Shown here: positions 1-62,050 of the stretch, piece after piece
Position numbering within the stretch: position 1 is the stretch's first letter
Layout of the letters: every line of letters starts with the position of its first letter
NCBI GenBank assembly: GCA_041690515.1
Contig: JAWLHF010000001.1
Span: forward strand, 1 to 62,050
From: Clostridiaceae bacterium
Lineage (GTDB): Bacteria; Bacillota; Clostridia; Lutisporales; Lutisporaceae
Length of the DNA stretch: 62,050 nt
Direction of reading: 5' to 3'
Translations under genes and position numbers: made by a program
Notes under the pieces: generated by a model
What the model was told of the DNA's origin: nothing
Databases searched by the model: none
Seen by the model: only the letters and a program-made list of their open reading frames with translations

Positions 1-1
1 G

Positions 2-685
2 GTGCCAAAGCACATAACAAAAGCTATTGCAGGCTTCTCAACAGAAGCTGTTCTGGGCGCCCTGGGCAACAAGCTGGATCCTCTGGTGGATGTAATTGCC
101 GCTGGAAAAATAAAAGGTGTTGTCGCTCTTGCCAACTGTTCGACATTGAGAAACGGGCCTCAGGACTGGATGACTGTGAATCTTGTGAAGGAGCTTATAT
201 ACAAAGACATACTGGTTGTATCCGGAGGCTGCGGCAACCATGCACTTGAGGTAGCCGGACTTTGCAATCTGGATGCCATAAACATGGCCGGAGATGGGCT
301 GAAGGAAGTGTGCAGCATGCTCAAGATCCCTCCGGTGTTGAGCTTTGGAACCTGCACCGATACAGGCAGGATATCCATGCTTGTCACGGCACTGGCAGAC
401 CATCTGGATGCAGATATACCTCAGCTTCCCATTGCTGTCACCGCACCGGAATGGATGGAGCAGAAAGCAACCATAGACGGTTTCTTTGCCGTAGCATACG
501 GAGCATACACTCATTTGTCTCCCACACCTTTTGTCACAGGAGCACCTGCGCTGGTCAAGCTGCTTACCGAGGATGTGGAAGGACTGACCGGAGGCAAGGT
601 TGCTCTCGGTGATGATCCGGTAAAGGTGGCAAGTGATATTGAGGCACATATTATTTCAAAGAGAAAGGGTCTGGGGTTGAGTTAA
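2..685 (+). CDS. cooS: Anaerobic carbon-monoxide dehydrogenase catalytic subunit (CooS family), C-terminal part; the 5' end lies outside the window
   Basis: The ORF is open from the window edge. The C-terminal sequence (SGGCGNHALE, SFGTCTDTGR, TAPEWMEQKATIDG) matches my recollection of Ni-CODH catalytic subunits. It ends in TAA and is followed by palindromic repeats. Confidence 0.7.
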   Translation: MPKHITKAIAGFSTEAVLGALGNKLDPLVDVIAAGKIKGVVALANCSTLRNGPQDWMTVNLVKELIYKDILVVSGGCGNHALEVAGLCNLDAINMAGDGLKEVCSMLKIPPVLSFGTCTDTGRISMLVTALADHLDADIPQLPIAVTAPEWMEQKATIDGFFAVAYGAYTHLSPTPFVTGAPALVKLLTEDVEGLTGGKVALGDDPVKVASDIEAHIISKRKGLGLS

Positions 686-700
686 AGAAGATAAATAGAA

Positions 701-873
701 GAATGTGCAACAAACGGACGGCCAATGGCCGCCCCTACAGTATAATAATGGCAATCCGTAGGGACGGCCATTGGCCGTCCGCATCTTGCACATTCTTCAG
801 GGCAGGCATGGAAACCTGCCCCTACGTATTATTCAACCAAATCACTGGTAGGGGACGGTTTCCATAACCTCCC
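701..873. repeat. Two adjacent nested GC-rich palindromic elements (long imperfect hairpins)
   Basis: gaatgtgcaa..GGACGGCCAATGGCCGCCCCTAC (716-738) pairs with GTAGGGACGGCCATTGGCCGTCC..ttgcacattc (758-796). A second hairpin pairs GGGCAGGCATGGAAACCTGCCCCTAC with GTAGGGGACGGTTTCCATAACCTCCC (799-873). Confidence 0.85.
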
Positions 874-988
874 GTTAATGACACATCATGGTTGTGGCTG
901 GAGTAAAAGTCCTGCGAAGCCCTGCATAAACACTCGAAACTCGCAACAGGACCCCTGAGACATGACCCAGTGCCTGCATCTCACAACC

Positions 989-1013
989 GAAAATGCGACT
1001 GTGTCGCATTTTC
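989..1013 (-). terminator. Hairpin immediately after the stop codon of the small ORF 1014..1355
   Basis: The minus strand reads gaaaatgcgac-acag-gtcgcattttc, a 10-bp stem. The U-tract is only partial. Confidence 0.4.
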
Positions 1014-1355
1014 CTACTGTTCTTCAACAGCCTCTTTTTCCTTTTCCTTTCCGAAAAGTTTTTTTCGCAGGTCCGGATTAAAGAAAATAATGAGTAAAGC
1101 AGCCCAGAGCCACCAGTTGTTGTTCTCGAAGATATTGCCCACCAGTCCGTTAAGCATACCACCGAGCTGTTCCATTGAGGGGACAGCACCGGGGGGGACA
1201 GGCTCTTGCGGTGGTGCTGGAGCCGGAGCAGGGGCGGGTGGCTGCTGCTTTCTTGCATTCTTATAGAATATTCCCGAAAAATCTTCCGGTGGTTTTGCCG
1301 ACCCTCAGCCGGGATTGGGTACTCCGCTCAAGCCGCGGTTAAAACCTCTCGCCAT
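1014..1355 (-). CDS. Small Pro/Gly-rich protein with a C-terminal tiny TM segment (NNNWWLWAALLIIFF), interrupted by an in-frame TGA at 1305-1307 (codon 17); candidate Sec/readthrough ORF or pseudogene
   Basis: A strong RBS (aGGAGGTg) lies 5 nt before the ATG at 1355. Translation is MARGFNRGLSGVPNPG-TGA-GSAKPPEDFSGIFYKNARKQQPPAPAPAPAPPQEPVPPGAVPSMEQLGGMLNGLVGNIFENNNWWLWAALLIIFFNPDLRKKLFGKEKEKEAVEEQ-TAG. The frame stays open for 96 sense codons after the TGA and ends at a hairpin. The ORF is not in the supplied track because of the TGA. Confidence 0.45.
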
Positions 1356-1506
1356 AATCGCACCTCCTTCTGCAGAAGAGGTTGTTCATCATCCTATTTC
1401 CATTGTATGTAATATTGTTCATATGGTTACTGCCTGGGGCATTATGGACAAAACCAAATTGAAACATAAGAGGCAAAATGGTAAGCTATAGGGTAGGAGG
1501 CGATAT

Positions 1507-2592
1507 ATGTTGAGTAAGAAAGTAAATGTTGCGTTGATTGGCTTCGGAATGTCAGGAAGGGTATTTCACGGCCCCATAATCGACAGCATGCCGGAGTTCA
1601 ACCTGGCGAAGATATATACCACCAACCCCGAAAGTATAAGATTAATAAGCAGGCTGTACCCCCAAACCTCCATAGTATCAGATGTGGGAGAAATAATGAA
1701 GGATGAGAGCATACACCTGGTAATAGTAGCCTCCCCCAACAGCAGCCATTTTGCTACCGCAAAGGAAGCCATAATATCAGAGAAGCATGTTGTGGTAGAA
1801 AAGCCTTTTACTGTGACCTCAAAGGAAGCAGATAACCTGATAGCCTTATCAAAAAAGTACGGCAGGCTGCTTTCTGCCTACCACAACAGACGGTGGGACA
1901 GTGATTTTAAGACTGTGAAGAAGGTTGTGGAAAGCAAGCTGCTGGGTAATCTCTCTGAGTGTGAGATGCATTTTGACCGCTTCCGGAATTGCGTGAAGAA
2001 GAACTCCTGGAGAGAGGAATGTGCCCCCGGATCCGGTATAGTATATGATTTGGGTTCCCATCTGGCGGATCAGGCTATGGTCTTGTTCGGACTTCCCGAG
2101 AGCATATATTCCGATATAAGGATACAACGGCCTGAGGGTGAAGCGGATGACAGTTTTGAAATAATATTGGGCTATAAGAATCTGAAGGTGACTTTGAAGG
2201 CGGGAATGCTGATAAGGGGAGAGCTGCCAAAGTACATACTCCTTGGTGATAAGGGTTCATACATAAAATACGGTATGGATACACAGGAGGCAGACCTGGC
2301 GGCAGGATTGACCCCCAATACCAAGAGATATTGGGGTAAAGAGCCGGAAGACATTTATGGAACAATAAGCACAACAATTAATGACATAAATATAACAGGA
2401 AAGGTAGAAAGCGAGTCGGGGGATTACAGGGATTATTACAGAGGCATACTGGATTCCATAAAGACAAAAAAGCCGGCAGAGGTAAGCTCTTTAGAAGCAA
2501 GAAATGTAATAAGGCTTTTGGAACTGGCAAGAGAAAGCAGCAAGAACAAATGCACTATTGAGGTCAAATCTCAGGACGGATGTATATTATAA
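1507..2592 (+). CDS. Gfo/Idh/MocA family NAD(P)-dependent oxidoreductase
   Basis: 361-aa ORF with an N-terminal Rossmann motif (VALIGFGMSGRVFHGP), EKP motif (VVVEKPF) and an RBS (GGAGG) upstream. Confidence 0.8.
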   Translation: MLSKKVNVALIGFGMSGRVFHGPIIDSMPEFNLAKIYTTNPESIRLISRLYPQTSIVSDVGEIMKDESIHLVIVASPNSSHFATAKEAIISEKHVVVEKPFTVTSKEADNLIALSKKYGRLLSAYHNRRWDSDFKTVKKVVESKLLGNLSECEMHFDRFRNCVKKNSWREECAPGSGIVYDLGSHLADQAMVLFGLPESIYSDIRIQRPEGEADDSFEIILGYKNLKVTLKAGMLIRGELPKYILLGDKGSYIKYGMDTQEADLAAGLTPNTKRYWGKEPEDIYGTISTTINDINITGKVESESGDYRDYYRGILDSIKTKKPAEVSSLEARNVIRLLELARESSKNKCTIEVKSQDGCIL

Positions 2593-2693
2593 GAATACTG
2601 TTAAATAATCATGCTCCTTCCTGGGCAGGCAGCTTGGCAACAAGACTGTCTGCACAGGGAGGAGCAGTTTGTTTATTTTGTATTTATTTTTTA

Positions 2694-2722
2694 TTGACTT
2701 TTTATGCTAATAGCAGTAATAT
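2694..2722 (+). promoter_or_regulatory. Sigma-A type promoter of the cadC-cadA-like operon
   Basis: TTGACT (2694-2699), a 17-nt spacer, then TAATAT (2717-2722), directly upstream of the operator palindrome. Confidence 0.5.
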
Positions 2723-2733
2723 TATATTACAAC

Positions 2734-2761
2734 ATATGAACATATATTCATATGTTCATAT
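2734..2761. promoter_or_regulatory. ArsR/SmtB-type operator, a perfect 12-4-12 inverted repeat
   Basis: ATATGAACATAT-attc-ATATGTTCATAT contains the TGAACA..TGTTCA core typical of CadC/CzrA/SmtB operators. It sits between the promoter and the repressor gene. Confidence 0.75.
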
Positions 2762-2779
2762 CGAAATATGGAGGTAATT

Positions 2780-3145
2780 ATGACTGCTGAAAAAACAAGA
2801 ATAGAAAGCTGTAGCTGCTCTTACATTCATGAAGAGGTTGTGATGAAGGTCAGAGAAACCATGCCTCAGGAGGAGACTCTTTATGATCTGGCCGAGTTAT
2901 TCAAGGTTTTTGGTGATAGTACAAGAATAAAGATATTATGTGCATTGTTTGAATCTGAGATGTGCGTATGTGACATAGCTGCACTGCTGTCAATGAACCA
3001 ATCTGCCATATCACACCAGCTCAGAGTTCTAAAACAGGCCAGACTGGTGAAATACAGAAAAGAAGGAAAAGTTGTATATTATTCTCTGGATGATGATCAT
3101 GTTAAGCAGATATTCGACCACGGTCTTGCGCATGTAAACGAGTAA
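2780..3145 (+). CDS. cadC: ArsR/SmtB family metalloregulator, CadC-like (Cd/Pb/Zn sensor type)
   Basis: Winged-helix motif (ELFKVFGDSTRIKIL, SAISHQLRVLK), an alpha3 CVCD motif plus N-terminal Cys residues (ESCSCSY) as in CadC. The GGAGG inside the upstream ATG favours the start at 2780. Confidence 0.8.
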   Translation: MTAEKTRIESCSCSYIHEEVVMKVRETMPQEETLYDLAELFKVFGDSTRIKILCALFESEMCVCDIAALLSMNQSAISHQLRVLKQARLVKYRKEGKVVYYSLDDDHVKQIFDHGLAHVNE

Positions 3146-3180
3146 TAGTATCAATTGCTGTAATAAATGGGGGTAATATT

Positions 3181-5349
3181 GTGAGAAAAATTGAATCAGA
3201 GAAATTCACTTCAAAAGAAGATGAATATGTGCTAAGCAACTATATGCTGGAAGGTCTTGGGTGAGCCAACTGCGCAGCCAAGATGGAGCTTGGCATAAGA
3301 TCCCTGGATGGGGTCAGAAATGCTTCGATCGATTTTGTTACAAAGAGATTAAGGCTTGAGACATATAAGAGTGCTGACAGAGAAAGCTTGATGAAAGAAG
3401 TGAAAGATGTCATTGAAAGGATAGAATCCCATGTGAGGCTTGAAGCTGCAGCAGCATTGGAGAAGGGTAAAACAGCTTCGGAGGCAGAAAGTGTATTGGA
3501 TAGCCATAAACATGAGCTGATGAGGATAGCAGCCGGTGTACTGATACTCTTAGTAGCAGTGCTTTTAAAATTCCCTGAGGGTATTGAGTTAGCATTGTAC
3601 CTGCTCTCATATTTTATTGTCGGCGGAGAAGTGCTTATTAGATCCATAAGGAACATTGCAAAAGGACAGGTTTTTGATGAGAATTTCCTTATGAGTCTGG
3701 CTACCGTTGGTGCCTTTGCCATAGGTGAGTATTCAGAAGGTGTAGCTGTTATGCTTTTTTACCAGGTTGGCGAGCTGTTCCAGGATATGGCTGTAAATCG
3801 CTCAAGAAGGTCGATAAAAGCATTGCTGGATATACGTCCTGATTATGCGAATCTTTACACTGAGGGCAGGCTGGTGCAGGTATCCCCGGAAGCTGTGCAT
3901 GTGGGGGCTAAGATAATAGTGAAGCCGGGAGAGAAGATCCCGCTGGATGGCAGAATAATCGACGGAAGGTCAATGGTGGATACATCTGCCCTGACAGGGG
4001 AGTCGGTACCTAGAGGTGTAGATATCGAGGATGAGGTATTGGCCGGTTTTATTAACAAGAATGGAATGCTTACTGTGGAAGTGACCAGGGAATACGGGGA
4101 GTCCACTGTATCCAAGATACTTGATATGGTGCAGAATGCCAGCAGTAAGAAGTCACCTACGGAAAACTTCATCACGAAGTTTGCCAGGTACTACACACCT
4201 GTAGTTGTATTTACAGCCCTAGTCCTTGCAATTATACCGCCGCTGGCGGTACCGGGGGAAGCATTTAATGACTGGATATACAGAGCATTGATCTTTCTGG
4301 TGGTTTCGTGTCCCTGTGCTCTTGTAATATCCATACCCTTAGGATTTTTTGGAGGGATCGGCTGCGCTTCAAGGAATGGAATACTGATAAAGGGAAGCAG
4401 CTATCTTGAAGCTCTTAATAATATAGATACAGTTGTTTTTGATAAGACAGGAACGCTTACCAAAGGAGTCTTCAAGGTAGCAGAGGTCAAAGCAGTAGGA
4501 GGAATAAGCGGAGAAGAACTGCTCAAATACTCGGCATATGCCGAAAGCTGCTCCACTCATCCCATAGCAGTATCAATTATCAGGGAATATGGAAGAGAAA
4601 TAAAGGCTGAAGAGATTTTGGACTATGAGGAACTGCCGGGTTATGGGGTCAGCGCAACAGCTGAGGGAAGAAAGATAGTTGTCGGCAATGCAAGAATGAT
4701 GCAGAAAGAAAATATAGGATACAAAGCGGTGGATACTATAGGGACAGCAGTGCATGTGGTCATAGATGGCGAATATGCAGGATATATCACAATTGCTGAT
4801 GAGATAAAGGATGATGCTGAGACAGCAGTACGGCTCCTGAAGGATACCGGAGTCAGAAGGACTGTCATGCTTACAGGTGATGTAAGGACTGCAGGGGAGA
4901 AAGTAGCGGAAAAGCTTGGAATTGATGAGGTTTACTCAGAGCTCTTGCCGGATCAGAAGGTGGAAAGGTTGGAAGCGATAGAAAAGGATAAGAGGTCCGG
5001 AGGCAGGATTGCTTTCGCAGGAGACGGGATAAACGATGCTCCTGTCCTGGCAAGAGCTGATATAGGCATAGCAATGGGAGGTCTTGGTTCTGATGCGGCT
5101 ATTGAAGCTGCTGATATTGTGATTATGACTGATGAACCCTCCAAAATAGCAAGCGCCATAAAGATCGCAAAGAGAACCAGGAGGATAGTATGGCAGAATA
5201 TACTGCTTGCCATGGGGGTAAAAGGAATTGTGCTGATTTTGGGAGCGGGTGGAATTGCGACTATGTGGGAAGCGGTTTTTGCCGATGTAGGCGTCGCCCT
5301 AATAGCTGTACTGAATTCCATAAGGGTATTGAACCAGAAAAATATATAG
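3181..5349 (+). CDS. cadA: Heavy-metal (Cd/Zn/Pb-type, CPC) translocating P1B-type ATPase. The N-terminal HMA domain carries TGA (3262-3264) in place of the first Cys of the CxxC motif (candidate selenocysteine, or nonsense mutation with restart at ATG 3283)
   Basis: GTG at 3181 sits 8 nt after GGGGG. The frame is open from 3181 to 5349 except for the TGA. Translation is ...YVLSNYMLEGLG-TGA-ANCAAKMELGIRSLDGVRNASIDFVTKRLRLET (HMA fold). Core motifs present: SCPCALV, FDKTGTLT, GDGINDAP. Confidence 0.85.
3277..3294 (+). promoter_or_regulatory. SECIS-like hairpin 12 nt downstream of the in-frame TGA
   Basis: GCCAAG-AUGGAG-CUUGGC is a 6-bp stem with a 6-nt G-containing loop. The spacing from UGA is compatible with bacterial SECIS geometry. 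This is not proof, because the hairpin is short. Confidence 0.35.
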
Positions 5350-5377
5350 AATACAAAGATTTCTGCAGGAGTATGTC

Positions 5378-5406
5378 GGGACGCCCATTGGGCGTCCGTT
5401 TTTTTA
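5378..5406 (+). terminator. Rho-independent terminator of cadA, built from a GGACGSCCATTGGSCGTCC palindromic unit
   Basis: GGGACGCCCATTGGGCGTCC followed by GTTTTTTT. Confidence 0.8.
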
Positions 5407-5469
5407 CGTATATACAAAGGAACAGGCATATATGGACAAAAATATAATGATAAAAAGGAGGGATTTGTT

Positions 5470-5853
5470 ATGAATACAGACAGTCAAGCTGCACCTGCAC
5501 AGCGGGAAAGGGCGGGTACTGCGGAAGCTGACTTAGCCAGCAGGCTTCTTCTTATAAGTTCAATCATAGTCAATGTAGTAGAAGGGGATAACTTTCTGAT
5601 ATTAGCTTCTTTGATAAGCATTACGGCAGGCATCCTTACCATAAAGGCTGCATATCTGGAATCTGCCGAACAGCAAATAGCTCCGGGAGTAACAACTTTT
5701 GCAAACGGACTGAAGATAATTGGAAGTAATCTGAGTATTGTAGTGTCCTTATTGCTGTTCTGGGCTTTGATTATTGAAGTAAGGATAAAACAGACAGAAC
5801 CGGTAGCTGCTGAGCCTTTATTGGCAGGTTCTTTAGGTGCATTTATGGTATAA
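5470..5853 (+). CDS. Hypothetical small membrane protein
   Basis: 127-aa ORF with a GGAGG RBS and three hydrophobic segments. No recognisable family. Confidence 0.5.
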   Translation: MNTDSQAAPAQRERAGTAEADLASRLLLISSIIVNVVEGDNFLILASLISITAGILTIKAAYLESAEQQIAPGVTTFANGLKIIGSNLSIVVSLLLFWALIIEVRIKQTEPVAAEPLLAGSLGAFMV

Positions 5854-5914
5854 TACTGTAATTAATTACCATTGAATTGGTAATTAAAATTGCTTAAAAT
5901 ATAGACAAGCTGTA

Positions 5915-6030
5915 CTGGTGGCTTAATCCCGAAAGGGAACGGGGGATATTCATGAGGTGAAAGGCGGCACCTGGGGGGACCGCCTGGGGCATACTCTCTG
6001 TCCTAACCTGTCAACTAACCTCGTAAGCAA
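5915..6030 (+). promoter_or_regulatory. Candidate c-di-AMP (ydaO/kimA-type) riboswitch
   Basis: GCTTAATCCCGAAAGGGAACGGGGGA...GGTGAAAGGCGGCACCTGGGGGGACCGCCTGGGGCA...CTAACCTCGTAAGC. The 5' GCUUA pairs with the 3' UAAGC, and ACGGGGGA, CCGCC and CUGGGG blocks are present as in the ydaO motif. It lies upstream of a cell-wall protein gene, a typical context. Confidence 0.6.
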
Positions 6031-6103
6031 ATATAATGTAGAATACAATGCAGATGTGATGTCATTGGGCTTGTGCATTATATGTTGAAAGGAGAGTCAG
6101 TAT

Positions 6104-6862
6104 TTGAAGCCAGGAAAAATTCTAGTATTTTTACTTGTTGTGGTGCTCTGCACTTCATCTGTCACCTTTGCCGATGTACTCAAAAACGGCAGCAGGGGTG
6201 AAGAGGTGAAGAAGCTCCAGACTGAGTTGAAGAAAAAAGGCTATTTTACAGCTGGAGTAACAGGCTACTTTGGTAGTTTGACGGAAGCAGCGGTGAGAAA
6301 GTTCCAAACCAATAGCAAGCTTGCAGTTGACGGAGTGGTTGGAGTAAAAACATCAAAAGCCCTTTTCGGAACATCGGGGACAAGCTCCGGAAAAGTAGAG
6401 CTGCTGGATTGGTGGACCGGTGCATCCAAGGTTTTCAAAATAGGAATGACAGCGAAGGTTACCGATGTAAGAACAGGCAAGACCTTCAATATCGTACGTA
6501 CATATGGCGGCAATCATGCTGATTGTGAGGCCAAAACCACATCGGATTCTAAAAAGATTAAAGAGATCTGGGGCGGCTGGAGTTGGACACGTAGACCGGT
6601 GGTTCTGGAGGTCGACGGACGAAAAATTGCGGCATCAATTGCTGCAATGCCTCATGCAGGGGTAGACAGCTCGCCTGCCAACAAAACCATAAGCAGCAGA
6701 AGCGGTGGTTATGGCAAAGGTGCAAACCTTGACAAAATAAAGAATAATGGTATGAGCGGAGTAATAGATGTACACTTCCTCAACAGCAGAACCCATGGCA
6801 CAAACAAAGTTGACAGCAAACATCAGGCTGCAGTAAAAGAAGCAGCTAAAAACGGTAAATAG
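6104..6862 (+). CDS. Secreted peptidoglycan-binding domain (PG_binding_1) protein with an uncharacterised C-terminal domain
   Basis: TTG start after AAAGGAGAG, a signal peptide, and the motif GSRGEEVKKLQTELKKKGYF...VDGVVGVKT typical of PG-binding repeats. Confidence 0.7.
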   Translation: MKPGKILVFLLVVVLCTSSVTFADVLKNGSRGEEVKKLQTELKKKGYFTAGVTGYFGSLTEAAVRKFQTNSKLAVDGVVGVKTSKALFGTSGTSSGKVELLDWWTGASKVFKIGMTAKVTDVRTGKTFNIVRTYGGNHADCEAKTTSDSKKIKEIWGGWSWTRRPVVLEVDGRKIAASIAAMPHAGVDSSPANKTISSRSGGYGKGANLDKIKNNGMSGVIDVHFLNSRTHGTNKVDSKHQAAVKEAAKNGK

Positions 6863-6876
6863 AAAATTGCAGAAAA

Positions 6877-6909
6877 CCCGGATACATTATTATGCGTATC
6901 CGGGTTTTT
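6877..6909 (+). terminator. Rho-independent terminator
   Basis: CCCGGATAC-loop-GTATCCGGG followed by TTTTT. Confidence 0.8.
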
Positions 6910-7070
6910 GTATCAAATAATATCCTTCTTTGTGATATATATCACAGATTTATCCATCAATTGGGTCTAGAATATAATCAGAAAGGCAGATTGTTGAAGC
7001 GGAAACAGCTTATGTTTAAACGCATTGAGAATGCTATGAAATTCCCATGAATAAGTCGGGAGGTAAAGTT

Positions 7071-7406
7071 ATGATTGAGAAAAGATATGATTTTACTATC
7101 GGTGAAAAAGAGCTTGATGAAAGAATAATTGAGAAAATCGTAGACGATGAAAATGTGACCATAAATCATATGATTCTTCTCAAAAACACAGGGCTGCCTG
7201 AGCATTACTCAAATTCAAACGTATACATGATAATCACAGAAGGGCGGATGTCAATCAGGCTTAATGACGGTGAGACAAGGGAGTATCCCAAAGGAACCAT
7301 ACTGAATATTCCCTATAATACCAAGATGAATGTTAAAAACAATTCTGAGGAGTTGTTGGAGTTTTTCGTTGTCAAAGCCCCTAACCCCAAAGACATGGTG
7401 AAATAG
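7071..7406 (+). CDS. Cupin domain protein
   Basis: About 111 aa with the RBS GGGAGG before ATG 7071. The beta-barrel-like sequence (GLPEHYSNSNVYMIITEGRMSIRL...) suggests a cupin; family-level call only. Confidence 0.55.
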   Translation: MIEKRYDFTIGEKELDERIIEKIVDDENVTINHMILLKNTGLPEHYSNSNVYMIITEGRMSIRLNDGETREYPKGTILNIPYNTKMNVKNNSEELLEFFVVKAPNPKDMVK

Positions 7407-7408
7407 TG

Positions 7409-7445
7409 AGTAAGAGGCCTGACCCCTGAGGTCAGGCCTCTTACT
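7409..7445. terminator. Bidirectional terminator hairpin between convergent genes
   Basis: AGTAAGAGGCCTGACC-cctga-GGTCAGGCCTCTTACT, a 16-bp stem. Confidence 0.75.
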
Positions 7446-7457
7446 GTCTGAAGATGC

Positions 7458-7700
7458 TTACAGTCCGCCAAAGCCAAAGGTTCTTCCAAAACCGCCAAAG
7501 GCGATTATTGCCAGTATTATGATGAAGAAGAAGCTGTTGTCGATACCCCAGGTAGGACCTGCTGCCAGTAGTATGAACAACAGGAGCAGAAGCAGAAAGC
7601 CGTTGCCTTCACATCTTCCTCCAAAGGGAGATACTGCTGATCCAGGCAGGCAGCCGGCTGCTGCAACCCCGGGATTGATTCCTCCATAACTATTTGCCAT
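7458..7700 (-). CDS. Tiny-TM (YjcZ-like) small membrane protein, paralogue of 8113..8343
   Basis: RBS GGGAGG. Translation is MANSYGGINPGVAAAGCLPGS...GFLLLLLLFILLAAG...FFFIIILAIIAFGG. The GF(L/A)LxxxLFILL core resembles tiny sporulation TM proteins. Confidence 0.65.
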   Translation of the reverse strand: MANSYGGINPGVAAAGCLPGSAVSPFGGRCEGNGFLLLLLLFILLAAGPTWGIDNSFFFIIILAIIAFGGFGRTFGFGGL

Positions 7701-7794
7701 ATTAAAACCTCCCTTCTTATTTAGGATTTTAATGGTGGTGTTTTGTAACCCTTCATTGGTGCTGCGGCTTGTATACCCTGAACAATATTTATTG

Positions 7795-7953
7795 CTATAC
7801 TAACAGGAAGAACGCTGTCAAAGCTAAAAAGTCTAGGGTGCTTCTATAACGCGGATAACCGTATCCATAGCCATAACGTGGATAACCATATCCATAACCA
7901 TAACGCGGATAACCATATCCATATCCGTACCTGTATCCATAGCCGTAAGGCAT
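7795..7953 (-). CDS. Unannotated 52-aa Gly/Tyr-repeat protein with a hydrophobic tail
   Basis: RBS GGAGGTG lies 6 nt before the ATG at 7953. Translation is MPYGYGYRYGYGYGYPRYGYGYGYPRYGYGYGYPRYRSTLDFLALTAFFLLV-TAG. Three 27-nt tandem units encode GYGYGYPRY. The ORF is shorter than the ORF-track cutoff. Confidence 0.6.
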   Translation of the reverse strand: MPYGYGYRYGYGYGYPRYGYGYGYPRYGYGYGYPRYRSTLDFLALTAFFLLV

Positions 7954-8112
7954 GGTCTCACCTCCTCTCCCGATGATTAAGGGATAACCATTACATGTCC
8001 TACTCTATAATATGTTGTCTTTCTATTTTGGTTCCTCATAGAATATGCGCATATGATTTGTAAATAAAAAAAACTGACCGGGAAGGCCAGATTGTTTTTG
8101 CAGCAGTGCTTG

Positions 8113-8343
8113 TCAACGGCTTAGCCCAAAGGCTTTGGATACACCCCCAAGGCCAATGACAGTCATTATAATAATAAAGAAATAGCTGCTGTTTAATCCC
8201 ATTGCAGGGCTTGCAGCAAGTAAGATAAAAAGAAGCAATAAGATCAGGAACTCATCATTTCTGCAAGCCTTTTGCACTGTAACTTCAGAGGGAACAGTAT
8301 ATCCTGAATTGCAATCAAGACCCCTGCTGAACCTGCGTGCCAT
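8113..8343 (-). CDS. Tiny-TM (YjcZ-like) small membrane protein
   Basis: RBS GGAGGTG before the ATG at 8343. Translation is MARRFSRGLDCNSGYTVPSEVTVQKACRNDEFLILLLLFILLAASPAMGLNSSYFFIIIMTVIGLGG. It is collinear with 7458..7700. A terminator-like hairpin plus T-run lies at about 8063-8090. Confidence 0.65.
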   Translation of the reverse strand: MARRFSRGLDCNSGYTVPSEVTVQKACRNDEFLILLLLFILLAASPAMGLNSSYFFIIIMTVIGLGGVSKAFGLSR

Positions 8344-8530
8344 ATTTTCACCTCCAGTATATTGCATAAGCAGATCTCTTTGGCCGTATATTCTTCTCAA
8401 TTATATACTATGTACATACTCAGGTTTGGTTACCCCATGGCATGCTAATATTGCTGTAAGGAGGGTGTATATTGGTAAGAGAGAATAATAACAAGCAGCC
8501 TCTCAAATTGTTAATTTATGATAAAACTAT

Positions 8531-8559
8531 TGAAATTTCCCAATGGTATGCCTATAATT
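8531..8559 (+). promoter_or_regulatory. Sigma-A promoter of the Mn riboswitch-mntP unit
   Basis: TTGAAA (8531-8536), a 17-nt spacer, then TATAAT (8554-8559). Confidence 0.7.
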
Positions 8560-8565
8560 GTATTT

Positions 8566-8712
8566 ATAAGATAATATTCGCATGAGGGAGTAATTGGCAC
8601 ATGTGTGCGGCAATGTCAACATACTGATGTATGGTCAATAGGTACAAACATCTGGCTTGCCTTAAATAATGAGACTCATGTATAACTTATTCGTTATACA
8701 TAGTCTCTTTTT
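8566..8712 (+). promoter_or_regulatory. yybP-ykoY (manganese) riboswitch with an intrinsic terminator
   Basis: GAGGGAGUAA...GUCAACAUAC...GGCUUGCC...GAGAC blocks, followed by the hairpin GAGACTCATGTATAAC-ttattc-GTTATACATAGTCTC plus TTTTTT (8670-8712). It lies directly upstream of mntP, the canonical context. Confidence 0.7.
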
Positions 8713-8771
8713 TGTTTGCATAACATAAACAGTGTGTGTCAGCAGTACAAAAGCACGAATGGAGGAAAACT

Positions 8772-9407
8772 ATGGATATACTGTCAATTATACTGATAGC
8801 TGTTGGCCTTTCTATGGATGCCTTCGCTGTATCGGTGACAAACGGGATTATCATAAGGGATTTGAAGGCAGGACATGTCTTGAAAATCGGGCTTTACTTC
8901 GGTGCATTTCAGGCAATTATGCCTCTGATTGGCTGGCTTGCAGGTTTTCAATTCAAGGATTACATAGTGACTATAGATCACTGGATAGCTTTTGGATTGT
9001 TGGCGATACTGGGGGTCAAGATGATACACGAAGCTTTTGGTGAAGAAATGGGGGAGGAAGCAGTAAAAGAAGATATGTGTGAAGTAGCTATATCCACCCA
9101 GGGTACAGTATGTGAGAGCCCTTTAAGGAAAGGAAGACTGCTGGTACTTGCAGTGGCCACCAGCATTGATGCCCTTGCTGTTGGCATCAGCTTTGCTTTT
9201 CTGCAGGTATCAATTGTTCTTTCAGCATTGGTAATAGGATTGATTACCTTTGGGATATGTTGTGCAGGAGTATGCATAGGCAACAGATTTGGAGGCCTGC
9301 TGAAAAAGAAAGCGGAGATAGCAGGGGGACTTATATTGATAAGCATTGGACTTAAGATACTTCTGGAGCATACGGGATTTATTTATAAAATTATATCTGT
9401 ACTATGA
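8772..9407 (+). CDS. mntP: Manganese efflux pump MntP
   Basis: N-terminal sequence MDILSIILIAVGLSMDAFAVSV...GAFQAIMPLIGW and the repeated SIDALAVG half-domain. RBS GGAGGA. TGA stop. Confidence 0.85.
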   Translation: MDILSIILIAVGLSMDAFAVSVTNGIIIRDLKAGHVLKIGLYFGAFQAIMPLIGWLAGFQFKDYIVTIDHWIAFGLLAILGVKMIHEAFGEEMGEEAVKEDMCEVAISTQGTVCESPLRKGRLLVLAVATSIDALAVGISFAFLQVSIVLSALVIGLITFGICCAGVCIGNRFGGLLKKKAEIAGGLILISIGLKILLEHTGFIYKIISVL

Positions 9408-9411
9408 CATG

Positions 9412-9433
9412 CCTGCAAATTGCAGGTTTTTTT
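9412..9433 (+). terminator. Rho-independent terminator of mntP
   Basis: CCTGCAAATTGCAGG followed by TTTTTTT. Confidence 0.8.
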
Positions 9434-9542
9434 CTCTTCATAATTTCTTCATAGTATTTCGGTAGAATCAAGGATAATATGGAATACAAACGCATTCCAA
9501 TATGGATTTCGGATGGAGAATATATCTGGGGGGAAGTGTCGT

Positions 9543-10955
9543 ATGAAAATAGCGAAAATTGTACTGAAGGTTGAAGACATGACCTGTACCGGCTGCGAAG
9601 CAAGGATAGAGAATGAGCTGAAAAAGCTGGAGGGTGTGGAGAAGATAAAGGCAGAATACGCAAAAGCAAAGGTAATTGTCACATATAATTCAGATAAGAT
9701 AAGTGCGAGGGACATCATACAAGGTATTGAAAGAGCGGGATACAAGGGGTATGACCATGAGAAGAAGCCTGCCGGCGGAGTCTTGCAGTCCGGGGAGAAC
9801 ATGAGCCAGCTGTTAGGTATAGGAGTAATAATGGCGGCTCTTTATGTCATTATTAATAATACCATCGGCTTTAACTTCATACCCGAGGTGAATCAGTCCA
9901 TGGGGTATGGGATACTGTTTGTGGTTGGGCTTCTTACTTCCTTGCACTGTATTGCAATGTGCGGTGGGATAAATCTCTCCCAGTGCATTAATTACAAGCA
10001 TACTTCAAGCTCAGGTACCGGCAGTATGAAGCCGGGGTTGTTGTACAATACTGGCAGAGTGGTATCTTATACCGTAATCGGAGGCATAGTCGGAGGTATA
10101 GGTTCGGTTGTCAGCTTCTCGGGAAGTGCGAAGGGTATCGTAGCAATAATTGCAGGTTTATTTATGATTGTAATGGGAGTAAACATGCTTGGTATTTTTC
10201 CATGGCTCAAAAGATTCAATCCCAGAATGCCCAAGATATTTGGTGAAAAAATATATGGAAGCAGAGGGAAAAACGGTCCTTTTTATGTAGGACTTCTGAA
10301 CGGCCTTATGCCCTGCGGCCCTCTGCAGGCAATGCAGCTATACGCACTTGGTACCGGAAGCGTGATCTCAGGAGCAATGTCTATGTTTTTCTTTAGCCTT
10401 GGAACAGTTCCGCTGATGCTTGGCTTTGGAACAGTAATCACAATGTTTGGCAAGAAGCTGAGCGGAAGGCTGATGAAGGTAAGCGCCGTACTGGTGGTGG
10501 TGCTCGGAGTCATAATGATGAGCAGGGGTATGATGCTTTCGGGAGTCAATACGACTTTTGCAGATGCGCCTGCCAGCGGGAATATTGCTGTTGTAAGAAA
10601 TGGTATACAAGAGGTATCCATTGACCTTAAACCCAACAGATATGATCCTGTGGTTGTACAGAAAGGGATTCCTGTAAGATTTATAATTAATGCGGAAGCC
10701 GAAAATATAAACGGATGCAATAATGCAATAATAATACCGAAGCATAATATACAAAAAGCTTTGATGCCGGGAGAGAACATCATTGAGTTCATACCTGAGG
10801 AAACAGGCACTGTTCCTTATTCATGCTGGATGGGTATGATAGGGAGCAGCATAAAGGTTGTTGAAGATCTGGCTCAAGTCACAGAGAAAGATATTGAAAG
10901 TGCAGAGGCAGGTGTGGTTCCCGGAGGCGGAAGCGGAGGCTGCTGTGGATTTTAA
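9543..10955 (+). CDS. Three-domain metal protein: N-terminal HMA (MTCTGCE), a polytopic DsbD_2/TauE-SafE-like membrane core (LHCIAMCGG ... LMPCGPLQ), a C-terminal cupredoxin-like domain (YSCWMGMIG) and a GGSGGCCGF tail
   Basis: The domain motifs are read directly from the translation. The start at ATG 9543 follows a GGGGGGAAG RBS. Confidence 0.75.
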   Translation: MKIAKIVLKVEDMTCTGCEARIENELKKLEGVEKIKAEYAKAKVIVTYNSDKISARDIIQGIERAGYKGYDHEKKPAGGVLQSGENMSQLLGIGVIMAALYVIINNTIGFNFIPEVNQSMGYGILFVVGLLTSLHCIAMCGGINLSQCINYKHTSSSGTGSMKPGLLYNTGRVVSYTVIGGIVGGIGSVVSFSGSAKGIVAIIAGLFMIVMGVNMLGIFPWLKRFNPRMPKIFGEKIYGSRGKNGPFYVGLLNGLMPCGPLQAMQLYALGTGSVISGAMSMFFFSLGTVPLMLGFGTVITMFGKKLSGRLMKVSAVLVVVLGVIMMSRGMMLSGVNTTFADAPASGNIAVVRNGIQEVSIDLKPNRYDPVVVQKGIPVRFIINAEAENINGCNNAIIIPKHNIQKALMPGENIIEFIPEETGTVPYSCWMGMIGSSIKVVEDLAQVTEKDIESAEAGVVPGGGSGGCCGF

Positions 10956-10978
10956 TGGTTGGGAAGGATTGAACAAAT

Positions 10979-11110
10979 ATGTTAAAATCAATTAAGAAAG
11001 CGATACACAGATTTATTGAAAAGCTTGCAAAAGAGAGTGAGGAATCCTTTGGCAAGGAGAGGCTTGACTGCTGTAGCTTGGACAGACCAAAGGGCAGTAA
11101 GGATAAGTAA
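10979..11110 (+). CDS. 43-aa LDCC-motif putative metal-binding mini-protein (not in the ORF track)
   Basis: RBS GGAAGGA lies 9 nt upstream. Translation is MLKSIKKAIHRFIEKLAKESEESFGKERLDCCSLDRPKGSKDK-TAA. It sits between the HMA-fusion gene and the response regulator gene. Confidence 0.5.
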   Translation: MLKSIKKAIHRFIEKLAKESEESFGKERLDCCSLDRPKGSKDK

Positions 11111-11125
11111 TCGGGGGCGATAATA

Positions 11126-11827
11126 TTGTATGATGGCAATATCAAGATTATGATTGTTGAGGATGAAGAAAAGATAGCCGAGGTCATCAGATCGTATCTG
11201 GAGAAGGAGGGGTTTGAGGTGTTTTGTGCATACAACGGCAGTGAAGCATTGGAGCTATTCGGCCGCATAAACCCCGGCCTCATTGTGCTGGATCTGATGC
11301 TGCCTGACATGTCAGGAGAGGATATATGCAGAAGCATAAGGAAAAAGTCGAGGGTGCCTATAATCATGCTTACAGCGAAGGTGGAAGAAGAGAGCATACT
11401 CAATGGCCTTGGCATCGGTGCAGATGATTATGTAACAAAGCCTTTCAGCCCCAGGCAGCTGGTCGCAAGGGTAATAGCCCTCTTGAGACGTTCCGGCGAT
11501 GAAATGCTGCCCCTGTCCAATATCATGTCCTTTAACGGCGGGGAGCTTTATATAGACAGTATAAGGCACGAGGTCAAAAGAGACGGACAGCCGGTGAATC
11601 TGACACCCAACGAATTCAAGATACTGATGGCTCTTGTAAAGTATCCTCAGAAAGCCTTTACCCGTGATGAGCTTGTTTTCCTGGTATTGGGAGAGGATTA
11701 TGAAGGTTATGACAGAACCATAGACACTCATGTGAAGAATCTCCGGCAGAAGATAGAACCGGATGTGAAGGCTCCCAGGTATATTCTTACTGTCTATGGT
11801 GTAGGTTACAAGTTTGGTGGTGAATAG
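11126..11827 (+). CDS. OmpR/PhoB family response regulator
   Basis: REC domain (IMIVEDEE, LDLMLPDMSG, LTAK) plus a winged-helix trans_reg_C domain (LTPNEFKIL...VYGVGYKF). TTG start 8 nt after GGGGG. Confidence 0.85.
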   Translation: MYDGNIKIMIVEDEEKIAEVIRSYLEKEGFEVFCAYNGSEALELFGRINPGLIVLDLMLPDMSGEDICRSIRKKSRVPIIMLTAKVEEESILNGLGIGADDYVTKPFSPRQLVARVIALLRRSGDEMLPLSNIMSFNGGELYIDSIRHEVKRDGQPVNLTPNEFKILMALVKYPQKAFTRDELVFLVLGEDYEGYDRTIDTHVKNLRQKIEPDVKAPRYILTVYGVGYKFGGE

Positions 11828-11830
11828 AAA

Positions 11831-13219
11831 ATGAAGCTCAGTTTGAGGAACAAGCTTTCCCTGTCTTATATTACCATAGCTATGATATGCGTTCTGCTTA
11901 TAAGTATAATTGCCAACCTGTCACTGGAAAGCCAATTTAGAAAATATGTTCAGAAAAACCAGGAAACAAGGAATGAAAATATAATCAGGCTTGTAAGCCA
12001 GCAATACCATGGAGGGGAAGGCTGGAACAGGGATGTCATACAGGATATAGGGATACATGCTTTGGAAAATGGGATGATTATAAGTGTTTCGGACAGCGAT
12101 GATGAAATAGTATGGGATGCGACGCTGTATAACAATGGGATGTGCCAGCAGATGATCAAGCATATGACCCTTAACATGTCCAGCAGATATCCCAATTGGA
12201 AAGGAGAATTCACAACCTCCACCTACCCGGTGATGAGCGGTGATGAGGAAGTCGGAAGTGTGGTTATTGGGTACTACGGGCCTTTCTACTTCAATGAGGC
12301 TGACCTGACATTTATAAATACATTGAATATGGTGTTTGTAGGAGTGGGGGTATTATCCCTCATACTATCCCTTGTTTTTGGGTATATGACATCAAAGAGC
12401 ATAAGCACGCCGATTTCAAGAGTGATAGATACGGCTGAGATGATATCAAAAGGCCGGTATGACGACAGAAGCAATGAGACATCTGACATAAAAGAAATCG
12501 AACAACTGACAGTAAGTGTGAACAACCTTGCTTTGACTCTCGGTAAGCAGGAAAAACTGAGAAAAAGGCTTACTGAAGATGTAGCTCATGAATTGAGGAC
12601 TCCTTTGGCTACTCTGCAAAGCCATGTTGAAGCAATGATAGACGGAATCTGGGAAGCTGACGCCAAAAGGCTGGGGAGCATCCATGAGGAAATAACGCGA
12701 CTGAGCAGGATGGTAGGAGATTTGGAGAAGTTGACAAGATTTGAGAGGGACAATATGAACCTGGTCAAGTCTGAATTTGATATCAGCCAGCTAATAGGCA
12801 GCATATTGATCAATTTTGAAAAGGAGTACACAAGTAAGGGTATTTCTGTATCCCTTGACAGCAAGAAAGTCGATATCTTTGCCGATAGGGATAAAATAAG
12901 CCAGGTGCTTATAAACCTTATATCCAATGCAGTGAAATTCACCGGTGAAGGCGGGAAGATAAGTATTTCCACTGAGAATAACGGGGATAGTGCAGTAATA
13001 TCAATAAGTGACAATGGAATAGGAATATCAGAAGAAGACCGGCAGCATATATTCGAAAGGTTTTACAGGGTTGATAAGTCCAGAAGCAGGCTCACAGGAG
13101 GAGCCGGCATAGGGCTGACCATTGCAAAGGCAATAATTGAAGCTCATGGGGGTAATATAAATGTTGAAAGTGAAATTGGAAAAGGTACAAGCTTTATAAT
13201 AATACTCCCCAAGAGATGA
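11831..13219 (+). CDS. Sensor histidine kinase (two TM segments, extracytoplasmic loop, HAMP, HisKA, HATPase_c)
   Basis: H-box VAHELRTPLATL, N-box LISNAVKFT and G-boxes DNGIGI and GGAGIGL. It starts 4 nt after the regulator gene. Confidence 0.85.
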   Translation: MKLSLRNKLSLSYITIAMICVLLISIIANLSLESQFRKYVQKNQETRNENIIRLVSQQYHGGEGWNRDVIQDIGIHALENGMIISVSDSDDEIVWDATLYNNGMCQQMIKHMTLNMSSRYPNWKGEFTTSTYPVMSGDEEVGSVVIGYYGPFYFNEADLTFINTLNMVFVGVGVLSLILSLVFGYMTSKSISTPISRVIDTAEMISKGRYDDRSNETSDIKEIEQLTVSVNNLALTLGKQEKLRKRLTEDVAHELRTPLATLQSHVEAMIDGIWEADAKRLGSIHEEITRLSRMVGDLEKLTRFERDNMNLVKSEFDISQLIGSILINFEKEYTSKGISVSLDSKKVDIFADRDKISQVLINLISNAVKFTGEGGKISISTENNGDSAVISISDNGIGISEEDRQHIFERFYRVDKSRSRLTGGAGIGLTIAKAIIEAHGGNINVESEIGKGTSFIIILPKR

Positions 13220-13241
13220 TATAATTGAAAACTCTATGGAT

Positions 13242-13283
13242 AAAACTGCAGGGCTGAAGATATACAACAGTCCTGCAGTTTTT
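13242..13283 (+). terminator. Rho-independent terminator
   Basis: AAAACTGCAGGG-loop-TCCTGCAG followed by TTTTT. Confidence 0.7.
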
Positions 13284-13368
13284 GACCTATGGAATAATAT
13301 ATATGCGGAAAATCGCTAAAACTACATAAAGGGGAAATCAGTATTCACTTTATAATAATACGAGGAGA

Positions 13369-14520
13369 ATGGAAATGGAATTAGTATATTTTGATAACAG
13401 CGCCACGACAAAACCTCATAAACAGGTAATTGAGGAAGTGGCTCTCTGCATGGAACAATACTTTGCCAATCCTTCTTCCGCGCACAGACTGGGAGTTGAG
13501 GCGGAAAAAAAAGCTAAGGCGGCAAGAACCAAAGTAGCTGCACTTATTGGAGCCGTCCCCCAGGATATAGTATTTACCTCGGGAGGCAGTGAGGCAAATA
13601 ATACCGCAATCCTCAGCATGATGGCAAAAGGCGGGCACATCATCTCTTCAGGGATCGAGCACCCAAGTGTTATCAGGCTTTTGGAGAGTATGGAGGCATC
13701 AGGAGTGGAGGTCACCTATCTGGAGGTTGACGGTAACGGCTTGGTAAAGCTGGACCAGCTGGAGGCTGCTGTCAAGGATAATACAAGATTGGTAACCATA
13801 ATGCATGTTAATAATGAGGTAGGCTCCATACAGCCTATTGAAGATATTGTCAGAATCGTCAGGGAAAAGAGCAGAAGGGCGCGTATCCATGTGGATGCGG
13901 TGCAGTCTGCGGGAAAGCTGGAGCTGGATGTCAAGAAACTTGATATTGATATGCTTTCTCTAAGTGCTCATAAGATCCACGGACCTAAAGGTATAGGGGC
14001 GCTGTATATAAGAAGCGGACTGGATCTCAAACCACTTATCCATGGTGGAGGACAGGAGCGGGGAATGAGGTCGGGTACAGAGAATCTTCCGGGGATATCA
14101 GGCTTTGGAACAGCAGCTTCCGCCGCTTTGGAGAACAGACAGGAGAAAGCGGGCCGGGTACATATGGTCAAGAAGTATTTTATTGAAAGATTGTCAGAGA
14201 TCAGTGATATATCAATAAACAGTCCAATTGATGACCGTCATATTGACAACATATTAAATGTTTCCTTCAGGGGAGTGAGAGGTGAAGTACTACTCCATGC
14301 CCTTGAGGATTACAGGATATATGTTTCAACAGGCTCTGCCTGTTCTGCAAAGCAGTCTGAACACCGAAGCCATGTGCTTCCTGCATTGGGCCTTAGAGAA
14401 TGTGATGTGGAAGGCGCCATAAGGTTCAGCTTTTCTTATGAGAATACTCTTGCAGAGGTCGACTATACCATGGAAGCACTGAAAAAGATACTGCCCTTTT
14501 TAAGGAGGTTGAGAGGATGA
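13369..14520 (+). CDS. nifS: Cysteine desulfurase (NifS/IscS class V aminotransferase)
   Basis: YFDNSATT, SAHKIHGPKGIGALY (PLP Lys) and SGSACS (active-site Cys). It overlaps thiI by 4 nt. Confidence 0.85.
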   Translation: MEMELVYFDNSATTKPHKQVIEEVALCMEQYFANPSSAHRLGVEAEKKAKAARTKVAALIGAVPQDIVFTSGGSEANNTAILSMMAKGGHIISSGIEHPSVIRLLESMEASGVEVTYLEVDGNGLVKLDQLEAAVKDNTRLVTIMHVNNEVGSIQPIEDIVRIVREKSRRARIHVDAVQSAGKLELDVKKLDIDMLSLSAHKIHGPKGIGALYIRSGLDLKPLIHGGGQERGMRSGTENLPGISGFGTAASAALENRQEKAGRVHMVKKYFIERLSEISDISINSPIDDRHIDNILNVSFRGVRGEVLLHALEDYRIYVSTGSACSAKQSEHRSHVLPALGLRECDVEGAIRFSFSYENTLAEVDYTMEALKKILPFLRRLRG

Positions 14521-15659
14521 AATGCCTGTTGGTCAAGTACTCAAGTGAGATCACCCTCAAAGGTCTCAACAGGAGACAGTTTGAGGATGGTCTGCTTAAG
14601 GAAGTGAGAAGGAGAATCGGAGGAGAGCATAAGATACATAAAGAGTCGGGACGGTTTTTCGTATACTCATATTCAGATGAGATAATAAAAGAGCTGCAGA
14701 AGGTTTTCGGAATACTTAGGGTTGCTGTGGCTGATATTGTAGAAAAGGATATTGAAGACATAGGCAGGGCTGCAGTTGAACAAATAAGAGGTATGAAGAA
14801 TGTAAAGACCTTTAAGGTGGAGAGTAAGAGAGGAGACAAGAGTTTTCCCTTAAATTCCATGGAGCTGTCAAGGGAGATCGGGGGATTTGTACTCAAATCA
14901 ATAGAAGGCATCAGGGTGGATGTCCACAATCCTGAAGTTATAGTAAGTGTAGAGGTAAGAGATAAAGCATATGTATATGCCAAAGAATATGAGGGAGTCG
15001 GGGGCATGCCGTACAAGAGTGCCGGAAAAGGAATGCTTCTGCTTTCCGGAGGCATCGACAGTCCTGTGGCAGGCTTCATGATGGCTAAGAGAGGCCTGGA
15101 GCTGTCCTGTGTGTATTATCACAGCCATCCCTACACCAGCGAAAGAGCAAAAGAAAAGGTAGTGGACCTGGCCAGAAAACTATCGGAATATACAGGTCCC
15201 ATAAAGCTCTATGTTATCCCTTTCACCCGAATACAGATGGAGATTATAGAAAAGTGCAGGGAAGATGAACTTACAATAATCATGAGAAGATTTATGATGA
15301 AGCTGGCAGAGCTGGCAGCGGCTAAAGAGAGAGCAAAAGCCCTGGTCACCGGGGAAAGCCTGGGACAGGTGGCAAGTCAGACTTTGGACAGTATATTTGT
15401 GACAAACAGTGAGCTTGAGCTTCCGGTATTCAGACCGCTGATAGGAATGGATAAGATAGACATAATGGATATTTCCAGAAAAATCGGTACATATGAGATA
15501 TCGATACTTCCTTATGAGGATTGCTGTACCATATTTGTTCCCAAACATCCCAAAACCCGGCCGAGGCTCGTCGAAATAAGAGCTTCAGAGGAAAAACTGG
15601 ATGCAGCGGGACTTATGATGGAAGCGATGGAAAATGCAGAAATAATTGTTGTAGAATAA
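14517..15659 (+). CDS. thiI: tRNA 4-thiouridine(8) synthase ThiI
   Basis: THUMP-like N-terminus and the PP-loop SGGIDSPVA. The nifS-thiI pairing is typical of Firmicutes. Confidence 0.85.
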   Translation: MKCLLVKYSSEITLKGLNRRQFEDGLLKEVRRRIGGEHKIHKESGRFFVYSYSDEIIKELQKVFGILRVAVADIVEKDIEDIGRAAVEQIRGMKNVKTFKVESKRGDKSFPLNSMELSREIGGFVLKSIEGIRVDVHNPEVIVSVEVRDKAYVYAKEYEGVGGMPYKSAGKGMLLLSGGIDSPVAGFMMAKRGLELSCVYYHSHPYTSERAKEKVVDLARKLSEYTGPIKLYVIPFTRIQMEIIEKCREDELTIIMRRFMMKLAELAAAKERAKALVTGESLGQVASQTLDSIFVTNSELELPVFRPLIGMDKIDIMDISRKIGTYEISILPYEDCCTIFVPKHPKTRPRLVEIRASEEKLDAAGLMMEAMENAEIIVVE

Positions 15660-15712
15660 AATGTTTTTCAAGACTAATAATAAAACTGAATAAATCATAA
15701 GGAGGCTTATAT

Positions 15713-15889
15713 ATGCAAGGCAGAGTTGAAAGGAAAAATGACCATTTGCCCGGGGTTAAATGTGTAGTAAACACATGCCACTATTATTCCCAGGGTGATT
15801 ACTGCAATGCTGCGAAAATAGAAATACAGCCAAATAATGCAGCCAATACCCAGGAGACAGACTGTGCTACTTTTGCACCAAAACATTAA
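15713..15889 (+). CDS. DUF1540-like small Cys-rich protein (58 aa, not in the ORF track)
   Basis: RBS AAGGAGG. Translation is MQGRVERKNDHLPGVKCVVNTCHYYSQGDYCNAAKIEIQPNNAANTQETDCATFAPKH, with the pattern VxCxVxxCxY...CxA...ETxCxTF. Confidence 0.65.
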   Translation: MQGRVERKNDHLPGVKCVVNTCHYYSQGDYCNAAKIEIQPNNAANTQETDCATFAPKH

Positions 15890-15905
15890 AAAACATAGTT
15901 TGATA

Positions 15906-15954
15906 CCCCTGCTGCCCTTTATAGCGTTGTCTATAAAGGGCAGCGGGTTTGTTG
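15906..15954 (+). terminator. Rho-independent terminator, followed by a GTAGGGGCGCGCATTGCGCGTCC palindromic unit (15956-15979)
   Basis: CCCTGCTGCCCTTTATAG-cgttgt-CTATAAAGGGCAGCGGG followed by TTTGTTG. Confidence 0.7.
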
Positions 15955-16056
15955 TGTAGGGGCGCGCATTGCGCGTCCGTTTTCGGGGTATTAACAAAGG
16001 AGAAAATCTGATATATTGATATAATATACAAGTTGAAAAGAAGGATGGTAGTTGAT

Positions 16057-16419
16057 ATGGGCGGTAGGATAGTTGTAGCTGATGATGCGGCATTCATGAG
16101 AATGATGCTAAGAAACATATTGGTGCAGGGAGGATATGAAGTCGTAGGTGAAGCTGAAAATGGAGAAAATGCAGTATCCAAGTATTTTGAGCTTAAACCG
16201 GATCTCATAACCCTGGACATAACAATGCCGGAGAAGGATGGCGTAACTGCAGCTAAGGAAATACTGAGCAGAGACAAGAAAGCAAATGTAGTCATGTGCT
16301 CTGCCATGGGACAGCAGGGTATAGTAGTGGAAGCAATAATGTCAGGAGCAAAGGACTTCATAGTTAAGCCTTTTCAATCAGAAAGAGTAATTGAAGCGGT
16401 GAAAAAAATCATCGGATAG
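16057..16419 (+). CDS. cheY: CheY-like single-domain response regulator
   Basis: About 120-aa REC domain: IVVADDAAFMR, DITMPEKDG, AKDFIVKPF. Confidence 0.8.
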   Translation: MGGRIVVADDAAFMRMMLRNILVQGGYEVVGEAENGENAVSKYFELKPDLITLDITMPEKDGVTAAKEILSRDKKANVVMCSAMGQQGIVVEAIMSGAKDFIVKPFQSERVIEAVKKIIG

Positions 16420-16564
16420 GGTTATAGGATAAAGGAGGAATTTATCTAATAATGTAGAAATTTATATAGTAATAAAATTCAGTATATTCAAAAATTTGCA
16501 TGCTACTGGAGGGCTTGGACAAGCCTGATAAGGCTTATGATAAAATTGAAAAGGGGGCAGAACA

Positions 16565-18547
16565 ATGAAAAGCTTGAAAGTAAAGCTGCTGATTCCCATT
16601 CTATTAGTGTCTTTCACAGCATTCATACTTACTTCTTTTAGTTTTTACATGACAAGCAAAGCAAGCCTGGAAAAGAGGATAGAATCCGAAAGCGGCATGA
16701 TCGCTCAGGAGAAAGCTGAGGAGATCAACAGCTGGTTGTCCGGCTTCGCAAGGATACTTGAGACTCTCAGTGAAGCCAATCTTGTTTCAGGAATCGATGA
16801 GGTAAAGGAACAGGAAGTTCTTGCGGCATTGATAGCAAAAAACAGCCAGATTCAGGACATCTATGTAGGGGTTGAAGCTACCGGAGGCTTTATTGACGGT
16901 ACCGGATGGATACCTGATGCCGGATGGGATCCCAGAACGAGAGGCTGGTATACGCAGGCTATGGCATCAAACTCAGTAATATTCACTGATCCCTATGTGG
17001 ATGTCATAACGGGCAATCTTGTAGTATCCCCGGCAAAAACAGTATACTCGGCTGATGGCTCCAAAAGAGGAGTAATGGGTTCGGACATATCACTGGTAGA
17101 GGTAAGCAAGCTGGTAAATGAAATTAAAGTAGGCGAGAATGGTAACGCTCTGCTCATCGATGCCACAGGTATGGTAATGGCCCATCACAATAGAGAGCTG
17201 GTAGGTACAAAGCTCAATGAAAGCTCTGACCTGGGACTGGTGCAGCTGGCAGAAGAACTGCTGAAAAGTGAAACAGGCTTCACAAAATTCCAGGAGGAAG
17301 GTGTGAGCAAGGTCGTTTCCTTTGTTACAGTGCCCCTGACAGGATGGAAGCTGGCAATAGCACTACCCGAGGCGGAAGTATATGCGGAAGTGACTGATAC
17401 AGCTAATAAGCTTGCTATGACAGTTGTTGCAGTCTTGTTGATAATGTCTATTGTGGTATTTCTAATATCCTCTTCGATAACAAACCCTGTTATAAAGCTG
17501 AACAAGGCGGCAGCTCAAGTGGCAGCCGGAGACCTTACCTCCAGGGTAGATATAAGGACAAAGGACGAGATAGGGCAGCTGGCAAAGAGCTTTAATACAA
17601 TGACGGATAATATAAAACAACTGGTGCAGGAGATAAATTCACTATCAAATTCGGTCTCTTCATATACAGGTCAGATGACCTCTTCCTCACATCAGGCTGT
17701 GACAATATCGGAGCAGATGGCTGAGGCAGTGGCAGACTTGGCAAAGGGAGCTGATACACAGGCTAACAGCGTACAGGAAGGTTTGAACAAGGTAATGCAG
17801 TTAAGCGAGGATCTGAGGGTGATAGTGGATAATACCAATACTGCATCGGAATCCTCCAACCAGGTCCACGAGCTTATTGATGAAGGCATGAAGGTGGTCA
17901 ACACCCAGAACATAAAGGTGATGGAGAACACAAAAGCAGGTCAGAACGTGGCTGTAGCGATAAAATCACTGGATGAAAAGTCAAAGCAGATAGGCGAGAT
18001 TATTGAGGTAATTGACAGTATTTCAAGTCAGACAAATCTCCTTGCACTAAATGCAGCTATAGAGGCAGCCAGGGCAGGAGAACAGGGGAGAGGCTTTGCA
18101 GTTGTTGCTGATGAGGTCCGTAAGCTTGCAGAGCAGTCTTCGGCGGCTACAGGCAAGATAAGCAATCTTATCGAAGAGATCAAGCAGGGTACTGAGAATG
18201 CTGTCAAAGAGGTGGAGATATCGGAGCACATCATTAAGGAACAGGAGAACTCTGTAAGCGATGTGAAGAGGATATTTGAGGTCATAGCCTCCTCCGTTGA
18301 ACAGATGAGAACAAAATTCGCAGAAGTCACAACAGGTACAAAGAACATAGACCAGGAAACCACGGAAATAAACGAAGTGATAGGCAAACTGGCAAGCATA
18401 GCAGAAGGCTATGCTGCAAGCTCGGAGGAGGTTGCTGCATCGACAGAGGAGCAGGTAGCCACACTCCAGGAGATCTCAGCCAATATTAACAACCTGGCAG
18501 AGATGACAGCGCAGCTTGAAAGCTCTCTTAACAAGTTCAGGCTATAG
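16565..18547 (+). CDS. Methyl-accepting chemotaxis protein (Cache-type sensor, HAMP, MA domain)
   Basis: An N-terminal TM segment and a periplasmic domain with a dCache-like sequence, a HAMP domain, and the highly conserved signalling hairpin [33 protein letters not shown]. Confidence 0.9.
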
Positions 18548-18579
18548 CAATATATAATTTATGAATGAGGGGGACTGTT

Positions 18580-19011
18580 ATGAGTACAATACAATTGGTT
18601 ATCTTCGGACTGAATGATCAGGAATACGGAATCGACATATTCAAAGTAAATGAGATTGTCCCTTATGCAAAGCCTATTAAGATACCTAATTCTCCGGTAT
18701 ATCTGGAAGGAGTTCTGAATCTTAGAGGACATGTTATTCCGGTGGTAAACCTGAAGAAAAAGTTCAATTTGGAAGACTCCGGCAATGACGACAGGACAAG
18801 GATAATAGTGACAAATACCGGAGGCAGCGTTGTCGGGTATGTTGTTGATGAGGCATCGGAGGTCCTTACTGTTGAGCAGGATAGTATAGAACCGGTCTCA
18901 GAGGTTGTTTCCAAAATCAACAGGAAGTATATAAGCGGTGTAGGTAAGCTGGACAATGGGAGAATGTACATACTGCTCAATTTTAATGAGCTGTATAATG
19001 AGGAGCTGTAA
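18580..19011 (+). CDS. cheW: Chemotaxis coupling protein CheW
   Basis: About 143 aa: QLVIFGLNDQEYGIDIFKVNEI, NLRGHVIPVVNL. Confidence 0.85.
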   Translation: MSTIQLVIFGLNDQEYGIDIFKVNEIVPYAKPIKIPNSPVYLEGVLNLRGHVIPVVNLKKKFNLEDSGNDDRTRIIVTNTGGSVVGYVVDEASEVLTVEQDSIEPVSEVVSKINRKYISGVGKLDNGRMYILLNFNELYNEEL

Positions 19012-19030
19012 ACAGATACATCCAATATAT

Positions 19031-19071
19031 GAGCAGAAGGCAGCAGGGCAAGCCCTGACTGCCTTCTGCTC
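19031..19071 (+). terminator. Terminator hairpin after cheW
   Basis: GAGCAGAAGGCAG-loop-CTGCCTTCTGCTC, a 13-bp stem with a weak T-tract. Confidence 0.6.
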
Positions 19072-19215
19072 ATTTGGGAGGCTTTGGAATCAAGGAGAAT
19101 GTTTCTCGGTATTTGAATTCATTCTAAAAGGTTTAGTGCGAAACATATAGAATAATAATATAACAAATATTTCTTGCAGCAGATAAGTATATTTGCTGTG
19201 AAAGGTGGATTTTTT

Positions 19216-20181
19216 ATGGGGAAATACATCATAAAGGCTTTGGTATTTTTGGTGTTGTTTATTTCTGTCTATGGGATAATAGGTCTGCAGGATGGCGAAC
19301 TGAGCATTCCCAAGGTTGAAGAGGTTGAAATTGCAGAGCTTCCTCCAGAACCTGAACCGGAGCCTACGCCGGAAATAATGTTCTCAAATATGGAAGTGCA
19401 GCCTGGAGGTTGCTTTGGTATATATATAACAGGTATGACCGATAGGGATCAAATACTTGTTTCCACAGAACTGGTGCAGGATGAAACCAGTTTCTTCAAC
19501 CAGCCGGAAGGCAAGCTGGCGTTTGTGGGCATAAGCTGCAGGACCAAGGAAGGAGAGTACAAATACAGCGTGAAGGTGCAGCGGGACGGTGAGACTGTTG
19601 CATCAGGAGAAGAGACCGTCAAAATACTGCCCAAGGATTTTGAGAAGCAGTACCTTGAGGTTACTGTGTCACAGAAAGAGCAGCGAAGTGATGATAACTT
19701 TGACGAGGATAAGGTGCACACAGACAGGGCAAAGTCGCTTACCATGGAAAGGCCACTGTGGGAAGGAACGTTTCTAAGACCGGTGGAAGGCAGAATCTCC
19801 ACGGGATTTGGAATGATAAGATATGTCAACAAAGAGGAGTCGGGAAGGCACTCAGGCCTTGACATAGCAGCAGCAAGAGGCACGCCTGTAAAAGCATCAA
19901 ATGATGGAGTAGTCAGGCTTTCAATGATGCTTAAGGTTACAGGCAATACAATAATTATTGACCATGGCTGTAATATCTACACGTCCTATGCCCACCTCGA
20001 CAAGCTCATGGTCGAAGAGGGAGACGTAGTAAAAAAGGGAGATATTATAGGAGAGGTAGGGTCAACCGGTTTTTCTACAGGACCTCACCTGCACTGGACT
20101 ACAACAATAGGCAAATTATACATAAACCCTGAGGTGCTTATGGAAACTGACCCAACAGGCTTCATAGACACTAAAGAATAA
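19216..20181 (+). CDS. M23 family metallopeptidase, membrane-anchored
   Basis: N-terminal TM segment, a PEPEPEPTPE linker, and M23 motifs HSGLDIAA and GPHLHW. Confidence 0.8.
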   Translation: MGKYIIKALVFLVLFISVYGIIGLQDGELSIPKVEEVEIAELPPEPEPEPTPEIMFSNMEVQPGGCFGIYITGMTDRDQILVSTELVQDETSFFNQPEGKLAFVGISCRTKEGEYKYSVKVQRDGETVASGEETVKILPKDFEKQYLEVTVSQKEQRSDDNFDEDKVHTDRAKSLTMERPLWEGTFLRPVEGRISTGFGMIRYVNKEESGRHSGLDIAAARGTPVKASNDGVVRLSMMLKVTGNTIIIDHGCNIYTSYAHLDKLMVEEGDVVKKGDIIGEVGSTGFSTGPHLHWTTTIGKLYINPEVLMETDPTGFIDTKE

Positions 20182-20186
20182 CCGTT

Positions 20187-20696
20187 TTAATAAATATTGA
20201 GCTCTATATTCCTATGAAGCAGATTGTCTGCAAGAATGCAAAGCTTCAGATATAAGAGGCAGTACAGACAAAGGGGCGGGAAAAGCACAACTGCCCATTC
20301 TATATAGCTCTCAGGTGCTGGATCGTGAAAAAGGCTGACTCCAAGAAGGCATTCAACTCCTGACAGCATTAAAATGACGAATAGGGCGGAAGAAGCGGAT
20401 ATGACAATTGGATTGTAAAAGAATTTCTTCATTGTGCCTGAAAAAAGTCCAATAATTCCGCTGGTGCAGAGGAAAAAGAGAGCTTCAGCCATGTTGCCGG
20501 AGGAGGATAAAAATGCAGCTGTCAGATATACAACCACACCCAGGAAGAAGCTGATGCGCACTGCCATATATACCGGGATACCACCCAGCAGAACAGCAAA
20601 TGCAAAGGCATTTCCCAATACTTTGGGTGCTGCCTGTGATGCCGCGGCCAGAGTGACAAGAACAGAGCACAAAATAACAATTCTTTTATTGAACAT
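20187..20696 (-). CDS. Hypothetical polytopic membrane protein
   Basis: 169-aa ORF with five or more hydrophobic helices. No recognisable family. Confidence 0.5.
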   Translation of the reverse strand: MFNKRIVILCSVLVTLAAASQAAPKVLGNAFAFAVLLGGIPVYMAVRISFFLGVVVYLTAAFLSSSGNMAEALFFLCTSGIIGLFSGTMKKFFYNPIVISASSALFVILMLSGVECLLGVSLFHDPAPESYIEWAVVLFPPLCLYCLLYLKLCILADNLLHRNIELNIY

Positions 20697-20764
20697 TTAA
20701 CATACCCCCTCAGAGCATCAATCAACGGACAAGGAGCGGCTATTTAATTGATATGACGGGTATG

Positions 20765-20803
20765 TGAAAAATAAAACCCGGAGATGATAAAATATCTCCG
20801 GGT
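20765..20803 (-). terminator. Rho-independent terminator of the ECF S-component gene
   Basis: The minus strand reads AACCCGGAGAT-loop-ATCTCCGGGTT followed by TTATTTTTC. Confidence 0.7.
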
Positions 20804-20822
20804 TGCTTAGTTCATATATTGA

Positions 20823-21413
20823 TTATCTTCTTTTCATAATTGCCATTACTACAGGAACAGTGATGATGACTGCAACCACAGCTTCAGGCAGACCATTTGT
20901 AAGTGCAATACTGAAAATGACCTTTGCTGCAGTATTAGCGGCAATTCCGGTAGCTTCTGCATATCTGGCTGCATACAACAGGTATATCATACCGAGAACT
21001 CCAAAGGTGTTAGTAAGTGATCCGACAGCTGCCCCGATACCTATTCCCAGTGGTTTGAATTTTGCAGAAACGAGCCTGTAGCAATAATAGGATGTTATTG
21101 CTATAAGCACTCTCGGCAGTACGGATACCAACGGGTTCATAAAAGCAAAGGAAAGAAGGCTTGGATTGGATATGTTCTGGAATATGCTGAACAATCCAAA
21201 TATGAGGCCTACCATTGCTCCAACTACAGGACCCTCCAAAATTGCCCCAATAATAACAGGCAAGTGCATTATCGTGGCTTTGGCGATGGGCAGCGGTATG
21301 AAACCGTAGCCTGTAAGGCCGAGCAGGATCGAGACGCCGGACAGCATTCCTATGACGGCTATCTGTCTTGTGTTAAGGTGATAAGAGTACGTGGGTTTTT
21401 TACCCAATTCCAT
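20823..21413 (-). CDS. ECF transporter substrate-specific (S) component; substrate unknown, PanT-like by sequence feel
   Basis: 196 aa with six TM segments and the motifs ATIMHLPVIIGAILEGP and NPLVSVLPRVLI, which are typical of solitary ECF S components. Confidence 0.6.
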   Translation of the reverse strand: MELGKKPTYSYHLNTRQIAVIGMLSGVSILLGLTGYGFIPLPIAKATIMHLPVIIGAILEGPVVGAMVGLIFGLFSIFQNISNPSLLSFAFMNPLVSVLPRVLIAITSYYCYRLVSAKFKPLGIGIGAAVGSLTNTFGVLGMIYLLYAARYAEATGIAANTAAKVIFSIALTNGLPEAVVAVIITVPVVMAIMKRR

Positions 21414-21622
21414 AAAAATTACCTCCGTTCTTATTCCATAAGGATATAAGTCGAAAATCCTTATAAGAAAGACTAAAGTTCGGTTTCTTTCGAATACCGA
21501 CTACGTAAATCATAACGGAATGAAATTGATTTTCCGTGATTTACACACAAATTATATCACAGCATTATTCAATTTTCCATAGGCGGATTTGCTGCAAAAA
21601 TAAAAATATATTTGTTGATTAA

Positions 21623-22237
21623 TTATATGAAGCTTTTAACAAAAGTGTAAGCAAGCCTGAGTCCATAATAAACAATCACACTGCCGCAAATAACATTTAT
21701 TGTTCTCAGCACCTTGGGACCTATCATGTTTTTGAAGGTTGAAAAAATTGCTGCAAGGCCGGTGAACCAACTGAAGGATGCAGCTGCAACACCCAAAATG
21801 AAAAGATTGGAGTATGCAGCCGGCAGTGAAGCCTTGAAGCTGCCGAGAAGCAATGTACCGTCAATTATTGCCTGGGGATTGAGCCAGGTAACTGAAAAGC
21901 ATATTGCTGCTACCTTCAGAAGCGGCTCCCCTGTCTTTACATCTTTGACCGCATCCGGTGCTGAGCGTATCAGACCTATTCCTATATAGATGACCATGGC
22001 ACTTCCAACTAACATCACAGCATTTCTTAAGACCGGAATGTTCTCCATTATAATACCGATACCGAAGAAGCACGCCAAAGCAAGAGAAATGTCGAAAAAT
22101 ATAGTTATCAGTGCGACTTGTAAAGCTCTTAACCTATTTGACTTTATTGCTGTGTTTATGACATAGAGATTCTGCATACCGATAGGTGCTACATAAGCGA
22201 AGCCCAGCAGCAAACCTTCGATGAAATACTTGTACAT
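21623..22237 (-). CDS. LysE/ArgO family amino-acid exporter
   Basis: MYKYFIEGLLLGFAYVAPIGMQN... is the typical LysE N-terminus. The upstream extension in the ORF track lacks an RBS and any homology sense. Confidence 0.75.
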   Translation of the reverse strand: MYKYFIEGLLLGFAYVAPIGMQNLYVINTAIKSNRLRALQVALITIFFDISLALACFFGIGIIMENIPVLRNAVMLVGSAMVIYIGIGLIRSAPDAVKDVKTGEPLLKVAAICFSVTWLNPQAIIDGTLLLGSFKASLPAAYSNLFILGVAAASFSWFTGLAAIFSTFKNMIGPKVLRTINVICGSVIVYYGLRLAYTFVKSFI

Positions 22238-22404
22238 TGTTTTTATATCCTTTCTTGTAAAACAATAATAGAAATTAATACATTGATGATTGAGCACAAA
22301 TAATATAATATACGAGGAATTAGGAAAAGTCAAAGTAAAGCCTTTCACCGTATAATGCGGTGAAAGGCTTTGAATTTTTTATTATATTTATATAAAGTTT
22401 CAAT

Positions 22405-23376
22405 TTACTCTGTATAACCATTGGATGTGTCAATGCCTATCATATTGAGAGTGCCATTCCAAGTAACAGCAAAATCAATAATCTTACCGATGTCTCTCAG
22501 TTTGAAATAGTTGTTGCCTCCGATGCTGTAGGCAGTTAACTGAACCTCTTCTCCGTTAAGGAGAATTTTTGATTGAGTAAGTGCTGCTTCTTTGGCTGTC
22601 GGTGTTTCTGATACAACCAGCTCATTTCCGACAGAGGTATAGGGTGTGTTTGTTATTAGATTGATTGCGTTATTCGCACCATCCCAAGTTACCTGAAACT
22701 GTTTGTTTGAACCATTTACAGCCATTGCAAGATCTCTAAGCTTGAAATAGTTATTTCCACCTATTTCGTAGGCTTCAAAATTCATATTGCTTCCATCTAC
22801 CATAACGGTTGAACCGGTCGGGTTTGCTGTAACAATATCTGCTTTAACAGGGTCAGCTGCTATTTCCGTTTCTGCATCATCAACAAACATAAAATTAATA
22901 TTTGTTACATAGAATACAGGCGCTTCACCTTCACCATAAAAGTAAAGGTCAAAACTATAAACAAGTTCTTCACTTAGTTCGCTAAGGTTTTCATTATAAG
23001 ATTGCTCAGGCTTGAATATCACACTGCCATCCTTAAAATCTCCCCAGAACCAGCCGGATTCACCATCAGGAAGTACTTTTGGAAAAGATTCTACGCTTAA
23101 GATACCCTCATTAGTAGTAACAATTTCAAATATCGAGTAATCACCATTTTCATCTTTTTTTGGTGTTTTCATAACCAGGACAACAACTTCGGATTCTCCT
23201 ACTTGTACAGTCTTTTGCTCAATGAAGTCCGGAACAATAAGCGTATAACCGGAGTCTTCACTAACCAAATTTACTGATTGTCCTTCCATTTCTGAAGCAA
23301 ATACGGAACCCATTGAAAGATTTAATACAAGTATTGCCAATAAAATAACTCTGAGAATTGCAGCAGCTTTTTTCAT
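22405..23376 (-). CDS. Secreted protein with two copper-amine-oxidase N-terminal-like (stalk) repeats
   Basis: Signal peptide MKKAAAILRVILLAILVL...FA, and the repeated motif GGNNYFKLRD(L/I)...(V/Q)TW(D/N)G. Confidence 0.7.
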   Translation of the reverse strand: MKKAAAILRVILLAILVLNLSMGSVFASEMEGQSVNLVSEDSGYTLIVPDFIEQKTVQVGESEVVVLVMKTPKKDENGDYSIFEIVTTNEGILSVESFPKVLPDGESGWFWGDFKDGSVIFKPEQSYNENLSELSEELVYSFDLYFYGEGEAPVFYVTNINFMFVDDAETEIAADPVKADIVTANPTGSTVMVDGSNMNFEAYEIGGNNYFKLRDLAMAVNGSNKQFQVTWDGANNAINLITNTPYTSVGNELVVSETPTAKEAALTQSKILLNGEEVQLTAYSIGGNNYFKLRDIGKIIDFAVTWNGTLNMIGIDTSNGYTE

Positions 23377-23664
23377 GGATATACCTCCAAATATTATATA
23401 AATTAGTTATACTTAGCATTCTATCATGAGCAGTCAGAGCATACAACAAAAATCGACAAAATATATAGTCTTCATTATTGATGTGAAATTTTGTCCGATT
23501 GTTTTGCTTGAAATGTCTTGTATATTTTCTTAGCTCATTTTCTTATGCCACTAAAATATAAATACTTATGAGCTATAGAATTAGGGTTATGATATTGAAT
23601 ATGACAGAATAACGCAAATCTGCATACTATATATTAATTCAATTTTAATGACGGAGGTAAAAGT

Positions 23665-24756
23665 ATGGCTCAAAAAGGCAACATTAAAAAGGTTTTTCCG
23701 GGCGGCAACACAAGCAGAGGCTTTCACTCCTTCTATGACCAGATCATACCAGAGGATGCAGAGAGGATTTTCGTAATCAAAGGAGGTCCCGGGGTAGGAA
23801 AGTCCAGTTTTATGAGGACTATAGGAGAGGAGTTTGTAAAACAGGGGTATGATGTGGAACTACACTATTGCTCCTCAGACAATAGATCACTGGATGGATT
23901 GGTGATAAAAAAGGCAAACGTGGCGCTTCTGGATGGAACCGCACCTCATGTAGTGGACCCCAAAAATCCCGGAGCAGTGGATGAGATACTGAACCTTGGG
24001 GAGTACTGGAATGAATCAGGGCTAGTGAAGGATAAGTATGAGATCATAAATCTTAACAGGCAGGTAAGTATGAGATTCCACAGTGCTTACAGATACCTGA
24101 GGGCAGCAAAGGAAATGCAGGATGATATGGAAGTGATCATTGGTCAGGGTGTGGACAGGGAAAAGCTGAATAAGCTTAAGACAGCACTCAGGAGTGAGCT
24201 GGTGGAAGGGATTGAGAATCTCAACAAGAATACAAATATTCGCAACCTTTTTGACAGTGCAATAACTCCTGAAGGTCTGGTGGACTATATTGACACAATA
24301 ATACAGAGCGATTACAAATGTTATTACCTGAAAGCCGGGGTAGGCACTGTTTCAACTGAAATACTATCTTACCTTGCAGGGGAGTATAATATGAAAGGCT
24401 ATAGTGTTGAACTGTATCATCAGCCTTTGAATCCTGACAGACTGCAGACCTTAGTGGTGGAAGATCTTAAGATAGCATTGACAACAAATTCAAAAATGGA
24501 AACCGTAGCATATAAGGTGTTTGACCTGGACGAAGTTATTGACGAAAGTAAATATGGTGACAAAGCAGACCTTCTGGCAAAGGATGGAGAAGTATATCTG
24601 GAGATGCTGGAGGAAGGGGTCAGAAGGATAAAGCTGGCAAAGCTGCTCCATGACGATGTGGAGAAAACTTATGTAGGCAATATGGATTTTGGGGCAGTGA
24701 CTGAGCTGAGGAATAAGGTCATCGGCAGGATAAAGGACATATTGAAGGATAAGTAG
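23665..24756 (+). CDS. P-loop ATPase of unknown function (PRK06851-like architecture)
   Basis: Walker A motif KGGPGVGKSS. 363 aa. GGAGG RBS. Confidence 0.6.
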   Translation: MAQKGNIKKVFPGGNTSRGFHSFYDQIIPEDAERIFVIKGGPGVGKSSFMRTIGEEFVKQGYDVELHYCSSDNRSLDGLVIKKANVALLDGTAPHVVDPKNPGAVDEILNLGEYWNESGLVKDKYEIINLNRQVSMRFHSAYRYLRAAKEMQDDMEVIIGQGVDREKLNKLKTALRSELVEGIENLNKNTNIRNLFDSAITPEGLVDYIDTIIQSDYKCYYLKAGVGTVSTEILSYLAGEYNMKGYSVELYHQPLNPDRLQTLVVEDLKIALTTNSKMETVAYKVFDLDEVIDESKYGDKADLLAKDGEVYLEMLEEGVRRIKLAKLLHDDVEKTYVGNMDFGAVTELRNKVIGRIKDILKDK

Positions 24757-24764
24757 GTAAAGTT

Positions 24765-24807
24765 AAAAAACCTCCGGAGGGATTGTCTCCGGAGGTTCAG
24801 TATTTTT
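24765..24807 (+). terminator. Rho-independent terminator
   Basis: CCTCCGGAG-ggattgt-CTCCGGAGG followed by ttcagTATTTTT. Confidence 0.75.
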
Positions 24808-24985
24808 ATTCGGTATAACCCTATGATGCATCAACACCTATCATATTGACCTCTCCATCCCAGGTAACAGCAAAATCAATTATTCTGCCGATATCCCTCA
24901 ACTTGAAGTAGTTGTTGCCTCCGATGCTGTATGCTGTCAATTGAACTTCTTCACTGTTGAGATAAATCTTGGATTGGGTAAGGGT
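24806..24985 (-). pseudogene. 5'-truncated remnant of a paralogue of 22405..23376 (last ~58 codons only, with a premature TAG)
   Basis: The nucleotide sequence is alignable with 22405-22590. Translation is KATLTQSKIYLNSEEVQLTAYSIGGNNYFKLRDIGRIIDFAVTWDGEVNMIGVDAS-TAG-GYTE-TAA. There is no start codon or RBS. Confidence 0.8.
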
Positions 24986-25386
24986 TGCTTTTAACAATAT
25001 TATGACTATATCAAAATGTTGGAGTAAAGGGTGGGAGGTGTATTAGTTATTCCAAAGCTCCGGCAAGGGGCTTAAAGCTGAAATAATTGGAATATGTCAG
25101 GATAATGCATATAATTTTGAAGCCACATGGAGTGGAGTAAGAGAGATGTATTGTATGGCATGCGAAGCAGTTGAAAAGAAGAGAAGTTAGGAAAAATGAC
25201 TTTGAGTTCGGGGTAAATGGTATGATTGGGAAAATTGATGAAATATGACAAATGCCATATAATATTACTATATCAAATATTGAAGTTAGTTTTGATTTTT
25301 ACTATAGGGATGGTGAATTAAAATAATAACAGTAAGGGATTCAATATATTCAATGATTTCTGCAAAGTATGAAAGGGAGATGGTTT

Positions 25387-25731
25387 ATGGGCTGCTGTAG
25401 TACAAATAAGGGCTGCTGCATGGGAGAATGTGCGGGCAGATGTGACAGGGATACAATTATAGATGAGTTAAGCTTGAATACAATCGTTGAGTTGGAAGTA
25501 CATTATACAGAATCAGAAGAGAATGGAAAAGTGATATATGTACTTGAGAATCTGTATTGTCTGACGAATATCCAGGCAAGAGAACTTTTACTGACCGGGC
25601 TGGAGGGCAGCAAATATGATGACATGGAAAAAATGCGGCAACATATTTTAGATGTCCTGGAGCAAAAGGGCGCTCATGCTTCAGGGGCATTAAAGGCCGC
25701 TGATATTGTATATATCAGGGAGGATGTATAA
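25387..25731 (+). CDS. Hypothetical protein with a Cys-rich N-terminus (MGCCSTNKGCCMGECAGRC)
   Basis: 114-aa ORF with the RBS GGGAGA 8 nt upstream. No family recognised. Confidence 0.5.
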   Translation: MGCCSTNKGCCMGECAGRCDRDTIIDELSLNTIVELEVHYTESEENGKVIYVLENLYCLTNIQARELLLTGLEGSKYDDMEKMRQHILDVLEQKGAHASGALKAADIVYIREDV

Positions 25732-25862
25732 CGACAAAAGCTCATTCCCAGCCTTTTACATTAGCAGATATAGTAAAAGGCAGCCCTTTCTTTACAATCC
25801 TTGACAAAAATGATAAAGGGTATTACAGTTGAATTAATATAATAATAAGCGGGTGTTTATTT

Positions 25863-26453
25863 ATGCAGGTATTGAAGGAAGAGATGCGGCAGCGCATATA
25901 TGAAGCGGCTATTAATGAATTTTCGTCTAATGGATTTGCTAAGGCATCCATGAGGGAGATAGCAAGGAATGCTGGAATGACGGTAGGGAACCTATATAGA
26001 TACTTTAAGGACAAGGAGGCGTTGTTCTACAGCGTCATAGGTCCAGCGTACGAAAGCCTTATGGAGCTGACGGACAAGAGTGTGGAACTGGTGAAATACA
26101 GATTTGACAACAGTTTTTTCGAATTTCTTTCAGAGCAGATTCTAAATATCTGCCGGGTGCATAAAATTGAACTGTTAATACTGTTTGAGGGAAGTGAAGG
26201 AACCAGGTACGAGAAGGCTAAGGAGGAGATGATCCTTGTGATTGAAGACTTTCTGAAAGGGAGTTTCCGAAAAAGGCTGAAGGACCTGGATGTGGAAATA
26301 GAAGATGAATACCTTTTAAGAGTGATAGCAGTGGGCTTTGTAGAAGGGATGACAATGATAGCAAAGAGGTATGACAGTAACGAGCAGCTTAAAAGGGTAT
26401 CAGCTCAGTTTATATCCTTCTACTTCAGTGATGTATTCAGACGTTTCCAATAA
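25863..26453 (+). CDS. TetR/AcrR family transcriptional regulator
   Basis: N-terminal HTH: AAINEFSSNGFAKASMREIARNAGMTVGNLYRYFKDKEAL. Confidence 0.85.
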   Translation: MQVLKEEMRQRIYEAAINEFSSNGFAKASMREIARNAGMTVGNLYRYFKDKEALFYSVIGPAYESLMELTDKSVELVKYRFDNSFFEFLSEQILNICRVHKIELLILFEGSEGTRYEKAKEEMILVIEDFLKGSFRKRLKDLDVEIEDEYLLRVIAVGFVEGMTMIAKRYDSNEQLKRVSAQFISFYFSDVFRRFQ

Positions 26454-26514
26454 TTTTTTTAGTCTTAAAATGAACATGAGTTTACTAATGGTCAATGTAC
26501 AAGGGGGGCAGGGA

Positions 26515-28074
26515 ATGAAAAGGTTTGTGTTGATGGTGCTGGTGGTTGTGATTATGGCTGCCGCCATAGCTTGCACTGATGGATAAAAGGCTATACAACA
26601 GCTGGAAAAGCCGGTTAAGATCATGAAGGTCGCGGAGCAGGAGAGTCCGGTTATTTTGAACTACACAGGCGTTGTAGGTTCAAGTGAGCTTAAGCATCTG
26701 GCGTTCAAGAGTACGGGGAAGATAGCAGATATTAACATTCAAAAGGGACAGTTGGTTAGAAAAGGTGAAGTGCTGGTAAAACTTGAGGATCAGGATCTTC
26801 AATATGCGCTGGCAGCAGCTAAAGCCCAAATGGGTGCAGCACAATCAGCCTATGAAAAGGCAGTGAACGGAGCTTTGCCGGAAGAGCTAAGAATCGCAGA
26901 ACTTGATGTAAAAAAGGCTCAGGATGCATATGAGTATATAATGGAAAATTATAAACGGGCGGAAGCTCTATATAAAAGTGGGGCTGTATCTGTGAATGGA
27001 TTGGAGCAGGGAGATCCGGTAGGCTCACCGGTGACGGTCAGGATAACAGGTATGGACATTGAAAGGCTTGGAGAGACTGCCGAGCAGATAAGGAAGCGGC
27101 TTTCTGACATTGCAGGGACAATGAATATAGATGATGATTATTCAGACAGGGTATATAGATTCAATGTTGATATGGACAGTGACAAGGCAAGTATGTATGG
27201 AATCACAAGCTATGATGTTCAGAATGAGATGAACATCCTGCTTCAGGGCAGGACTGTATCGGTATTCCGGAGGGACGGAAAAGAGTACGGTATTTTGTTG
27301 AAAAGCAGCATAAAGAGTAAGGAGGAATTGGAGAATTTCATGATAAGCTCCACAGCAGCCTCAAGGAAGGTGCTGTTGAAGGATATTGCCGATATTGGCC
27401 TTGCCAGTGAGCTTCCAAGTATAAGAAAGCATGACGGTGAGTTGTGTGTCACGGTATACAGTGATGTACAGTCGGGTTATAGCGCTGTTAAGATTGAAGA
27501 AGAGCTGAAAAAGAGAGTAAAGGATATGCAGCTGGATGATTTCAGGATAGTTTACAGCGGTGAAAAAAGCAAAATAGATCAATATTTTGGTGAGCTTGGC
27601 AGTTCATCGGTTTTTGCAGTATTGGTCATATTTGCGATTCTAATGGTACAGTTCAATTCCTTCATTCAGCCGTTGATAATCATGCTGACCATACCTCTTT
27701 CGGCAATAGGATCTGTATTGGGACTCTTTATCTTCAGACAACCTCTGTCCTTCACAGCTTTACTTGGAATAGTCAGTCTGTTGGGCATTGTTGTCAATAA
27801 TGCAATAATCCTGGTGGATTACATCAATGATGAAAGAAAACAAGGGAAATCTCTTGATGCTGCATGTAAGGATGCTGTTAACATGCGTTTCAGGCCTATA
27901 ATGCTGACTACTACTACCACTGTCATAGGGCTGGTACCGCTTGTTATGTCAGGAAGTCAGCTTTTTGCCCCGATGGCGATAGCTCTAATGTTCGGGTTGC
28001 TTCTTTCCACCCTGCTGACTCTGGTGATAATACCGGTAGTTTACAACCTGGTTGAAATGAAGATAAAGAAGTAA
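26515..28074 (+). pseudogene. Decayed RND efflux system: lipoprotein signal, in-frame TAA (26584-26586), the N-terminal third of a membrane-fusion protein, fused in frame near 27007 to the C-terminal third of an AcrB-type RND permease
   Basis: Translation is MKRFVLMVLVVVIMAAAIACTDG-TAA-KAIQQLEKPVKIMKVAEQ... The HlyD-like lipoyl and coiled-coil start (GQLVRKGEVLVKLEDQDLQYALAAAKAQ) then jumps after SGAVSVNGLEQ to GDPVGSPVTVRITGMDIERL and the RND TM8-12 region (VNNAIILVDYINDERKQG, RFRPIMLTTTTTVIGLVPL). Confidence 0.8.
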
Positions 28075-28109
28075 CATGACAATTCAGTATTATACTGATA
28101 ACAACTGTC

Positions 28110-28154
28110 GACAAGGCTCTGAGAAGAAAAAATCGGGGCTCTTGTCATTTTTTG
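28110..28154 (+). terminator. Rho-independent terminator
   Basis: GACAAG..loop..CTTGTC followed by ATTTTTT. Confidence 0.6.
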
Positions 28155-28299
28155 ATACGTTTTGTAATGACTAGCAGGCATTTTGATATTATAATAAGAG
28201 TAGAGCCCGCAGCAGAGTCCGGATCAGTGTTGTATCGGAAGCCGGTTCCAACCGGGCATAGCATTTGTTATACATAATGCCTAAGAGGTGAGCGGTATA

Positions 28300-29523
28300 A
28301 TGAAGCAGATAGTGGATAACCTAAGAGGCCAGAAGTATTTAACTGCTGAAAATGTTGATGCCTTGAGAAAGTATATAAGGGTGAAGAACCCAGATATTTC
28401 GGGAGAAGAGCTTTCTGCCGTATTTGCCGATGCATTGCATAAGATAATTGACTCAAGGATAAGCCAATTTGAAGAGAGCCATAGGAAGAAGATTAAAGAG
28501 GATGTACTTAGGCGAGCTGTTGGGAAATCGGAATTCTCAATAAATGCAGCAGAGGTATTCACTTCCTGCCTATCGTTAAAGCTTCAGGAGAGAGGTTATA
28601 TTGATGGCCTGGCACGGTGGATTAACCACAGTCAGCCTGTGCAGGTTTCCGCAGAGAAAGTGGACAAGCTTGTAGCGAGTATGGAGCAGGTTGAAGAAGA
28701 ATATCTGGAAAACAATCTGGACGCATTAATTGATGAATTCGAAAGCAGTGAAACAGAGGCTGAAAAGCTTCAAATTATTGAAGAGTTGAGTTGTGTACAT
28801 GAAGACGGTAAGAAAGCCCAGGGGCTTTCTGCCATGTTATTGAGGAGCATTAAATATATCAAGCCCTCAATGAAGCTTGCCCTGCTTTTTGCATTGCCCA
28901 TTGTTCTAATCACTGCTCTTTTTGCTGCGGATATGTTTATAGGCAACAGAATACATGCACTGCAGCATCAGGATAAAGGAAGGTATGTCAATATAACCGA
29001 TGATCAGGTGGACAGGTATCTTACTCTGGAGTCCAGAATCCTTAAGAAGATGGATGGGATTAGCGGTCAGAGAGGCTTGTTATTGACTGATGAGCTTCAT
29101 GATGAACTCAGGTATGTTGAGATAGATAGGGAAAAGCTCCGAAAATGGCTTGACAGGAGAAATTCAATGCTTGCGGAGGAACCATATTTCACAGCAATTA
29201 TATCAACCTCGAAGAGATATGATATACATCCGCTGCTTATGTTTGCTGTCGTAGGGCAGGAGCAGGGCTTTGTACCTAAGAATGGAGCTGTTGCAAAAAG
29301 GATTGCAAATAATCCCTTCAATGTGTATGGCAGCTGGGAAAGGTACAACACTGATATATACGACTCCTCAAGCCTTGCGGCTGATACCATAATAAAGTCC
29401 AGCCGGAACAGACCTGCATATATGAACAATATTAAGTGGATCAACAGAAGATATGCAGAAGATCCCAATTGGTGGAATGGAGTATCTCAGATTTTTAATC
29501 AGATGGTAAAAGAAATAAATTAA
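28300..29523 (+). CDS. Hypothetical single-pass membrane protein; the C-terminal domain weakly resembles a cell-wall glycosidase or transglycosylase
   Basis: RBS AGAGGTG before ATG 28300 and a central TM segment (LALLFALPIVLITALFAA). The C-terminal sequence DIHPLLMFAVVGQEQGF resembles SLT-type catalytic-Glu regions; this is weak. Confidence 0.45.
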   Translation: MKQIVDNLRGQKYLTAENVDALRKYIRVKNPDISGEELSAVFADALHKIIDSRISQFEESHRKKIKEDVLRRAVGKSEFSINAAEVFTSCLSLKLQERGYIDGLARWINHSQPVQVSAEKVDKLVASMEQVEEEYLENNLDALIDEFESSETEAEKLQIIEELSCVHEDGKKAQGLSAMLLRSIKYIKPSMKLALLFALPIVLITALFAADMFIGNRIHALQHQDKGRYVNITDDQVDRYLTLESRILKKMDGISGQRGLLLTDELHDELRYVEIDREKLRKWLDRRNSMLAEEPYFTAIISTSKRYDIHPLLMFAVVGQEQGFVPKNGAVAKRIANNPFNVYGSWERYNTDIYDSSSLAADTIIKSSRNRPAYMNNIKWINRRYAEDPNWWNGVSQIFNQMVKEIN

Positions 29524-29624
29524 AAAAAATGGCACTTTAAGAGGACTTTTGGATATTCTTGTAGAAGTATAAGTTGTTTATGTTTAATTTGCCTTGGAAT
29601 TGTTATAGCAAGGGGTGTGATAAG

Positions 29625-30311
29625 TTGATACAGTTCAGGAACGTGTCCAAGGAGTTTCCGGATGGAAACAAAGTACTGAGAAATATAAATCTGACAATTA
29701 ACAACGGAGAATTTGTTTTTCTTGTAGGCTCCAGCGGAGCAGGCAAGTCAACTATAATAAAGCTGTTGCTTAAAGAAATTGAGCCTACTACCGGCAGCAT
29801 AATGGTAAATGAAAAGGATATTACAAAGTATAAAAGAAGGGAGATACCCTTCCATAGAAGGAACATAGGAGTGGTTTTCCAGGATTTCAGGCTGCTGCAG
29901 GAAAAGACAGTATATGAAAATGTTGCTTTTGCCATGGAGGTAATCGAGGCTCCTCCAAAGGAAATAAGGCGGCAGGTTCCGATAGTGCTGAGCATGGTCG
30001 GCCTCAGTAAGAAAGCCGGGCTTTATCCGAGTCAGCTTTCAGGGGGGGAGCAGCAGAGAGTATCCTTGGCAAGAGCTATGGTCAACAGCCCTTCTATACT
30101 TATAGCAGATGAGCCAACGGGTAATCTTGATCCGGAAATGTCTTGGGATATAATGAAGACATTAAGTGAGATAAATCAAAGAGGAACTACAATACTAATG
30201 GCTACCCACGCCAGGGAAATAGTAGATGGTATGAAAAAGAGAGTCGTAGCAGTAGAAAGCGGCATTATTACCAGGGATGAAAAGCGAGGTGGGTACGGCA
30301 ATGAAGCTTAG
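29625..30311 (+). CDS. ftsE: Cell-division ABC ATPase FtsE
   Basis: IQFRNVSKEF, Walker A GSSGAGKST, signature LSGGEQQRV and Walker B ILIADEP. TTG start after AGGGGTG. Confidence 0.9.
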   Translation: MIQFRNVSKEFPDGNKVLRNINLTINNGEFVFLVGSSGAGKSTIIKLLLKEIEPTTGSIMVNEKDITKYKRREIPFHRRNIGVVFQDFRLLQEKTVYENVAFAMEVIEAPPKEIRRQVPIVLSMVGLSKKAGLYPSQLSGGEQQRVSLARAMVNSPSILIADEPTGNLDPEMSWDIMKTLSEINQRGTTILMATHAREIVDGMKKRVVAVESGIITRDEKRGGYGNEA

Positions 30312-31197
30312 AACAGGGAAGTTTTTCATCAGGGAAGGCTTCAGAAGCCTTAAAAGGAACAGGACTATGAGTGCCGCTGCGACAACTTCCGTAGTAGCTG
30401 CGCTTCTTGTAATAGGAATATTCTTCTTAATCATGCTTAACATAGATTATGCCGCAACCAAGCTGGAGTCACAGATAGAAATGATGGTCTATCTCAATGA
30501 TGGATTAAGTGAGAATATCATAAATACAATGAGTACTGAGATAAAGTCCATAAACGGAGTAAAAGCAGTGGAATTCATCTCAAAGGATGTTGCACTTAAG
30601 AATCTGGAAAAGAATTGGGGAGAGAACTCCTATCTTCTGGAGGGACTGGATGGGGATAACCCGCTGCCGGACTCCTTCCTTATAACCCTTTCGGATCCCA
30701 ACCAGGCATCTGGTGTGGCATTGTCTGTTTCGGCAATATCCAATATTGAGAAGGTGGTATATGGGAAGGAGGAGCTGGCAAAGCTTCTGAGTACGACCTA
30801 TGTGCTGAGGATGAGCAGTCTTGTGATAATACTCATACTGCTGTTCATTTCAATATTCATAATAGCTAATACCATAAAGCTCACACTTTATGCAAGAAGA
30901 CGTGAAATTGGAATAATGAAATTCGTCGGTGCTACAGACTGGTTTGTCAGGATGCCCTTCATAATAGAAGGCATAATAGTAGGCATAATAGGAGCTGTAT
31001 CTGCAAGCATAGTTCTGGGAGCGGCATATTACTACTGCGCCGGAATTGTGAAGAACCAGATGATAGGTTTCATGTCGATCTCCCTGATGCCCTTCAACCA
31101 GATAATAACAAGCATGGTAATGCTTCTTATAATAGTAGGAATATTGATTGGTGCAATAGGAAGCCTGATTTCTGTGAGGAAATTCATTAGGGTATAG
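30301..31197 (+). CDS. ftsX: Cell-division ABC permease-like protein FtsX
   Basis: MKLRTGKFFIREGFRSLKRN..., an extracellular loop and three C-terminal TM segments. It overlaps ftsE by 11 nt. Confidence 0.9.
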   Translation: MKLRTGKFFIREGFRSLKRNRTMSAAATTSVVAALLVIGIFFLIMLNIDYAATKLESQIEMMVYLNDGLSENIINTMSTEIKSINGVKAVEFISKDVALKNLEKNWGENSYLLEGLDGDNPLPDSFLITLSDPNQASGVALSVSAISNIEKVVYGKEELAKLLSTTYVLRMSSLVIILILLFISIFIIANTIKLTLYARRREIGIMKFVGATDWFVRMPFIIEGIIVGIIGAVSASIVLGAAYYYCAGIVKNQMIGFMSISLMPFNQIITSMVMLLIIVGILIGAIGSLISVRKFIRV

Positions 31198-31262
31198 AAT
31201 TCTGATGATAATACGGACAAGCTTATTAGCGTATTGGAAATCCGAATAAGGAGGGGAAACGA

Positions 31263-32399
31263 TTGAAGAAGAGAATTGTAGCCATTCTAATGGCTTTAGT
31301 GATTTCAACGCCTTTCGTTAATGTATATGGAAAGAATCCAAGCGAGCTGGACAAGCTGCAGAAAGAGCAGAATAAAGTAAACCAACAGATTAAGACAACC
31401 CAGCAGAAGATAAATCAAGTAAGCAAAGAGAAGAAAAACGTATCGAAGGCTTTGGTAGAGCTGGATCAAAGACTTGAACAGGCAGAAAATGAACTTTCCA
31501 GCGTAGAATCTATGCTTGCACAGCTGGAGAATCAGATTGCAGTAAGTACAAGGGAGCTTGAAAGAGCCTCTACAGAAACCAGCAGCCAGAAAGAGCTGCT
31601 GAAAAAGCGCGTCAGAGTAATGTATGAAAATGGAAATGTCGGTTATCTGTCTGTCATATTAAATTCCACAAGCTTTTGGGATTTTATATCCAGACTGGAT
31701 TTCCTCAGAAAGATAATAGAATTTGATATGAACCTGCTTAGTAAATTGAAAAGCCATCGTGATTCGGTTGCAGATAAAAGAAGCCAGCTGGAATCTGAGC
31801 TTCAGGAAAAGGAAAGGTTAAAGAATCAGATATCAGGAAAGAAAGAAGCTGTAGAAGTTGCAAAGCAGGATAGGGAGAAGACTCTTAAGGATCTGACCAA
31901 GGACCTGAAAGAACTGGAACGCCAGGAGGATGCATTTTTAGCACAGGCAAATGCCCTTACTCAGAAGATAGTTGCACTTCAGTCCAAGGATAAATATATC
32001 GGCGGAGTGTTGGGTTGGCCATCTCCCGGATATTATAAGATAACATCCCCCTATGGCTATAGGAACCACCCTATACTTAAGAAGAAAAAACTGCATACCG
32101 GTATAGATATAGCGGTTCCAAGCGGAACCAGCGTTGTGGCGGCAAATTCCGGCACAGTCATATACTCCGGTTATAATGGCGGTTATGGAAATACGGTTAT
32201 AATCGACCACGGCGGAAAGATATCCACTTTGTATGCCCACAACAGCAAGCTGCTTGTTAAAGTAGGGGATAAGGTTGAAAAGGGTAAAGCTATTACGAAG
32301 TCAGGAAGTACAGGCTTGTCTACAGGACCTCACCTGCACTTTGAAGTTAGGGAAAACGGTCAGCATGTTGACCCCATGAAGTATTTAACTGGAAAGTAG
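31263..32399 (+). CDS. Coiled-coil M23 peptidase (EnvC-like murein hydrolase activator)
   Basis: Signal peptide, a long coiled-coil region and a C-terminal M23 domain (HTGIDIAVP, GPHLHFEV). The position after ftsEX fits. Confidence 0.85.
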   Translation: MKKRIVAILMALVISTPFVNVYGKNPSELDKLQKEQNKVNQQIKTTQQKINQVSKEKKNVSKALVELDQRLEQAENELSSVESMLAQLENQIAVSTRELERASTETSSQKELLKKRVRVMYENGNVGYLSVILNSTSFWDFISRLDFLRKIIEFDMNLLSKLKSHRDSVADKRSQLESELQEKERLKNQISGKKEAVEVAKQDREKTLKDLTKDLKELERQEDAFLAQANALTQKIVALQSKDKYIGGVLGWPSPGYYKITSPYGYRNHPILKKKKLHTGIDIAVPSGTSVVAANSGTVIYSGYNGGYGNTVIIDHGGKISTLYAHNSKLLVKVGDKVEKGKAITKSGSTGLSTGPHLHFEVRENGQHVDPMKYLTGK

Positions 32400-32420
32400 G
32401 GGCAGCCATTGGCAGTCCGC

Positions 32421-32450
32421 AAAAAATACACCATTTGGTGTATTTTTTTT
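32421..32450 (+). terminator. Rho-independent terminator, preceded by the palindromic unit GTAGGGGCAGCCATTGGCAGTCC (32396-32419) that contains the TAG stop
   Basis: ATACACC-attt-GGTGTAT followed by TTTTTTT. Confidence 0.8.
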
Positions 32451-32463
32451 ATGCTGTGAATAA

Positions 32464-32492
32464 TTGACATAAAGGAAGTCAATATTATACAA
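32464..32492 (+). promoter_or_regulatory. Sigma-A promoter of the znu operon
   Basis: TTGACA (32464-32469), a 17-nt spacer, then TACAAT (32487-32492). Confidence 0.65.
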
Positions 32493-32498
32493 TGTAAA

Positions 32499-32513
32499 TG
32501 CAAATTATTTGCA
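32499..32513. promoter_or_regulatory. Candidate Zur box (perfect 7-1-7 palindrome)
   Basis: TGCAAAT-t-ATTTGCA lies 6 nt downstream of the -10 element, in an operon ending with a Fur-family gene. Confidence 0.55.
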
Positions 32514-32529
32514 AAAAGGAGACTGAGTA

Positions 32530-33531
32530 ATGAAAAAGGTAATAGCCATAACAATGATTTTACTACTGCTGAACACTGTATTGCCAGGATGTACACAGAG
32601 CGGTGAGGAGCCTGCCGGTGAAAGCAGGCAGACCAGCGCAGGCAATAGCAGAATAATAATATATACAAGCTTTTATCCCATGTATTTCCTCGCAAGTGAA
32701 ATAGCCGGGGATAAGGCAAAAGTCATATCAATGGTGCCTGCCGGCGCTGAGCCCCATGACTGGGAGCCATCTCCCAGAATGGCAGCTGAACTGAGCAAAG
32801 CAGATATGTTTATATACAACGGAGCGGGAATGGAGACATGGATAGACAATATACTGACAATTATTGATAAGGATAGGACAAGGGTGGTTGATGCAAGTGA
32901 GGGGATAGCTCTTTTGGCAGCTTATGACAATGAGGAAGGCCATGGGGATGAGCATGAGGAAGAGGAAGATCATGATCATGCTCATGATCATGATCATGAG
33001 CATGGAATGTATGATCCCCATATATGGGTGAGCCCCTTGAGAGCCATCCAGCAGGCAGAGACCATATACTCTGCACTTGCTGAAACAGATCCTGCAAATG
33101 CAGAGTATTACGGAAGAAATATGAAAGAGCTTGATTCAAAGCTGGAAGAACTGGATAATGAAATCAGAGATGCTGTAAAGAGCTTCAAAAGCAATGTGAT
33201 TGTCGTATCTCATGAGGCTTTCGGATATTTTGCCGCAGATTACGGGTTGAAACAGGTGGCTATTAGGGGGATCAATCCCCAGGAGGAACCGAGTCCTGCA
33301 AAGATGATTGAGTTGGTTAAAGAATGCAGGGAAAACAATGTCAAACACATATTCTTTGAAAGGCTTACGAGTCCAAAGCTATCTGAGACACTGGCGAAGG
33401 AGCTGGGAGCGGAGACATCCGTGCTCAGTGATATTACTGGATTGAATGAAAAGGATATAAAGGCGGGCAAGAACTATATTACAGAAATGTATGAGAATCT
33501 GGAAAATTTAAAAAAGGCATTAGGTGATTAA
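32530..33531 (+). CDS. znuA: Zinc ABC transporter substrate-binding lipoprotein (ZnuA/AdcA family) with a His/Asp/Glu-rich loop
   Basis: Lipobox LPGC, the cluster-9 SBP sequence GAEPHDWEPSP, and the loop HGDEHEEEEDHDHAHDHDHEHG. Confidence 0.85.
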   Translation: MKKVIAITMILLLLNTVLPGCTQSGEEPAGESRQTSAGNSRIIIYTSFYPMYFLASEIAGDKAKVISMVPAGAEPHDWEPSPRMAAELSKADMFIYNGAGMETWIDNILTIIDKDRTRVVDASEGIALLAAYDNEEGHGDEHEEEEDHDHAHDHDHEHGMYDPHIWVSPLRAIQQAETIYSALAETDPANAEYYGRNMKELDSKLEELDNEIRDAVKSFKSNVIVVSHEAFGYFAADYGLKQVAIRGINPQEEPSPAKMIELVKECRENNVKHIFFERLTSPKLSETLAKELGAETSVLSDITGLNEKDIKAGKNYITEMYENLENLKKALGD

Positions 33532-34284
33532 ATGGGAGCAGATATTGTAAAAATTGAGAATATTGTATTCGGATACGGAAAGACAAATGTGCTTGACGGA
33601 GTCAGTACCAGCATAGGTGATGGAGATTTTATGGGGATAGTGGGTCCCAACGGATCCGGTAAAAGTACTCTTCTCAAGATTTTCCTCGGCTTATTGAAGC
33701 CGCAGAAGGGTTCTGTCAGGGTTTTCGATACAGATATCAGCAAATTCAACCAATGGGGTAAAATCGGTTACATACCTCAGAAGGCAACCTCCTTCAATCA
33801 AGGGTTTCCTGCTACTGTAGAGGAGGTGGTTTCCGCAAACCTTTACCCCAAGGTAGGGTTGGCAGGAACCATTGGCAGAAATCATAGGGAAAAGGTTGAT
33901 AATGCACTTCGGACAGTAGGTATGCTTGAATATAAGAAAAGGCTGATTGGAAGACTTTCCGGAGGTCAGCAGCAGAGGGTGTTCATAGCAAAATCCCTGG
34001 TAAGCGATCCAAGACTGATTTTCATGGACGAACCTACTGTAGGCATCGATCAGAAGTCGGAGGAGAGCTTCTATGAACTTATGGATTTTCTGAATAAGGA
34101 AAAAGGAATAACCTTGGTCATAGTCACACATGATATAGGCGCTATTGACAGAAGGGTCAACAGGGTGTTGTGTCTGTCGGAGGGAAGGCTTCACGAGCAT
34201 GATTGCACATTGGATCAGGGTACGGATAAATTAAAAGAGGATTATGAGAAGCACAACAGAGCACTGATAACCCACAGACATTAG
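33532..34284 (+). CDS. znuC: Zinc ABC transporter ATP-binding protein
   Basis: Walker A GPNGSGKST, signature LSGGQQQRV and Walker B IFMDEP. Confidence 0.85.
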   Translation: MGADIVKIENIVFGYGKTNVLDGVSTSIGDGDFMGIVGPNGSGKSTLLKIFLGLLKPQKGSVRVFDTDISKFNQWGKIGYIPQKATSFNQGFPATVEEVVSANLYPKVGLAGTIGRNHREKVDNALRTVGMLEYKKRLIGRLSGGQQQRVFIAKSLVSDPRLIFMDEPTVGIDQKSEESFYELMDFLNKEKGITLVIVTHDIGAIDRRVNRVLCLSEGRLHEHDCTLDQGTDKLKEDYEKHNRALITHRH

Positions 34285-34297
34285 GAGGTGACGATAA

Positions 34298-35107
34298 TTG
34301 CTTGAATTGCTAAGTTTTGAATTTATGCAGAGGGCTTTTGCAGCAGGTCTTCTGGTAGCTGTAATATGTCCTGTTATAGGAACCTTTATTGTTGTGAGAA
34401 GGTTATCAATGATTGGGGATACCCTTTCCCATGCATCTCTGGCAGGTATTGCGGCAGGAATGCTGGGAGGTTTTTATCCTTTACTTGGAGCACTGGTTTT
34501 TTCTATTGCCGCCGCTATAGGTATTGAGAGACTGAGAAAAAAATTCTCACAATATGCGGAGCTGTCGATATCCATTGTACTTTCTGCCGGAATTGGCCTG
34601 GCAGTGGTGTTGATTAGTCTTGCGGATTCTTTTAACGCTGATCTTATGAGCTATCTCTTTGGAAGCATAATAGCGGTTTCAATGCTTGACATATATATAA
34701 TATTAACTCTAAGTGTTATAATACTTGTTTCTGTAAGGCTTTTTTATAAGGAGTTCTTTTACATATCCTTTGATGAGGAGGGCGCAGAGCTTGCCGGAAT
34801 ACCGGTATCAGCCCTCAATATGTATTTTACAGTGTTGACTGCCATGGCCATCGTGGTTTCAATGAGGGTTGTGGGGATGCTGCTGGTATCCTCCCTGATG
34901 GTGGTGCCTGTAGCATGCAGCATGCTTATATCTAAAAGCTTTAAGAATACAATTGTTATATCGGTGGCGGTTGCGGTGTTGTCCGTACTGATCGGCCTCT
35001 TTACTTCTTACTACCTGGATCTGGCACCCGGAGGCTCCATCGTACTTACTTCCGTGCTTATGCTGCTTGTGGTATCAGTTGCCAAGAGAGTATTCAGGAT
35101 GCAGTGA
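34298..35107 (+). CDS. znuB: Zinc ABC transporter permease
   Basis: 269 aa with eight or nine TM segments. The ABC-3 family feel comes from FMQRAFAAGLLVA and GDTLSHASLAG. Confidence 0.85.
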   Translation: MLELLSFEFMQRAFAAGLLVAVICPVIGTFIVVRRLSMIGDTLSHASLAGIAAGMLGGFYPLLGALVFSIAAAIGIERLRKKFSQYAELSISIVLSAGIGLAVVLISLADSFNADLMSYLFGSIIAVSMLDIYIILTLSVIILVSVRLFYKEFFYISFDEEGAELAGIPVSALNMYFTVLTAMAIVVSMRVVGMLLVSSLMVVPVACSMLISKSFKNTIVISVAVAVLSVLIGLFTSYYLDLAPGGSIVLTSVLMLLVVSVAKRVFRMQ

Positions 35108-35131
35108 TTTTATGTATAAGGAAGTGTGTAT

Positions 35132-35563
35132 ATGAAGGATTTATGCAGGCTTGAGGCTATGCTAAAAGATAAGGGTTATAAGCTTACAGAGCAAAGAAGG
35201 TTAATAATAGAGGTTTTCAATGATAGCCCCGGGCATTATACTGCACAGGAGATTTTTGACCTGGTAAAGGAAAAAAGTAAGAGCATCAATTTCTCTACCA
35301 TTTATAGAAACCTTGAGCTGCTGAGTATTCTGGGCATAATAAACAAGCTGTATATAGAAAGCGGTATTAATCACTATGAGCTTTGCGGACAGGTCCACCA
35401 TCATCACATTATATGCAAAAGGTGCGGAGAAACAAGGGAAATAGACATATGTCCATGTGAGGTGATAGGGGAGGAGCAGTTAAAATCCATGGGCTTCAAA
35501 ATTACCGACCATAAGTTTGAAATATACGGTTATTGCAGCAAATGCAGCCTTCTGAAGGAGTAA
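35132..35563 (+). CDS. zur: Fur family repressor, Zur by context
   Basis: LTEQRRLIIEVF, HHHHIICKRCG and YGYCSKC provide two CxxC pairs. It is the last gene of the znu operon. Confidence 0.75.
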   Translation: MKDLCRLEAMLKDKGYKLTEQRRLIIEVFNDSPGHYTAQEIFDLVKEKSKSINFSTIYRNLELLSILGIINKLYIESGINHYELCGQVHHHHIICKRCGETREIDICPCEVIGEEQLKSMGFKITDHKFEIYGYCSKCSLLKE

Positions 35564-35630
35564 TTACAAATTATGTCTAAGGATAATATATACAAGGTGG
35601 TAGTAATATAATATTTATGAGGTGAAATTG

Positions 35631-36833
35631 ATGATAAGTAAAAGGGCAGCATTTTTTTGGGCAATCTTATTAGTAATCGTAACCGCTTTTGGTACTTTTG
35701 TAGCTGCAAATACAGTTGCTATAAGTATGGGAAACAAGGTGGTAATAGCAAAGGAAGATTTTGAACGGGTCAAGAATATGGAGAAGCTGCTGAGCCTTAA
35801 GGAATATGTCAAGGCATACTATGTTGAGGGGGCTGATGACAGCGAGCTTATTGAGGGTGCGATAAAGGGAATGTTTGAATCCCTTGGAGACCCATATTCA
35901 GTTTATATGACAAAAGAAGAATTTAAGAATTTCAATGAGTCCACCAAGGGCTCCTACGGAGGTATCGGAGTCATAGTAAGCAGAAGTGAGGACGGTTATG
36001 TGACTGTTGTGGCTCCAATAGAGGATACCCCCGGAGAAAGGGCAGGGCTGAAGACCAACGATAAGATTGTAAAGGTGGATGACAAGGATATAATAGGAAT
36101 TGACCTGGAAGCAGCAGTCAGCCTGATGAAAGGCAAAAAAGGCACCCAAGTCACATTGACAATTGTTAGAGAGAACTCAAAAGAACCACAGGAATACAAA
36201 ATAACCAGGGAAGAAATTGTTTTGAAAACCGTAAAAAGCAATATGATGGAAAATGATATAGGCTATATAAGAGTAACAATGTTTGATGAAGACACCGGAA
36301 GCGAATTTAAGAAAGCCCTTACTGAGCTTAAAGGGAAGAAAATGAAAGGCTTGATACTGGATCTGAGACAGAATCCGGGAGGCTTTATAAATCAATGTGT
36401 AGAGGTTGCTGATGAGTTTCTGGATGAAGGGCTTGTAGTTTATACTGAAGATAAGGCCAAGAAGAGGGAGGACTACAAATCCAAGAATGGAAAGCTGGAC
36501 GTTCCCTTTGTGGTATTGATAGATGAAGGAAGTGCAAGTGCCTCTGAAATATTGTCAGGAGCGATAAAGGACAGAAAAGCCGGACTCCTCATAGGTGCAA
36601 AGAGCTTTGGTAAAGGCTTGGTTCAGTCCATTGAACAGTTGAGGGATGGTTCCGGTATAAAGCTCACTACTCAGAAATACTATACACCAAATGGTATCAG
36701 CATAAACAAGGTAGGAATACAGCCTGACATCGAAGTTAAGCCACTAGAGGTAAGGGAGGATCAGAAGCCTGAGGAGCTAAAGGATGTTCAGCTGGAAAGG
36801 GCTGTTGAGGAACTGCTTAAGCAGATAAGATAA
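35631..36833 (+). CDS. ctpA: S41 family C-terminal processing peptidase (CtpA/CtpB-like) with a PDZ domain
   Basis: GIGV..., the PDZ motif PGERAGLKTNDKIVKVD, and catalytic-region motifs DLRQNPGG and GSASASEI. Confidence 0.85.
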   Translation: MISKRAAFFWAILLVIVTAFGTFVAANTVAISMGNKVVIAKEDFERVKNMEKLLSLKEYVKAYYVEGADDSELIEGAIKGMFESLGDPYSVYMTKEEFKNFNESTKGSYGGIGVIVSRSEDGYVTVVAPIEDTPGERAGLKTNDKIVKVDDKDIIGIDLEAAVSLMKGKKGTQVTLTIVRENSKEPQEYKITREEIVLKTVKSNMMENDIGYIRVTMFDEDTGSEFKKALTELKGKKMKGLILDLRQNPGGFINQCVEVADEFLDEGLVVYTEDKAKKREDYKSKNGKLDVPFVVLIDEGSASASEILSGAIKDRKAGLLIGAKSFGKGLVQSIEQLRDGSGIKLTTQKYYTPNGISINKVGIQPDIEVKPLEVREDQKPEELKDVQLERAVEELLKQIR

Positions 36834-36849
36834 CAATTCGAGGTGCATT

Positions 36850-38145
36850 ATGCTTACATTACTCAAGATTGCCGGATTGGTCTTCGAACGATTCGGAAGC
36901 CTGCTATCGGATGAGTTTTTTTGGATAATCATACTTATCCTGATAATGATATACAAAAAGAGCTCGGCTATGGAGATAAAGATGCTCGGTAGCAGCTATC
37001 CCCTGTTTAAAAAGGTGTTAAGCTCGGTACTGACCGGACTGGCAGGCGGACTGACCGGCAGTATGCTTGTCATCCTTATGGGGATAAGTATTGAAGATTA
37101 TACAATGGCAGGGGAAGGATCCCTTACCGGAGCCATTACATATATATGGATAATAGCTGTCCTGTTGGCAATGATAAATCCAAGATATCTGTGCTTCTCA
37201 TATGCAGGAGGAATAATAGCTCTGATGAGCCTCATATTTGGTTTTCCGAAAGTTTATGTCCCGGGGCTGCTGGCACTTATAGGGGTGCTTCATCTTGTTG
37301 AGAGCTTCCTAATTTGGATGGACGGATACACATACTCCGTGCCTCTGTTTCTGAGAATGAAGGACAGAAGGACAGTTGGCGGGTATATGATGAATAGGAT
37401 ATGGCCCATACCCCTGGTGGTTTTTGCAGTGATGTTTGGCAGAAATGGAGGAGGGGCGAGTTTTGCGGGCTTAATCGATATGCCTTCCTGGTGGCCATTT
37501 CTAAAGCACTCTGCAGCAGGCGGGAGCCGGGAGCTCATATACTTACCCATTATGCTTCCTGTAGTGCTTGGCTATGGAGATATGGCCATAACAAGTTCCC
37601 CTGAGAAAAAATGCAGAAGCTCCGCAATAAGGCTTGGAGGCTATAGTCTGATCTTGATAATCCTGTCATTGGCAGCATCAAAGCTGAAGTTTTTTGCATA
37701 TGCAGCCGCTGTATTTGCTCCTCTTGCCCATGAAATGCTTATTATATATGGAGGGAAAGAGGAAACCGAGGGTGAACCTTGCTTTGCCGCAGGAGAAACC
37801 GGTGTAAAGGTTCTTTATGTGAAAAAAGACTCTATTGCAGAGGATATGGGTATAAAGCCGGGGGATACAATATTGAGAATTAATGGCATCTCCATATACA
37901 GTGAAACACAGCTTGCAGAATTTCTGGGAAGCTGTCCTGTTTACATATGGATTGACGTGGAGAGGCCGGAGCATAAGGTGGTCACTGTCGAACACACGGA
38001 CTATAGGAATGGGAATAGAAGCCTTGGGATACTCGTTGTGCCCCGGAATGCGGAATTCTATTATGAGATAAGCAGCGGAGGTTCTATTTTCAAGAAGCTT
38101 ATAAACAGAATAAGAGGAAAAAGTGATAAAGGTATTGATGTATAA
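36850..38145 (+). CDS. Polytopic membrane protein with a C-terminal PDZ domain (MinJ-like by architecture and position)
   Basis: Multiple TM helices, then DSIAEDMGIKPGDTILRINGI. It sits between ctpA and uvrB, as minJ does in Bacillus subtilis. Confidence 0.6.
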   Translation: MLTLLKIAGLVFERFGSLLSDEFFWIIILILIMIYKKSSAMEIKMLGSSYPLFKKVLSSVLTGLAGGLTGSMLVILMGISIEDYTMAGEGSLTGAITYIWIIAVLLAMINPRYLCFSYAGGIIALMSLIFGFPKVYVPGLLALIGVLHLVESFLIWMDGYTYSVPLFLRMKDRRTVGGYMMNRIWPIPLVVFAVMFGRNGGGASFAGLIDMPSWWPFLKHSAAGGSRELIYLPIMLPVVLGYGDMAITSSPEKKCRSSAIRLGGYSLILIILSLAASKLKFFAYAAAVFAPLAHEMLIIYGGKEETEGEPCFAAGETGVKVLYVKKDSIAEDMGIKPGDTILRINGISIYSETQLAEFLGSCPVYIWIDVERPEHKVVTVEHTDYRNGNRSLGILVVPRNAEFYYEISSGGSIFKKLINRIRGKSDKGIDV

Positions 38146-38180
38146 AAAAGACCTAAGGATTGGATTCCTTAGGTCTTTCA
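38144..38180. terminator. Bidirectional terminator between convergent genes
   Basis: AAAAAA-GACCTAAGGA-ttggat-TCCTTAGGTC-TTTCATTT. Confidence 0.75.
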
Positions 38181-38354
38181 TTTATGGGGATTTCTTCTGG
38201 TTTCCATTGTATAATTAAGGAGTTCGGCAAAGGCATCACGATTTCTGATATTTGCATTTTCAAAGTAGTTGAATACGCTGGTGAATTCATCTGTTCTGTC
38301 TTTTTGTTCTTCATTCAGAAGTTCCTTGGTCTTTGGATTTTTTTTCTCATCCAT
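38178..38354 (-). CDS. Hypothetical 58-aa hydrophilic protein
   Basis: RBS GGGGGA before the ATG at 38354. Translation is MDEKKNPKTKELLNEEQKDRTDEF... No family recognised. Confidence 0.4.
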   Translation of the reverse strand: MDEKKNPKTKELLNEEQKDRTDEFTSVFNYFENANIRNRDAFAELLNYTMETRRNPHK

Positions 38355-38529
38355 GCATATCCCCCATTTCATTTGCGGTTCATTAGTGTATCACATTTCT
38401 CTATTGATACACACTAATATTATAAGTTGCTACAAAAATATAAATATACATTCAGTATTTCTCCTAATAGAATTAATATTCCCGGTAATTTATACTTAAA
38501 TTAACTAATTGACAAGGGAGAGGTATATA

Positions 38530-39639
38530 GTGGCAAATCTATCTTTAAGGCATGTGAAAAAGGTTTATCCCGGTAATGTGACGGCAGTCAAGGATTTCAA
38601 CATGGAGATAGAGCATAAGGAGTTCATAGTACTGGTTGGACCGTCAGGCTGCGGTAAGACAACAACTCTTAGGATGATTGCGGGACTGGAGGAGATTTCC
38701 GAAGGTGAGCTTTACATAGGTGACAAGCTGGTAAATGATGTGGCTCCCAAGGACAGGGATATAGCCATGGTTTTCCAGAATTATGCCTTGTATCCGCACA
38801 TGACAGTTTATGAGAACATGGCTTTCGGCTTGAAGCTTAAAAAAGTCCCAAAAGCAGAAATAGACGAAAGAGTGAAAAAAGCGGCAAAGATATTGGAAAT
38901 AGAAACATTGCTTGATAGAAGGCCTAAGGCATTATCAGGCGGGCAGAGACAGAGGGTTGCACTGGGAAGGGCAATGGTAAGAGAGCCAAAGGTATTCCTT
39001 ATGGATGAACCTCTTTCCAACCTTGATGCAAAGCTGAGGGTACAGATGAGGACGGAGATATCAAAGCTACACAAGAGCCTTGACACTACCTTCATATATG
39101 TTACCCACGACCAGACTGAAGCTATGACCATGGGAACAAGAATAGTCATTATGAAGGATGGTGACATCCAACAGATAGATACCCCGCAAAATGCTTATGA
39201 CAAGCCGGCGAACCTGTTTGTGGCAGGCTTTATTGGCAGTCCGCAGATGAATATCTTCAAAGGTACGGTTGTGGAAGAAGGCGGAAAGCTTGCACTGAAG
39301 CTTACAGACGGGACTGTTATGGGGTTGACTGAAGACAAGGCAGATAAATTAAAGGACAATGGTTATGTGAACAAGGAAGTATATATAGGCATAAGGCCTG
39401 AGCATCTGCATGAAGCGGAAATAGATCCGCTGACAAAGGACTACTCGGTTATCAAGGGGAAGGTTGAGGTTGCAGAGCTTATGGGAGCAGAAACCTATCT
39501 TCACTTTACCAAGTGCGATAAGCAGGTAATTGCAAGGGTTGATGCAAAAACGGCCAAAAGAGCCGGAGATGATGTCGAACTGCATCTGCATTGGAATAAA
39601 ATTCACTTGTTTGATGTTGAGACTGAAAAGTCGATATAA
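38530..39639 (+). CDS. msmK: Sugar ABC transporter ATP-binding protein (MsmK/MalK/UgpC type), orphan
   Basis: GPSGCGKTT, LSGGQRQRVALGRA and FLMDEPLSNLD, plus a C-terminal TOBE-like domain. GTG start 7 nt after AGGGAGAGG. No adjacent permease genes. Confidence 0.85.
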   Translation: MANLSLRHVKKVYPGNVTAVKDFNMEIEHKEFIVLVGPSGCGKTTTLRMIAGLEEISEGELYIGDKLVNDVAPKDRDIAMVFQNYALYPHMTVYENMAFGLKLKKVPKAEIDERVKKAAKILEIETLLDRRPKALSGGQRQRVALGRAMVREPKVFLMDEPLSNLDAKLRVQMRTEISKLHKSLDTTFIYVTHDQTEAMTMGTRIVIMKDGDIQQIDTPQNAYDKPANLFVAGFIGSPQMNIFKGTVVEEGGKLALKLTDGTVMGLTEDKADKLKDNGYVNKEVYIGIRPEHLHEAEIDPLTKDYSVIKGKVEVAELMGAETYLHFTKCDKQVIARVDAKTAKRAGDDVELHLHWNKIHLFDVETEKSI

Positions 39640-39713
39640 AAGTATACTCAGATATGATAAAATAAAAGCGGATGGGATAACCATTCGCTTATATTTTATC
39701 AAGAGGTAATAAC

Positions 39714-40706
39714 ATGGCGGATTTGAAAGAGCTGCTGAAACAGGCGGCGGAGATAATAAAAACAGAAGTAGCTGTTATAACAAGGGATGAGACTATAGTA
39801 TACCCTGAGGACTCCGTTTTTGGCATCACCTATGAAGAGGCATGCAAAAAAGCGGGTAAAAACTACAAGGGTTTTAATATTTACGTGTCCGGTACCGGGG
39901 AAACACGGTTCTTTGTCTGTGTCCAAGGGAACAGATACCATGAATCCGAAGCAGTCAAACTGATAATGCTGCTTTTGAATTCAGTTCTCGGGATAGTCGA
40001 TCCTGCCGGTGAATATTTGCGTAAAGCCCTTGAAGGAGAGTATGATGCTGCGGTGCTTGCAAAGCTGGAGGAATGTTTGTCGTCCAGTCTGCCGGGATAC
40101 TTGATCATGGTTGATAACTATGGAGATTCCAAGGATGATGTTCATGAGATTCTGATCAATACCATGGATGTGAAGATAAGCCTGGTTCATGAAAACAGAA
40201 TAATTGCCGTCACAGCAGAGGAGAACGTCATAGAGGCCTGCAGCGGTTTTGTAAAGAATGTATTGAGTGAACTGTTGATAGAGTGCAGGATTGTGATAGG
40301 CGGAAAGGCGGAATATGTAAAGGAATTGTGCCGTCTGTACAGGAATTGCATAGATGCCTTGTGCCTCAAGCAGATATACAACCTGGGAGACAGTGTCCTG
40401 AATTATGATGCAATGTATGGATATAGGATTGCTTATAATCTTGACCATGAACTGAAGGAATTCATTAGGGGCAGGGTATTTACAGAGGAGTTCAATGAAA
40501 TGATGAACGGAGAGCTTGGAAATACAATAGAGGAGTTCTTTAAGAACAACCTCAACCTTACGGATACTGCGGCTAAGCTCTATATTCACAGGAACACCCT
40601 GCTTTATAGGCTTGATAAGATAAACAAATGTACCGGTTTTGATCTGAAGATGTTTGAGGATAGCTGGCTTTTCAAGCTGGCATGGATCATAAATAAGGAG
40701 AAGTAA
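39714..40706 (+). CDS. PucR/CdaR-like transcriptional regulator
   Basis: The C-terminal HTH NLTDTAAKLYIHRNTLLYRLDKINKCTGFDL is typical of the PucR C-terminal domain. Confidence 0.7.
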   Translation: MADLKELLKQAAEIIKTEVAVITRDETIVYPEDSVFGITYEEACKKAGKNYKGFNIYVSGTGETRFFVCVQGNRYHESEAVKLIMLLLNSVLGIVDPAGEYLRKALEGEYDAAVLAKLEECLSSSLPGYLIMVDNYGDSKDDVHEILINTMDVKISLVHENRIIAVTAEENVIEACSGFVKNVLSELLIECRIVIGGKAEYVKELCRLYRNCIDALCLKQIYNLGDSVLNYDAMYGYRIAYNLDHELKEFIRGRVFTEEFNEMMNGELGNTIEEFFKNNLNLTDTAAKLYIHRNTLLYRLDKINKCTGFDLKMFEDSWLFKLAWIINKEK

Positions 40707-40736
40707 AGAATGCGAAGCATTCTATAGGTGCGAGGG

Positions 40737-41016
40737 CGGGTAACACTGAACACACGGATGTTACACGGAATCGCTTCGCGATTACACGGATGCTTATTAA
40801 TTTCTCAACTAGGATGTCATTCTGAGCGCAGTGAAGAATCTTAACTTTCTTGCTCATCCCATGAGAAATCTTCAAGTATTCCTTTAGGGTCAAAGATCCT
40901 TCGCAAGCTCAGGATGACACAGAGGCTCAAGTCTTTTCCCACCGTGTATTCAGTGGAGTTCAGTGTTTTTCCGCAGGAAAACCGTGTTACCTGTGCTTAT
41001 ACCCCTTAGGAATACT
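40737..41016. repeat. Composite nested palindromic element, copy 1. Core 40816-40918 runs from GTCATTCTGAGCGCAGTGAAGAATC to GATCCTTCGCAAGCTCAGGATGAC. Flanking arms carry ACACGG/CCGTGT repeats and mini-hairpins
   Basis: Internal inverted repeats are seen directly. The element is homologous over its full length to the reverse complement of 46138-46414. Confidence 0.85.
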
Positions 41017-41048
41017 CAGATACCCCGGAATATCGAGATCTCGTAACC

Positions 41049-41076
41049 ATGCGCACTTAGTGCGTATTCTTTTTTG
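41049..41076 (+). terminator. Rho-independent terminator
   Basis: ATGCGCAC-tta-GTGCGTAT followed by TCTTTTTT. Confidence 0.7.
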
Positions 41077-41085
41077 AAATTCCTG

Positions 41086-41114
41086 TTGACATGTATATAG
41101 ATAAATAATACAAT
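41086..41114 (+). promoter_or_regulatory. Sigma-A promoter of uvrBA
   Basis: TTGACA (41086-41091), a 17-nt spacer, then TACAAT (41109-41114). Confidence 0.7.
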
Positions 41115-41119
41115 TATTA

Positions 41120-41133
41120 CGAACAGGTGTTCT
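41120..41133. promoter_or_regulatory. LexA (Cheo) box
   Basis: CGAAC-AGGT-GTTCT matches the Firmicute consensus CGAACnnnnGTTCG. It lies immediately downstream of the -10 element of uvrB. Confidence 0.75.
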
Positions 41134-41239
41134 TATTAAATTGTCACTAATTAGTGGATTAATATAAATATTGCATTTATGTATACCATGAACTGCTGTG
41201 GTATAATTCTTGATGTAATACTTTTTAAGAAGGTGTAAT

Positions 41240-43222
41240 ATGGACAGATTCAAGCTTGTATCAGATTACAAACCAACAGGGGATCAGCCGGAGGCAATTG
41301 AAAAACTGGCGGAAGGAATACTGGCAGGGGACAGCTATCAGACACTTCTTGGGGTAACAGGCTCAGGAAAGACATTTACAATAGCCAATGTCGTTGAAAA
41401 GGTCCAGAGGCCTACTCTTGTGCTGGCGCACAACAAGACACTTGCTGCACAGCTTTGCAGTGAGTTCAAGGAGTTCTTTCCCGACAACTGCGTAGAGTAT
41501 TTTGTTAGTTATTATGACTATTATCAGCCGGAGGCTTATGTAGCCCATTCAGATACTTATATAGAAAAAGAAGCTGACATCAATGACGAGATTGATAAGC
41601 TCAGACACTCGGCAACAGCGGCATTGCTTGAAAGAAGGGATGTCATTATCGTAGCCAGTGTTTCCTGTATCTACGGTCTTGGAGATCCTGAAGATTACAG
41701 GTCTCTCGTTCTTTCTCTCAGAAAGGGCATGATCAAGGACCGGGATGAGGTTCTGAGGAAGCTCATTGACATACAGTATGACAGGAATGATATAAATTTT
41801 GTTAGAGGAACCTTCAGGGTCAGGGGAGATATACTGGACATTTTTCCGGCTGCTTCATCGGATAAGGCAATAAGGGTTGAGTATTTCGGCGACGAAATAG
41901 AAAGAATCCTGGAGATAGAATCATTAACCGGCAATATTATTGGAGAAAGGCAGCATGTATACATATATCCTGCTTCTCACTTCGCCACTACCCAGGCAAA
42001 GCTGGAGGCTGCCATCGGAAATATAGAGCTGGAGCTGGAACAGAGAGTAAAGGAATTGAAGGAGCAGGATAAGCTGCTGGAAGCCCAGAGACTGCTGCAG
42101 AGGACCAATTATGACATAGAGATGATGAAGGAGGTTGGTTACTGCTCCGGAATCGAGAATTATTCAAGGCATATAAGCGGAAGAGCTCCGGGAAGTGCTC
42201 CTTTCACATTGCTGGACTTTTTTCCGGAGGACTATCTGCTGGTAGTCGATGAGTCTCATGTTACCATACCGCAGGTAAGAGGTATGTACTTTGGAGACAG
42301 ATCAAGAAAGGAATCCCTTGTTGATTATGGCTTCAGACTGCCTTCCGCCTTCGACAACAGGCCGTTGAATTTTGAGGAGTTTGAGCAGAGGCTCAATCAG
42401 GTGGTTTATGTAAGTGCCACACCGGCTAAGTATGAGATGGAGCGGAGCACTCGTGTGGCTGAGCAGATAATAAGGCCCACAGGGCTTGTAGATCCTGAAA
42501 TTGAAGTTAAGCCGGTGAAAGGTCAGATAGACCATCTGATAGGTGAGATAAAAGAGAGAGTAGAGAAGAACCAAAGGGTCCTTGTCACTACTCTTACAAA
42601 GAAAATGGCGGAGGATCTGACAGCTTATATGAAGGAGCTTGACATAAAGGTGCAATATCTTCATTCTGATGTCATCACCATGGAGAGGATGAAGATAATC
42701 AGAAGCCTGAGATTAGGAGAATTTGATGTACTTGTAGGTATAAATCTTCTAAGGGAAGGCTTGGACCTTCCGGAGGTATCACTGGTGGCTATTCTGGACG
42801 CCGATAAGGAAGGGTTTTTAAGATCTGAGACTTCCCTCATACAGACAGTAGGAAGAGCGGCCAGAAATGTAGAAGGCAAAGTCATAATGTATGCTGACAG
42901 TATAACCGATTCCATGAAGAGAGCAATAAGTGAGACCAACAGAAGAAGAAAAATACAGATGGATTATAATGAGAAGCATGGAATAGAGCCCCAGACCATC
43001 AGAAAGGCAATACATGAAATCATCGAAGCCACTACAGCTGCAGAAGAGTCCGCAAAGTACGGGATCAAGAGGGATATTGACCATATGAGGAAAGAGGACA
43101 TAGTGAGATTGATATCTGCTTTGGAGGAAGAGATGAAGGATTGTGCGAGAGCGATGCAGTATGAGCGGGCTGCAGAGCTGAGAGATAAAATTATCGAGTT
43201 GAGACAGAAGGTCAAGAAATAG
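41240..43222 (+). CDS. uvrB: Excinuclease ABC subunit B
   Basis: [28 protein letters not shown], helicase motifs and a C-terminal UVR domain (YERAAELRD). Confidence 0.97.
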
Positions 43223-43231
43223 AGGTGTAGA

Positions 43232-46066
43232 ATGGCAAAGGATAAAATTATCATTAAGGGTGCCAGAGAGCATAACCTTAAGAACATAGATATAGAGATA
43301 CCAAGAGACAAGTTCGTAGTACTCACAGGTCTTAGCGGCTCGGGAAAGTCCTCCCTGGCATTTGACACAATATATGCAGAGGGGCAGAGACGATATGTGG
43401 AATCCCTTTCTGCCTATGCAAGACAGTTCCTTGGGCAGATGGAGAAGCCTGATCTGGATTATATTGAGGGTTTGTCCCCTGCGATATCCATAGACCAGAA
43501 GACAACCAACAGGAATCCCAGATCCACAGTGGGAACAGTGACCGAGATATATGATTATCTGAGACTGCTGTATGCAAGAATAGGGACTCCTCACTGCCAT
43601 ATCTGCGGCAAGGAGATTTCACAGCAGACGGTGGATCAGATGGTTGATTATATATTAACTCTTGAGCCGGGGAGTAAGATACAGCTTCTTGCCCCTGTTA
43701 TAAAAGGCAAGAAGGGTGAGCACCAGAAGCTTCTGGAGGACATAAAGAAGAGCGGATATGTAAGGGCAAGGATAGATGGCGAAACTGTCGATCTTAATGA
43801 GGAGATTAAGCTGGAGAAGAACAAGAAGCATACCATAGAAGTAATCGTTGACAGGATTGTAGTGAAAGAAGGCATTAACAAGAGGCTGGCAGATTCACTG
43901 GAGACAGTGCTGAAGCTTTCGGGCGGCACGGTCCTTGTTGACATAGTAGGCAAGGAGGAAAGGCTGTTCAGCCAGAATTTCGCATGTGTGGATTGTGGGA
44001 TAAGTATTGAAGATCCTGCCCCTCGTATGTTCTCCTTCAACAGTCCCTTCGGAAAATGCCCTGTGTGTGATGGCCTGGGAGAGCTCCGCAGGATGGACCC
44101 TGATCTTGTAATACCTGACAGATCAAAATCCATATCCGAAGGTGCCATTGAGCCATGGAAGAATTATGATGAGGATACCTGGTATTATAATATACTGGAG
44201 GCTGCCTCAAGGCATTACAATTTCAGCCTGGATACTCCGGTATGCGATTTGGACGACAAGATAGTAGATATGCTGTTGAACGGCAATGGCGGCGAGAAAA
44301 TAAAGGTTCGGTATGAAAGGGAATACGGCAAGGGCGAGGTCATGGTATCCATAGAAGGGGTATTGAATAACCTGGAAAGAAGGTTCAGAGAGACAAAGTC
44401 CGATTATATGAAAAGTGAAATAGAAAAGTACATGTCCTCTACACCTTGTCCCGAATGCAAAGGTGCAAGGCTTAAGAAGGAAAGCCTGGCAGTCAAGATT
44501 GGCAGTTTATCCATAGCAGAAGTATGCGCTATGTCTGTGTATAAGATAAAGGACTTTTTTGACGGACTTGTGCTTACAGAAAAGCAGCAGATCATAGCAA
44601 AGCTTATTCTGAAGGAAGTAAAGGAACGGGTGGAGTTCTTGATAAATGTAGGACTGGAATACCTTACCCTTTCCCGTACTGCCGGTACATTGTCCGGAGG
44701 AGAAGCCCAGAGGATAAGGCTTGCTACACAGATAGGCTCCAGCCTTGTGGGAGTGCTGTATATACTTGATGAGCCCAGCATAGGTCTTCACCAGAGGGAT
44801 AATGACAAGCTGCTGAGAGCCCTCAGGAATCTCACGGATTTGGGAAATACGCTGCTGGTGGTTGAGCACGATGAAGACACCATGCATGCAGCTGATTATA
44901 TTATCGATATAGGACCCGGAGCAGGAGCACATGGTGGACAGATTGTTGCGGCAGGACCATTAGAGACAATATTGGCCTGTGAGGAATCCATCACAGGACA
45001 GTATCTGAGCGGCAAGAAGGTGATACCCGTACCTGAAAAGCGCAGAAAGCCCAATGGAAAGTGGATTGAGATAAAAGGAGCTGCTCAGAACAATCTTAAG
45101 AATATAGATGTAAAAATACCTCTGGGAGTTTTTACCTGTGTAACCGGAGTGTCCGGCTCCGGTAAAAGCACACTGGTAAATGAGATACTGTACAAGGAGC
45201 TTGCCCACAGGCTGTACCGCTCCAAGAGCAGATCGGGAGAGCACAAGAGCCTCAAAGGGATTGAGTATATTGACAAAGTAATTGATATTGACCAGTCGCC
45301 AATAGGCAGGACCCCCAGATCCAATCCTGCTACTTATACGGGTGTCTTCGATATCATAAGAGAAGTGTTTGCCACTACCCCGGAAGCAAAAATGAGAGGC
45401 TACAAGAACGGCAGGTTCAGCTTCAATGTCAAAGGGGGCAGATGCGAAGCCTGCAAGGGTGACGGTATCATTAAGATAGAGATGCAGTTCCTTCCTGATG
45501 TATATGTACCCTGTGAGGTCTGCAAAGGAAAGCGATACAACAGAGAGACCATGGAGGTAAGGTACAAGGGCAAGAACATTTCTGATGTCCTAAATATGAC
45601 AGTGGAAGATGCCCTTGAGTTCTTTGAGAACATCCCCAGAGTGCAGAGAAAGATGCAGACGTTGTATGATGTAGGACTTGGATATGTTAAGCTGGGGCAG
45701 CCCTCTACGGAACTGTCTGGAGGAGAAGCCCAGAGGATAAAGCTTGCCTATGAGCTTTCAAAGAGAAGCACCGGCAAGACTGTATATATACTGGACGAAC
45801 CTACTACAGGACTGCATGTGGCTGACATCCACAAGCTCCTTGGCATACTTGACCGGCTGGTGGACGCAGGAAACAGCATTATAGTCATAGAGCACAACCT
45901 TGATGTAATCAAGAGAGCTGACCATATCATCGACCTGGGGCCAGAAGGGGGAGACCGGGGAGGTACCATCATAGCCCAGGGTACTCCCGAGGAGATATGC
46001 AAAGTAGATGCATCATATACAGGACAGTTCCTGAAAAGGATTATTGCCCGGGACAAGGGTAGGTAA
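43232..46066 (+). CDS. uvrA: Excinuclease ABC subunit A
   Basis: [28 protein letters not shown], zinc-finger CxxC modules, and two ABC signatures LSGGEAQRI. Confidence 0.97.
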
Positions 46067-46137
46067 GAACATATAAGAAGAATGATGGGGTATGCGGACG
46101 CATCATGGTTGCGGGTTACGAGTTGCGGGTGGTACCT

Positions 46138-46414
46138 GAGTATTCCTTAAGGGCATAGGCACGGGCAACACGGTTTCCCTACGGAAAAACACTGAATTAC
46201 ACTGAGTACACGGGGGGATAATACTTGTTGCCGTGTGTCATCCTGAGCTTGCGAAGGATCTTTGACCCTCAGGGAATACATGAGGACTATAATAGAATAA
46301 GTCCATATGGTAAGATTCTTCGTTGCACACAGAATGACAAGCATATGGTATAACTAATATTACCGTGTAATTCCGCAGGAATTCCGTGAAATAGCCGTGT
46401 GTTCAGTGTTATCC
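46138..46414. repeat. Composite nested palindromic element, copy 2, inverted relative to copy 1 (core 46237-46337)
   Basis: Its reverse complement aligns with 40737-41016, including an identical block of 30 or more nt, GGGTCAAAGATCCTTCGCAAGCTCAGGATGACAC, and TTCAGTGTTTTTCCG. Confidence 0.85.
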
Positions 46415-46434
46415 GTTATTATACCCATACAAAT

Positions 46435-46464
46435 AAAAGACCCAGCTAAGGGTCTTTTATTTTA
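46435..46464 (+). terminator. Rho-independent terminator
   Basis: AAGACCC-agctaa-GGGTCTT followed by TTATTTT. Confidence 0.75.
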
Positions 46465-46613
46465 TCCTCAAAAACATATTATAATAATTTGTCCTGTTCT
46501 TGTAATATATTGCACTATGACAAAATTTTGCAGGGAATTTAGTAAAACTTGGAGAATTAGTACTGCAATTGAAAATACAATATATTGAAATGTCTGTATT
46601 CAGGGAGGTAAAT

Positions 46614-47933
46614 ATGAAGGTAAAGCAGCCTGGTATTTATTATCTGGCGATACTCCTCGCATTGGTGATCTTCCCGGTTATGTACACCTTCAAGCTGTTT
46701 GACAGAGAGATAGCCATAGACAGTATTGAGAGCCAGAAGGAAACCATAGAGCTGAGGTTCCTCAGCAGTTGGGGGGGCACTGATACAAAAGCCCAGCAGC
46801 TTCAATTCCTGTTGGATCAATTTGAAAAGGAAAACGCCGGGGTCAAGATCATAAACGAATCAATGTCCGGGGCTGAGTTCCTATTTAAGCTGAAGACCAA
46901 TTTTGCCCAGGGGAATGATCCGGATGTATTCGGACTCTGGCCGGGGTCGGACATTAAAATACTGATAAATCAGGGAAAGGTTGCCGATCTCACGGAATTG
47001 CTGGAATCAGACAAGGAGTGGGCGGGAAATTTCGGTGATGACGGATGGAGCTATGACAAGTTTGACGGCAGGATATACGGGCTGCCCTGCGAGATCATTT
47101 ATGAGGGCCTGTTTGTCAATAGTGACCTTTTCACAAAGCATAGGATAAAGGTTCCCGAGACTTATGAAGAGCTTAAGAGTGCCGTAGCGGCATTTCGGGA
47201 GAAAGGTATAATTCCCATTGCGTATAACTCCACACCGGAAGGCACCTTTTTATATCAAAATCTCGTAATGAAGCTGGGGGGTAAGGAGGATACAGAGAAT
47301 CCATATAAGACAGGAACCATAAACCAATGCTATATAGATGCAATGAAATATGTGAAGGAGCTGTACGAATTGGGTGCATTCCCCAAAGATGCCTTTACTA
47401 TTGACGATAAGACCAGAGACAATCTTTTCATAGAAAAGAAAGCTGCCATGATAGCACAGGGCTCATGGTTCATAGGCCATGGAGCTTTGAATGCCGATGA
47501 TGAAACAGTTGATATAATACCCTTTCCGGTTTTTAAGGAAGGAAAATCGTATCCCAGCAGCATTATATACGGTCTGGGTAATGGGAACTTCTTTATGAGC
47601 TCAAAGGCCTTTGAAAGCCCTGAAAAGCGGGAGATGTGCATAAAACTTCTCAAGCATTTGACTTCGGTGGAGTCGGCAAAGTTTTTCAGTTATGAGACAG
47701 GCTTCATAAGCAATATAAAGATACCTGCACAGGATATGAAGTCCAGCAGGCTGATGAAAGAAGGACAGAGCCTCATAGCACAATCGGTGGAGATGGTCGG
47801 GCCTACTGACAGCTTCATAGATAGAAACCAATGGGAACAGATACTTGTTACAAGCTTTCCTCAGGTGTTGGAAGGAAGGAAGACACCGGAGGAAGTGTTT
47901 GAAGAGATGGACCGCAGAGGGATGCAGCAGTGA
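46614..47933 (+). CDS. Membrane-anchored solute-binding-protein-like sensor (first component of a three-component sugar-sensing system)
   Basis: An N-terminal TM anchor (GIYYLAILLALVIFPV) instead of a lipobox, a family-1 SBP body, and position directly upstream of the kinase and regulator genes. Confidence 0.7.
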   Translation: MKVKQPGIYYLAILLALVIFPVMYTFKLFDREIAIDSIESQKETIELRFLSSWGGTDTKAQQLQFLLDQFEKENAGVKIINESMSGAEFLFKLKTNFAQGNDPDVFGLWPGSDIKILINQGKVADLTELLESDKEWAGNFGDDGWSYDKFDGRIYGLPCEIIYEGLFVNSDLFTKHRIKVPETYEELKSAVAAFREKGIIPIAYNSTPEGTFLYQNLVMKLGGKEDTENPYKTGTINQCYIDAMKYVKELYELGAFPKDAFTIDDKTRDNLFIEKKAAMIAQGSWFIGHGALNADDETVDIIPFPVFKEGKSYPSSIIYGLGNGNFFMSSKAFESPEKREMCIKLLKHLTSVESAKFFSYETGFISNIKIPAQDMKSSRLMKEGQSLIAQSVEMVGPTDSFIDRNQWEQILVTSFPQVLEGRKTPEEVFEEMDRRGMQQ

Positions 47934-47964
47934 AGTGATTCCTTGAGAAAATGGGAGAGTTGTC

Positions 47965-49794
47965 ATGGAGAGTATAGTGAACAGGTTTTTACTATTTTAT
48001 AAGAATACGTCCATAAAGAACAAACTGCTGCTGTTGTTTTATATACAGATTGTCATACCTCTGTTCTTTATCAGCGTCACATCCTATCAGAAATCTGCAG
48101 AAATAATTGAACAGAAGTCCATCAACTATTCCCAGGACATACTTAAGATGATAGAGCTTCGTTTCAACGACCTGTCAAGCAGCATGCAGGTACTTACCCT
48201 TGAGCTGCTGTACGACAGCAGAGTATATGATGCGCTGCGCAGCAGAGAGTACGAAGACAATATCGCTATGTACAGGAGAGCCAATGAAATAAGAAACATA
48301 CTGAGACAGGCGACCTTGTCAAGAAGTGAGATACAATCCATCTGTCTGGTGACTAAGAACAGGAGGTTCTTCAGCTTCGACTCTGATAACGGAAAGACGA
48401 GAATAGATATAATGCTCCCTTATGACAGTGCGGTTGAAGCCGCAAGAAAAGGGAAGGGGAAGCTGGTTTGGTTCCTTGAAAAGAGGGATGGAAAGGTAAG
48501 CAGCATATATGTAACCCGAATGGTGTATGACAGGGATACTTATGATGAAATTGGACTTATGGCGATAAATATTAAGAAAGAGTACCTTGAATCGGTATAT
48601 ACTGATCTGTCTAAGGAATCAGTTAATAACATATCCATTCTTTCAGAGAACAATGAGGAAATCATTAAGGAGTCTGACAACAACGGTATATTGAAGAATT
48701 TCTACCGGCAGCAGATAAAAGGCAATAGGGGCTTCTATATTGACAATAAGGCTAAGATACTGGTATCTTATGTGATGCTTAAAGATCCGGCCTGGAAAAT
48801 AGTCTATCATATACCGCTGAAAGAACTGTACCGGGAAATGGACACCCTGAAAAAATGGGTACTGCTTATTCTTGCATACGGACTTATCATACTATCCGTG
48901 CTGAGTGTGCTTACTTCGGTAGATATCATCACTCCCATAAACAGACTGGTGGAAGGGATGAAAAAGGTTGAGAAGGGCAACAAACATGAGGACATAGAAC
49001 TTGACAGAAATGATGAGCTTGGATACCTGAGTGAGCGTTTCAACAGGATGTCCAGGAAGATAGATTATCTTGTAAACCGCATATATAAGGAAGAAATCGC
49101 TCTTAAGGAGGCTGAGATAAAGGCACTGCAGGCACAGATCAATCCCCATTTTTTGTTCAACACCCTTGAGAACATCAATTGGATGGCACAGTTGAATGGT
49201 GTGCCTGAGATAAGCAATACGGTATCTGCTCTTGCCAAGCTTATGGATGGAAGTATAGGCAGAGGAGACAGGACAATATCCCTAAGGGAAGAACTGGAGT
49301 ACATAGACAACTACATGGTCATATTGAAGAGTAGATACGAGAACAGGCTTGAAGTAGTTAAAGACCTGGATGAGGAGCTTATGGATATAAGAATACCAAG
49401 GCTCATGATACAGCCATTAGTGGAAAACGCCGTGAAGCACGGAATAGAAAAAAGCCGACGTAAGGGAGTCATCAGTCTTAATGCATACAGGAAGAACGGT
49501 CATGTTGTATTTGAGGTGGCTGACAATGGAACCGGCATGACTGAGGAAGACCTGGATTTCCTTAATGCAAGGCTTCAAGAGGATACACCGATAATGGAAG
49601 GAAACCGCTCTGACCAAGGGAGAAAGAGTATAGGCCTTGAAAATGTCAACAGAAGGATTAAATTGCTGTATGGGGACTCATACGGCATTGAGATAGAAAG
49701 CAGCTATGATGAGTACACCAAGGTAATTGTAAGGATACCTGACGAACAGGGATCAGAAGGAGATAATAGCGATGTTCAAGGTGCTGATAGTTGA
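47965..49794 (+). CDS. YesM-like sensor histidine kinase (two TM segments, HAMP, His_kinase/LytS-type, HATPase_c)
   Basis: INPHFLFNTLENINW, ENAVKHG and DNGTGM. Confidence 0.85.
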   Translation: MESIVNRFLLFYKNTSIKNKLLLLFYIQIVIPLFFISVTSYQKSAEIIEQKSINYSQDILKMIELRFNDLSSSMQVLTLELLYDSRVYDALRSREYEDNIAMYRRANEIRNILRQATLSRSEIQSICLVTKNRRFFSFDSDNGKTRIDIMLPYDSAVEAARKGKGKLVWFLEKRDGKVSSIYVTRMVYDRDTYDEIGLMAINIKKEYLESVYTDLSKESVNNISILSENNEEIIKESDNNGILKNFYRQQIKGNRGFYIDNKAKILVSYVMLKDPAWKIVYHIPLKELYREMDTLKKWVLLILAYGLIILSVLSVLTSVDIITPINRLVEGMKKVEKGNKHEDIELDRNDELGYLSERFNRMSRKIDYLVNRIYKEEIALKEAEIKALQAQINPHFLFNTLENINWMAQLNGVPEISNTVSALAKLMDGSIGRGDRTISLREELEYIDNYMVILKSRYENRLEVVKDLDEELMDIRIPRLMIQPLVENAVKHGIEKSRRKGVISLNAYRKNGHVVFEVADNGTGMTEEDLDFLNARLQEDTPIMEGNRSDQGRKSIGLENVNRRIKLLYGDSYGIEIESSYDEYTKVIVRIPDEQGSEGDNSDVQGADS

Positions 49795-51382
49795 TGATGA
49801 ATCCATCATAAGAAAAGGGCTGAAGAACATAATAGATTGGAGAAGTCTGGGTTGCGAAGTATGCGGGGAGGCAAGGGATGGTATAGAAGGCATACGCATG
49901 ATCAGGGAGCTTAGACCTGATATAATTATTACTGATATTAACATGCCGGAAATTGACGGTTTGAGTATGATAAACGAGACCAAGCAGCTGCTGCCCGGGA
50001 GTAAAATCATAATACTGACCGGTTACAGGGATTTTGAGTATATTCAGGAAGCAATAAGGCTTGGGGCATTTGATTATGTATTGAAGCCTTCAAAGATTGA
50101 AGACCTCACTGCCATAGTGAAAAAAGCAATTTTAGAGCTTCAGCGGGGCTGTAAGCTTGAGGAAGAGCTGCTAAGCCTTAGAAAGCATTTTGAAAGCAAG
50201 ATACCGGTACTTAGACAAAAGCTGCTGTATGATGTAATGTTCAGGATAAATACCAAAAGGGAAGAGATATTGGAGGAGCTCAGCCTATATGACATTTCCG
50301 TTGAGGATTTTATAATAATGGCAGTGGAGACTGACGAAGACAGCCAGGAGAATGTGAAAAGCCAGTACGAAAGGCATCTGTACCAGTTCGGAATAATCAA
50401 CACCTTTGAGGAGATGCTGGGTGCGGACTTCAGAGTGGCGGATGTGCCTATAAACAGCAAGACGGTGCTGTTCATAATACAAACAACAGAGAAGAATCAG
50501 GAGGAGATGTTCGGACATATTTACAGAGATGCAGTCAGCCTTCAGGAGCTTGTCAGGAACTGTTTCAGCTTCACAGTAACAATATCCATAAGCACAAGGG
50601 GAAAAGGGGCCTTTGAGCTTGCGGACAAAGCCAGGGAAGCTCTTGAGGCTCTGGATTACAAGTTCTATATGGGAAAGAACACCATAATACTCTATGATGA
50701 TCTGAAATCCTTCTACAAATCTACGGATTTTTCAAGTCTGGAGAACTATGAAAGGATACTTGTCCAGAAGGTCAAGTCAGGTAATGGGGAGAGCGTATCC
50801 CTGGTTCTCAGGGATATGATGAAATGTGTGAATGATTGTAAGCTGGACAAGGACAGCATAAGGAAGTTCTATTGGAATGCAATAAATATGATATATACTT
50901 TACCGACTGCTATGAAGCTTGAGGACGGCGGCAGCGAAACCAGGGGAATAACTGAGATATTGGGTATGCTTGAACAGTGTGAAAGCCTGATGGATCTTAA
51001 CGGTCTTCTGGAAGAAATAGCATTGGATATCGCAAAGAGGATAAACAACTATAACAGAAGAACAATAAATTCTACCCTTCAGAAGGCTTTGGACTATATC
51101 AGCAGCAAATACAGTGAGCCCATAACCCTCAATGAGGTTGCAGAGCATACCTATGTGAGCATATACTACCTGAGCAGGATGTTCACCAAGGAGCTGGGAA
51201 AAAACTATGTGGATTATCTCAATGAGATAAGGATAGAAAAGGCCAAGGAATACCTCAGGGATTCCTGCTATAAGACCTATGAAATAGCAGAACTGGTGGG
51301 CATTAAGGATGCGCACTACTTCTCCAAGCTGTTTAAGAAGTACACAGGAGTCACCCCTTCTGAGTATAAATCCAGCTGCTGA
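49772..51382 (+). CDS. YesN-like response regulator (REC plus AraC-type HTH)
   Basis: FKVLIVDDESIIRKGL, DINMPEIDG, and the C-terminal AraC HTH (YLSRMFTKELGKNYVDYLNEIRIEKAKEYL). It overlaps the kinase gene by 23 nt. Confidence 0.85.
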   Translation: MFKVLIVDDESIIRKGLKNIIDWRSLGCEVCGEARDGIEGIRMIRELRPDIIITDINMPEIDGLSMINETKQLLPGSKIIILTGYRDFEYIQEAIRLGAFDYVLKPSKIEDLTAIVKKAILELQRGCKLEEELLSLRKHFESKIPVLRQKLLYDVMFRINTKREEILEELSLYDISVEDFIIMAVETDEDSQENVKSQYERHLYQFGIINTFEEMLGADFRVADVPINSKTVLFIIQTTEKNQEEMFGHIYRDAVSLQELVRNCFSFTVTISISTRGKGAFELADKAREALEALDYKFYMGKNTIILYDDLKSFYKSTDFSSLENYERILVQKVKSGNGESVSLVLRDMMKCVNDCKLDKDSIRKFYWNAINMIYTLPTAMKLEDGGSETRGITEILGMLEQCESLMDLNGLLEEIALDIAKRINNYNRRTINSTLQKALDYISSKYSEPITLNEVAEHTYVSIYYLSRMFTKELGKNYVDYLNEIRIEKAKEYLRDSCYKTYEIAELVGIKDAHYFSKLFKKYTGVTPSEYKSSC

Positions 51383-51462
51383 ATTAAAGGTCTTGCAGAA
51401 TTTGATGAGAATAATGAAACAGTATTTACAATAGAGCAGCCATGTCATAGCACAGTATGAAT

Positions 51463-51616
51463 ATACAATCCTTGATGGTACTAAGGAACTCCGCCTAAGA
51501 AAAACCTAACGCTTTCAAATCGTCATCCTTGACTCATGAAAGCTCGCTCGGCGTCCATGCCTCGCGTACGGTTGTTTCTAAGGCTGCGTTCCTAAGTACC
51601 ATTGGCAAGTCTTGTA
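51463..51616. repeat. Long imperfect palindromic element between the regulator gene and the transporter operon
   Basis: The ~44-nt arm ATACAATCCTTGATGGTACTAAGGAACTCCGCCTAAGAAAAACC pairs with GGTTGTTTCTAAGGCTGCGTTCCTAAGTACCATTGGCAAGTCTTGTAT. The central part contains GCTTTCA..TGAAAGC. Confidence 0.75.
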
Positions 51617-51911
51617 TAAATCATCCTTTTCCTATGACATGGCTGCTCCAGTTTATAGGCATCTGGCATATACCTCTTGGAACTTTATTGTCAATAACAT
51701 GGCTGTTTGTTTGCCGCTGCACTATCATGTGTCTCCTATTCCTGAAAAGGAGTTTTTTTATTTTTTGAGGTGTAAAATGTTGCACTAAACAAATGAACAA
51801 CATAGTGGTACAAAAACGCAAGATGCTCCATTTAATAAAAAACCCTCGGAGTATATCATGGGGGTAGAAAGACACAGGTGGATCATGTCTGTATAAGAAG
51901 GGGGTGTACCT

Positions 51912-52880
51912 ATGGCTGAGGTGCAGAGGTCCTTGGGCACCGAAGGAGTGACGGTGAAAAGGCAAAAGCCTGCTCTGCTGAAGGAGTTTGCAAAGAACAA
52001 GGTGTTATTCTTTATGCTTCTTCCCGGCCTTCTGGTGCTGCTGGCCAACAACTACCTGCCTATGTTCGGCATCATAATAGCCTTCAAGGACTACAACTAC
52101 TCAAAAGGCTTCTGGAAAAGCGACTGGGTGGGTTTTGAAAACTTCAAATACCTGTTTAATTCAAAAGCCGCTTATCAAATCACAAGAAATACTATCCTAT
52201 ATAATCTGGCATTTATAATCATCGCCGCCACTATTGCAGTAGCACTGGCAATTATTTTTAATGAGCTTCTGAATAGAAGGATGTCAAAGCTGTACCAAAG
52301 TGTAATGTTTCTGCCCTACTTTTTTTCCTGGGTAGTTATAAGCTATCTGGTATTTGCACTTTTAAGCTCGGATATGGGTTTTGTCAACAAACAGCTGGTC
52401 AACTTGGGTATGGAGCCGGTTGAATGGTATGTGGATCCAAGGTTCTGGCCATTGATCATAATACTTGTAAACACATGGAAATGGACCGGGTATGACAGCA
52501 TCATCTATCTTGCTGCAATCGTCGGCTTTGACAAATCCCTGTATGAAGCGGCAGCTGTAGATGGGGCATCAAGGTTCCAACAGATCACAAAGGTGATGGT
52601 TCCGATGCTTATGCCGGTTATAACAATACTTACACTTATTAAAGTAGGAAGAGTATTCTTTACTGATTTCGGACTGTTTTTCAATATTCCAAGGAACAGC
52701 GGCCCGCTTTTCGATGTGACCAATGTTATAGAAACCTATGTATTCAGGGCGCTGAGGCAGACAGGAGATATCGGCATGGCATCGGCAGCCGGTTTTTATC
52801 AGGCGATAGTCGGCTTCATAGTAGTGCTGACAGCCAACTATATTGTACGAAGGATCGACAAAGACAGTTCATTGTTTTAG
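51912..52880 (+). CDS. Sugar ABC transporter permease (LplB/YtcP-like)
   Basis: Six TM segments, the EAA loop YEAAAVDGASRFQQITKVMVP, and the RBS AAGGGGGTG. Confidence 0.85.
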   Translation: MAEVQRSLGTEGVTVKRQKPALLKEFAKNKVLFFMLLPGLLVLLANNYLPMFGIIIAFKDYNYSKGFWKSDWVGFENFKYLFNSKAAYQITRNTILYNLAFIIIAATIAVALAIIFNELLNRRMSKLYQSVMFLPYFFSWVVISYLVFALLSSDMGFVNKQLVNLGMEPVEWYVDPRFWPLIIILVNTWKWTGYDSIIYLAAIVGFDKSLYEAAAVDGASRFQQITKVMVPMLMPVITILTLIKVGRVFFTDFGLFFNIPRNSGPLFDVTNVIETYVFRALRQTGDIGMASAAGFYQAIVGFIVVLTANYIVRRIDKDSSLF

Positions 52881-52892
52881 GGAGGTGCTGAG

Positions 52893-53789
52893 ATGAGAGA
52901 TTGTACAAAAATAAGCAGAAAAGCTGACTTTGCGCTGAATATAATTATGATTCTATGCACCCTTGCATGTGTGATTCCGCTCATAATTGTTTTTTCAGCC
53001 TCAATAACTGATGAGAAGGCAGTGACTCTATACGGCTATAGCCTGATACCCAGGGATTTCAGTCTTGAAGCTTATAAGTACATTTTCAAGAATATCATGG
53101 TTGTATTGAGGGCTTATGGGGTGACACTTCTTGTAACCGTTACAGGCAGCAGCTTAAGTCTGATAATAATCTCCCTGTATGCATATCCCATATCCAGAAA
53201 GGATTTTAAATACAGAAGCGTATTCACCTTCATAGTATTTTTGACCATGCTGTTTAACGGGGGACTTGTTCCCTGGTATATGGTATATGTCAATGTCCTG
53301 CATATAAACGATACCATAATGGCATTGATATTGCCCTATCTTATGACTCCTCTGTATGTGCTCATAATGAGGACCTTCTTTATGACAACAATACCCGAAG
53401 GAATCATAGAAGCTGCAAGAATCGACGGTGCCGGGGAATTCCAGACCTTTGTAAGGATAGTACTGCCGCTGGCAAAGCCTGTTTTGGCGACTATCGGACT
53501 CTTTAATGTCCTCACATATTGGAACGACTGGTATGCACCGCTGCTTTTCATTAACAATGAGAAGCTTTTCAATCTTCAATACCTTATGTACAGGGTAGAC
53601 AAAGCCATTTTATATCTTTCAAACAATGCCGGTTCAATCAATAATGCTACCCAGATCATGGCGAACCTGCCCTCACAGACTGCAAGAATGGCTATGGCGG
53701 TTATCGGAATAGGACCTATCATCCTGTCTTATCCATTCTTCCAAAAGTACTTTGTTGAAGGCCTGACCATTGGATCTCTGAAAGGATGA
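52893..53789 (+). CDS. Sugar ABC transporter permease (LplC-like)
   Basis: EAA loop IEAARIDGAGEFQTFVRIVLP. Confidence 0.85.
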   Translation: MRDCTKISRKADFALNIIMILCTLACVIPLIIVFSASITDEKAVTLYGYSLIPRDFSLEAYKYIFKNIMVVLRAYGVTLLVTVTGSSLSLIIISLYAYPISRKDFKYRSVFTFIVFLTMLFNGGLVPWYMVYVNVLHINDTIMALILPYLMTPLYVLIMRTFFMTTIPEGIIEAARIDGAGEFQTFVRIVLPLAKPVLATIGLFNVLTYWNDWYAPLLFINNEKLFNLQYLMYRVDKAILYLSNNAGSINNATQIMANLPSQTARMAMAVIGIGPIILSYPFFQKYFVEGLTIGSLKG

Positions 53790-53845
53790 ATAATGGCTGT
53801 AACCGTAAAGGTAAGCATATAAAAATCAGAAAAGGGGAGAAGAGT

Positions 53846-55375
53846 ATGTCGAGAACCAGAAAACTTCTATGTCTTGTACTGGCACTTGTTATCACAATGA
53901 CCGGTGCAGCAGGCTGCACAAAGCCCGTGACAGCACCTGAACCTGCTGCTGATCCTGCAGCGGCGCCTGCAGATGCAGCTCCGTCATTGGAGCCTGTAGA
54001 ACTGACCTGGTACTTTATCGGTAACGGTCAGCAGGAGGATGTGGCACTTATAGAGGAAGAGGCAAACAAATATCTGAAGGACAAGATCAATGCCACTATA
54101 AAGCTGCAGTGCTATCAGTGGGGAGCAGAATATGATGACAAACTGCAGCAGATGATTGCTTCGAGACAAGAGTTTGACATTTGCTTTACAGCTGCATGGG
54201 CAAACAACTATATGCAAAATGCAGTAAAGGGTGCCTTTGTACCTTTAAATGACGAAAGAGATCTCTTAAACAAATATGCACCAAAGACAAAAGCATTGCT
54301 GGGAGAGGATTTCCTTGCAGGCTCACAGATTGACGGTATAAACTATGGTATTCCCGCCAATAAGGAAAAGGCACACTCCTGGGGCTTTATAATCAAAAAG
54401 GACCTGGTTGACAAGTACAACTTTGATATATCAGCAATAAAGAAGCTTGAAGACCTGGAACCGATGCTGAAAGTAATCAAGGAGAAGGAACCAAATGTAT
54501 ACGGCCTTGAAGCCCTTGACGGTGAGTCTCCGATAAAACTCCTAGACTGGGATGTTGTCGGTGATGACAAGTGTCCTGGGGTAGTCTACAACGAAACAAA
54601 AGACTATAAGGTGTTTAATGAGTTTGAAGCACCTGAGACTATGGAGCTTTTGAAGACAGTCAGGAAATTCTATCAGGCAGGCTATATAAGGAAGGATGCA
54701 GCCTCAGTTACAGACTACAATGCCGACGAGGCAGCAGGGAAGATATTTGCCGCAACAAAATCCCTTAAGCCCGGAAAAGATGCAGAAATGTCACTTACAC
54801 ATGGTTTTGAGTGGGTTCAGGTATATATAACACCTCCTGTGATTTCAAGCAGAGATACAATGGGATCTTTGCAGGCTATATCCAGCACTTCAAAGAATCC
54901 TGAAAGAGCGTTGATGTTCCTGGAGCTCTTCAATACAGACCCGTACCTCAATAACCTGATCAACTTCGGTGTGGAAGGCAAACATTATGAGAAGGTAAGC
55001 TCCGATATTATAAAGGCCGGTCCTGATCAGACAAAATACAACCCCGGTACAGGCTGGATGTTTGGAAACCAGTTCATCAACTATCTCTATGAGAGTGAAG
55101 ATCCGAAGAAGTGGGAGCAGTTTGAAGAATTCAACAGTCAAGCTATCGGTACAAAGACCCTTGGTTTTAACTTTGACCCAAGTCCTGTCAAAAATGAAAT
55201 AGCAGCAATAAACAACCTTTGGGACAAATATGTGCCGGCACTTGAAACAGGCTCGATAGATCCTGAGGTCAATCTGCCCAAGTTCAACCAGGAGCTGAAG
55301 GCGGCAGGGATAGACAAGGTAATAGCAGAAAAGCAAAGGCAGCTGGATGAATGGGTTGCCAAAATGGGTAATTAG
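53846..55375 (+). CDS. Large extracellular solute-binding lipoprotein (LplA-like, ~510 aa)
   Basis: MSRTRKLLCLVLALVITMTGAAGC lipobox and an Ala/Pro-rich linker. The start at 53846 follows AAAGGGGAG. Confidence 0.8.
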   Translation: MSRTRKLLCLVLALVITMTGAAGCTKPVTAPEPAADPAAAPADAAPSLEPVELTWYFIGNGQQEDVALIEEEANKYLKDKINATIKLQCYQWGAEYDDKLQQMIASRQEFDICFTAAWANNYMQNAVKGAFVPLNDERDLLNKYAPKTKALLGEDFLAGSQIDGINYGIPANKEKAHSWGFIIKKDLVDKYNFDISAIKKLEDLEPMLKVIKEKEPNVYGLEALDGESPIKLLDWDVVGDDKCPGVVYNETKDYKVFNEFEAPETMELLKTVRKFYQAGYIRKDAASVTDYNADEAAGKIFAATKSLKPGKDAEMSLTHGFEWVQVYITPPVISSRDTMGSLQAISSTSKNPERALMFLELFNTDPYLNNLINFGVEGKHYEKVSSDIIKAGPDQTKYNPGTGWMFGNQFINYLYESEDPKKWEQFEEFNSQAIGTKTLGFNFDPSPVKNEIAAINNLWDKYVPALETGSIDPEVNLPKFNQELKAAGIDKVIAEKQRQLDEWVAKMGN

Positions 55376-55468
55376 AATATGAACTTAAGGCTAATATTCT
55401 TAGGAATGTTAGCCTTAAGTATAAGAATAAAGTAAAAGCAAGTAATGAAGGAATGAAGGAGTATCTTT

Positions 55469-56077
55469 ATGAAAGGGTTATTCAGTGCAGATGGTGTTGT
55501 CTATAAGCTAATGACTGTCATATATAGGCTCATAGTATTGAATCTGCTGTGGTTCCTGGCGGGTATGCCTCTTATAACCCTTGGAGCATCCACTACAGCC
55601 CTGTATTATGTCATAGGCAGGATTGTCAGAAAAGAAGAAGTACACGAGTTTAGGGATTTTTTCAGGAGCTTCAGGGATAATTTCAGGCAGGCTACTATTA
55701 TATGGATAATACTATGCGGGGCATATTTTATTATATTTACAAACCTGAGCTTTCTTGAACGCTATAAGTCAATGGGAGGGCTGATGCTGGCAGTGCAGCT
55801 TCCAATGCTGGTGCTGGTGGTAATCATAACGGTTTTTGCCTTTCCTTTACTTTCAAGATATGAATCAAGCGTCATGGGGATTATAAAGGCCTCATGGATA
55901 CTGGGCATAAAACACATATTTTCCTGCTTTATCAGCTTGGCAATCATTGCTGCTGCAATAATTATGACCAGAATATTGCCTGCGCTGCTTTTGCTGGTCT
56001 TCAGCAGCGTTACAGCATCGGCTGTTTATTTAGTATTAAATAAAGTTATGGAAAAATACCATCCCGGGGTTGTGTGA
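55469..56077 (+). CDS. DUF624/YesL-like membrane protein
   Basis: About 200 aa. The N-terminal sequence YKLMTVIYRLIVLNLLWFLAGMPLITLGASTTALYYV is typical of YesL-like proteins in sugar loci. Confidence 0.7.
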   Translation: MKGLFSADGVVYKLMTVIYRLIVLNLLWFLAGMPLITLGASTTALYYVIGRIVRKEEVHEFRDFFRSFRDNFRQATIIWIILCGAYFIIFTNLSFLERYKSMGGLMLAVQLPMLVLVVIITVFAFPLLSRYESSVMGIIKASWILGIKHIFSCFISLAIIAAAIIMTRILPALLLLVFSSVTASAVYLVLNKVMEKYHPGVV

Positions 56078-56111
56078 CGATCCCCGGTTTATCATATGAA
56101 GGAGAATCATT

Positions 56112-58538
56112 ATGCAGTATGGGTATTTCAATGATATGAACAAGGAGTATGTGATAACTGATCCAAAGACTCCTGTAAAATGGATAAACTATATCGGCAG
56201 TCTTGATTTTGGAGGTTTTGTCGACCATACGGGAGGAGCTTTGATATGCAAAGGGGATCCTGCAATAAATAGGATAGTCAAGTATATCCCCCAGCTTCCT
56301 GCTTCCGAGTTCAAGGGTGAGACCCTATATATAAGGGTTAAGTTCAAAGGATCATATACTCTGTTTTCTCCCTTCTTCGTACCAACACTGGACCAATATC
56401 AGATGTATGAATGCCATGTAGGCCTGGGTTATACCAGGATCATCTCGGAATTTTACGACATAAGGACTGAAGTGCTTATTTTCGTACCTATTAAGGGGAA
56501 CAGAGAGATAAGGGATATAAGAATAACTAATCTAAGGGCTGTCCCTGTGGAGATTGATGCAGTTCCGATTGTTGAGTATACACATTTTGACGCATTGAAG
56601 CAGCTTATAAATGGGGATTGGGTCCCCCAGACTATGCAATCCAGGTGCATTGAGGGGCAGAAGGGGCATAAGACTCTAATACAGTATGCGTTTATGAATA
56701 AGGCTGCCAGGGTAAATTTTTTCACTTCCAATCATGCTGTATCCTCCTTTGAAACAGAAAGGCGATATTTCCTGGGGGATAATGAGTATGGCACCTGGGA
56801 AAGCCCCTTAAGCTTGAATAATAATGAGCTTGGAAACCATGAAGCATTATGGGGGGACAATATTGCCGCATTGCTGCATCATATGGGGGTTCTGGAGCCG
56901 GGAGAGTCACGGAGAATCGTGACACAGCTAGGCCAGTGCAGGTCTTTAGAAGAGGAAAGCTTTAATACAGAGTACTATAGGAATACCGATAGGGTGGATG
57001 AGGAATTTTTAAAACTTAAATGCTTCTGGGAGGATTTTCTTTCAAGGCAGCAGGTGGAAACTCCGGATAAGGCCATGAATTCAATGCTGAATATACACAA
57101 TCCCAGACAGTGCCATATAACTAAGAACTGGTCGAGATATCTATCCCTATATCAACTGGGCTTTGGTGCAAGAGGGATAGGCTTCAGGGACAGCTCTCAG
57201 GATGTCATGGGGATACTGGGCAATGAGCCGGAGGAAGGAAGGCTGCTAATTGAAAAGCTTCTTCAGGTTCAGAGGATGAACGGTTCTGCAATGCATCAGT
57301 TCAATCCCGTCACTATGATTGCAAATGAAGGGGATGCCGCGGAAGCAGAAGACAGACCGGGGTATTACAGTGATGACCACCTGTGGTTAGTACTTGCTGT
57401 CTGTGAATATATAAAAGAGACCGGTGATATAGCTTTTCTTGATAAAAAGCTGCCCTTCTATGAGAAGGATAAAAATGAAAGGCCCATTGAAGAGGGCACT
57501 GTGCTTGAACATCTTGAAAGAGCCATAGAGTTCACCCGAAACGACCTGGGGACCCATGGACTGCCTTTGTCGGGTTTTGCTGACTGGAATGATACAGTAA
57601 ATCTTCCCAAAGGAGCGGAATCCTTTTTTACTGCCTGCTTGTACGGAAAATCCCTTAAGGATATGAGAGAGCTTATGGATTATATGGGGGACGAAATATC
57701 AGGAGCAATGTACGGCAAATATTACTCTGAGATTAAGGCAAGTGCAGACAAATGGGGCTGGGACGGTGAATGGTATATAAGATACTATGACCATGCAGGA
57801 AGGCCTTTGGGCTCCAAATCATGCAGTGCAGGACATATATATGTGAATTCCCAATCCTGGGCCGTGATATCTGGGTTTGCCTCCTCAGAGAAGGCAGAAA
57901 AGGCTCTTAATTCTGTCAGAAGGATACTGAATACCAGGAACGGCATAAAGCTGAGCTTTCCGGGATATAACGGATATGACCCGGAAAAGGGAGGTATCAC
58001 GACGTATCCCCCCGGTGCCAAGGAGAACGGAGGCATATTTCTCCACTGCAATCCATGGGTAATAATAGCCGAAACCATGTCGGGCAATGGAAACAGAGCC
58101 TATGAGTATTACAGTCAGATAAATCCCGCAGGCAAGAATGCCTGTATTGATGAATATGAGTGTGAACCCTATTGTTATGCACAGAACATATTGGGAGATG
58201 AGCATCCCTTATTCGGCAGAGCGAGGAACAGCTGGCTTTCAGGAACAGCATCCTGGGCTTACCAGTCGGCGATGAAGCACATATTGGGGGTCCGTGCAGC
58301 ATATAGGGGGTTGGAGATAGATCCCTGTATTCCGGACACTTGGAAGGAATTCAAAGCCGTAAAGCATTTCAGAGGTGCTGTATATGAGATACATGTAAAA
58401 AATCCGGAAGGTATCTCAAAGGGGATAAGGATGGTGAGAGTAGATGGGCAGCCTTTTGAAGGCTGTGTCATACCTGCTTTTGGAGACGGCGGGAGACATT
58501 TCGTTGAGGTGATAATGGGCAAGAACTCATATGTATAG
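56112..58538 (+). CDS. GH94 family glycoside phosphorylase, specificity unknown (divergent paralogue of the downstream gene)
   Basis: [27 protein letters not shown], the catalytic-region motif [10 protein letters not shown], and a length of 808 aa. Confidence 0.8.
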
Positions 58539-58549
58539 GAGGTGAAGGG

Positions 58550-60985
58550 ATGAAATACGGATATTTTGATGATGCAAACAGGGAGTATGTGATTACGACT
58601 CCAAAGACTCCTTTTCCGTGGATAAACTATCTGGGGCAGGAGGAGTTTTTTTCACTGATTTCAAATACGGCAGGTGGTTATTGTTTTTATAAGGATGCGA
58701 GACTTAGAAGGTTGACCAGATACAGGTATAACAGCATCCCCTGGGACAATGGAGGGAGATACTTTTATATAAATGACGGAGGCAGTGTCTACTCCCTTAC
58801 ATGGATGCCCGTAAAGCAAAAGACGGAAAGTTATGAATGCAGACATGGCCTGGGATATACCAGGATAAAATGCCTGCAGCAGGACATTGAAAGTGAGGTG
58901 CTTTTTATGGTACCTCTCAAGGACAATGCTGAACTGCACCATGTAAGTCTTATGAATAAGGGGGATAAGGTAAAGGAGCTGATATTGTTTTCCTTTATAG
59001 AATTCTGCCTTTGGAATGCTTATGATGATATGACCAACTATCAGCGTACTTTGAACATCGGTTCTGTTGAAGTTGAGGGCAGTACAATATACCATAGTAC
59101 TGACTACAGAGAGAGAAGGAATCACTATTCCTTCTACAGTGTAAACAGGGAAATTGAAGGGTTTGATACTGAAAGAGATTCCTTTCTAGGGCAATTCAAC
59201 GGTCTCCACGAGCCGGAAGCAGTAATGGAGGGGAAATCACGCAGCTCCATTGCACATGGATGGAACCCAATAGCATCCCACAGTATCAGGATAAAACTTG
59301 AACCCGGTGAGAAAACGACACTTATTTTTGTACTGGGATATGTTGAGTGCAAGGAGAATGAGAAATGGGAAGCGGGAGGAAAGATAAAAAAAACAGGGAC
59401 TTATAGGCTCATGAAAAAATATGCAGATGACAGATGTGTGAGGTCAGCTTATGACAAACTGAAGGAGTATTGGGATGGCCTGCTTTCGGGATATGTACTG
59501 GACAGCAGCGAGGATAAGTTAAATAGGATGGTGAATATTTGGAACCCTTACCAATGCATGATAACCTTCAACATGTCAAGAAGTGCTTCCTATTTTGAGA
59601 CAGGAATTGGAAGGGGAATGGGCTTCAGGGATTCAAACCAGGATATATTGGGTTTTGTCCATATGATTCCTGAGAGGGCAAGGGCAAGGATATTGGAGCT
59701 GGCTTCGACTCTGTTGGAGGATGGAGGTGCATATCATCAATATCAGCCGCTTACCAAAAAAGGTAATAATGAAATAGGAGGCGGCTTCAATGATGATCCG
59801 CTGTGGCTGATACTGTCTACAGTGGCATATATCAAGGAAACCGGAGACTACTCAATACTTGAGGAGAAAATCCCCTATAATTGTGATGAAAATAGACTGG
59901 GAACAATGGAAGAGCATTTGTGGAAAGCCTTCAACCATACTGTGGAAAATTTGGGGCCACACGGGCTGCCATTGATCGGCAGGGCAGACTGGAATGACTG
60001 CTTGAATCTCAATTGTTTTTCGGCTAATCCCGACGAATCCTTTCAGACCTGTGACAACAGGAAGGGAAGGGTGGCGGAATCAGTGTTCATTGCAGGATTG
60101 TTTGTCTATGCCGGAAAGGAATACAGCAGATTGTGCATGCTGCTCGGACTGGAAAGGGAGGCAGCTGAAATATCCGCTCAATTGGAAAAAATGCAGGAGA
60201 ATGTTATCAGGTATGGTTATGATAAGGATTGGTTTCTTAGGGCCTATGACTATTTTGGCAACAGGATAGGCAGCTCGGAGAATGAGGAGGGGCAGATATT
60301 CATTGAACCTCAAGGCTTATGTGTGATGGCTGGTATAGGTGAGGAGAATGGCATGGCACTGAAAGCCCTGGATTCAGTATATGAAAGACTTAACACCAAA
60401 TACGGCCTGGTGCTGCAGAACCCTGCCTACAGTGAATACAGGCTGAACCTGGGTGAAATAACCTCATATCCTCCGGGCTTGAAGGAGAATGCAGGGATAT
60501 TCTGCCATAACAATCCCTGGGTCATGATAGCTGAGACAAAGCTGGGAAGAGGCAGCAGGGCTTTTGAATATTACAGCAGGATCGCTCCTGCATATGCTGA
60601 AGAAAGAAGCGATATTCACAAAATGGAACCCTATGTGTATGCACAAATGATTGCAGGAAAGGATGCTCCAAACCATGGGGAAGCTAAAAATTCATGGCTT
60701 ACCGGAACCGCAGCCTGGAACTATGAAGCGGCAACTAAATGGATATTGGGCATAAGGCCAGACTATGAAGGCCTTGTTGTTGACCCGTGCATACCAAATG
60801 AATGGGAAGGCTTTTGTGTCACAAGGAAATTCAGAAATGCAACCTACAGAATAACTGTAAGGAATCCTAAGCATGTAAGTAAAGGCATAAAAGATATGAA
60901 AGTAGACGGTAAGGAGGCAATCAGCACTTTAATACCGGTATTCAACGACAATGCTATCCACGAGATAGAAGTGACAATGGGATAG
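58550..60985 (+). CDS. cbp: GH94 cellobiose phosphorylase-like enzyme
   Basis: [29 protein letters not shown]...[23 protein letters not shown]...[12 protein letters not shown]...[20 protein letters not shown] and [10 protein letters not shown] closely resemble characterised clostridial cellobiose phosphorylases as I recall them. Length is 811 aa. Confidence 0.85.
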
Positions 60986-61041
60986 GAATTCTGCTAAATA
61001 TAACAGGGTATTTTAGATTAACGTGGTGCGGTTAACTTGTA

Positions 61042-61147
61042 GTCATTCTGAACGCAGTGAAGAATCTTCTGCTGATAAAGCTTGACCCGGGTAAGTACTG
61101 TAAGTATTCCTATAGGGTCATAGATCCTTCGCTTCGCTCAGGATGAC
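61042..61147. repeat. Third copy of the core palindromic element (GTCATTCTGAACGCAGTGAAGAATC ... GATCCTTCGCTTCGCTCAGGATGAC)
   Basis: It has the same termini and internal TATTCCT(A/T)TAGGGTCA(A/T)AGATCC block as 40816-40918. The outer ACACGG arms are absent. Confidence 0.8.
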
Positions 61148-61179
61148 ATTTTTTTGCAGTTGATTAATTATATGAAGCC

Positions 61180-61854
61180 CTAATACCTTCTCTCCTGTAC
61201 TCCCTTCGAAATCAAAAGCCCTTTTATCTGCTTCACTTCATCCCCGCTGCATTCCAGGATAATAGTCCCCAGGTCATAGGTGTGATACAGAAGGATACTG
61301 TCCTTCAAAGCAAGATAGCTCTCTATCCTTTCAAAAGGATACCAGCCTGCTGCATTCCCATAGCTGAAGGGAACCGAAAGCTCAAGTCTGAAGTCCATTC
61401 CATCAATGGCAATTCCTTTATCTGCGACATATATCTTCAATGTCTTGCTGTTTATGAGGAACAGCACTTCAATGACAACGGCAAGGACTGCAAGACAAAC
61501 CAGTGACCACAGGTTCTCGGCAGATACCGCTCTTCTGTTCACCATGGGCATAAGCACTCCGATAATAGGCAGGGTAAGCATTATCAATCTGTCACGCATT
61601 TCAAAGAATCTTGCAGGGAAGATTTTAATTATATTCAGGTTTTTTATATGGCTCTTGACATACAAGTGCTTTAAAAGAGCTTGGGTATATAATGCTGTTA
61701 TATATCCGGAAATATAGAATACTGCCCTTACAAAGACAATATTGGGAATACCCTCCATCACCCTGGTCGGGATGATAAAATTGATCAAAATAAAAAATAA
61801 CAGGAAGGTAAAAAGGGATATTATAAATATTATGGTTTTCATTGTATTGCTCAT
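61180..61854 (-). CDS. Hypothetical polytopic membrane protein
   Basis: 224-aa ORF with four or more TM helices followed by a soluble C-terminal domain. No family recognised. Confidence 0.5.
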   Translation of the reverse strand: MSNTMKTIIFIISLFTFLLFFILINFIIPTRVMEGIPNIVFVRAVFYISGYITALYTQALLKHLYVKSHIKNLNIIKIFPARFFEMRDRLIMLTLPIIGVLMPMVNRRAVSAENLWSLVCLAVLAVVIEVLFLINSKTLKIYVADKGIAIDGMDFRLELSVPFSYGNAAGWYPFERIESYLALKDSILLYHTYDLGTIILECSGDEVKQIKGLLISKGVQERRY

Positions 61855-62050
61855 TTATGTTCCTCGCTTTGCATTAAGGCGTTGGCATCAATCTTTGATA
61901 TATTATAAATTATACCAAATCTTTATTAAAAATCAATTTGATGTATAATAGAGTTACTGTCAAGTAAACGTTGGCAACTTTTCTTCATACAAATTTCCTG
62001 TAAACATATGGACAAATTAGACCGCATATATTCCACGGTCCTATTGACAG

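Follow-up and report, generated by a model that had tools for sequence, protein, structure and literature searches.

Does an in-frame TGA in a small open reading frame (ORF) with a strong ribosome-binding site terminate a 16-codon peptide, or is it read, and if so, as which residue? The question was raised by an initial annotation of a 62,050-nucleotide stretch of a Clostridiaceae genome (hereafter the window). It described, on the minus strand, a Shine-Dalgarno sequence and an ATG, a TGA, a frame that stays open for about 96 further codons, and a TAG directly followed by a hairpin. As explanations it offered a Cys/selenocysteine (Sec) pair, stop-codon readthrough, or a fresh pseudogene. We re-examined the locus together with its homologues, and propose that the TGA is most likely decoded as Sec, to which we assign a probability of roughly 55%.

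Layout of the gene

Every element of the original description was recovered from the sequence (Table 1). After the TGA, the frame continues with 96 sense codons (GSAKPPEDF...EEQ) before it reaches the TAG. The claim that no internal start is supported by a ribosome-binding site was correct: the ATG at 1175 is the sole canonical start (ATG, GTG, or TTG) that lies in frame after the TGA and ahead of the conserved C-terminal part, and it lacks a Shine-Dalgarno sequence. Upstream of the Shine-Dalgarno sequence of the ORF itself, the motif CCUCUUC could pair weakly with AAGGAGGTG, and the resulting fold (-7.6 kcal/mol) is no better than those of shuffled sequences.

The length of the frame had also been taken as unlikely to arise by chance in AT-rich DNA. 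By our own calculation, 96 stop-free codons are expected by chance with a probability of about 0.3% at the G+C content of the window (42.9%). The background is not very AT-rich, and on its own the argument is weak because few stops arise in any of the three frames of a Pro-rich stretch. TGA is not generally reassigned in this organism. Of the 48 open segments with 200 or more codons in the window, 13 end at TGA as their ordinary stop, and two homologues of the small ORF themselves terminate with TGA.

Table 1. Features of the small ORF and its surroundings, with the TGA of cadA given for context. Positions are those of the window.
Feature	Position	Strand	Remark
Promoter-like GTAACC (1430-1425), 15 nt, CATACAAT (1409-1402)	1430-1402	minus	conserved in all homologous loci
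Shine-Dalgarno AAGGAGGTG	1369-1361	minus	5 nt upstream of the ATG
Start codon ATG	1355-1353	minus	
N-terminal 16 codons, MARGFNRGLSGVPNPG	1355-1308	minus	translation
Possible 5-bp helix CCGGC/G(U)CGG (GCCGG also given)	1312-1298	minus	TGA in its 5-nt loop
In-frame TGA (codon 17), candidate selenocysteine codon	1307-1305	minus	invariant in 18 distinct homologues
Pro/Ala-rich linker	1304-1176	minus	translated, poorly conserved, predicted disordered
Candidate SECIS core hairpin CCGGAA-GAUU-UUUCGG	1289-1274	minus	begins 15 nt past the TGA
Conserved C-terminal part QLGGMLNGLVGNIFENNNWWLWAALLIIFFNPDLRKKLFGK	1175-1017	minus	hydrophobic helices, probable membrane segment
True stop codon TAG	1016-1014	minus	
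Terminator hairpin GAAAAUGCGAC-aca-GUCGCAUUUUC	1013-989	minus	directly after the TAG; -15.8 kcal/mol, z = -3.7 relative to shuffles
TGA in place of the first Cys in the GxxCxxC motif of the heavy-metal P-type ATPase cadA	3262-3264	plus	context

The TGA is conserved between two coding segments

We searched the readthrough protein and three neighbouring tiny proteins against Pfam and NCBIfam, including the NCBIfam selenoprotein models, and found no family; Rfam at gathering thresholds gave nothing at the locus. A protein search returned 25 relatives, all of them nameless proteins of Clostridia metagenome assemblies. Among 1.84 billion representative proteins, a profile search revealed only 3 real family members and a spurious repeat protein (P0026), and no distant relatives. 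This indicates that the family is narrow and has no Cys form. At the level of DNA, we compared 10 species-representative genomes, 15 full-length metagenome loci (out of 18 returned), and 11 further contigs.

Eighteen distinct homologues, drawn from different assemblies and species-level genomes, have the TGA at the identical position, and it is this conservation, more than the length of the frame, that is decisive. The initial annotation had suggested that the readthrough protein be compared with its relatives, and these do continue past the TGA in frame. The TGA forms share the context MARGF...[NK]PG-TGA-x-P, and the peptide that precedes the TGA is 10, 13, 16, or 19 residues long.

The coding signature whose presence downstream of the TGA had been in question was found in several ways. 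The ratio of non-synonymous to synonymous differences (pN/pS) is 0.096 for MARGF and the three codons before the TGA (pS 0.32) and 0.135 for the C-terminal core (pS 0.64); it reaches 0.74 for the 18 codons that follow the TGA. Measured from the TGA to the conserved LGGM, the linker occurs in eight lengths (138 to 168 nt), each a multiple of 3. Cytosine makes up 49%, 56%, and 17% of the first, second, and third codon positions of the linker, respectively, a periodicity which implies that the linker is translated in this frame. Finally, the homologues that lack the TGA are single unbroken ORFs in the same frame. These results show that both sides of the TGA are coding and share one frame. The proposal that the TGA is recoded, as Sec or by readthrough, is thus supported by the 18 conserved TGA forms, by purifying selection, and by the kept frame, and on this comparative evidence we regard the TGA as a genuine, conserved recoded codon of an unannotated family of small proteins.

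A candidate SECIS hairpin at a fixed distance

The initial annotation had seen only stems of 3-4 bp after the TGA and no convincing SECIS-like hairpin. The stems are not that short, as a 6-bp hairpin is present there (Table 1). The spacer between the TGA and the pairing segments CC[GU]GAA...UU[CU][CA]GG measures exactly 15 nt in 18 out of 18 TGA forms, and its five codons vary freely in amino acid. Indels in the spacer are confined to forms that lack the TGA. When folded over 24 nt, 17 of the 18 TGA forms have a hairpin of 6-7 bp with an energy of about -5.9 to -10.3 kcal/mol (-5.9 kcal/mol for the gene of the window), and L036 has only -2.2 kcal/mol. Pairing occurs in two registers, CCGGAA-NNNN-UUYCGG and CCUGAAG-NNN-CUUCRGG, and it is kept or improved in the motif variants PEVSSG, PEDSSG, PEDVPV, and PENFSG.

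The geometry (4-nt loop starting with G, 6-bp stem, 21 nt between UGA and loop) fits the model for bacterial SECIS elements (bSECIS) of a recent review (PMC13188914). Across the family, the loop (GAUU or GAUG), the stem (6-7 bp), and the 21-nt spacing lie within this model in 17 of the 18 forms. The energy cut-off of the model is -7.5 kcal/mol (PMC13188914), and the hairpin of the window is weaker than that. Model-conform hairpins at -4 kcal/mol or below follow only 8.1% of the 2,556 TGA triplets of the window. The score of the small ORF (-4.3) is about equal to that of the accepted site in cadA (-4.7).

As evidence for Sec, however, the hairpin is weak. We found no compensatory covariation in either register by RNAalifold or by counting of pairs, and the hairpin largely follows from the encoded PEDFSG motif. 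Upon randomisation of synonymous codons, the mean energy was -4.1 (random means from -2.3 to -5.9) versus -7.2 for the observed sequences, with per-sequence p values between 0.001 and 0.70, i.e., the excess stability is modest. The fold that follows the TGA is no better than those of shuffled sequences for the small ORF (z = -0.54) or for the Sec site of cadA (z = -0.77). This test lacks power, because the accepted cadA site is equally unremarkable. The hairpin tends to follow the TGA, in that only 4 of the 7 TGA-less forms computed retain it and by eye it is gone in L041, but this also means that several forms have it without a TGA.

The neighbouring cadA and probable selenocysteine decoding

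The other TGA-interrupted ORF of this region is cadA, which reads ...LEGLG-TGA-ANCAAKME. With Cys written at the TGA, its N-terminus is an HMA domain (36.9 bits, cut-off 24.8), and the whole protein matches TIGR01525. This family of P-type ATPases, with a UxxC motif, is listed as a selenoprotein family (PMC13188914). Since cadA carries its TGA in a recognised selenoprotein family, these organisms probably decode Sec. Within the 62-kb window, the annotation of about 40 ORFs revealed no selA, selB, selC, or selD, and ARAGORN found no tRNA or tRNA-Sec.

Wherever a TGA-type small ORF and cadA share a locus, cadA has its TGA as well, which is the case in at least 12 distinct sequences (L036 and L039 among them), and no locus among those compared combines a TGA-type small ORF with a Cys-type cadA. 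In the sole lineage with a Cys-type cadA, L029/L030, cadA has TGC and the small ORF has TCA. Two other loci, L031 and L004, have kept the TGA of cadA and lost that of the small ORF; the latter can thus disappear in a Sec user, which counts against the Sec reading.

What had appeared most striking was the occurrence of two TGA-interrupted ORFs within 2 kb, both at positions equivalent to Cys. The pair does recur in many genomes. However, the cadA cassette, which is an insertion, is absent from L001, L002, and L009, yet these loci have kept the TGA of the small ORF, along with the flanking genes for a 127-residue protein and a peptidoglycan-binding protein. The proximity of the two TGAs is therefore positional and not demonstrably functional. 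The equivalence to Cys holds for cadA, whose TGA takes the place of the first Cys of the motif, but not for the small ORF, which has no Cys homologue.

Relation to the tiny transmembrane proteins

The idea of a Cys/Sec pair came from an alignment of the TGA with Cys17 of the tiny transmembrane protein encoded at 7700. This alignment is not significant (BLASTP, E = 0.92), even when Cys is written at the TGA. The N-terminal likeness to two such proteins, encoded at 7700 and 8343, is thus reduced to the second, with which only MAR.F.RGL aligns (7 of 9 residues, E = 0.008). Pairing by way of the 8343 homologues was considered and ruled out, as Cys11 is not conserved: among 20 homologues, position 11 of this family varies between C, Y, H, S, P, N, and V. 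With the 7700 match not significant, Cys11 of the 8343 family variable, and no Cys in the TGA-less homologues, the Cys/Sec pair has to be abandoned.

The 8343 family (MARRFSRGL...) nonetheless resembles the small ORF in several respects: the N-terminal motif MA+.F.+G[LI], a promoter-like TAACC-N15-CATAnnAT, a small size with a hydrophobic C-terminal half, and a narrow taxonomic range. It differs in that the C-terminal parts are unrelated in sequence and in that none of its members has the TGA. With its variable Cys11, it is not the Cys counterpart of the TGA site.

Promoter and predicted protein

Every locus has a conserved region upstream of the small ORF, in which GTAACC-N15-CATACAAT precedes a leader of about 45 nt. 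Only two copies of the pattern TAACC-N14-16-CATAnnAT are present in the window, this one and one ahead of the 8343 gene, versus 0.15 occurrences expected. Promoters recognised by sigma-K have AC in the -35 region and, about 16-17 nt downstream, -10 boxes of the CATATAAT or CATAnnnT(A) type (PMC3789822). The promoter of the small ORF resembles this type, which is active in the mother cell late in sporulation, and its assignment to sigma-K would follow from this likeness. On these grounds, we infer that the small ORF is expressed late in the mother cell.

The AlphaFold model of the homologue P0003 consists of a disordered N-terminal part of 57 residues (pLDDT of about 50, and below 50 around the site) followed by helices at residues 58-75, 79-90, and 92-99 (pLDDT 70-84). 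Being made of disorder plus helices, it offered no fold usable for a search. The core WWLWAALLIIFF, followed by RKK, suggests a membrane segment. The TGA site itself lies in the disordered, poorly conserved region (pN/pS 0.74, pLDDT < 50).

Selenocysteine as the preferred reading

We regard the ORF as a candidate new selenoprotein family. The inserted residue is most likely Sec, a reading favoured because cadA provides a canonical UxxC site and the small ORF a SECIS-compatible hairpin at a fixed distance of 15 nt. The ORF at 1355-1014 would be one gene for a protein of about 113 residues with three parts: the N-terminal motif MARGFNxGL, the disordered Pro-rich linker, and the conserved hydrophobic, helical C-terminal part. 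The gene would probably be transcribed late in sporulation from the sigma-K-type promoter. While the ribosome is at the UGA of codon 17, the hairpin at 1289-1274 would act as the SECIS element and recruit SelB with Sec-tRNA, presumably by binding SelB, and the UGA would be read as Sec. The product would be expected in the membrane.

The residue may serve metal or cross-link chemistry, or may merely gate translation. It is rather doubtful, though conceivable, that the UGA is kept as a translational gate and not for selenol chemistry. Synthesis of the full-length protein would then be tied to the supply of Sec-tRNA and selenium or to competition with RF2, and an unrecoded UGA would instead yield the conserved peptide of 10-19 residues. 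Such gating would account for a site that tolerates Ser, Arg, Leu, or a deletion although selection maintains the TGA in most lineages.

Replacements of the TGA and alternative readings

Sense codons replace the TGA in four loci, L029 (TCA), L031 (TCA), L034 (CGA), and L033 (TTG), which encode Ser, Ser, Arg, and Leu, respectively, and three of these four codons are one step away from TGA. The segment around the TGA is rebuilt and longer in L041, and it is missing in L004/L022, L007, and L008. In a rough neighbour-joining tree of the core, the forms without TGA are scattered among the TGA forms, which suggests several independent losses of the TGA. Neither Cys nor TGG is found at the site in any homologue. 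Because relatives tolerate Ser, Arg, Leu, or the loss of the segment, the selenol cannot be essential for catalysis. The absence of Cys counts against Sec, since homologues with Cys exist for nearly all selenoproteins (PMC13188914). A Cys homologue is usual for selenoproteins and not strictly defining.

This pattern of replacements bears on the best surviving alternative, a stop that is leaky independently of Sec and acts as a translational gate. RF2 would terminate most translation at the UGA, and a minority of ribosomes would read through with a near-cognate tRNA, e.g., tRNA-Trp, which would keep a small hydrophobic sporulation protein at a low or condition-dependent level; the inserted residue would be immaterial. 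UGA is measurably leaky in Bacillus subtilis, and a C-terminal Pro or Gly weakens termination in Escherichia coli. A site that accepts Ser, Arg, Leu, or a deletion and never Cys, and that lies in a disordered, fast-evolving region, is what such a stop would lead one to expect, and the Pro-Gly before it is conserved even at third positions (CC[CT] GG[CAT] TGA in the 18 TGA forms). The absence of covariation in the candidate SECIS hairpin points the same way, as does the helix able to enclose the UGA (1312-1298), in which 90% of the cells are paired, versus at most 47% in slid controls, and two pairs show one double change each. However, the base that follows the UGA varies between G and A, and TGG, the codon of Trp, is among none of the replacements. 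A leaky stop also leaves unexplained the invariant 15-nt spacing of the hairpin and the occurrence of the TGA form only alongside a Sec-type cadA. To our knowledge, very few bacterial chromosomal genes show conserved programmed UGA readthrough that does not involve Sec. We consider this reading possible and rather unlikely.

Less probable still is a pair of cistrons, in which a leader ORF of 16 codons (MARGFNHGL...PG-stop) with the strong Shine-Dalgarno sequence is followed by an ORF that is translated by termination and reinitiation right past the stop. Right past the TGA, 7 of the 18 TGA forms have GTG, one has ATG, and two have ATT, and gene callers start many homologues at that Val or Met; the truncated calls that begin right past the TGA are P0004, P0009-P0013, P0017, P0018, and P0020. 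Yet the GTG may simply encode Val, because Val, Ile, Ala, and Thr are also found at this position in forms without TGA. The other 8 of the 18 forms have GAG, GCG, GGG (the window), GTC, or ACA past the TGA, and they lack any other supported start before the conserved core. Moreover, the TGA-less homologues fuse both parts in one frame, and in the paralogous 8343 family the N-terminal motif is covalently part of the protein.

A fresh pseudogene or a base-call or assembly error, which would leave only the 53-residue ORF at 1175-1014 or nothing to be expressed, might be suspected from a protein with no known function and weak amino-acid constraint in the 18 codons past the TGA, but we dismiss it as extremely improbable, because the same TGA is kept in 18 diverged sequences from independent assemblies, the N-terminal part and the core are both under purifying selection, and the frame is held across eight linker lengths.

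Known systems and significance

Selenocysteine decoding thus stays our preferred reading, and the small ORF shares several traits with bacterial selenoprotein genes that carry a SECIS element inside the ORF. Its in-frame UGA is conserved and flanked by coding sequence, and a small hairpin lies within the range of 16-37 nt downstream. It is found in anaerobic Clostridia, here 2 kb from a canonical Sec site. In contrast to the usual selenoproteins, it has no Cys homologue and shows Ser, Arg, Leu, or a deletion in relatives; its site lies in a disordered tail instead of a redox or metal motif; its hairpin is weak and lacks covariation; and no Pfam or NCBIfam model matched. If the residue is Sec, this is hence an unusual selenoprotein, with a dispensable site and no Cys counterpart.

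Leaky UGA codons are exemplified by the A1 protein of phage Q-beta and by low-level decoding of UGA as Trp in Bacillus subtilis. As a leaky stop in the small ORF would do, an in-frame UGA there yields a short and a longer product, and the inserted residue is immaterial. Unlike the small ORF, these cases are not known to be tied to genomes that use Sec, and we know of no need in them for a hairpin at a fixed distance. Nor do we know of an example of conserved chromosomal UGA readthrough in Clostridia.

If our reading is true, it adds a selenoprotein family that was not previously listed as such and that current annotation hides. Databases hold the family only as N-terminally truncated 'hypothetical proteins' that start past the TGA, and discovery pipelines based on Cys/Sec pairs miss it because it has no Cys counterpart. 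Placed in a disordered tail of a small membrane protein that is probably specific to sporulation, the Sec would have an unusual location, suggestive of a regulatory or non-catalytic use. If the residue is not Sec, the locus would be a bacterial chromosomal gene with conserved, programmed readthrough of UGA, a rarer and more interesting case.

Possible RNA structures and a shared promoter-like motif at the small ORF

The TGA of the small ORF, its candidate selenocysteine (Sec) codon, lies inside the loop of a candidate GC-rich helix (see table), which is 90% paired over the 18 TGA-bearing homologues, with two double changes. The conserved 5' leader carries CCUCUUC, the complement of the Shine-Dalgarno sequence GAAGGAGG, and the two could form a hairpin sequestering the latter, the predicted fold being weak (-7.6 kcal/mol, z = -0.12). 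Further 5', a promoter-like motif matches the window only twice (0.15 matches expected), in front of the small ORF and of the tiny transmembrane (tiny-TM) protein gene at 8343, whose products share the N-terminus MAR.F.RGL. This motif resembles sporulation promoters of the sigma-K type.

Features of the window and of homologous Clostridia loci (L numbers; coordinates are those of each locus)
Sequence	Feature	Position	Strand	Remark
Window	Mirror-image ORFs	656-870	both	'RTANGRPY' in each
Window	Candidate helix CCGGC/GCCGG	1298-1312	-	5 bp; TGA in loop
Window	Conserved leader	1361-1385	-	5' of small ORF
Window	TAACC-N15-CATAnnAT	1402-1429	-	5' of small ORF
Window	ArsR-type regulator gene	2768-3145
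Window	cadA TGA	3262-3264	+	First Cys position of N-terminal GxxCxxC HMA motif
Window	c-di-AMP riboswitch	5910-6045	+	69.6 bits
Window	52-residue ORF	7795-7953	-	YGYGYP(R) repeats; flanked by the two tiny-TM genes
Window	TAACC-N15-CATAnnAT	8405-8432	-	5' of 8343 tiny-TM gene
Window	MntP gene	8736-9407
Window	480-residue protein gene	9513-10955	+	HMA domain
Window	TwoAYGGAY RNA family match	51470-51607	-	50.3 bits (gathering score 43)
L001	192-residue protein gene	5338-5916
L002	192-residue protein gene	5378-5956
L009	192-residue protein gene	5366-5944
L029	192-residue protein gene	12398-12976
L034	192-residue protein gene	1095-1673
L010	Aberrant small ORF	5001-5356		Duplicated Pro-rich segment, then C-terminal-core frameshift

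Surroundings of the small ORF

A gene for a 192-residue protein recurs downstream of the small ORF in five relatives, where it directly adjoins the latter or sits just past cooS; both copies scanned (L001 and L002) match an HD domain weakly. The aberrant small ORF of L010 probably reflects either faulty assembly or true pseudogenization in that genome. In the window, the mirror-image ORFs arise from a GC-rich palindrome (GGGCGGCCATTGGCCGTCC) with cooS on one side and the small ORF on the other; this stretch is likely to be a repeat or a terminator rather than a gene.

Elsewhere in the window, the c-di-AMP riboswitch sits 5' of a gene at 6104-6862 whose product is SleB-like and peptidoglycan-binding. 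The YGYGYP(R) product gave no family match, and its composition is like that of Tyr/Gly-rich spore-coat proteins.

The cadA TGA and its metal-handling neighbourhood

About 2 kb from the small ORF, cadA encodes a heavy-metal P-type ATPase (TIGR01525), a selenoprotein family that is already known. The hairpin GCCAAG-AUGGAG-CUUGGC lies 12 nt after its TGA, which is kept in more than 12 relatives (among loci L003-L039) and replaced by TGC in L029 and L030. The 480-residue protein gave weak matches to NCBIfam models of metal-binding (seleno)proteins. It has an HMA domain at its N-terminus, whose motif, MTCTGCE, has Cys, not Sec, as well as a membrane part and the sequence GGCCGF at its C-terminus. 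Together with cadA, the ArsR-type regulator, and MntP, this protein defines a metal-handling neighbourhood.

Follow-up and report, generated by a model that had tools for sequence, protein, structure and literature searches.

Does the TGA codon that breaks the reading frame of a heavy-metal pump gene at positions 3262 to 3264 specify selenocysteine (Sec), or does it end translation? We address this question for the window, by which we mean the whole stretch of 62,050 nucleotides that was analyzed. At roughly 0.85, we put the probability that the TGA is a Sec codon in a 722-residue P1B ATPase of the Zn/Cd/Pb class and that the single N-terminal heavy-metal-associated (HMA) domain of this predicted protein binds metal via U-A-N-C rather than C-x-x-C.

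An interrupted pump gene in a two-gene operon

The gene and its landmarks are as follows.

3169 to 3173, plus strand: ribosome-binding site (RBS) GGGGG, 7 nt before the GTG start
3181 to 5349, plus strand: full-length P1B-type (Zn/Cd/Pb class) ATPase gene, 722 codons if the one UGA is read as Sec
3244 to 3429, plus strand: HMA domain (Pfam PF00403) with the proposed motif G-L-G-U-A-N-C
3262 to 3264, plus strand: TGA, the proposed Sec codon, at the position of the first CxxC Cys
3271 to 3273, plus strand: TGC, encoding the second metal-binding Cys (UxxC), downstream of the TGA and upstream of the ATG chosen by gene callers
3283 to 3285, plus strand: annotated start (ATG) of the 688-aa open reading frame (ORF), located in the hairpin 1 loop and with no RBS of its own

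The frame runs from GTG 3181-3183 to TAG 5347-5349 with the TGA as its sole internal stop, which confirms the initial annotation in its claim that it is continuous with the 688-aa ATPase ORF; the GGGGG and the GTG also stand as first described, but the gap between them is 7 nt and not 8 nt. Across the stop, the translation reads ...YMLEGLG-*-ANCAAKMELGIRSLDG..., with U-A-N-C occupying 3262-3273. When Cys was substituted for the stop, PF00403 matched residues 22 to 83 (33.2 bits; cut-off, 24.8; E = 6.8e-8), in agreement with the earlier proposal that the TGA replaces the first metal-binding Cys of the HMA motif. Public databases cut the gene to 688 aa, and NCBI, for example, lists P0007 at this length simply as a heavy-metal P-type ATPase. 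In the window, 51 ORFs reach at least 100 aa, and 10 of these genuinely end in TGA, among them all four genes that had been cited for this purpose (ends at 9407, 13219, 14520, and 35107); reassignment of the code can therefore be set aside, as had been argued.

The pump scored 570.6 bits against TIGR01525 (cut-off, 346.25) and 526 bits against TIGR01512, a cadmium-family subfamily model (cut-off, 313.5), and its Pfam domains are E1-E2_ATPase, Hydrolase, and HMA. The translation contains SCPCALVISIP, NILLAMGVK, ADVG, and FDKTGTLT; we take CPCx4SxP, Nx7K, and DxG to be P1B-2 (Zn/Cd/Pb) transmembrane signatures and DKTGT to be the phosphorylation site. Scores fell below the equivalog level for ZntA (NF008262, 505.7 bits against a cut-off of 1005) and for NF033775 (454.5 bits against 1240). 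Judged by its sequence, the pump is a member of the P1B-2 CadA/ZntA-type subfamily and not a ZntA ortholog, and its metal specificity is predicted.

The pump gene is preceded by a regulator gene, and the operon is bounded by a promoter and a terminator.

2694 to 2722, plus strand: sigma-70-like promoter TTGACT-17-TAATAT of the two-gene operon, from a consensus scan
2734 to 2761, no strand assigned: perfect 12-4-12 inverted repeat ATATGAACATAT-ATTC-ATATGTTCATAT (100% complementary), probable ArsR/CadC-type operator
2780 to 3145, plus strand: ArsR/SmtB (CadC-like) metalloregulator gene, with ATG 2780 after GGAGG (mechanical ORF start, 2768)
5379 to 5407, plus strand: intrinsic terminator GGACGCCC-ATT-GGGCGTCC plus a T run at the operon end, from a scan (8 pairs, 7 of them G-C)

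The regulator matches Pfam HTH_5 (E = 6.6e-21) and NCBIfam NF033788 (107.8 bits; cut-off, 55), and its sequence contains CSC near the N terminus and CVC internally in the helix region, both putative metal ligands. Ahead of the regulator gene, TTGAC(T/A) and the -10 region are kept in 9 of 10 relatives, the tenth (L168) being N-masked there, and the core ACATATGAA...ATATGTTCA of the palindrome recurs in relatives. From its position and the family of the regulator, the palindrome is probably a repressor operator. The control of the pump by CadC that was first suggested is thus supported at the level of the family, through the NF033788 match, the CVC, and the conserved upstream palindrome.

Conservation of the TGA and its flanking codons

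TGA occupies the same codon in nine distinct orthologous loci (67 to 75% aa identity) and in a distant Tissierella homolog (L009); the loci with TGA at the homologous codon are L009, L161 to L173, and L176 to L178. The TGA-bearing relatives come from independent assemblies held by NCBI, JGI, ENA, and Logan, including GCA_035628995.1 (contig DASPIR010000033.1), GCA_029573635.1 (JAKQDU010000064.1), and the 677-kb JGI contig Ga0196970_1000004, and span 25 to 33% protein divergence. Among the matches listed, 163 HMA matches from homologous loci have Cys where the window has the stop, at the first Cys of GxCxxC, and the closest Cys forms read GLGCANC and GLDCANC. Scans of genome and metagenome contigs with the pump gave almost exclusively Cys forms, at no more than 64% identity, among the matches listed, with L009 as the sole Sec form; the close Sec clade was gathered protein by protein and not through these scans. 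An exact look-up of the 688-aa product in the database returned no match. Protein P0001 is carried by the window's own contig only.

The RBS, the start codon, and the upstream frame are preserved in all nine orthologs, with GGGGGT or GGAGGT at a constant distance from GTG, ATG, or TTG in nine of nine orthologous Sec-form loci. The UxxC motif takes the forms UANC, UGGC, UAAC, UAVC, and UAHC, and its second Cys codon always encodes Cys in the Sec forms, varying only synonymously between TGC and TGT. Values of pN/pS were 0.47 over the 10 codons preceding the TGA and 0.34 over the 6 codons that separate it from the ATG. Reinitiation at the ATG would leave these six codons untranslated, and the purifying selection acting on them therefore supports translation through the stop. 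The Cys forms nest within the Sec clade, whose basal members also have TGA, and there were at least three reversions in the clade, all to the Cys codons TGC or TGT. Sec looks to be the ancestral and stable state here.

These data bear directly on expression of the gene without selenium, in which the UGA would end a 27-codon leader ORF and a pump without the complete HMA domain would be made by reinitiation at the AUG 18 nt downstream. The equivalent of AUG 3283 is invariant in 10 of 10 Sec forms, is exposed in a hairpin loop, and is chosen by every gene caller; more than 50 database protein clusters, counted at 90% identity and 687 to 693 aa long, all begin M(E/D)LGI, with the Met six codons past the TGA. 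The N-terminal HMA domains of P1B pumps are, moreover, often dispensable for transport. Against this, the six intervening codons under selection include that of the second metal-binding Cys, the upstream peptide, whose protein sequence is conserved, makes up exactly beta strand 1 of the HMA domain followed by GLG, the AUG has no RBS (an SD-like sequence is absent from 3265-3282), and Cys forms, too, commonly have Met or Ile here. Such an arrangement does not fit if it is taken as the only way in which the pump is expressed, and we consider that very unlikely; it might serve as a back-up when selenium is lacking.

RNA structure downstream of the TGA and the selenocysteine machinery

Two hairpins follow the TGA.

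3277 to 3294, plus strand: hairpin 1, GCCAAG-AUGGAG-CUUGGC, 12 nt past the UGA with the loop from 18 nt, a candidate selenocysteine insertion element (SECIS) by spacing
3299 to 3315, plus strand: hairpin 2, GAUCCC-UGGAU-GGGGUC, loop 40 nt past the UGA, a SECIS candidate by loop sequence

Hairpin 1 was found where it had first been placed and folds at -9.2 kcal/mol (z, -2.75), a value equaled by 1 of 200 shuffles; hairpin 2, which had been missed, folds at -9.8 kcal/mol. Both are predicted in every Sec form folded. Taken together, 91.5% of their alignment cells are paired, versus 20 to 51% in slid controls, and four pairs are changed on both sides; the observed values were reached by 0 of 500 shuffles, the covariation being carried by few sequences only. 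Hairpin 1 has a compensatory change from G-C to U-A in L177 and a change from A-U to G-U in L176, while L009 has a 7-bp stem with a shifted 5' arm in the same place and L171 has one mismatch. In hairpin 2, 98.3% of cells are paired, three of six pairs are changed on both sides (from L009 and the window), and the loop G is kept in 10 of 10 Sec forms, whereas L175 and L179, both Cys forms, have U. Synonymous divergence is lower in the hairpin codons (0.25) than upstream (0.55) or downstream (0.69). The earlier proposal had named the conservation of the TGA across orthologs and the covariation of the downstream structure as checks; both were observed.

The 56 nt after the codon fold at a mean of -18.0 kcal/mol (z, -2.7) in Sec forms (n = 9), versus -7.2 kcal/mol (z, -0.17) in Cys forms (n = 96), a difference with a Mann-Whitney p of ~2e-6 for which eight of the nine Sec forms belong to one clade and are not independent. 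The Cys forms within the clade are varied: L175 has both hairpins broken, L179 has lost hairpin 1 as well as the loop G in hairpin 2, and L174, the nearest Cys form, retains both. We count the decay in revertants for the Sec reading and the persistence of hairpin 1 in L174 against it. Published criteria for the bacterial element comprise a loop of 3 to 9 nt, a stem of 4 to 16 bp, a G in the first two loop positions, a spacing of 16 to 37 nt, and an energy of -7.5 kcal/mol or lower (PMC13188914; model of Zhang and Gladyshev). Hairpin 1 agrees in loop (6 nt), stem (6 bp), spacing (18 nt), and energy (-9.2 kcal/mol) but lacks G at both of the first two loop positions; hairpin 2 agrees in four of five features, its spacing of 40 nt exceeding the range. 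Neither hairpin thus has every feature of the model, which we count against the Sec reading. The support for the hairpins from conservation, from covariation, and from the comparison with Cys forms is strong. A permissive Rfam scan of 3150-3400 gave a chance match only (E = 4.1). With 12 nt upstream of the stop included, RNAalifold gave an alternative fold in which GCCAAG pairs with an upstream CUUGGC and encloses the UGA; this fold was rejected as a SECIS because a ribosome at the UGA would already have melted that arm.

Also counted against the Sec reading is that selA, selB, selD, and tRNA-Sec were found neither in the 62-kb window nor in the fetched loci: NCBIfam naming of 30 window ORFs gave no selA, selB, or selD, the search for tRNA-Sec was negative for both the window and 179 loci, and the only Rfam matches in the window at the gathering threshold were a c-di-AMP riboswitch and a TwoAYGGAY RNA. 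In the syntenic relatives L162, L163, and L164, a peroxiredoxin gene 6 to 8 kb upstream, on the same contig as the pump, has TGA in place of the peroxidatic Cys codon (FFYPLDFTPV-U-STE), and GU opens the loop of the hairpin that follows. The window, which starts within the adjacent Prismane gene, does not include this Sec-peroxiredoxin, and its presence in relatives only is counted against the Sec reading. A scan of the window for further TGA-interrupted genes revealed no convincing second selenoprotein, and a candidate at 25830 was rejected as the untranslated leader of a TetR-like gene.

Decoding of the UGA without Sec, inefficiently by a near-cognate tRNA (Trp or Cys) or through other structure-aided suppression, would account for the conservation of frame and structure without sel genes, none of which were observed in the window or fetched loci, and would accommodate two hairpins that do not fully fit the SECIS consensus. 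It sits poorly with the location of the UGA exactly at a metal-ligand Cys, the commonest site of Sec/Cys exchange, with reversions in the clade that are all to TGC or TGT, and with the classic Sec-peroxiredoxin of the relatives; Trp as a metal ligand would, in addition, destroy the site. We regard this explanation as highly improbable. The probability that the TGA is due to a recent nonsense mutation or a sequencing error, or that the gene is a pseudogene, is negligible: a single change from TGC or TGT to TGA would suffice and the 688-aa ORF is intact, but the same TGA recurs in independently derived assemblies of divergent relatives and in basal clade members, with selection on either side, and the very recent nonsense mutation that the initial annotation offered as its alternative is excluded by the nine orthologous loci, the distant homolog, and the more than 50 clusters that start at the same Met.

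Proposed expression of the pump and comparison with known systems

The reading of the TGA as Sec, which was also favored initially, is supported because the conserved codon is flanked on both sides by sequence under purifying selection, is followed by covarying RNA structure that has no counterpart in Cys forms, and is accompanied in relatives by a Sec-peroxiredoxin. On this basis, translation would begin at GTG 3181, SelB with Sec-tRNA(Sec) would be recruited at the UGA by the tandem 6-bp hairpins at 3277-3294 and 3299-3315, and, Sec having been inserted, the ribosome would proceed through the remainder of the HMA domain and the pump. The dependence on SelB, and the choice of the hairpin to which SelB may bind, are predictions, as is the suggestion that a selenolate may give the sensor domain a higher affinity or faster exchange for soft metals. 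The CadC-like ArsR/SmtB repressor encoded in the same two-gene operon probably binds the palindrome at 2734-2761 and would be released on binding metal.

A more elaborate version of the Sec reading, which we consider rather unlikely, is that of a selenium-gated gene with two products: with selenium, a full-length pump with a Sec-HMA domain would be made, and without it, termination at the UGA would be followed by reinitiation at the AUG 18 nt past the UGA, displayed in the loop of hairpin 1, to give a product that lacks the complete HMA domain and still transports. The tandem hairpins, one with canonical spacing and one with a canonical loop, would then constitute a distinct class of bacterial SECIS. 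Were this so, metal resistance would never depend on the selenium supply. To our knowledge, selenium incorporation has not been proved by experiment for any member of this predicted selenoprotein family of heavy-metal P-type ATPases, a point that we also count against the Sec reading.

The annotation of 688 aa renders the metal-sensing domain and the probable selenium dependence of the whole pump clade invisible. The revertants, one with hairpins and two at least partly without, form a natural series for SECIS decay after the loss of Sec, and the two conserved nonconsensus hairpins may help to refine SECIS predictors for Firmicutes. Reviews note that the interaction of Sec with the ligand is confirmed for none of these transporter families, and the pump offers a clean test case for the role of a selenolate ligand in an HMA metal site.

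The TGA pump is very probably a real Sec gene kept across a clade of uncultured Clostridia, in a pump family that was itself already known to be predicted to contain selenoproteins. The initial annotation treated the case as novel, which does not hold: heavy-metal P-type ATPases (TIGR01525/COG2217) are listed as predicted selenoproteins (PMC1287953, PMC1976440, PMC9312934, PMC13188914), with UxxC as the listed motif (PMC13188914, PMC9312934), and have been so predicted since the work on Carboxydothermus hydrogenoformans in 2005, in which that case was viewed as a recent, isolated invention. The C. hydrogenoformans ATPase (ABB15669.1) resembles the present pump in being a heavy-metal P1B ATPase with UxxC, a likeness of family and listed motif, and the listed P1B selenoproteins were likewise predicted from Sec/Cys homology and a stem-loop past the UGA. 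In contrast to that thermophile isolate, the lineage described here consists of contigs from uncultured Clostridia of mesophile type, and Sec appears to be ancestral in an entire clade, which comprises more than 50 clusters at 90% identity and has returned to Cys at least three times.

The operon resembles the CadC-CadA operon (Staphylococcus aureus pI258 type) and ZntA in the succession of an ArsR/SmtB repressor with CVC and a P1B-2 ATPase with an N-terminal HMA domain, in the CPC, N(x7)K, and DxG signatures and the DKTGT phosphorylation site, and in a palindromic operator, putative here, that overlaps the promoter. It differs in the proposed Sec as the first metal ligand and in scores of 454 to 506 bits, below the equivalog cut-offs of 1005 to 1240. 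As in the SECIS of the E. coli fdhF type, a stem-loop lies in the coding sequence shortly 3' of the UGA, and hairpin 2 shares with the canonical bacterial element G-G at loop positions 2 and 3, whereas there are here two tandem conserved hairpins and not one. The NCBIfam families NF041115 ("UxxU metal-binding (seleno)protein") and NF045683 ("MerT/CopZ fusion-like heavy metal transport selenoprotein") also have Sec in place of a metal-ligand Cys in a domain of the HMA/CopZ type, but their members are small proteins, chaperone-like or fused to MerT, that have UxxU or other motifs, whereas the HMA domain of the present pump would be the regulatory N-domain of an ATP-driven transporter in which the first ligand only is Sec.

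The interrupted pump gene and its surroundings

The frame of the pump gene follows GGGGG at 3169-3173, opens at GTG 3181 and runs to TAG 5349 with a single break, TGA at 3262-3264, as the initial annotation had described; translation across the break reads ...EDEYVLSNYMLEGLG-*-ANCAAKMELGIRSLDG... With the stop replaced by Cys, residues 22-83 match the Pfam HMA domain (33.2 bits against a cut-off of 24.8), and the remaining protein matches the E1-E2_ATPase and HAD hydrolase domains. Scores above the cut-offs of both TIGR01525 and TIGR01512 (cadmium family), together with the CPC, Nx7K, DxG and DKTGT signatures read in the translation, suggest a Zn/Cd/Pb specificity. Of the 51 ORFs in the window that reach 100 aa or more, 10 end in TGA, including all four genes that had been cited against a code reassignment, so the standard genetic code applies. 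The features of the operon are as follows.

2694-2722, +, promoter-like TTGACT-17-TAATAT
2734-2761, perfect 12-4-12 palindrome, ATATGAACATAT/ATATGTTCATAT, putative operator
2780-3145, +, CadC-like ArsR/SmtB gene
3181-5349, +, pump gene
3277-3294, +, hairpin H1, GCCAAG-AUGGAG-CUUGGC (loop AUGGAG, -9.2 kcal/mol), 12 nt past the TGA
3299-3315, +, hairpin H2, loop UGGAU
5379-5397, +, strong terminator

The palindrome and a TTGAC(T/A) promoter are conserved at the same position across relatives (loci L161-L178) and could serve to define the motif bound by this subfamily of CadC-like regulators. A 127-aa ORF after the pump gene (5470-5853, +) has no Pfam or NCBIfam match; it is kept by most relatives, both those with TGA and those with Cys (L161-L168, L171-L173, L175 and L179), and its product may work together with the pump. 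A membrane protein encoded at 9513-10955 (+), adjoining a two-component system, fuses an N-terminal HMA domain (MTCTGCE, a Cys form) to a DsbD-like transmembrane part; the versions in relatives have 474 and 615 aa, and its HMA domain scores below threshold against NF041115, "UxxU metal-binding (seleno)protein" (55 bits against 95). Elsewhere in the window, a c-di-AMP riboswitch (RF00379, 5910-6045, +, 69.6 bits) lies directly 5' of a peptidoglycan-binding-domain gene (6104-6862), and a TwoAYGGAY RNA (RF01731, 51470-51607, -, 50.3 bits, gathering score 43) has a response-regulator gene on one side and, on the other, an operon for a sugar ABC transporter. In a 483-aa ORF (26623-28074, +), the N-terminal part of an RND periplasmic adaptor (residues 1-130) is followed directly by the last third of an RND permease (model positions about 650-1009), which suggests a remnant left by a deletion or a chimera produced in assembly.

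Conservation of the TGA and selection around it

Among the best 120 clusters in a protein search with the full-length pump, 42 comprised proteins of exactly 688 aa without an HMA domain (67-75% identity), all beginning M(E/D)LGI(K/R)SL, the Met lying six codons past the TGA; a few neighboring clusters of 703-735 aa retained HMA. DNA was obtained for nine of the short-protein clusters from assemblies at NCBI, JGI, ENA and Logan, and all nine loci carried TGA at the identical codon, an upstream open frame with a start (GTG, ATG or TTG) 17-27 codons before it, and a ribosome-binding site, GGGGGT or GGAGGT. The motif in these selenocysteine (Sec) forms varies as UANC, UGGC, UAAC, UAVC and UAHC. 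In L009, a distant homologue from a Tissierella MAG (~59% identity) with two HMA domains, the membrane-proximal domain reads G-L-G-TGA-A-N-C. The initial annotation had also entertained a very recent nonsense mutation, which the same-codon TGA in nine orthologous loci and L009 rules out. The Cys forms (clusters P0003, P0013/P0016 and P0026) are nested, in a neighbor-joining tree, in a clade otherwise composed of Sec forms, and the basal members are Sec forms too; Sec is therefore probably the ancestral state, to which Cys has returned at least three times.

Selection on the flanking codons supports translation through the TGA. The ten codons 5' of it specify strand beta-1 of the HMA domain, E-(F/Y)-(I/M/V)-L-x-G-L-G, and vary chiefly synonymously (pS 0.55, pN 0.26), as do the six that separate the TGA from ATG 3283 (pS 0.47, pN 0.16), which contain the second metal-binding Cys, TGC or TGT in every Sec form. 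Expression starting at ATG 3283 would leave these six codons untranslated, and the sequence holds no ribosome-binding site before that ATG.

Tandem hairpins downstream of the TGA

The predicted hairpin 12 nt past the TGA is present, and every Sec form folded has two in tandem, with pairing kept through compensatory and wobble changes in both. In H1, a G-C pair becomes U-A in L177 (GCC to TCC in one arm, GGC to GGA in the other) and an A-U pair becomes G-U in L176, while L009 has a different 7-bp stem with its 3' arm at the same position; H2 of L009 carries two compensatory pairs (AUCCC/GGGAU to ACACC/GGUGU). Covariation of the kind that had been sought is seen in a few sequences, L177 and L009 among them. 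In a 10-sequence alignment, 91.5% of cells were paired, against 20-51% with slid partners, four pairs had changed on both sides, and none of 500 shuffles matched the observed pairing values. Synonymous divergence was 0.25 in the 12 hairpin codons, compared with 0.55 upstream and 0.69 downstream. When the 56-nt stretch that follows the aligned codon was folded in all homologous loci, nine distinct Sec forms averaged -18.0 kcal/mol (z -2.7) and 96 Cys forms -7.2 kcal/mol (z -0.17), a difference with a Mann-Whitney p of ~2e-6, although eight of the nine Sec forms belong to one clade and are non-independent; the strongest z (-4.4) was that of L009, the one independent Sec form.

Set against the SECIS criteria quoted in PMC13188914, H1 conforms in the size of its loop, the length of its stem, its spacing (18 nt) and its energy, but neither of the first two loop positions is a G. 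H2 carries G-G at positions 2-3 of its loop, which lies 40 nt from the UGA rather than 16-37 nt. The fit of these candidate elements is split on consensus rules; on comparative grounds the case for them is strong. GCCAAG (3277-3282) can alternatively pair with an upstream CUUGGG/CUUGGC segment (3256-3261), enclosing the UGA, a fold favored by RNAalifold once upstream bases are included and one that could compete with H1 on untranslated mRNA.

Three Cys revertants within the clade form a decay series: L174 (TGC) retains both hairpins, in L175 (TGT) four synonymous changes break both, and L179 has lost H1 through amino acid changes (MEHAL) and carries a G-to-U change in the H2 loop.

Selenocysteine decoding and known selenoprotein families

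No tRNA-Sec or sel gene was found in the window, which is the whole 62,050-bp contig, or in the 179 fetched loci. Gene order in relatives is that of the window (Prismane, GFO/IDH/MocA oxidoreductase, ArsR, pump, 127-aa ORF, PG-binding protein, MntP, HMA-DsbD protein, response regulator, kinase, NifS and ThiI), and three of these syntenic loci also have a peroxiredoxin (AhpC-TSA) gene, situated 6-8 kb upstream from the pump, that TGA interrupts precisely at its peroxidatic Cys (FFYPLDFTPV-U-STE). A hairpin, UUCAACC-GUAG-GGUUGAA, with loop GUAG, comes after this TGA. The gene is called as two pieces, of 42 and 113 aa, at the following positions.

L163, 1675-2175, -, Sec-peroxiredoxin gene
L162, 2690-3190, -, Sec-peroxiredoxin gene
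L164, 2-277, -, Sec-peroxiredoxin gene

The equivalent region falls outside the window. Peroxiredoxin is an established selenoprotein family, and the TGA-split gene with its hairpin is indirect evidence that the pump lineage decodes Sec.

The finding is real, and TGA conservation, codon selection and the hairpins support the Sec interpretation originally proposed for the pump, to which we give a confidence of roughly 85%. The pump is a member of an already known, computationally predicted selenoprotein family. Two Sec-containing transporters, CHY0860 and CHY0565, were described in Carboxydothermus hydrogenoformans (Wu et al. 2005, PMC1287953), transporter selenoproteins of these kinds being, according to the latest review, predictions without experimental confirmation. 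HMA-type selenoproteins also have NCBIfam models, NF041115 and NF045683. What the present analysis adds is how large and how old the Sec clade is, that databases systematically truncate these pump genes, the tandem hairpins after the TGA and the Sec-to-Cys decay series.
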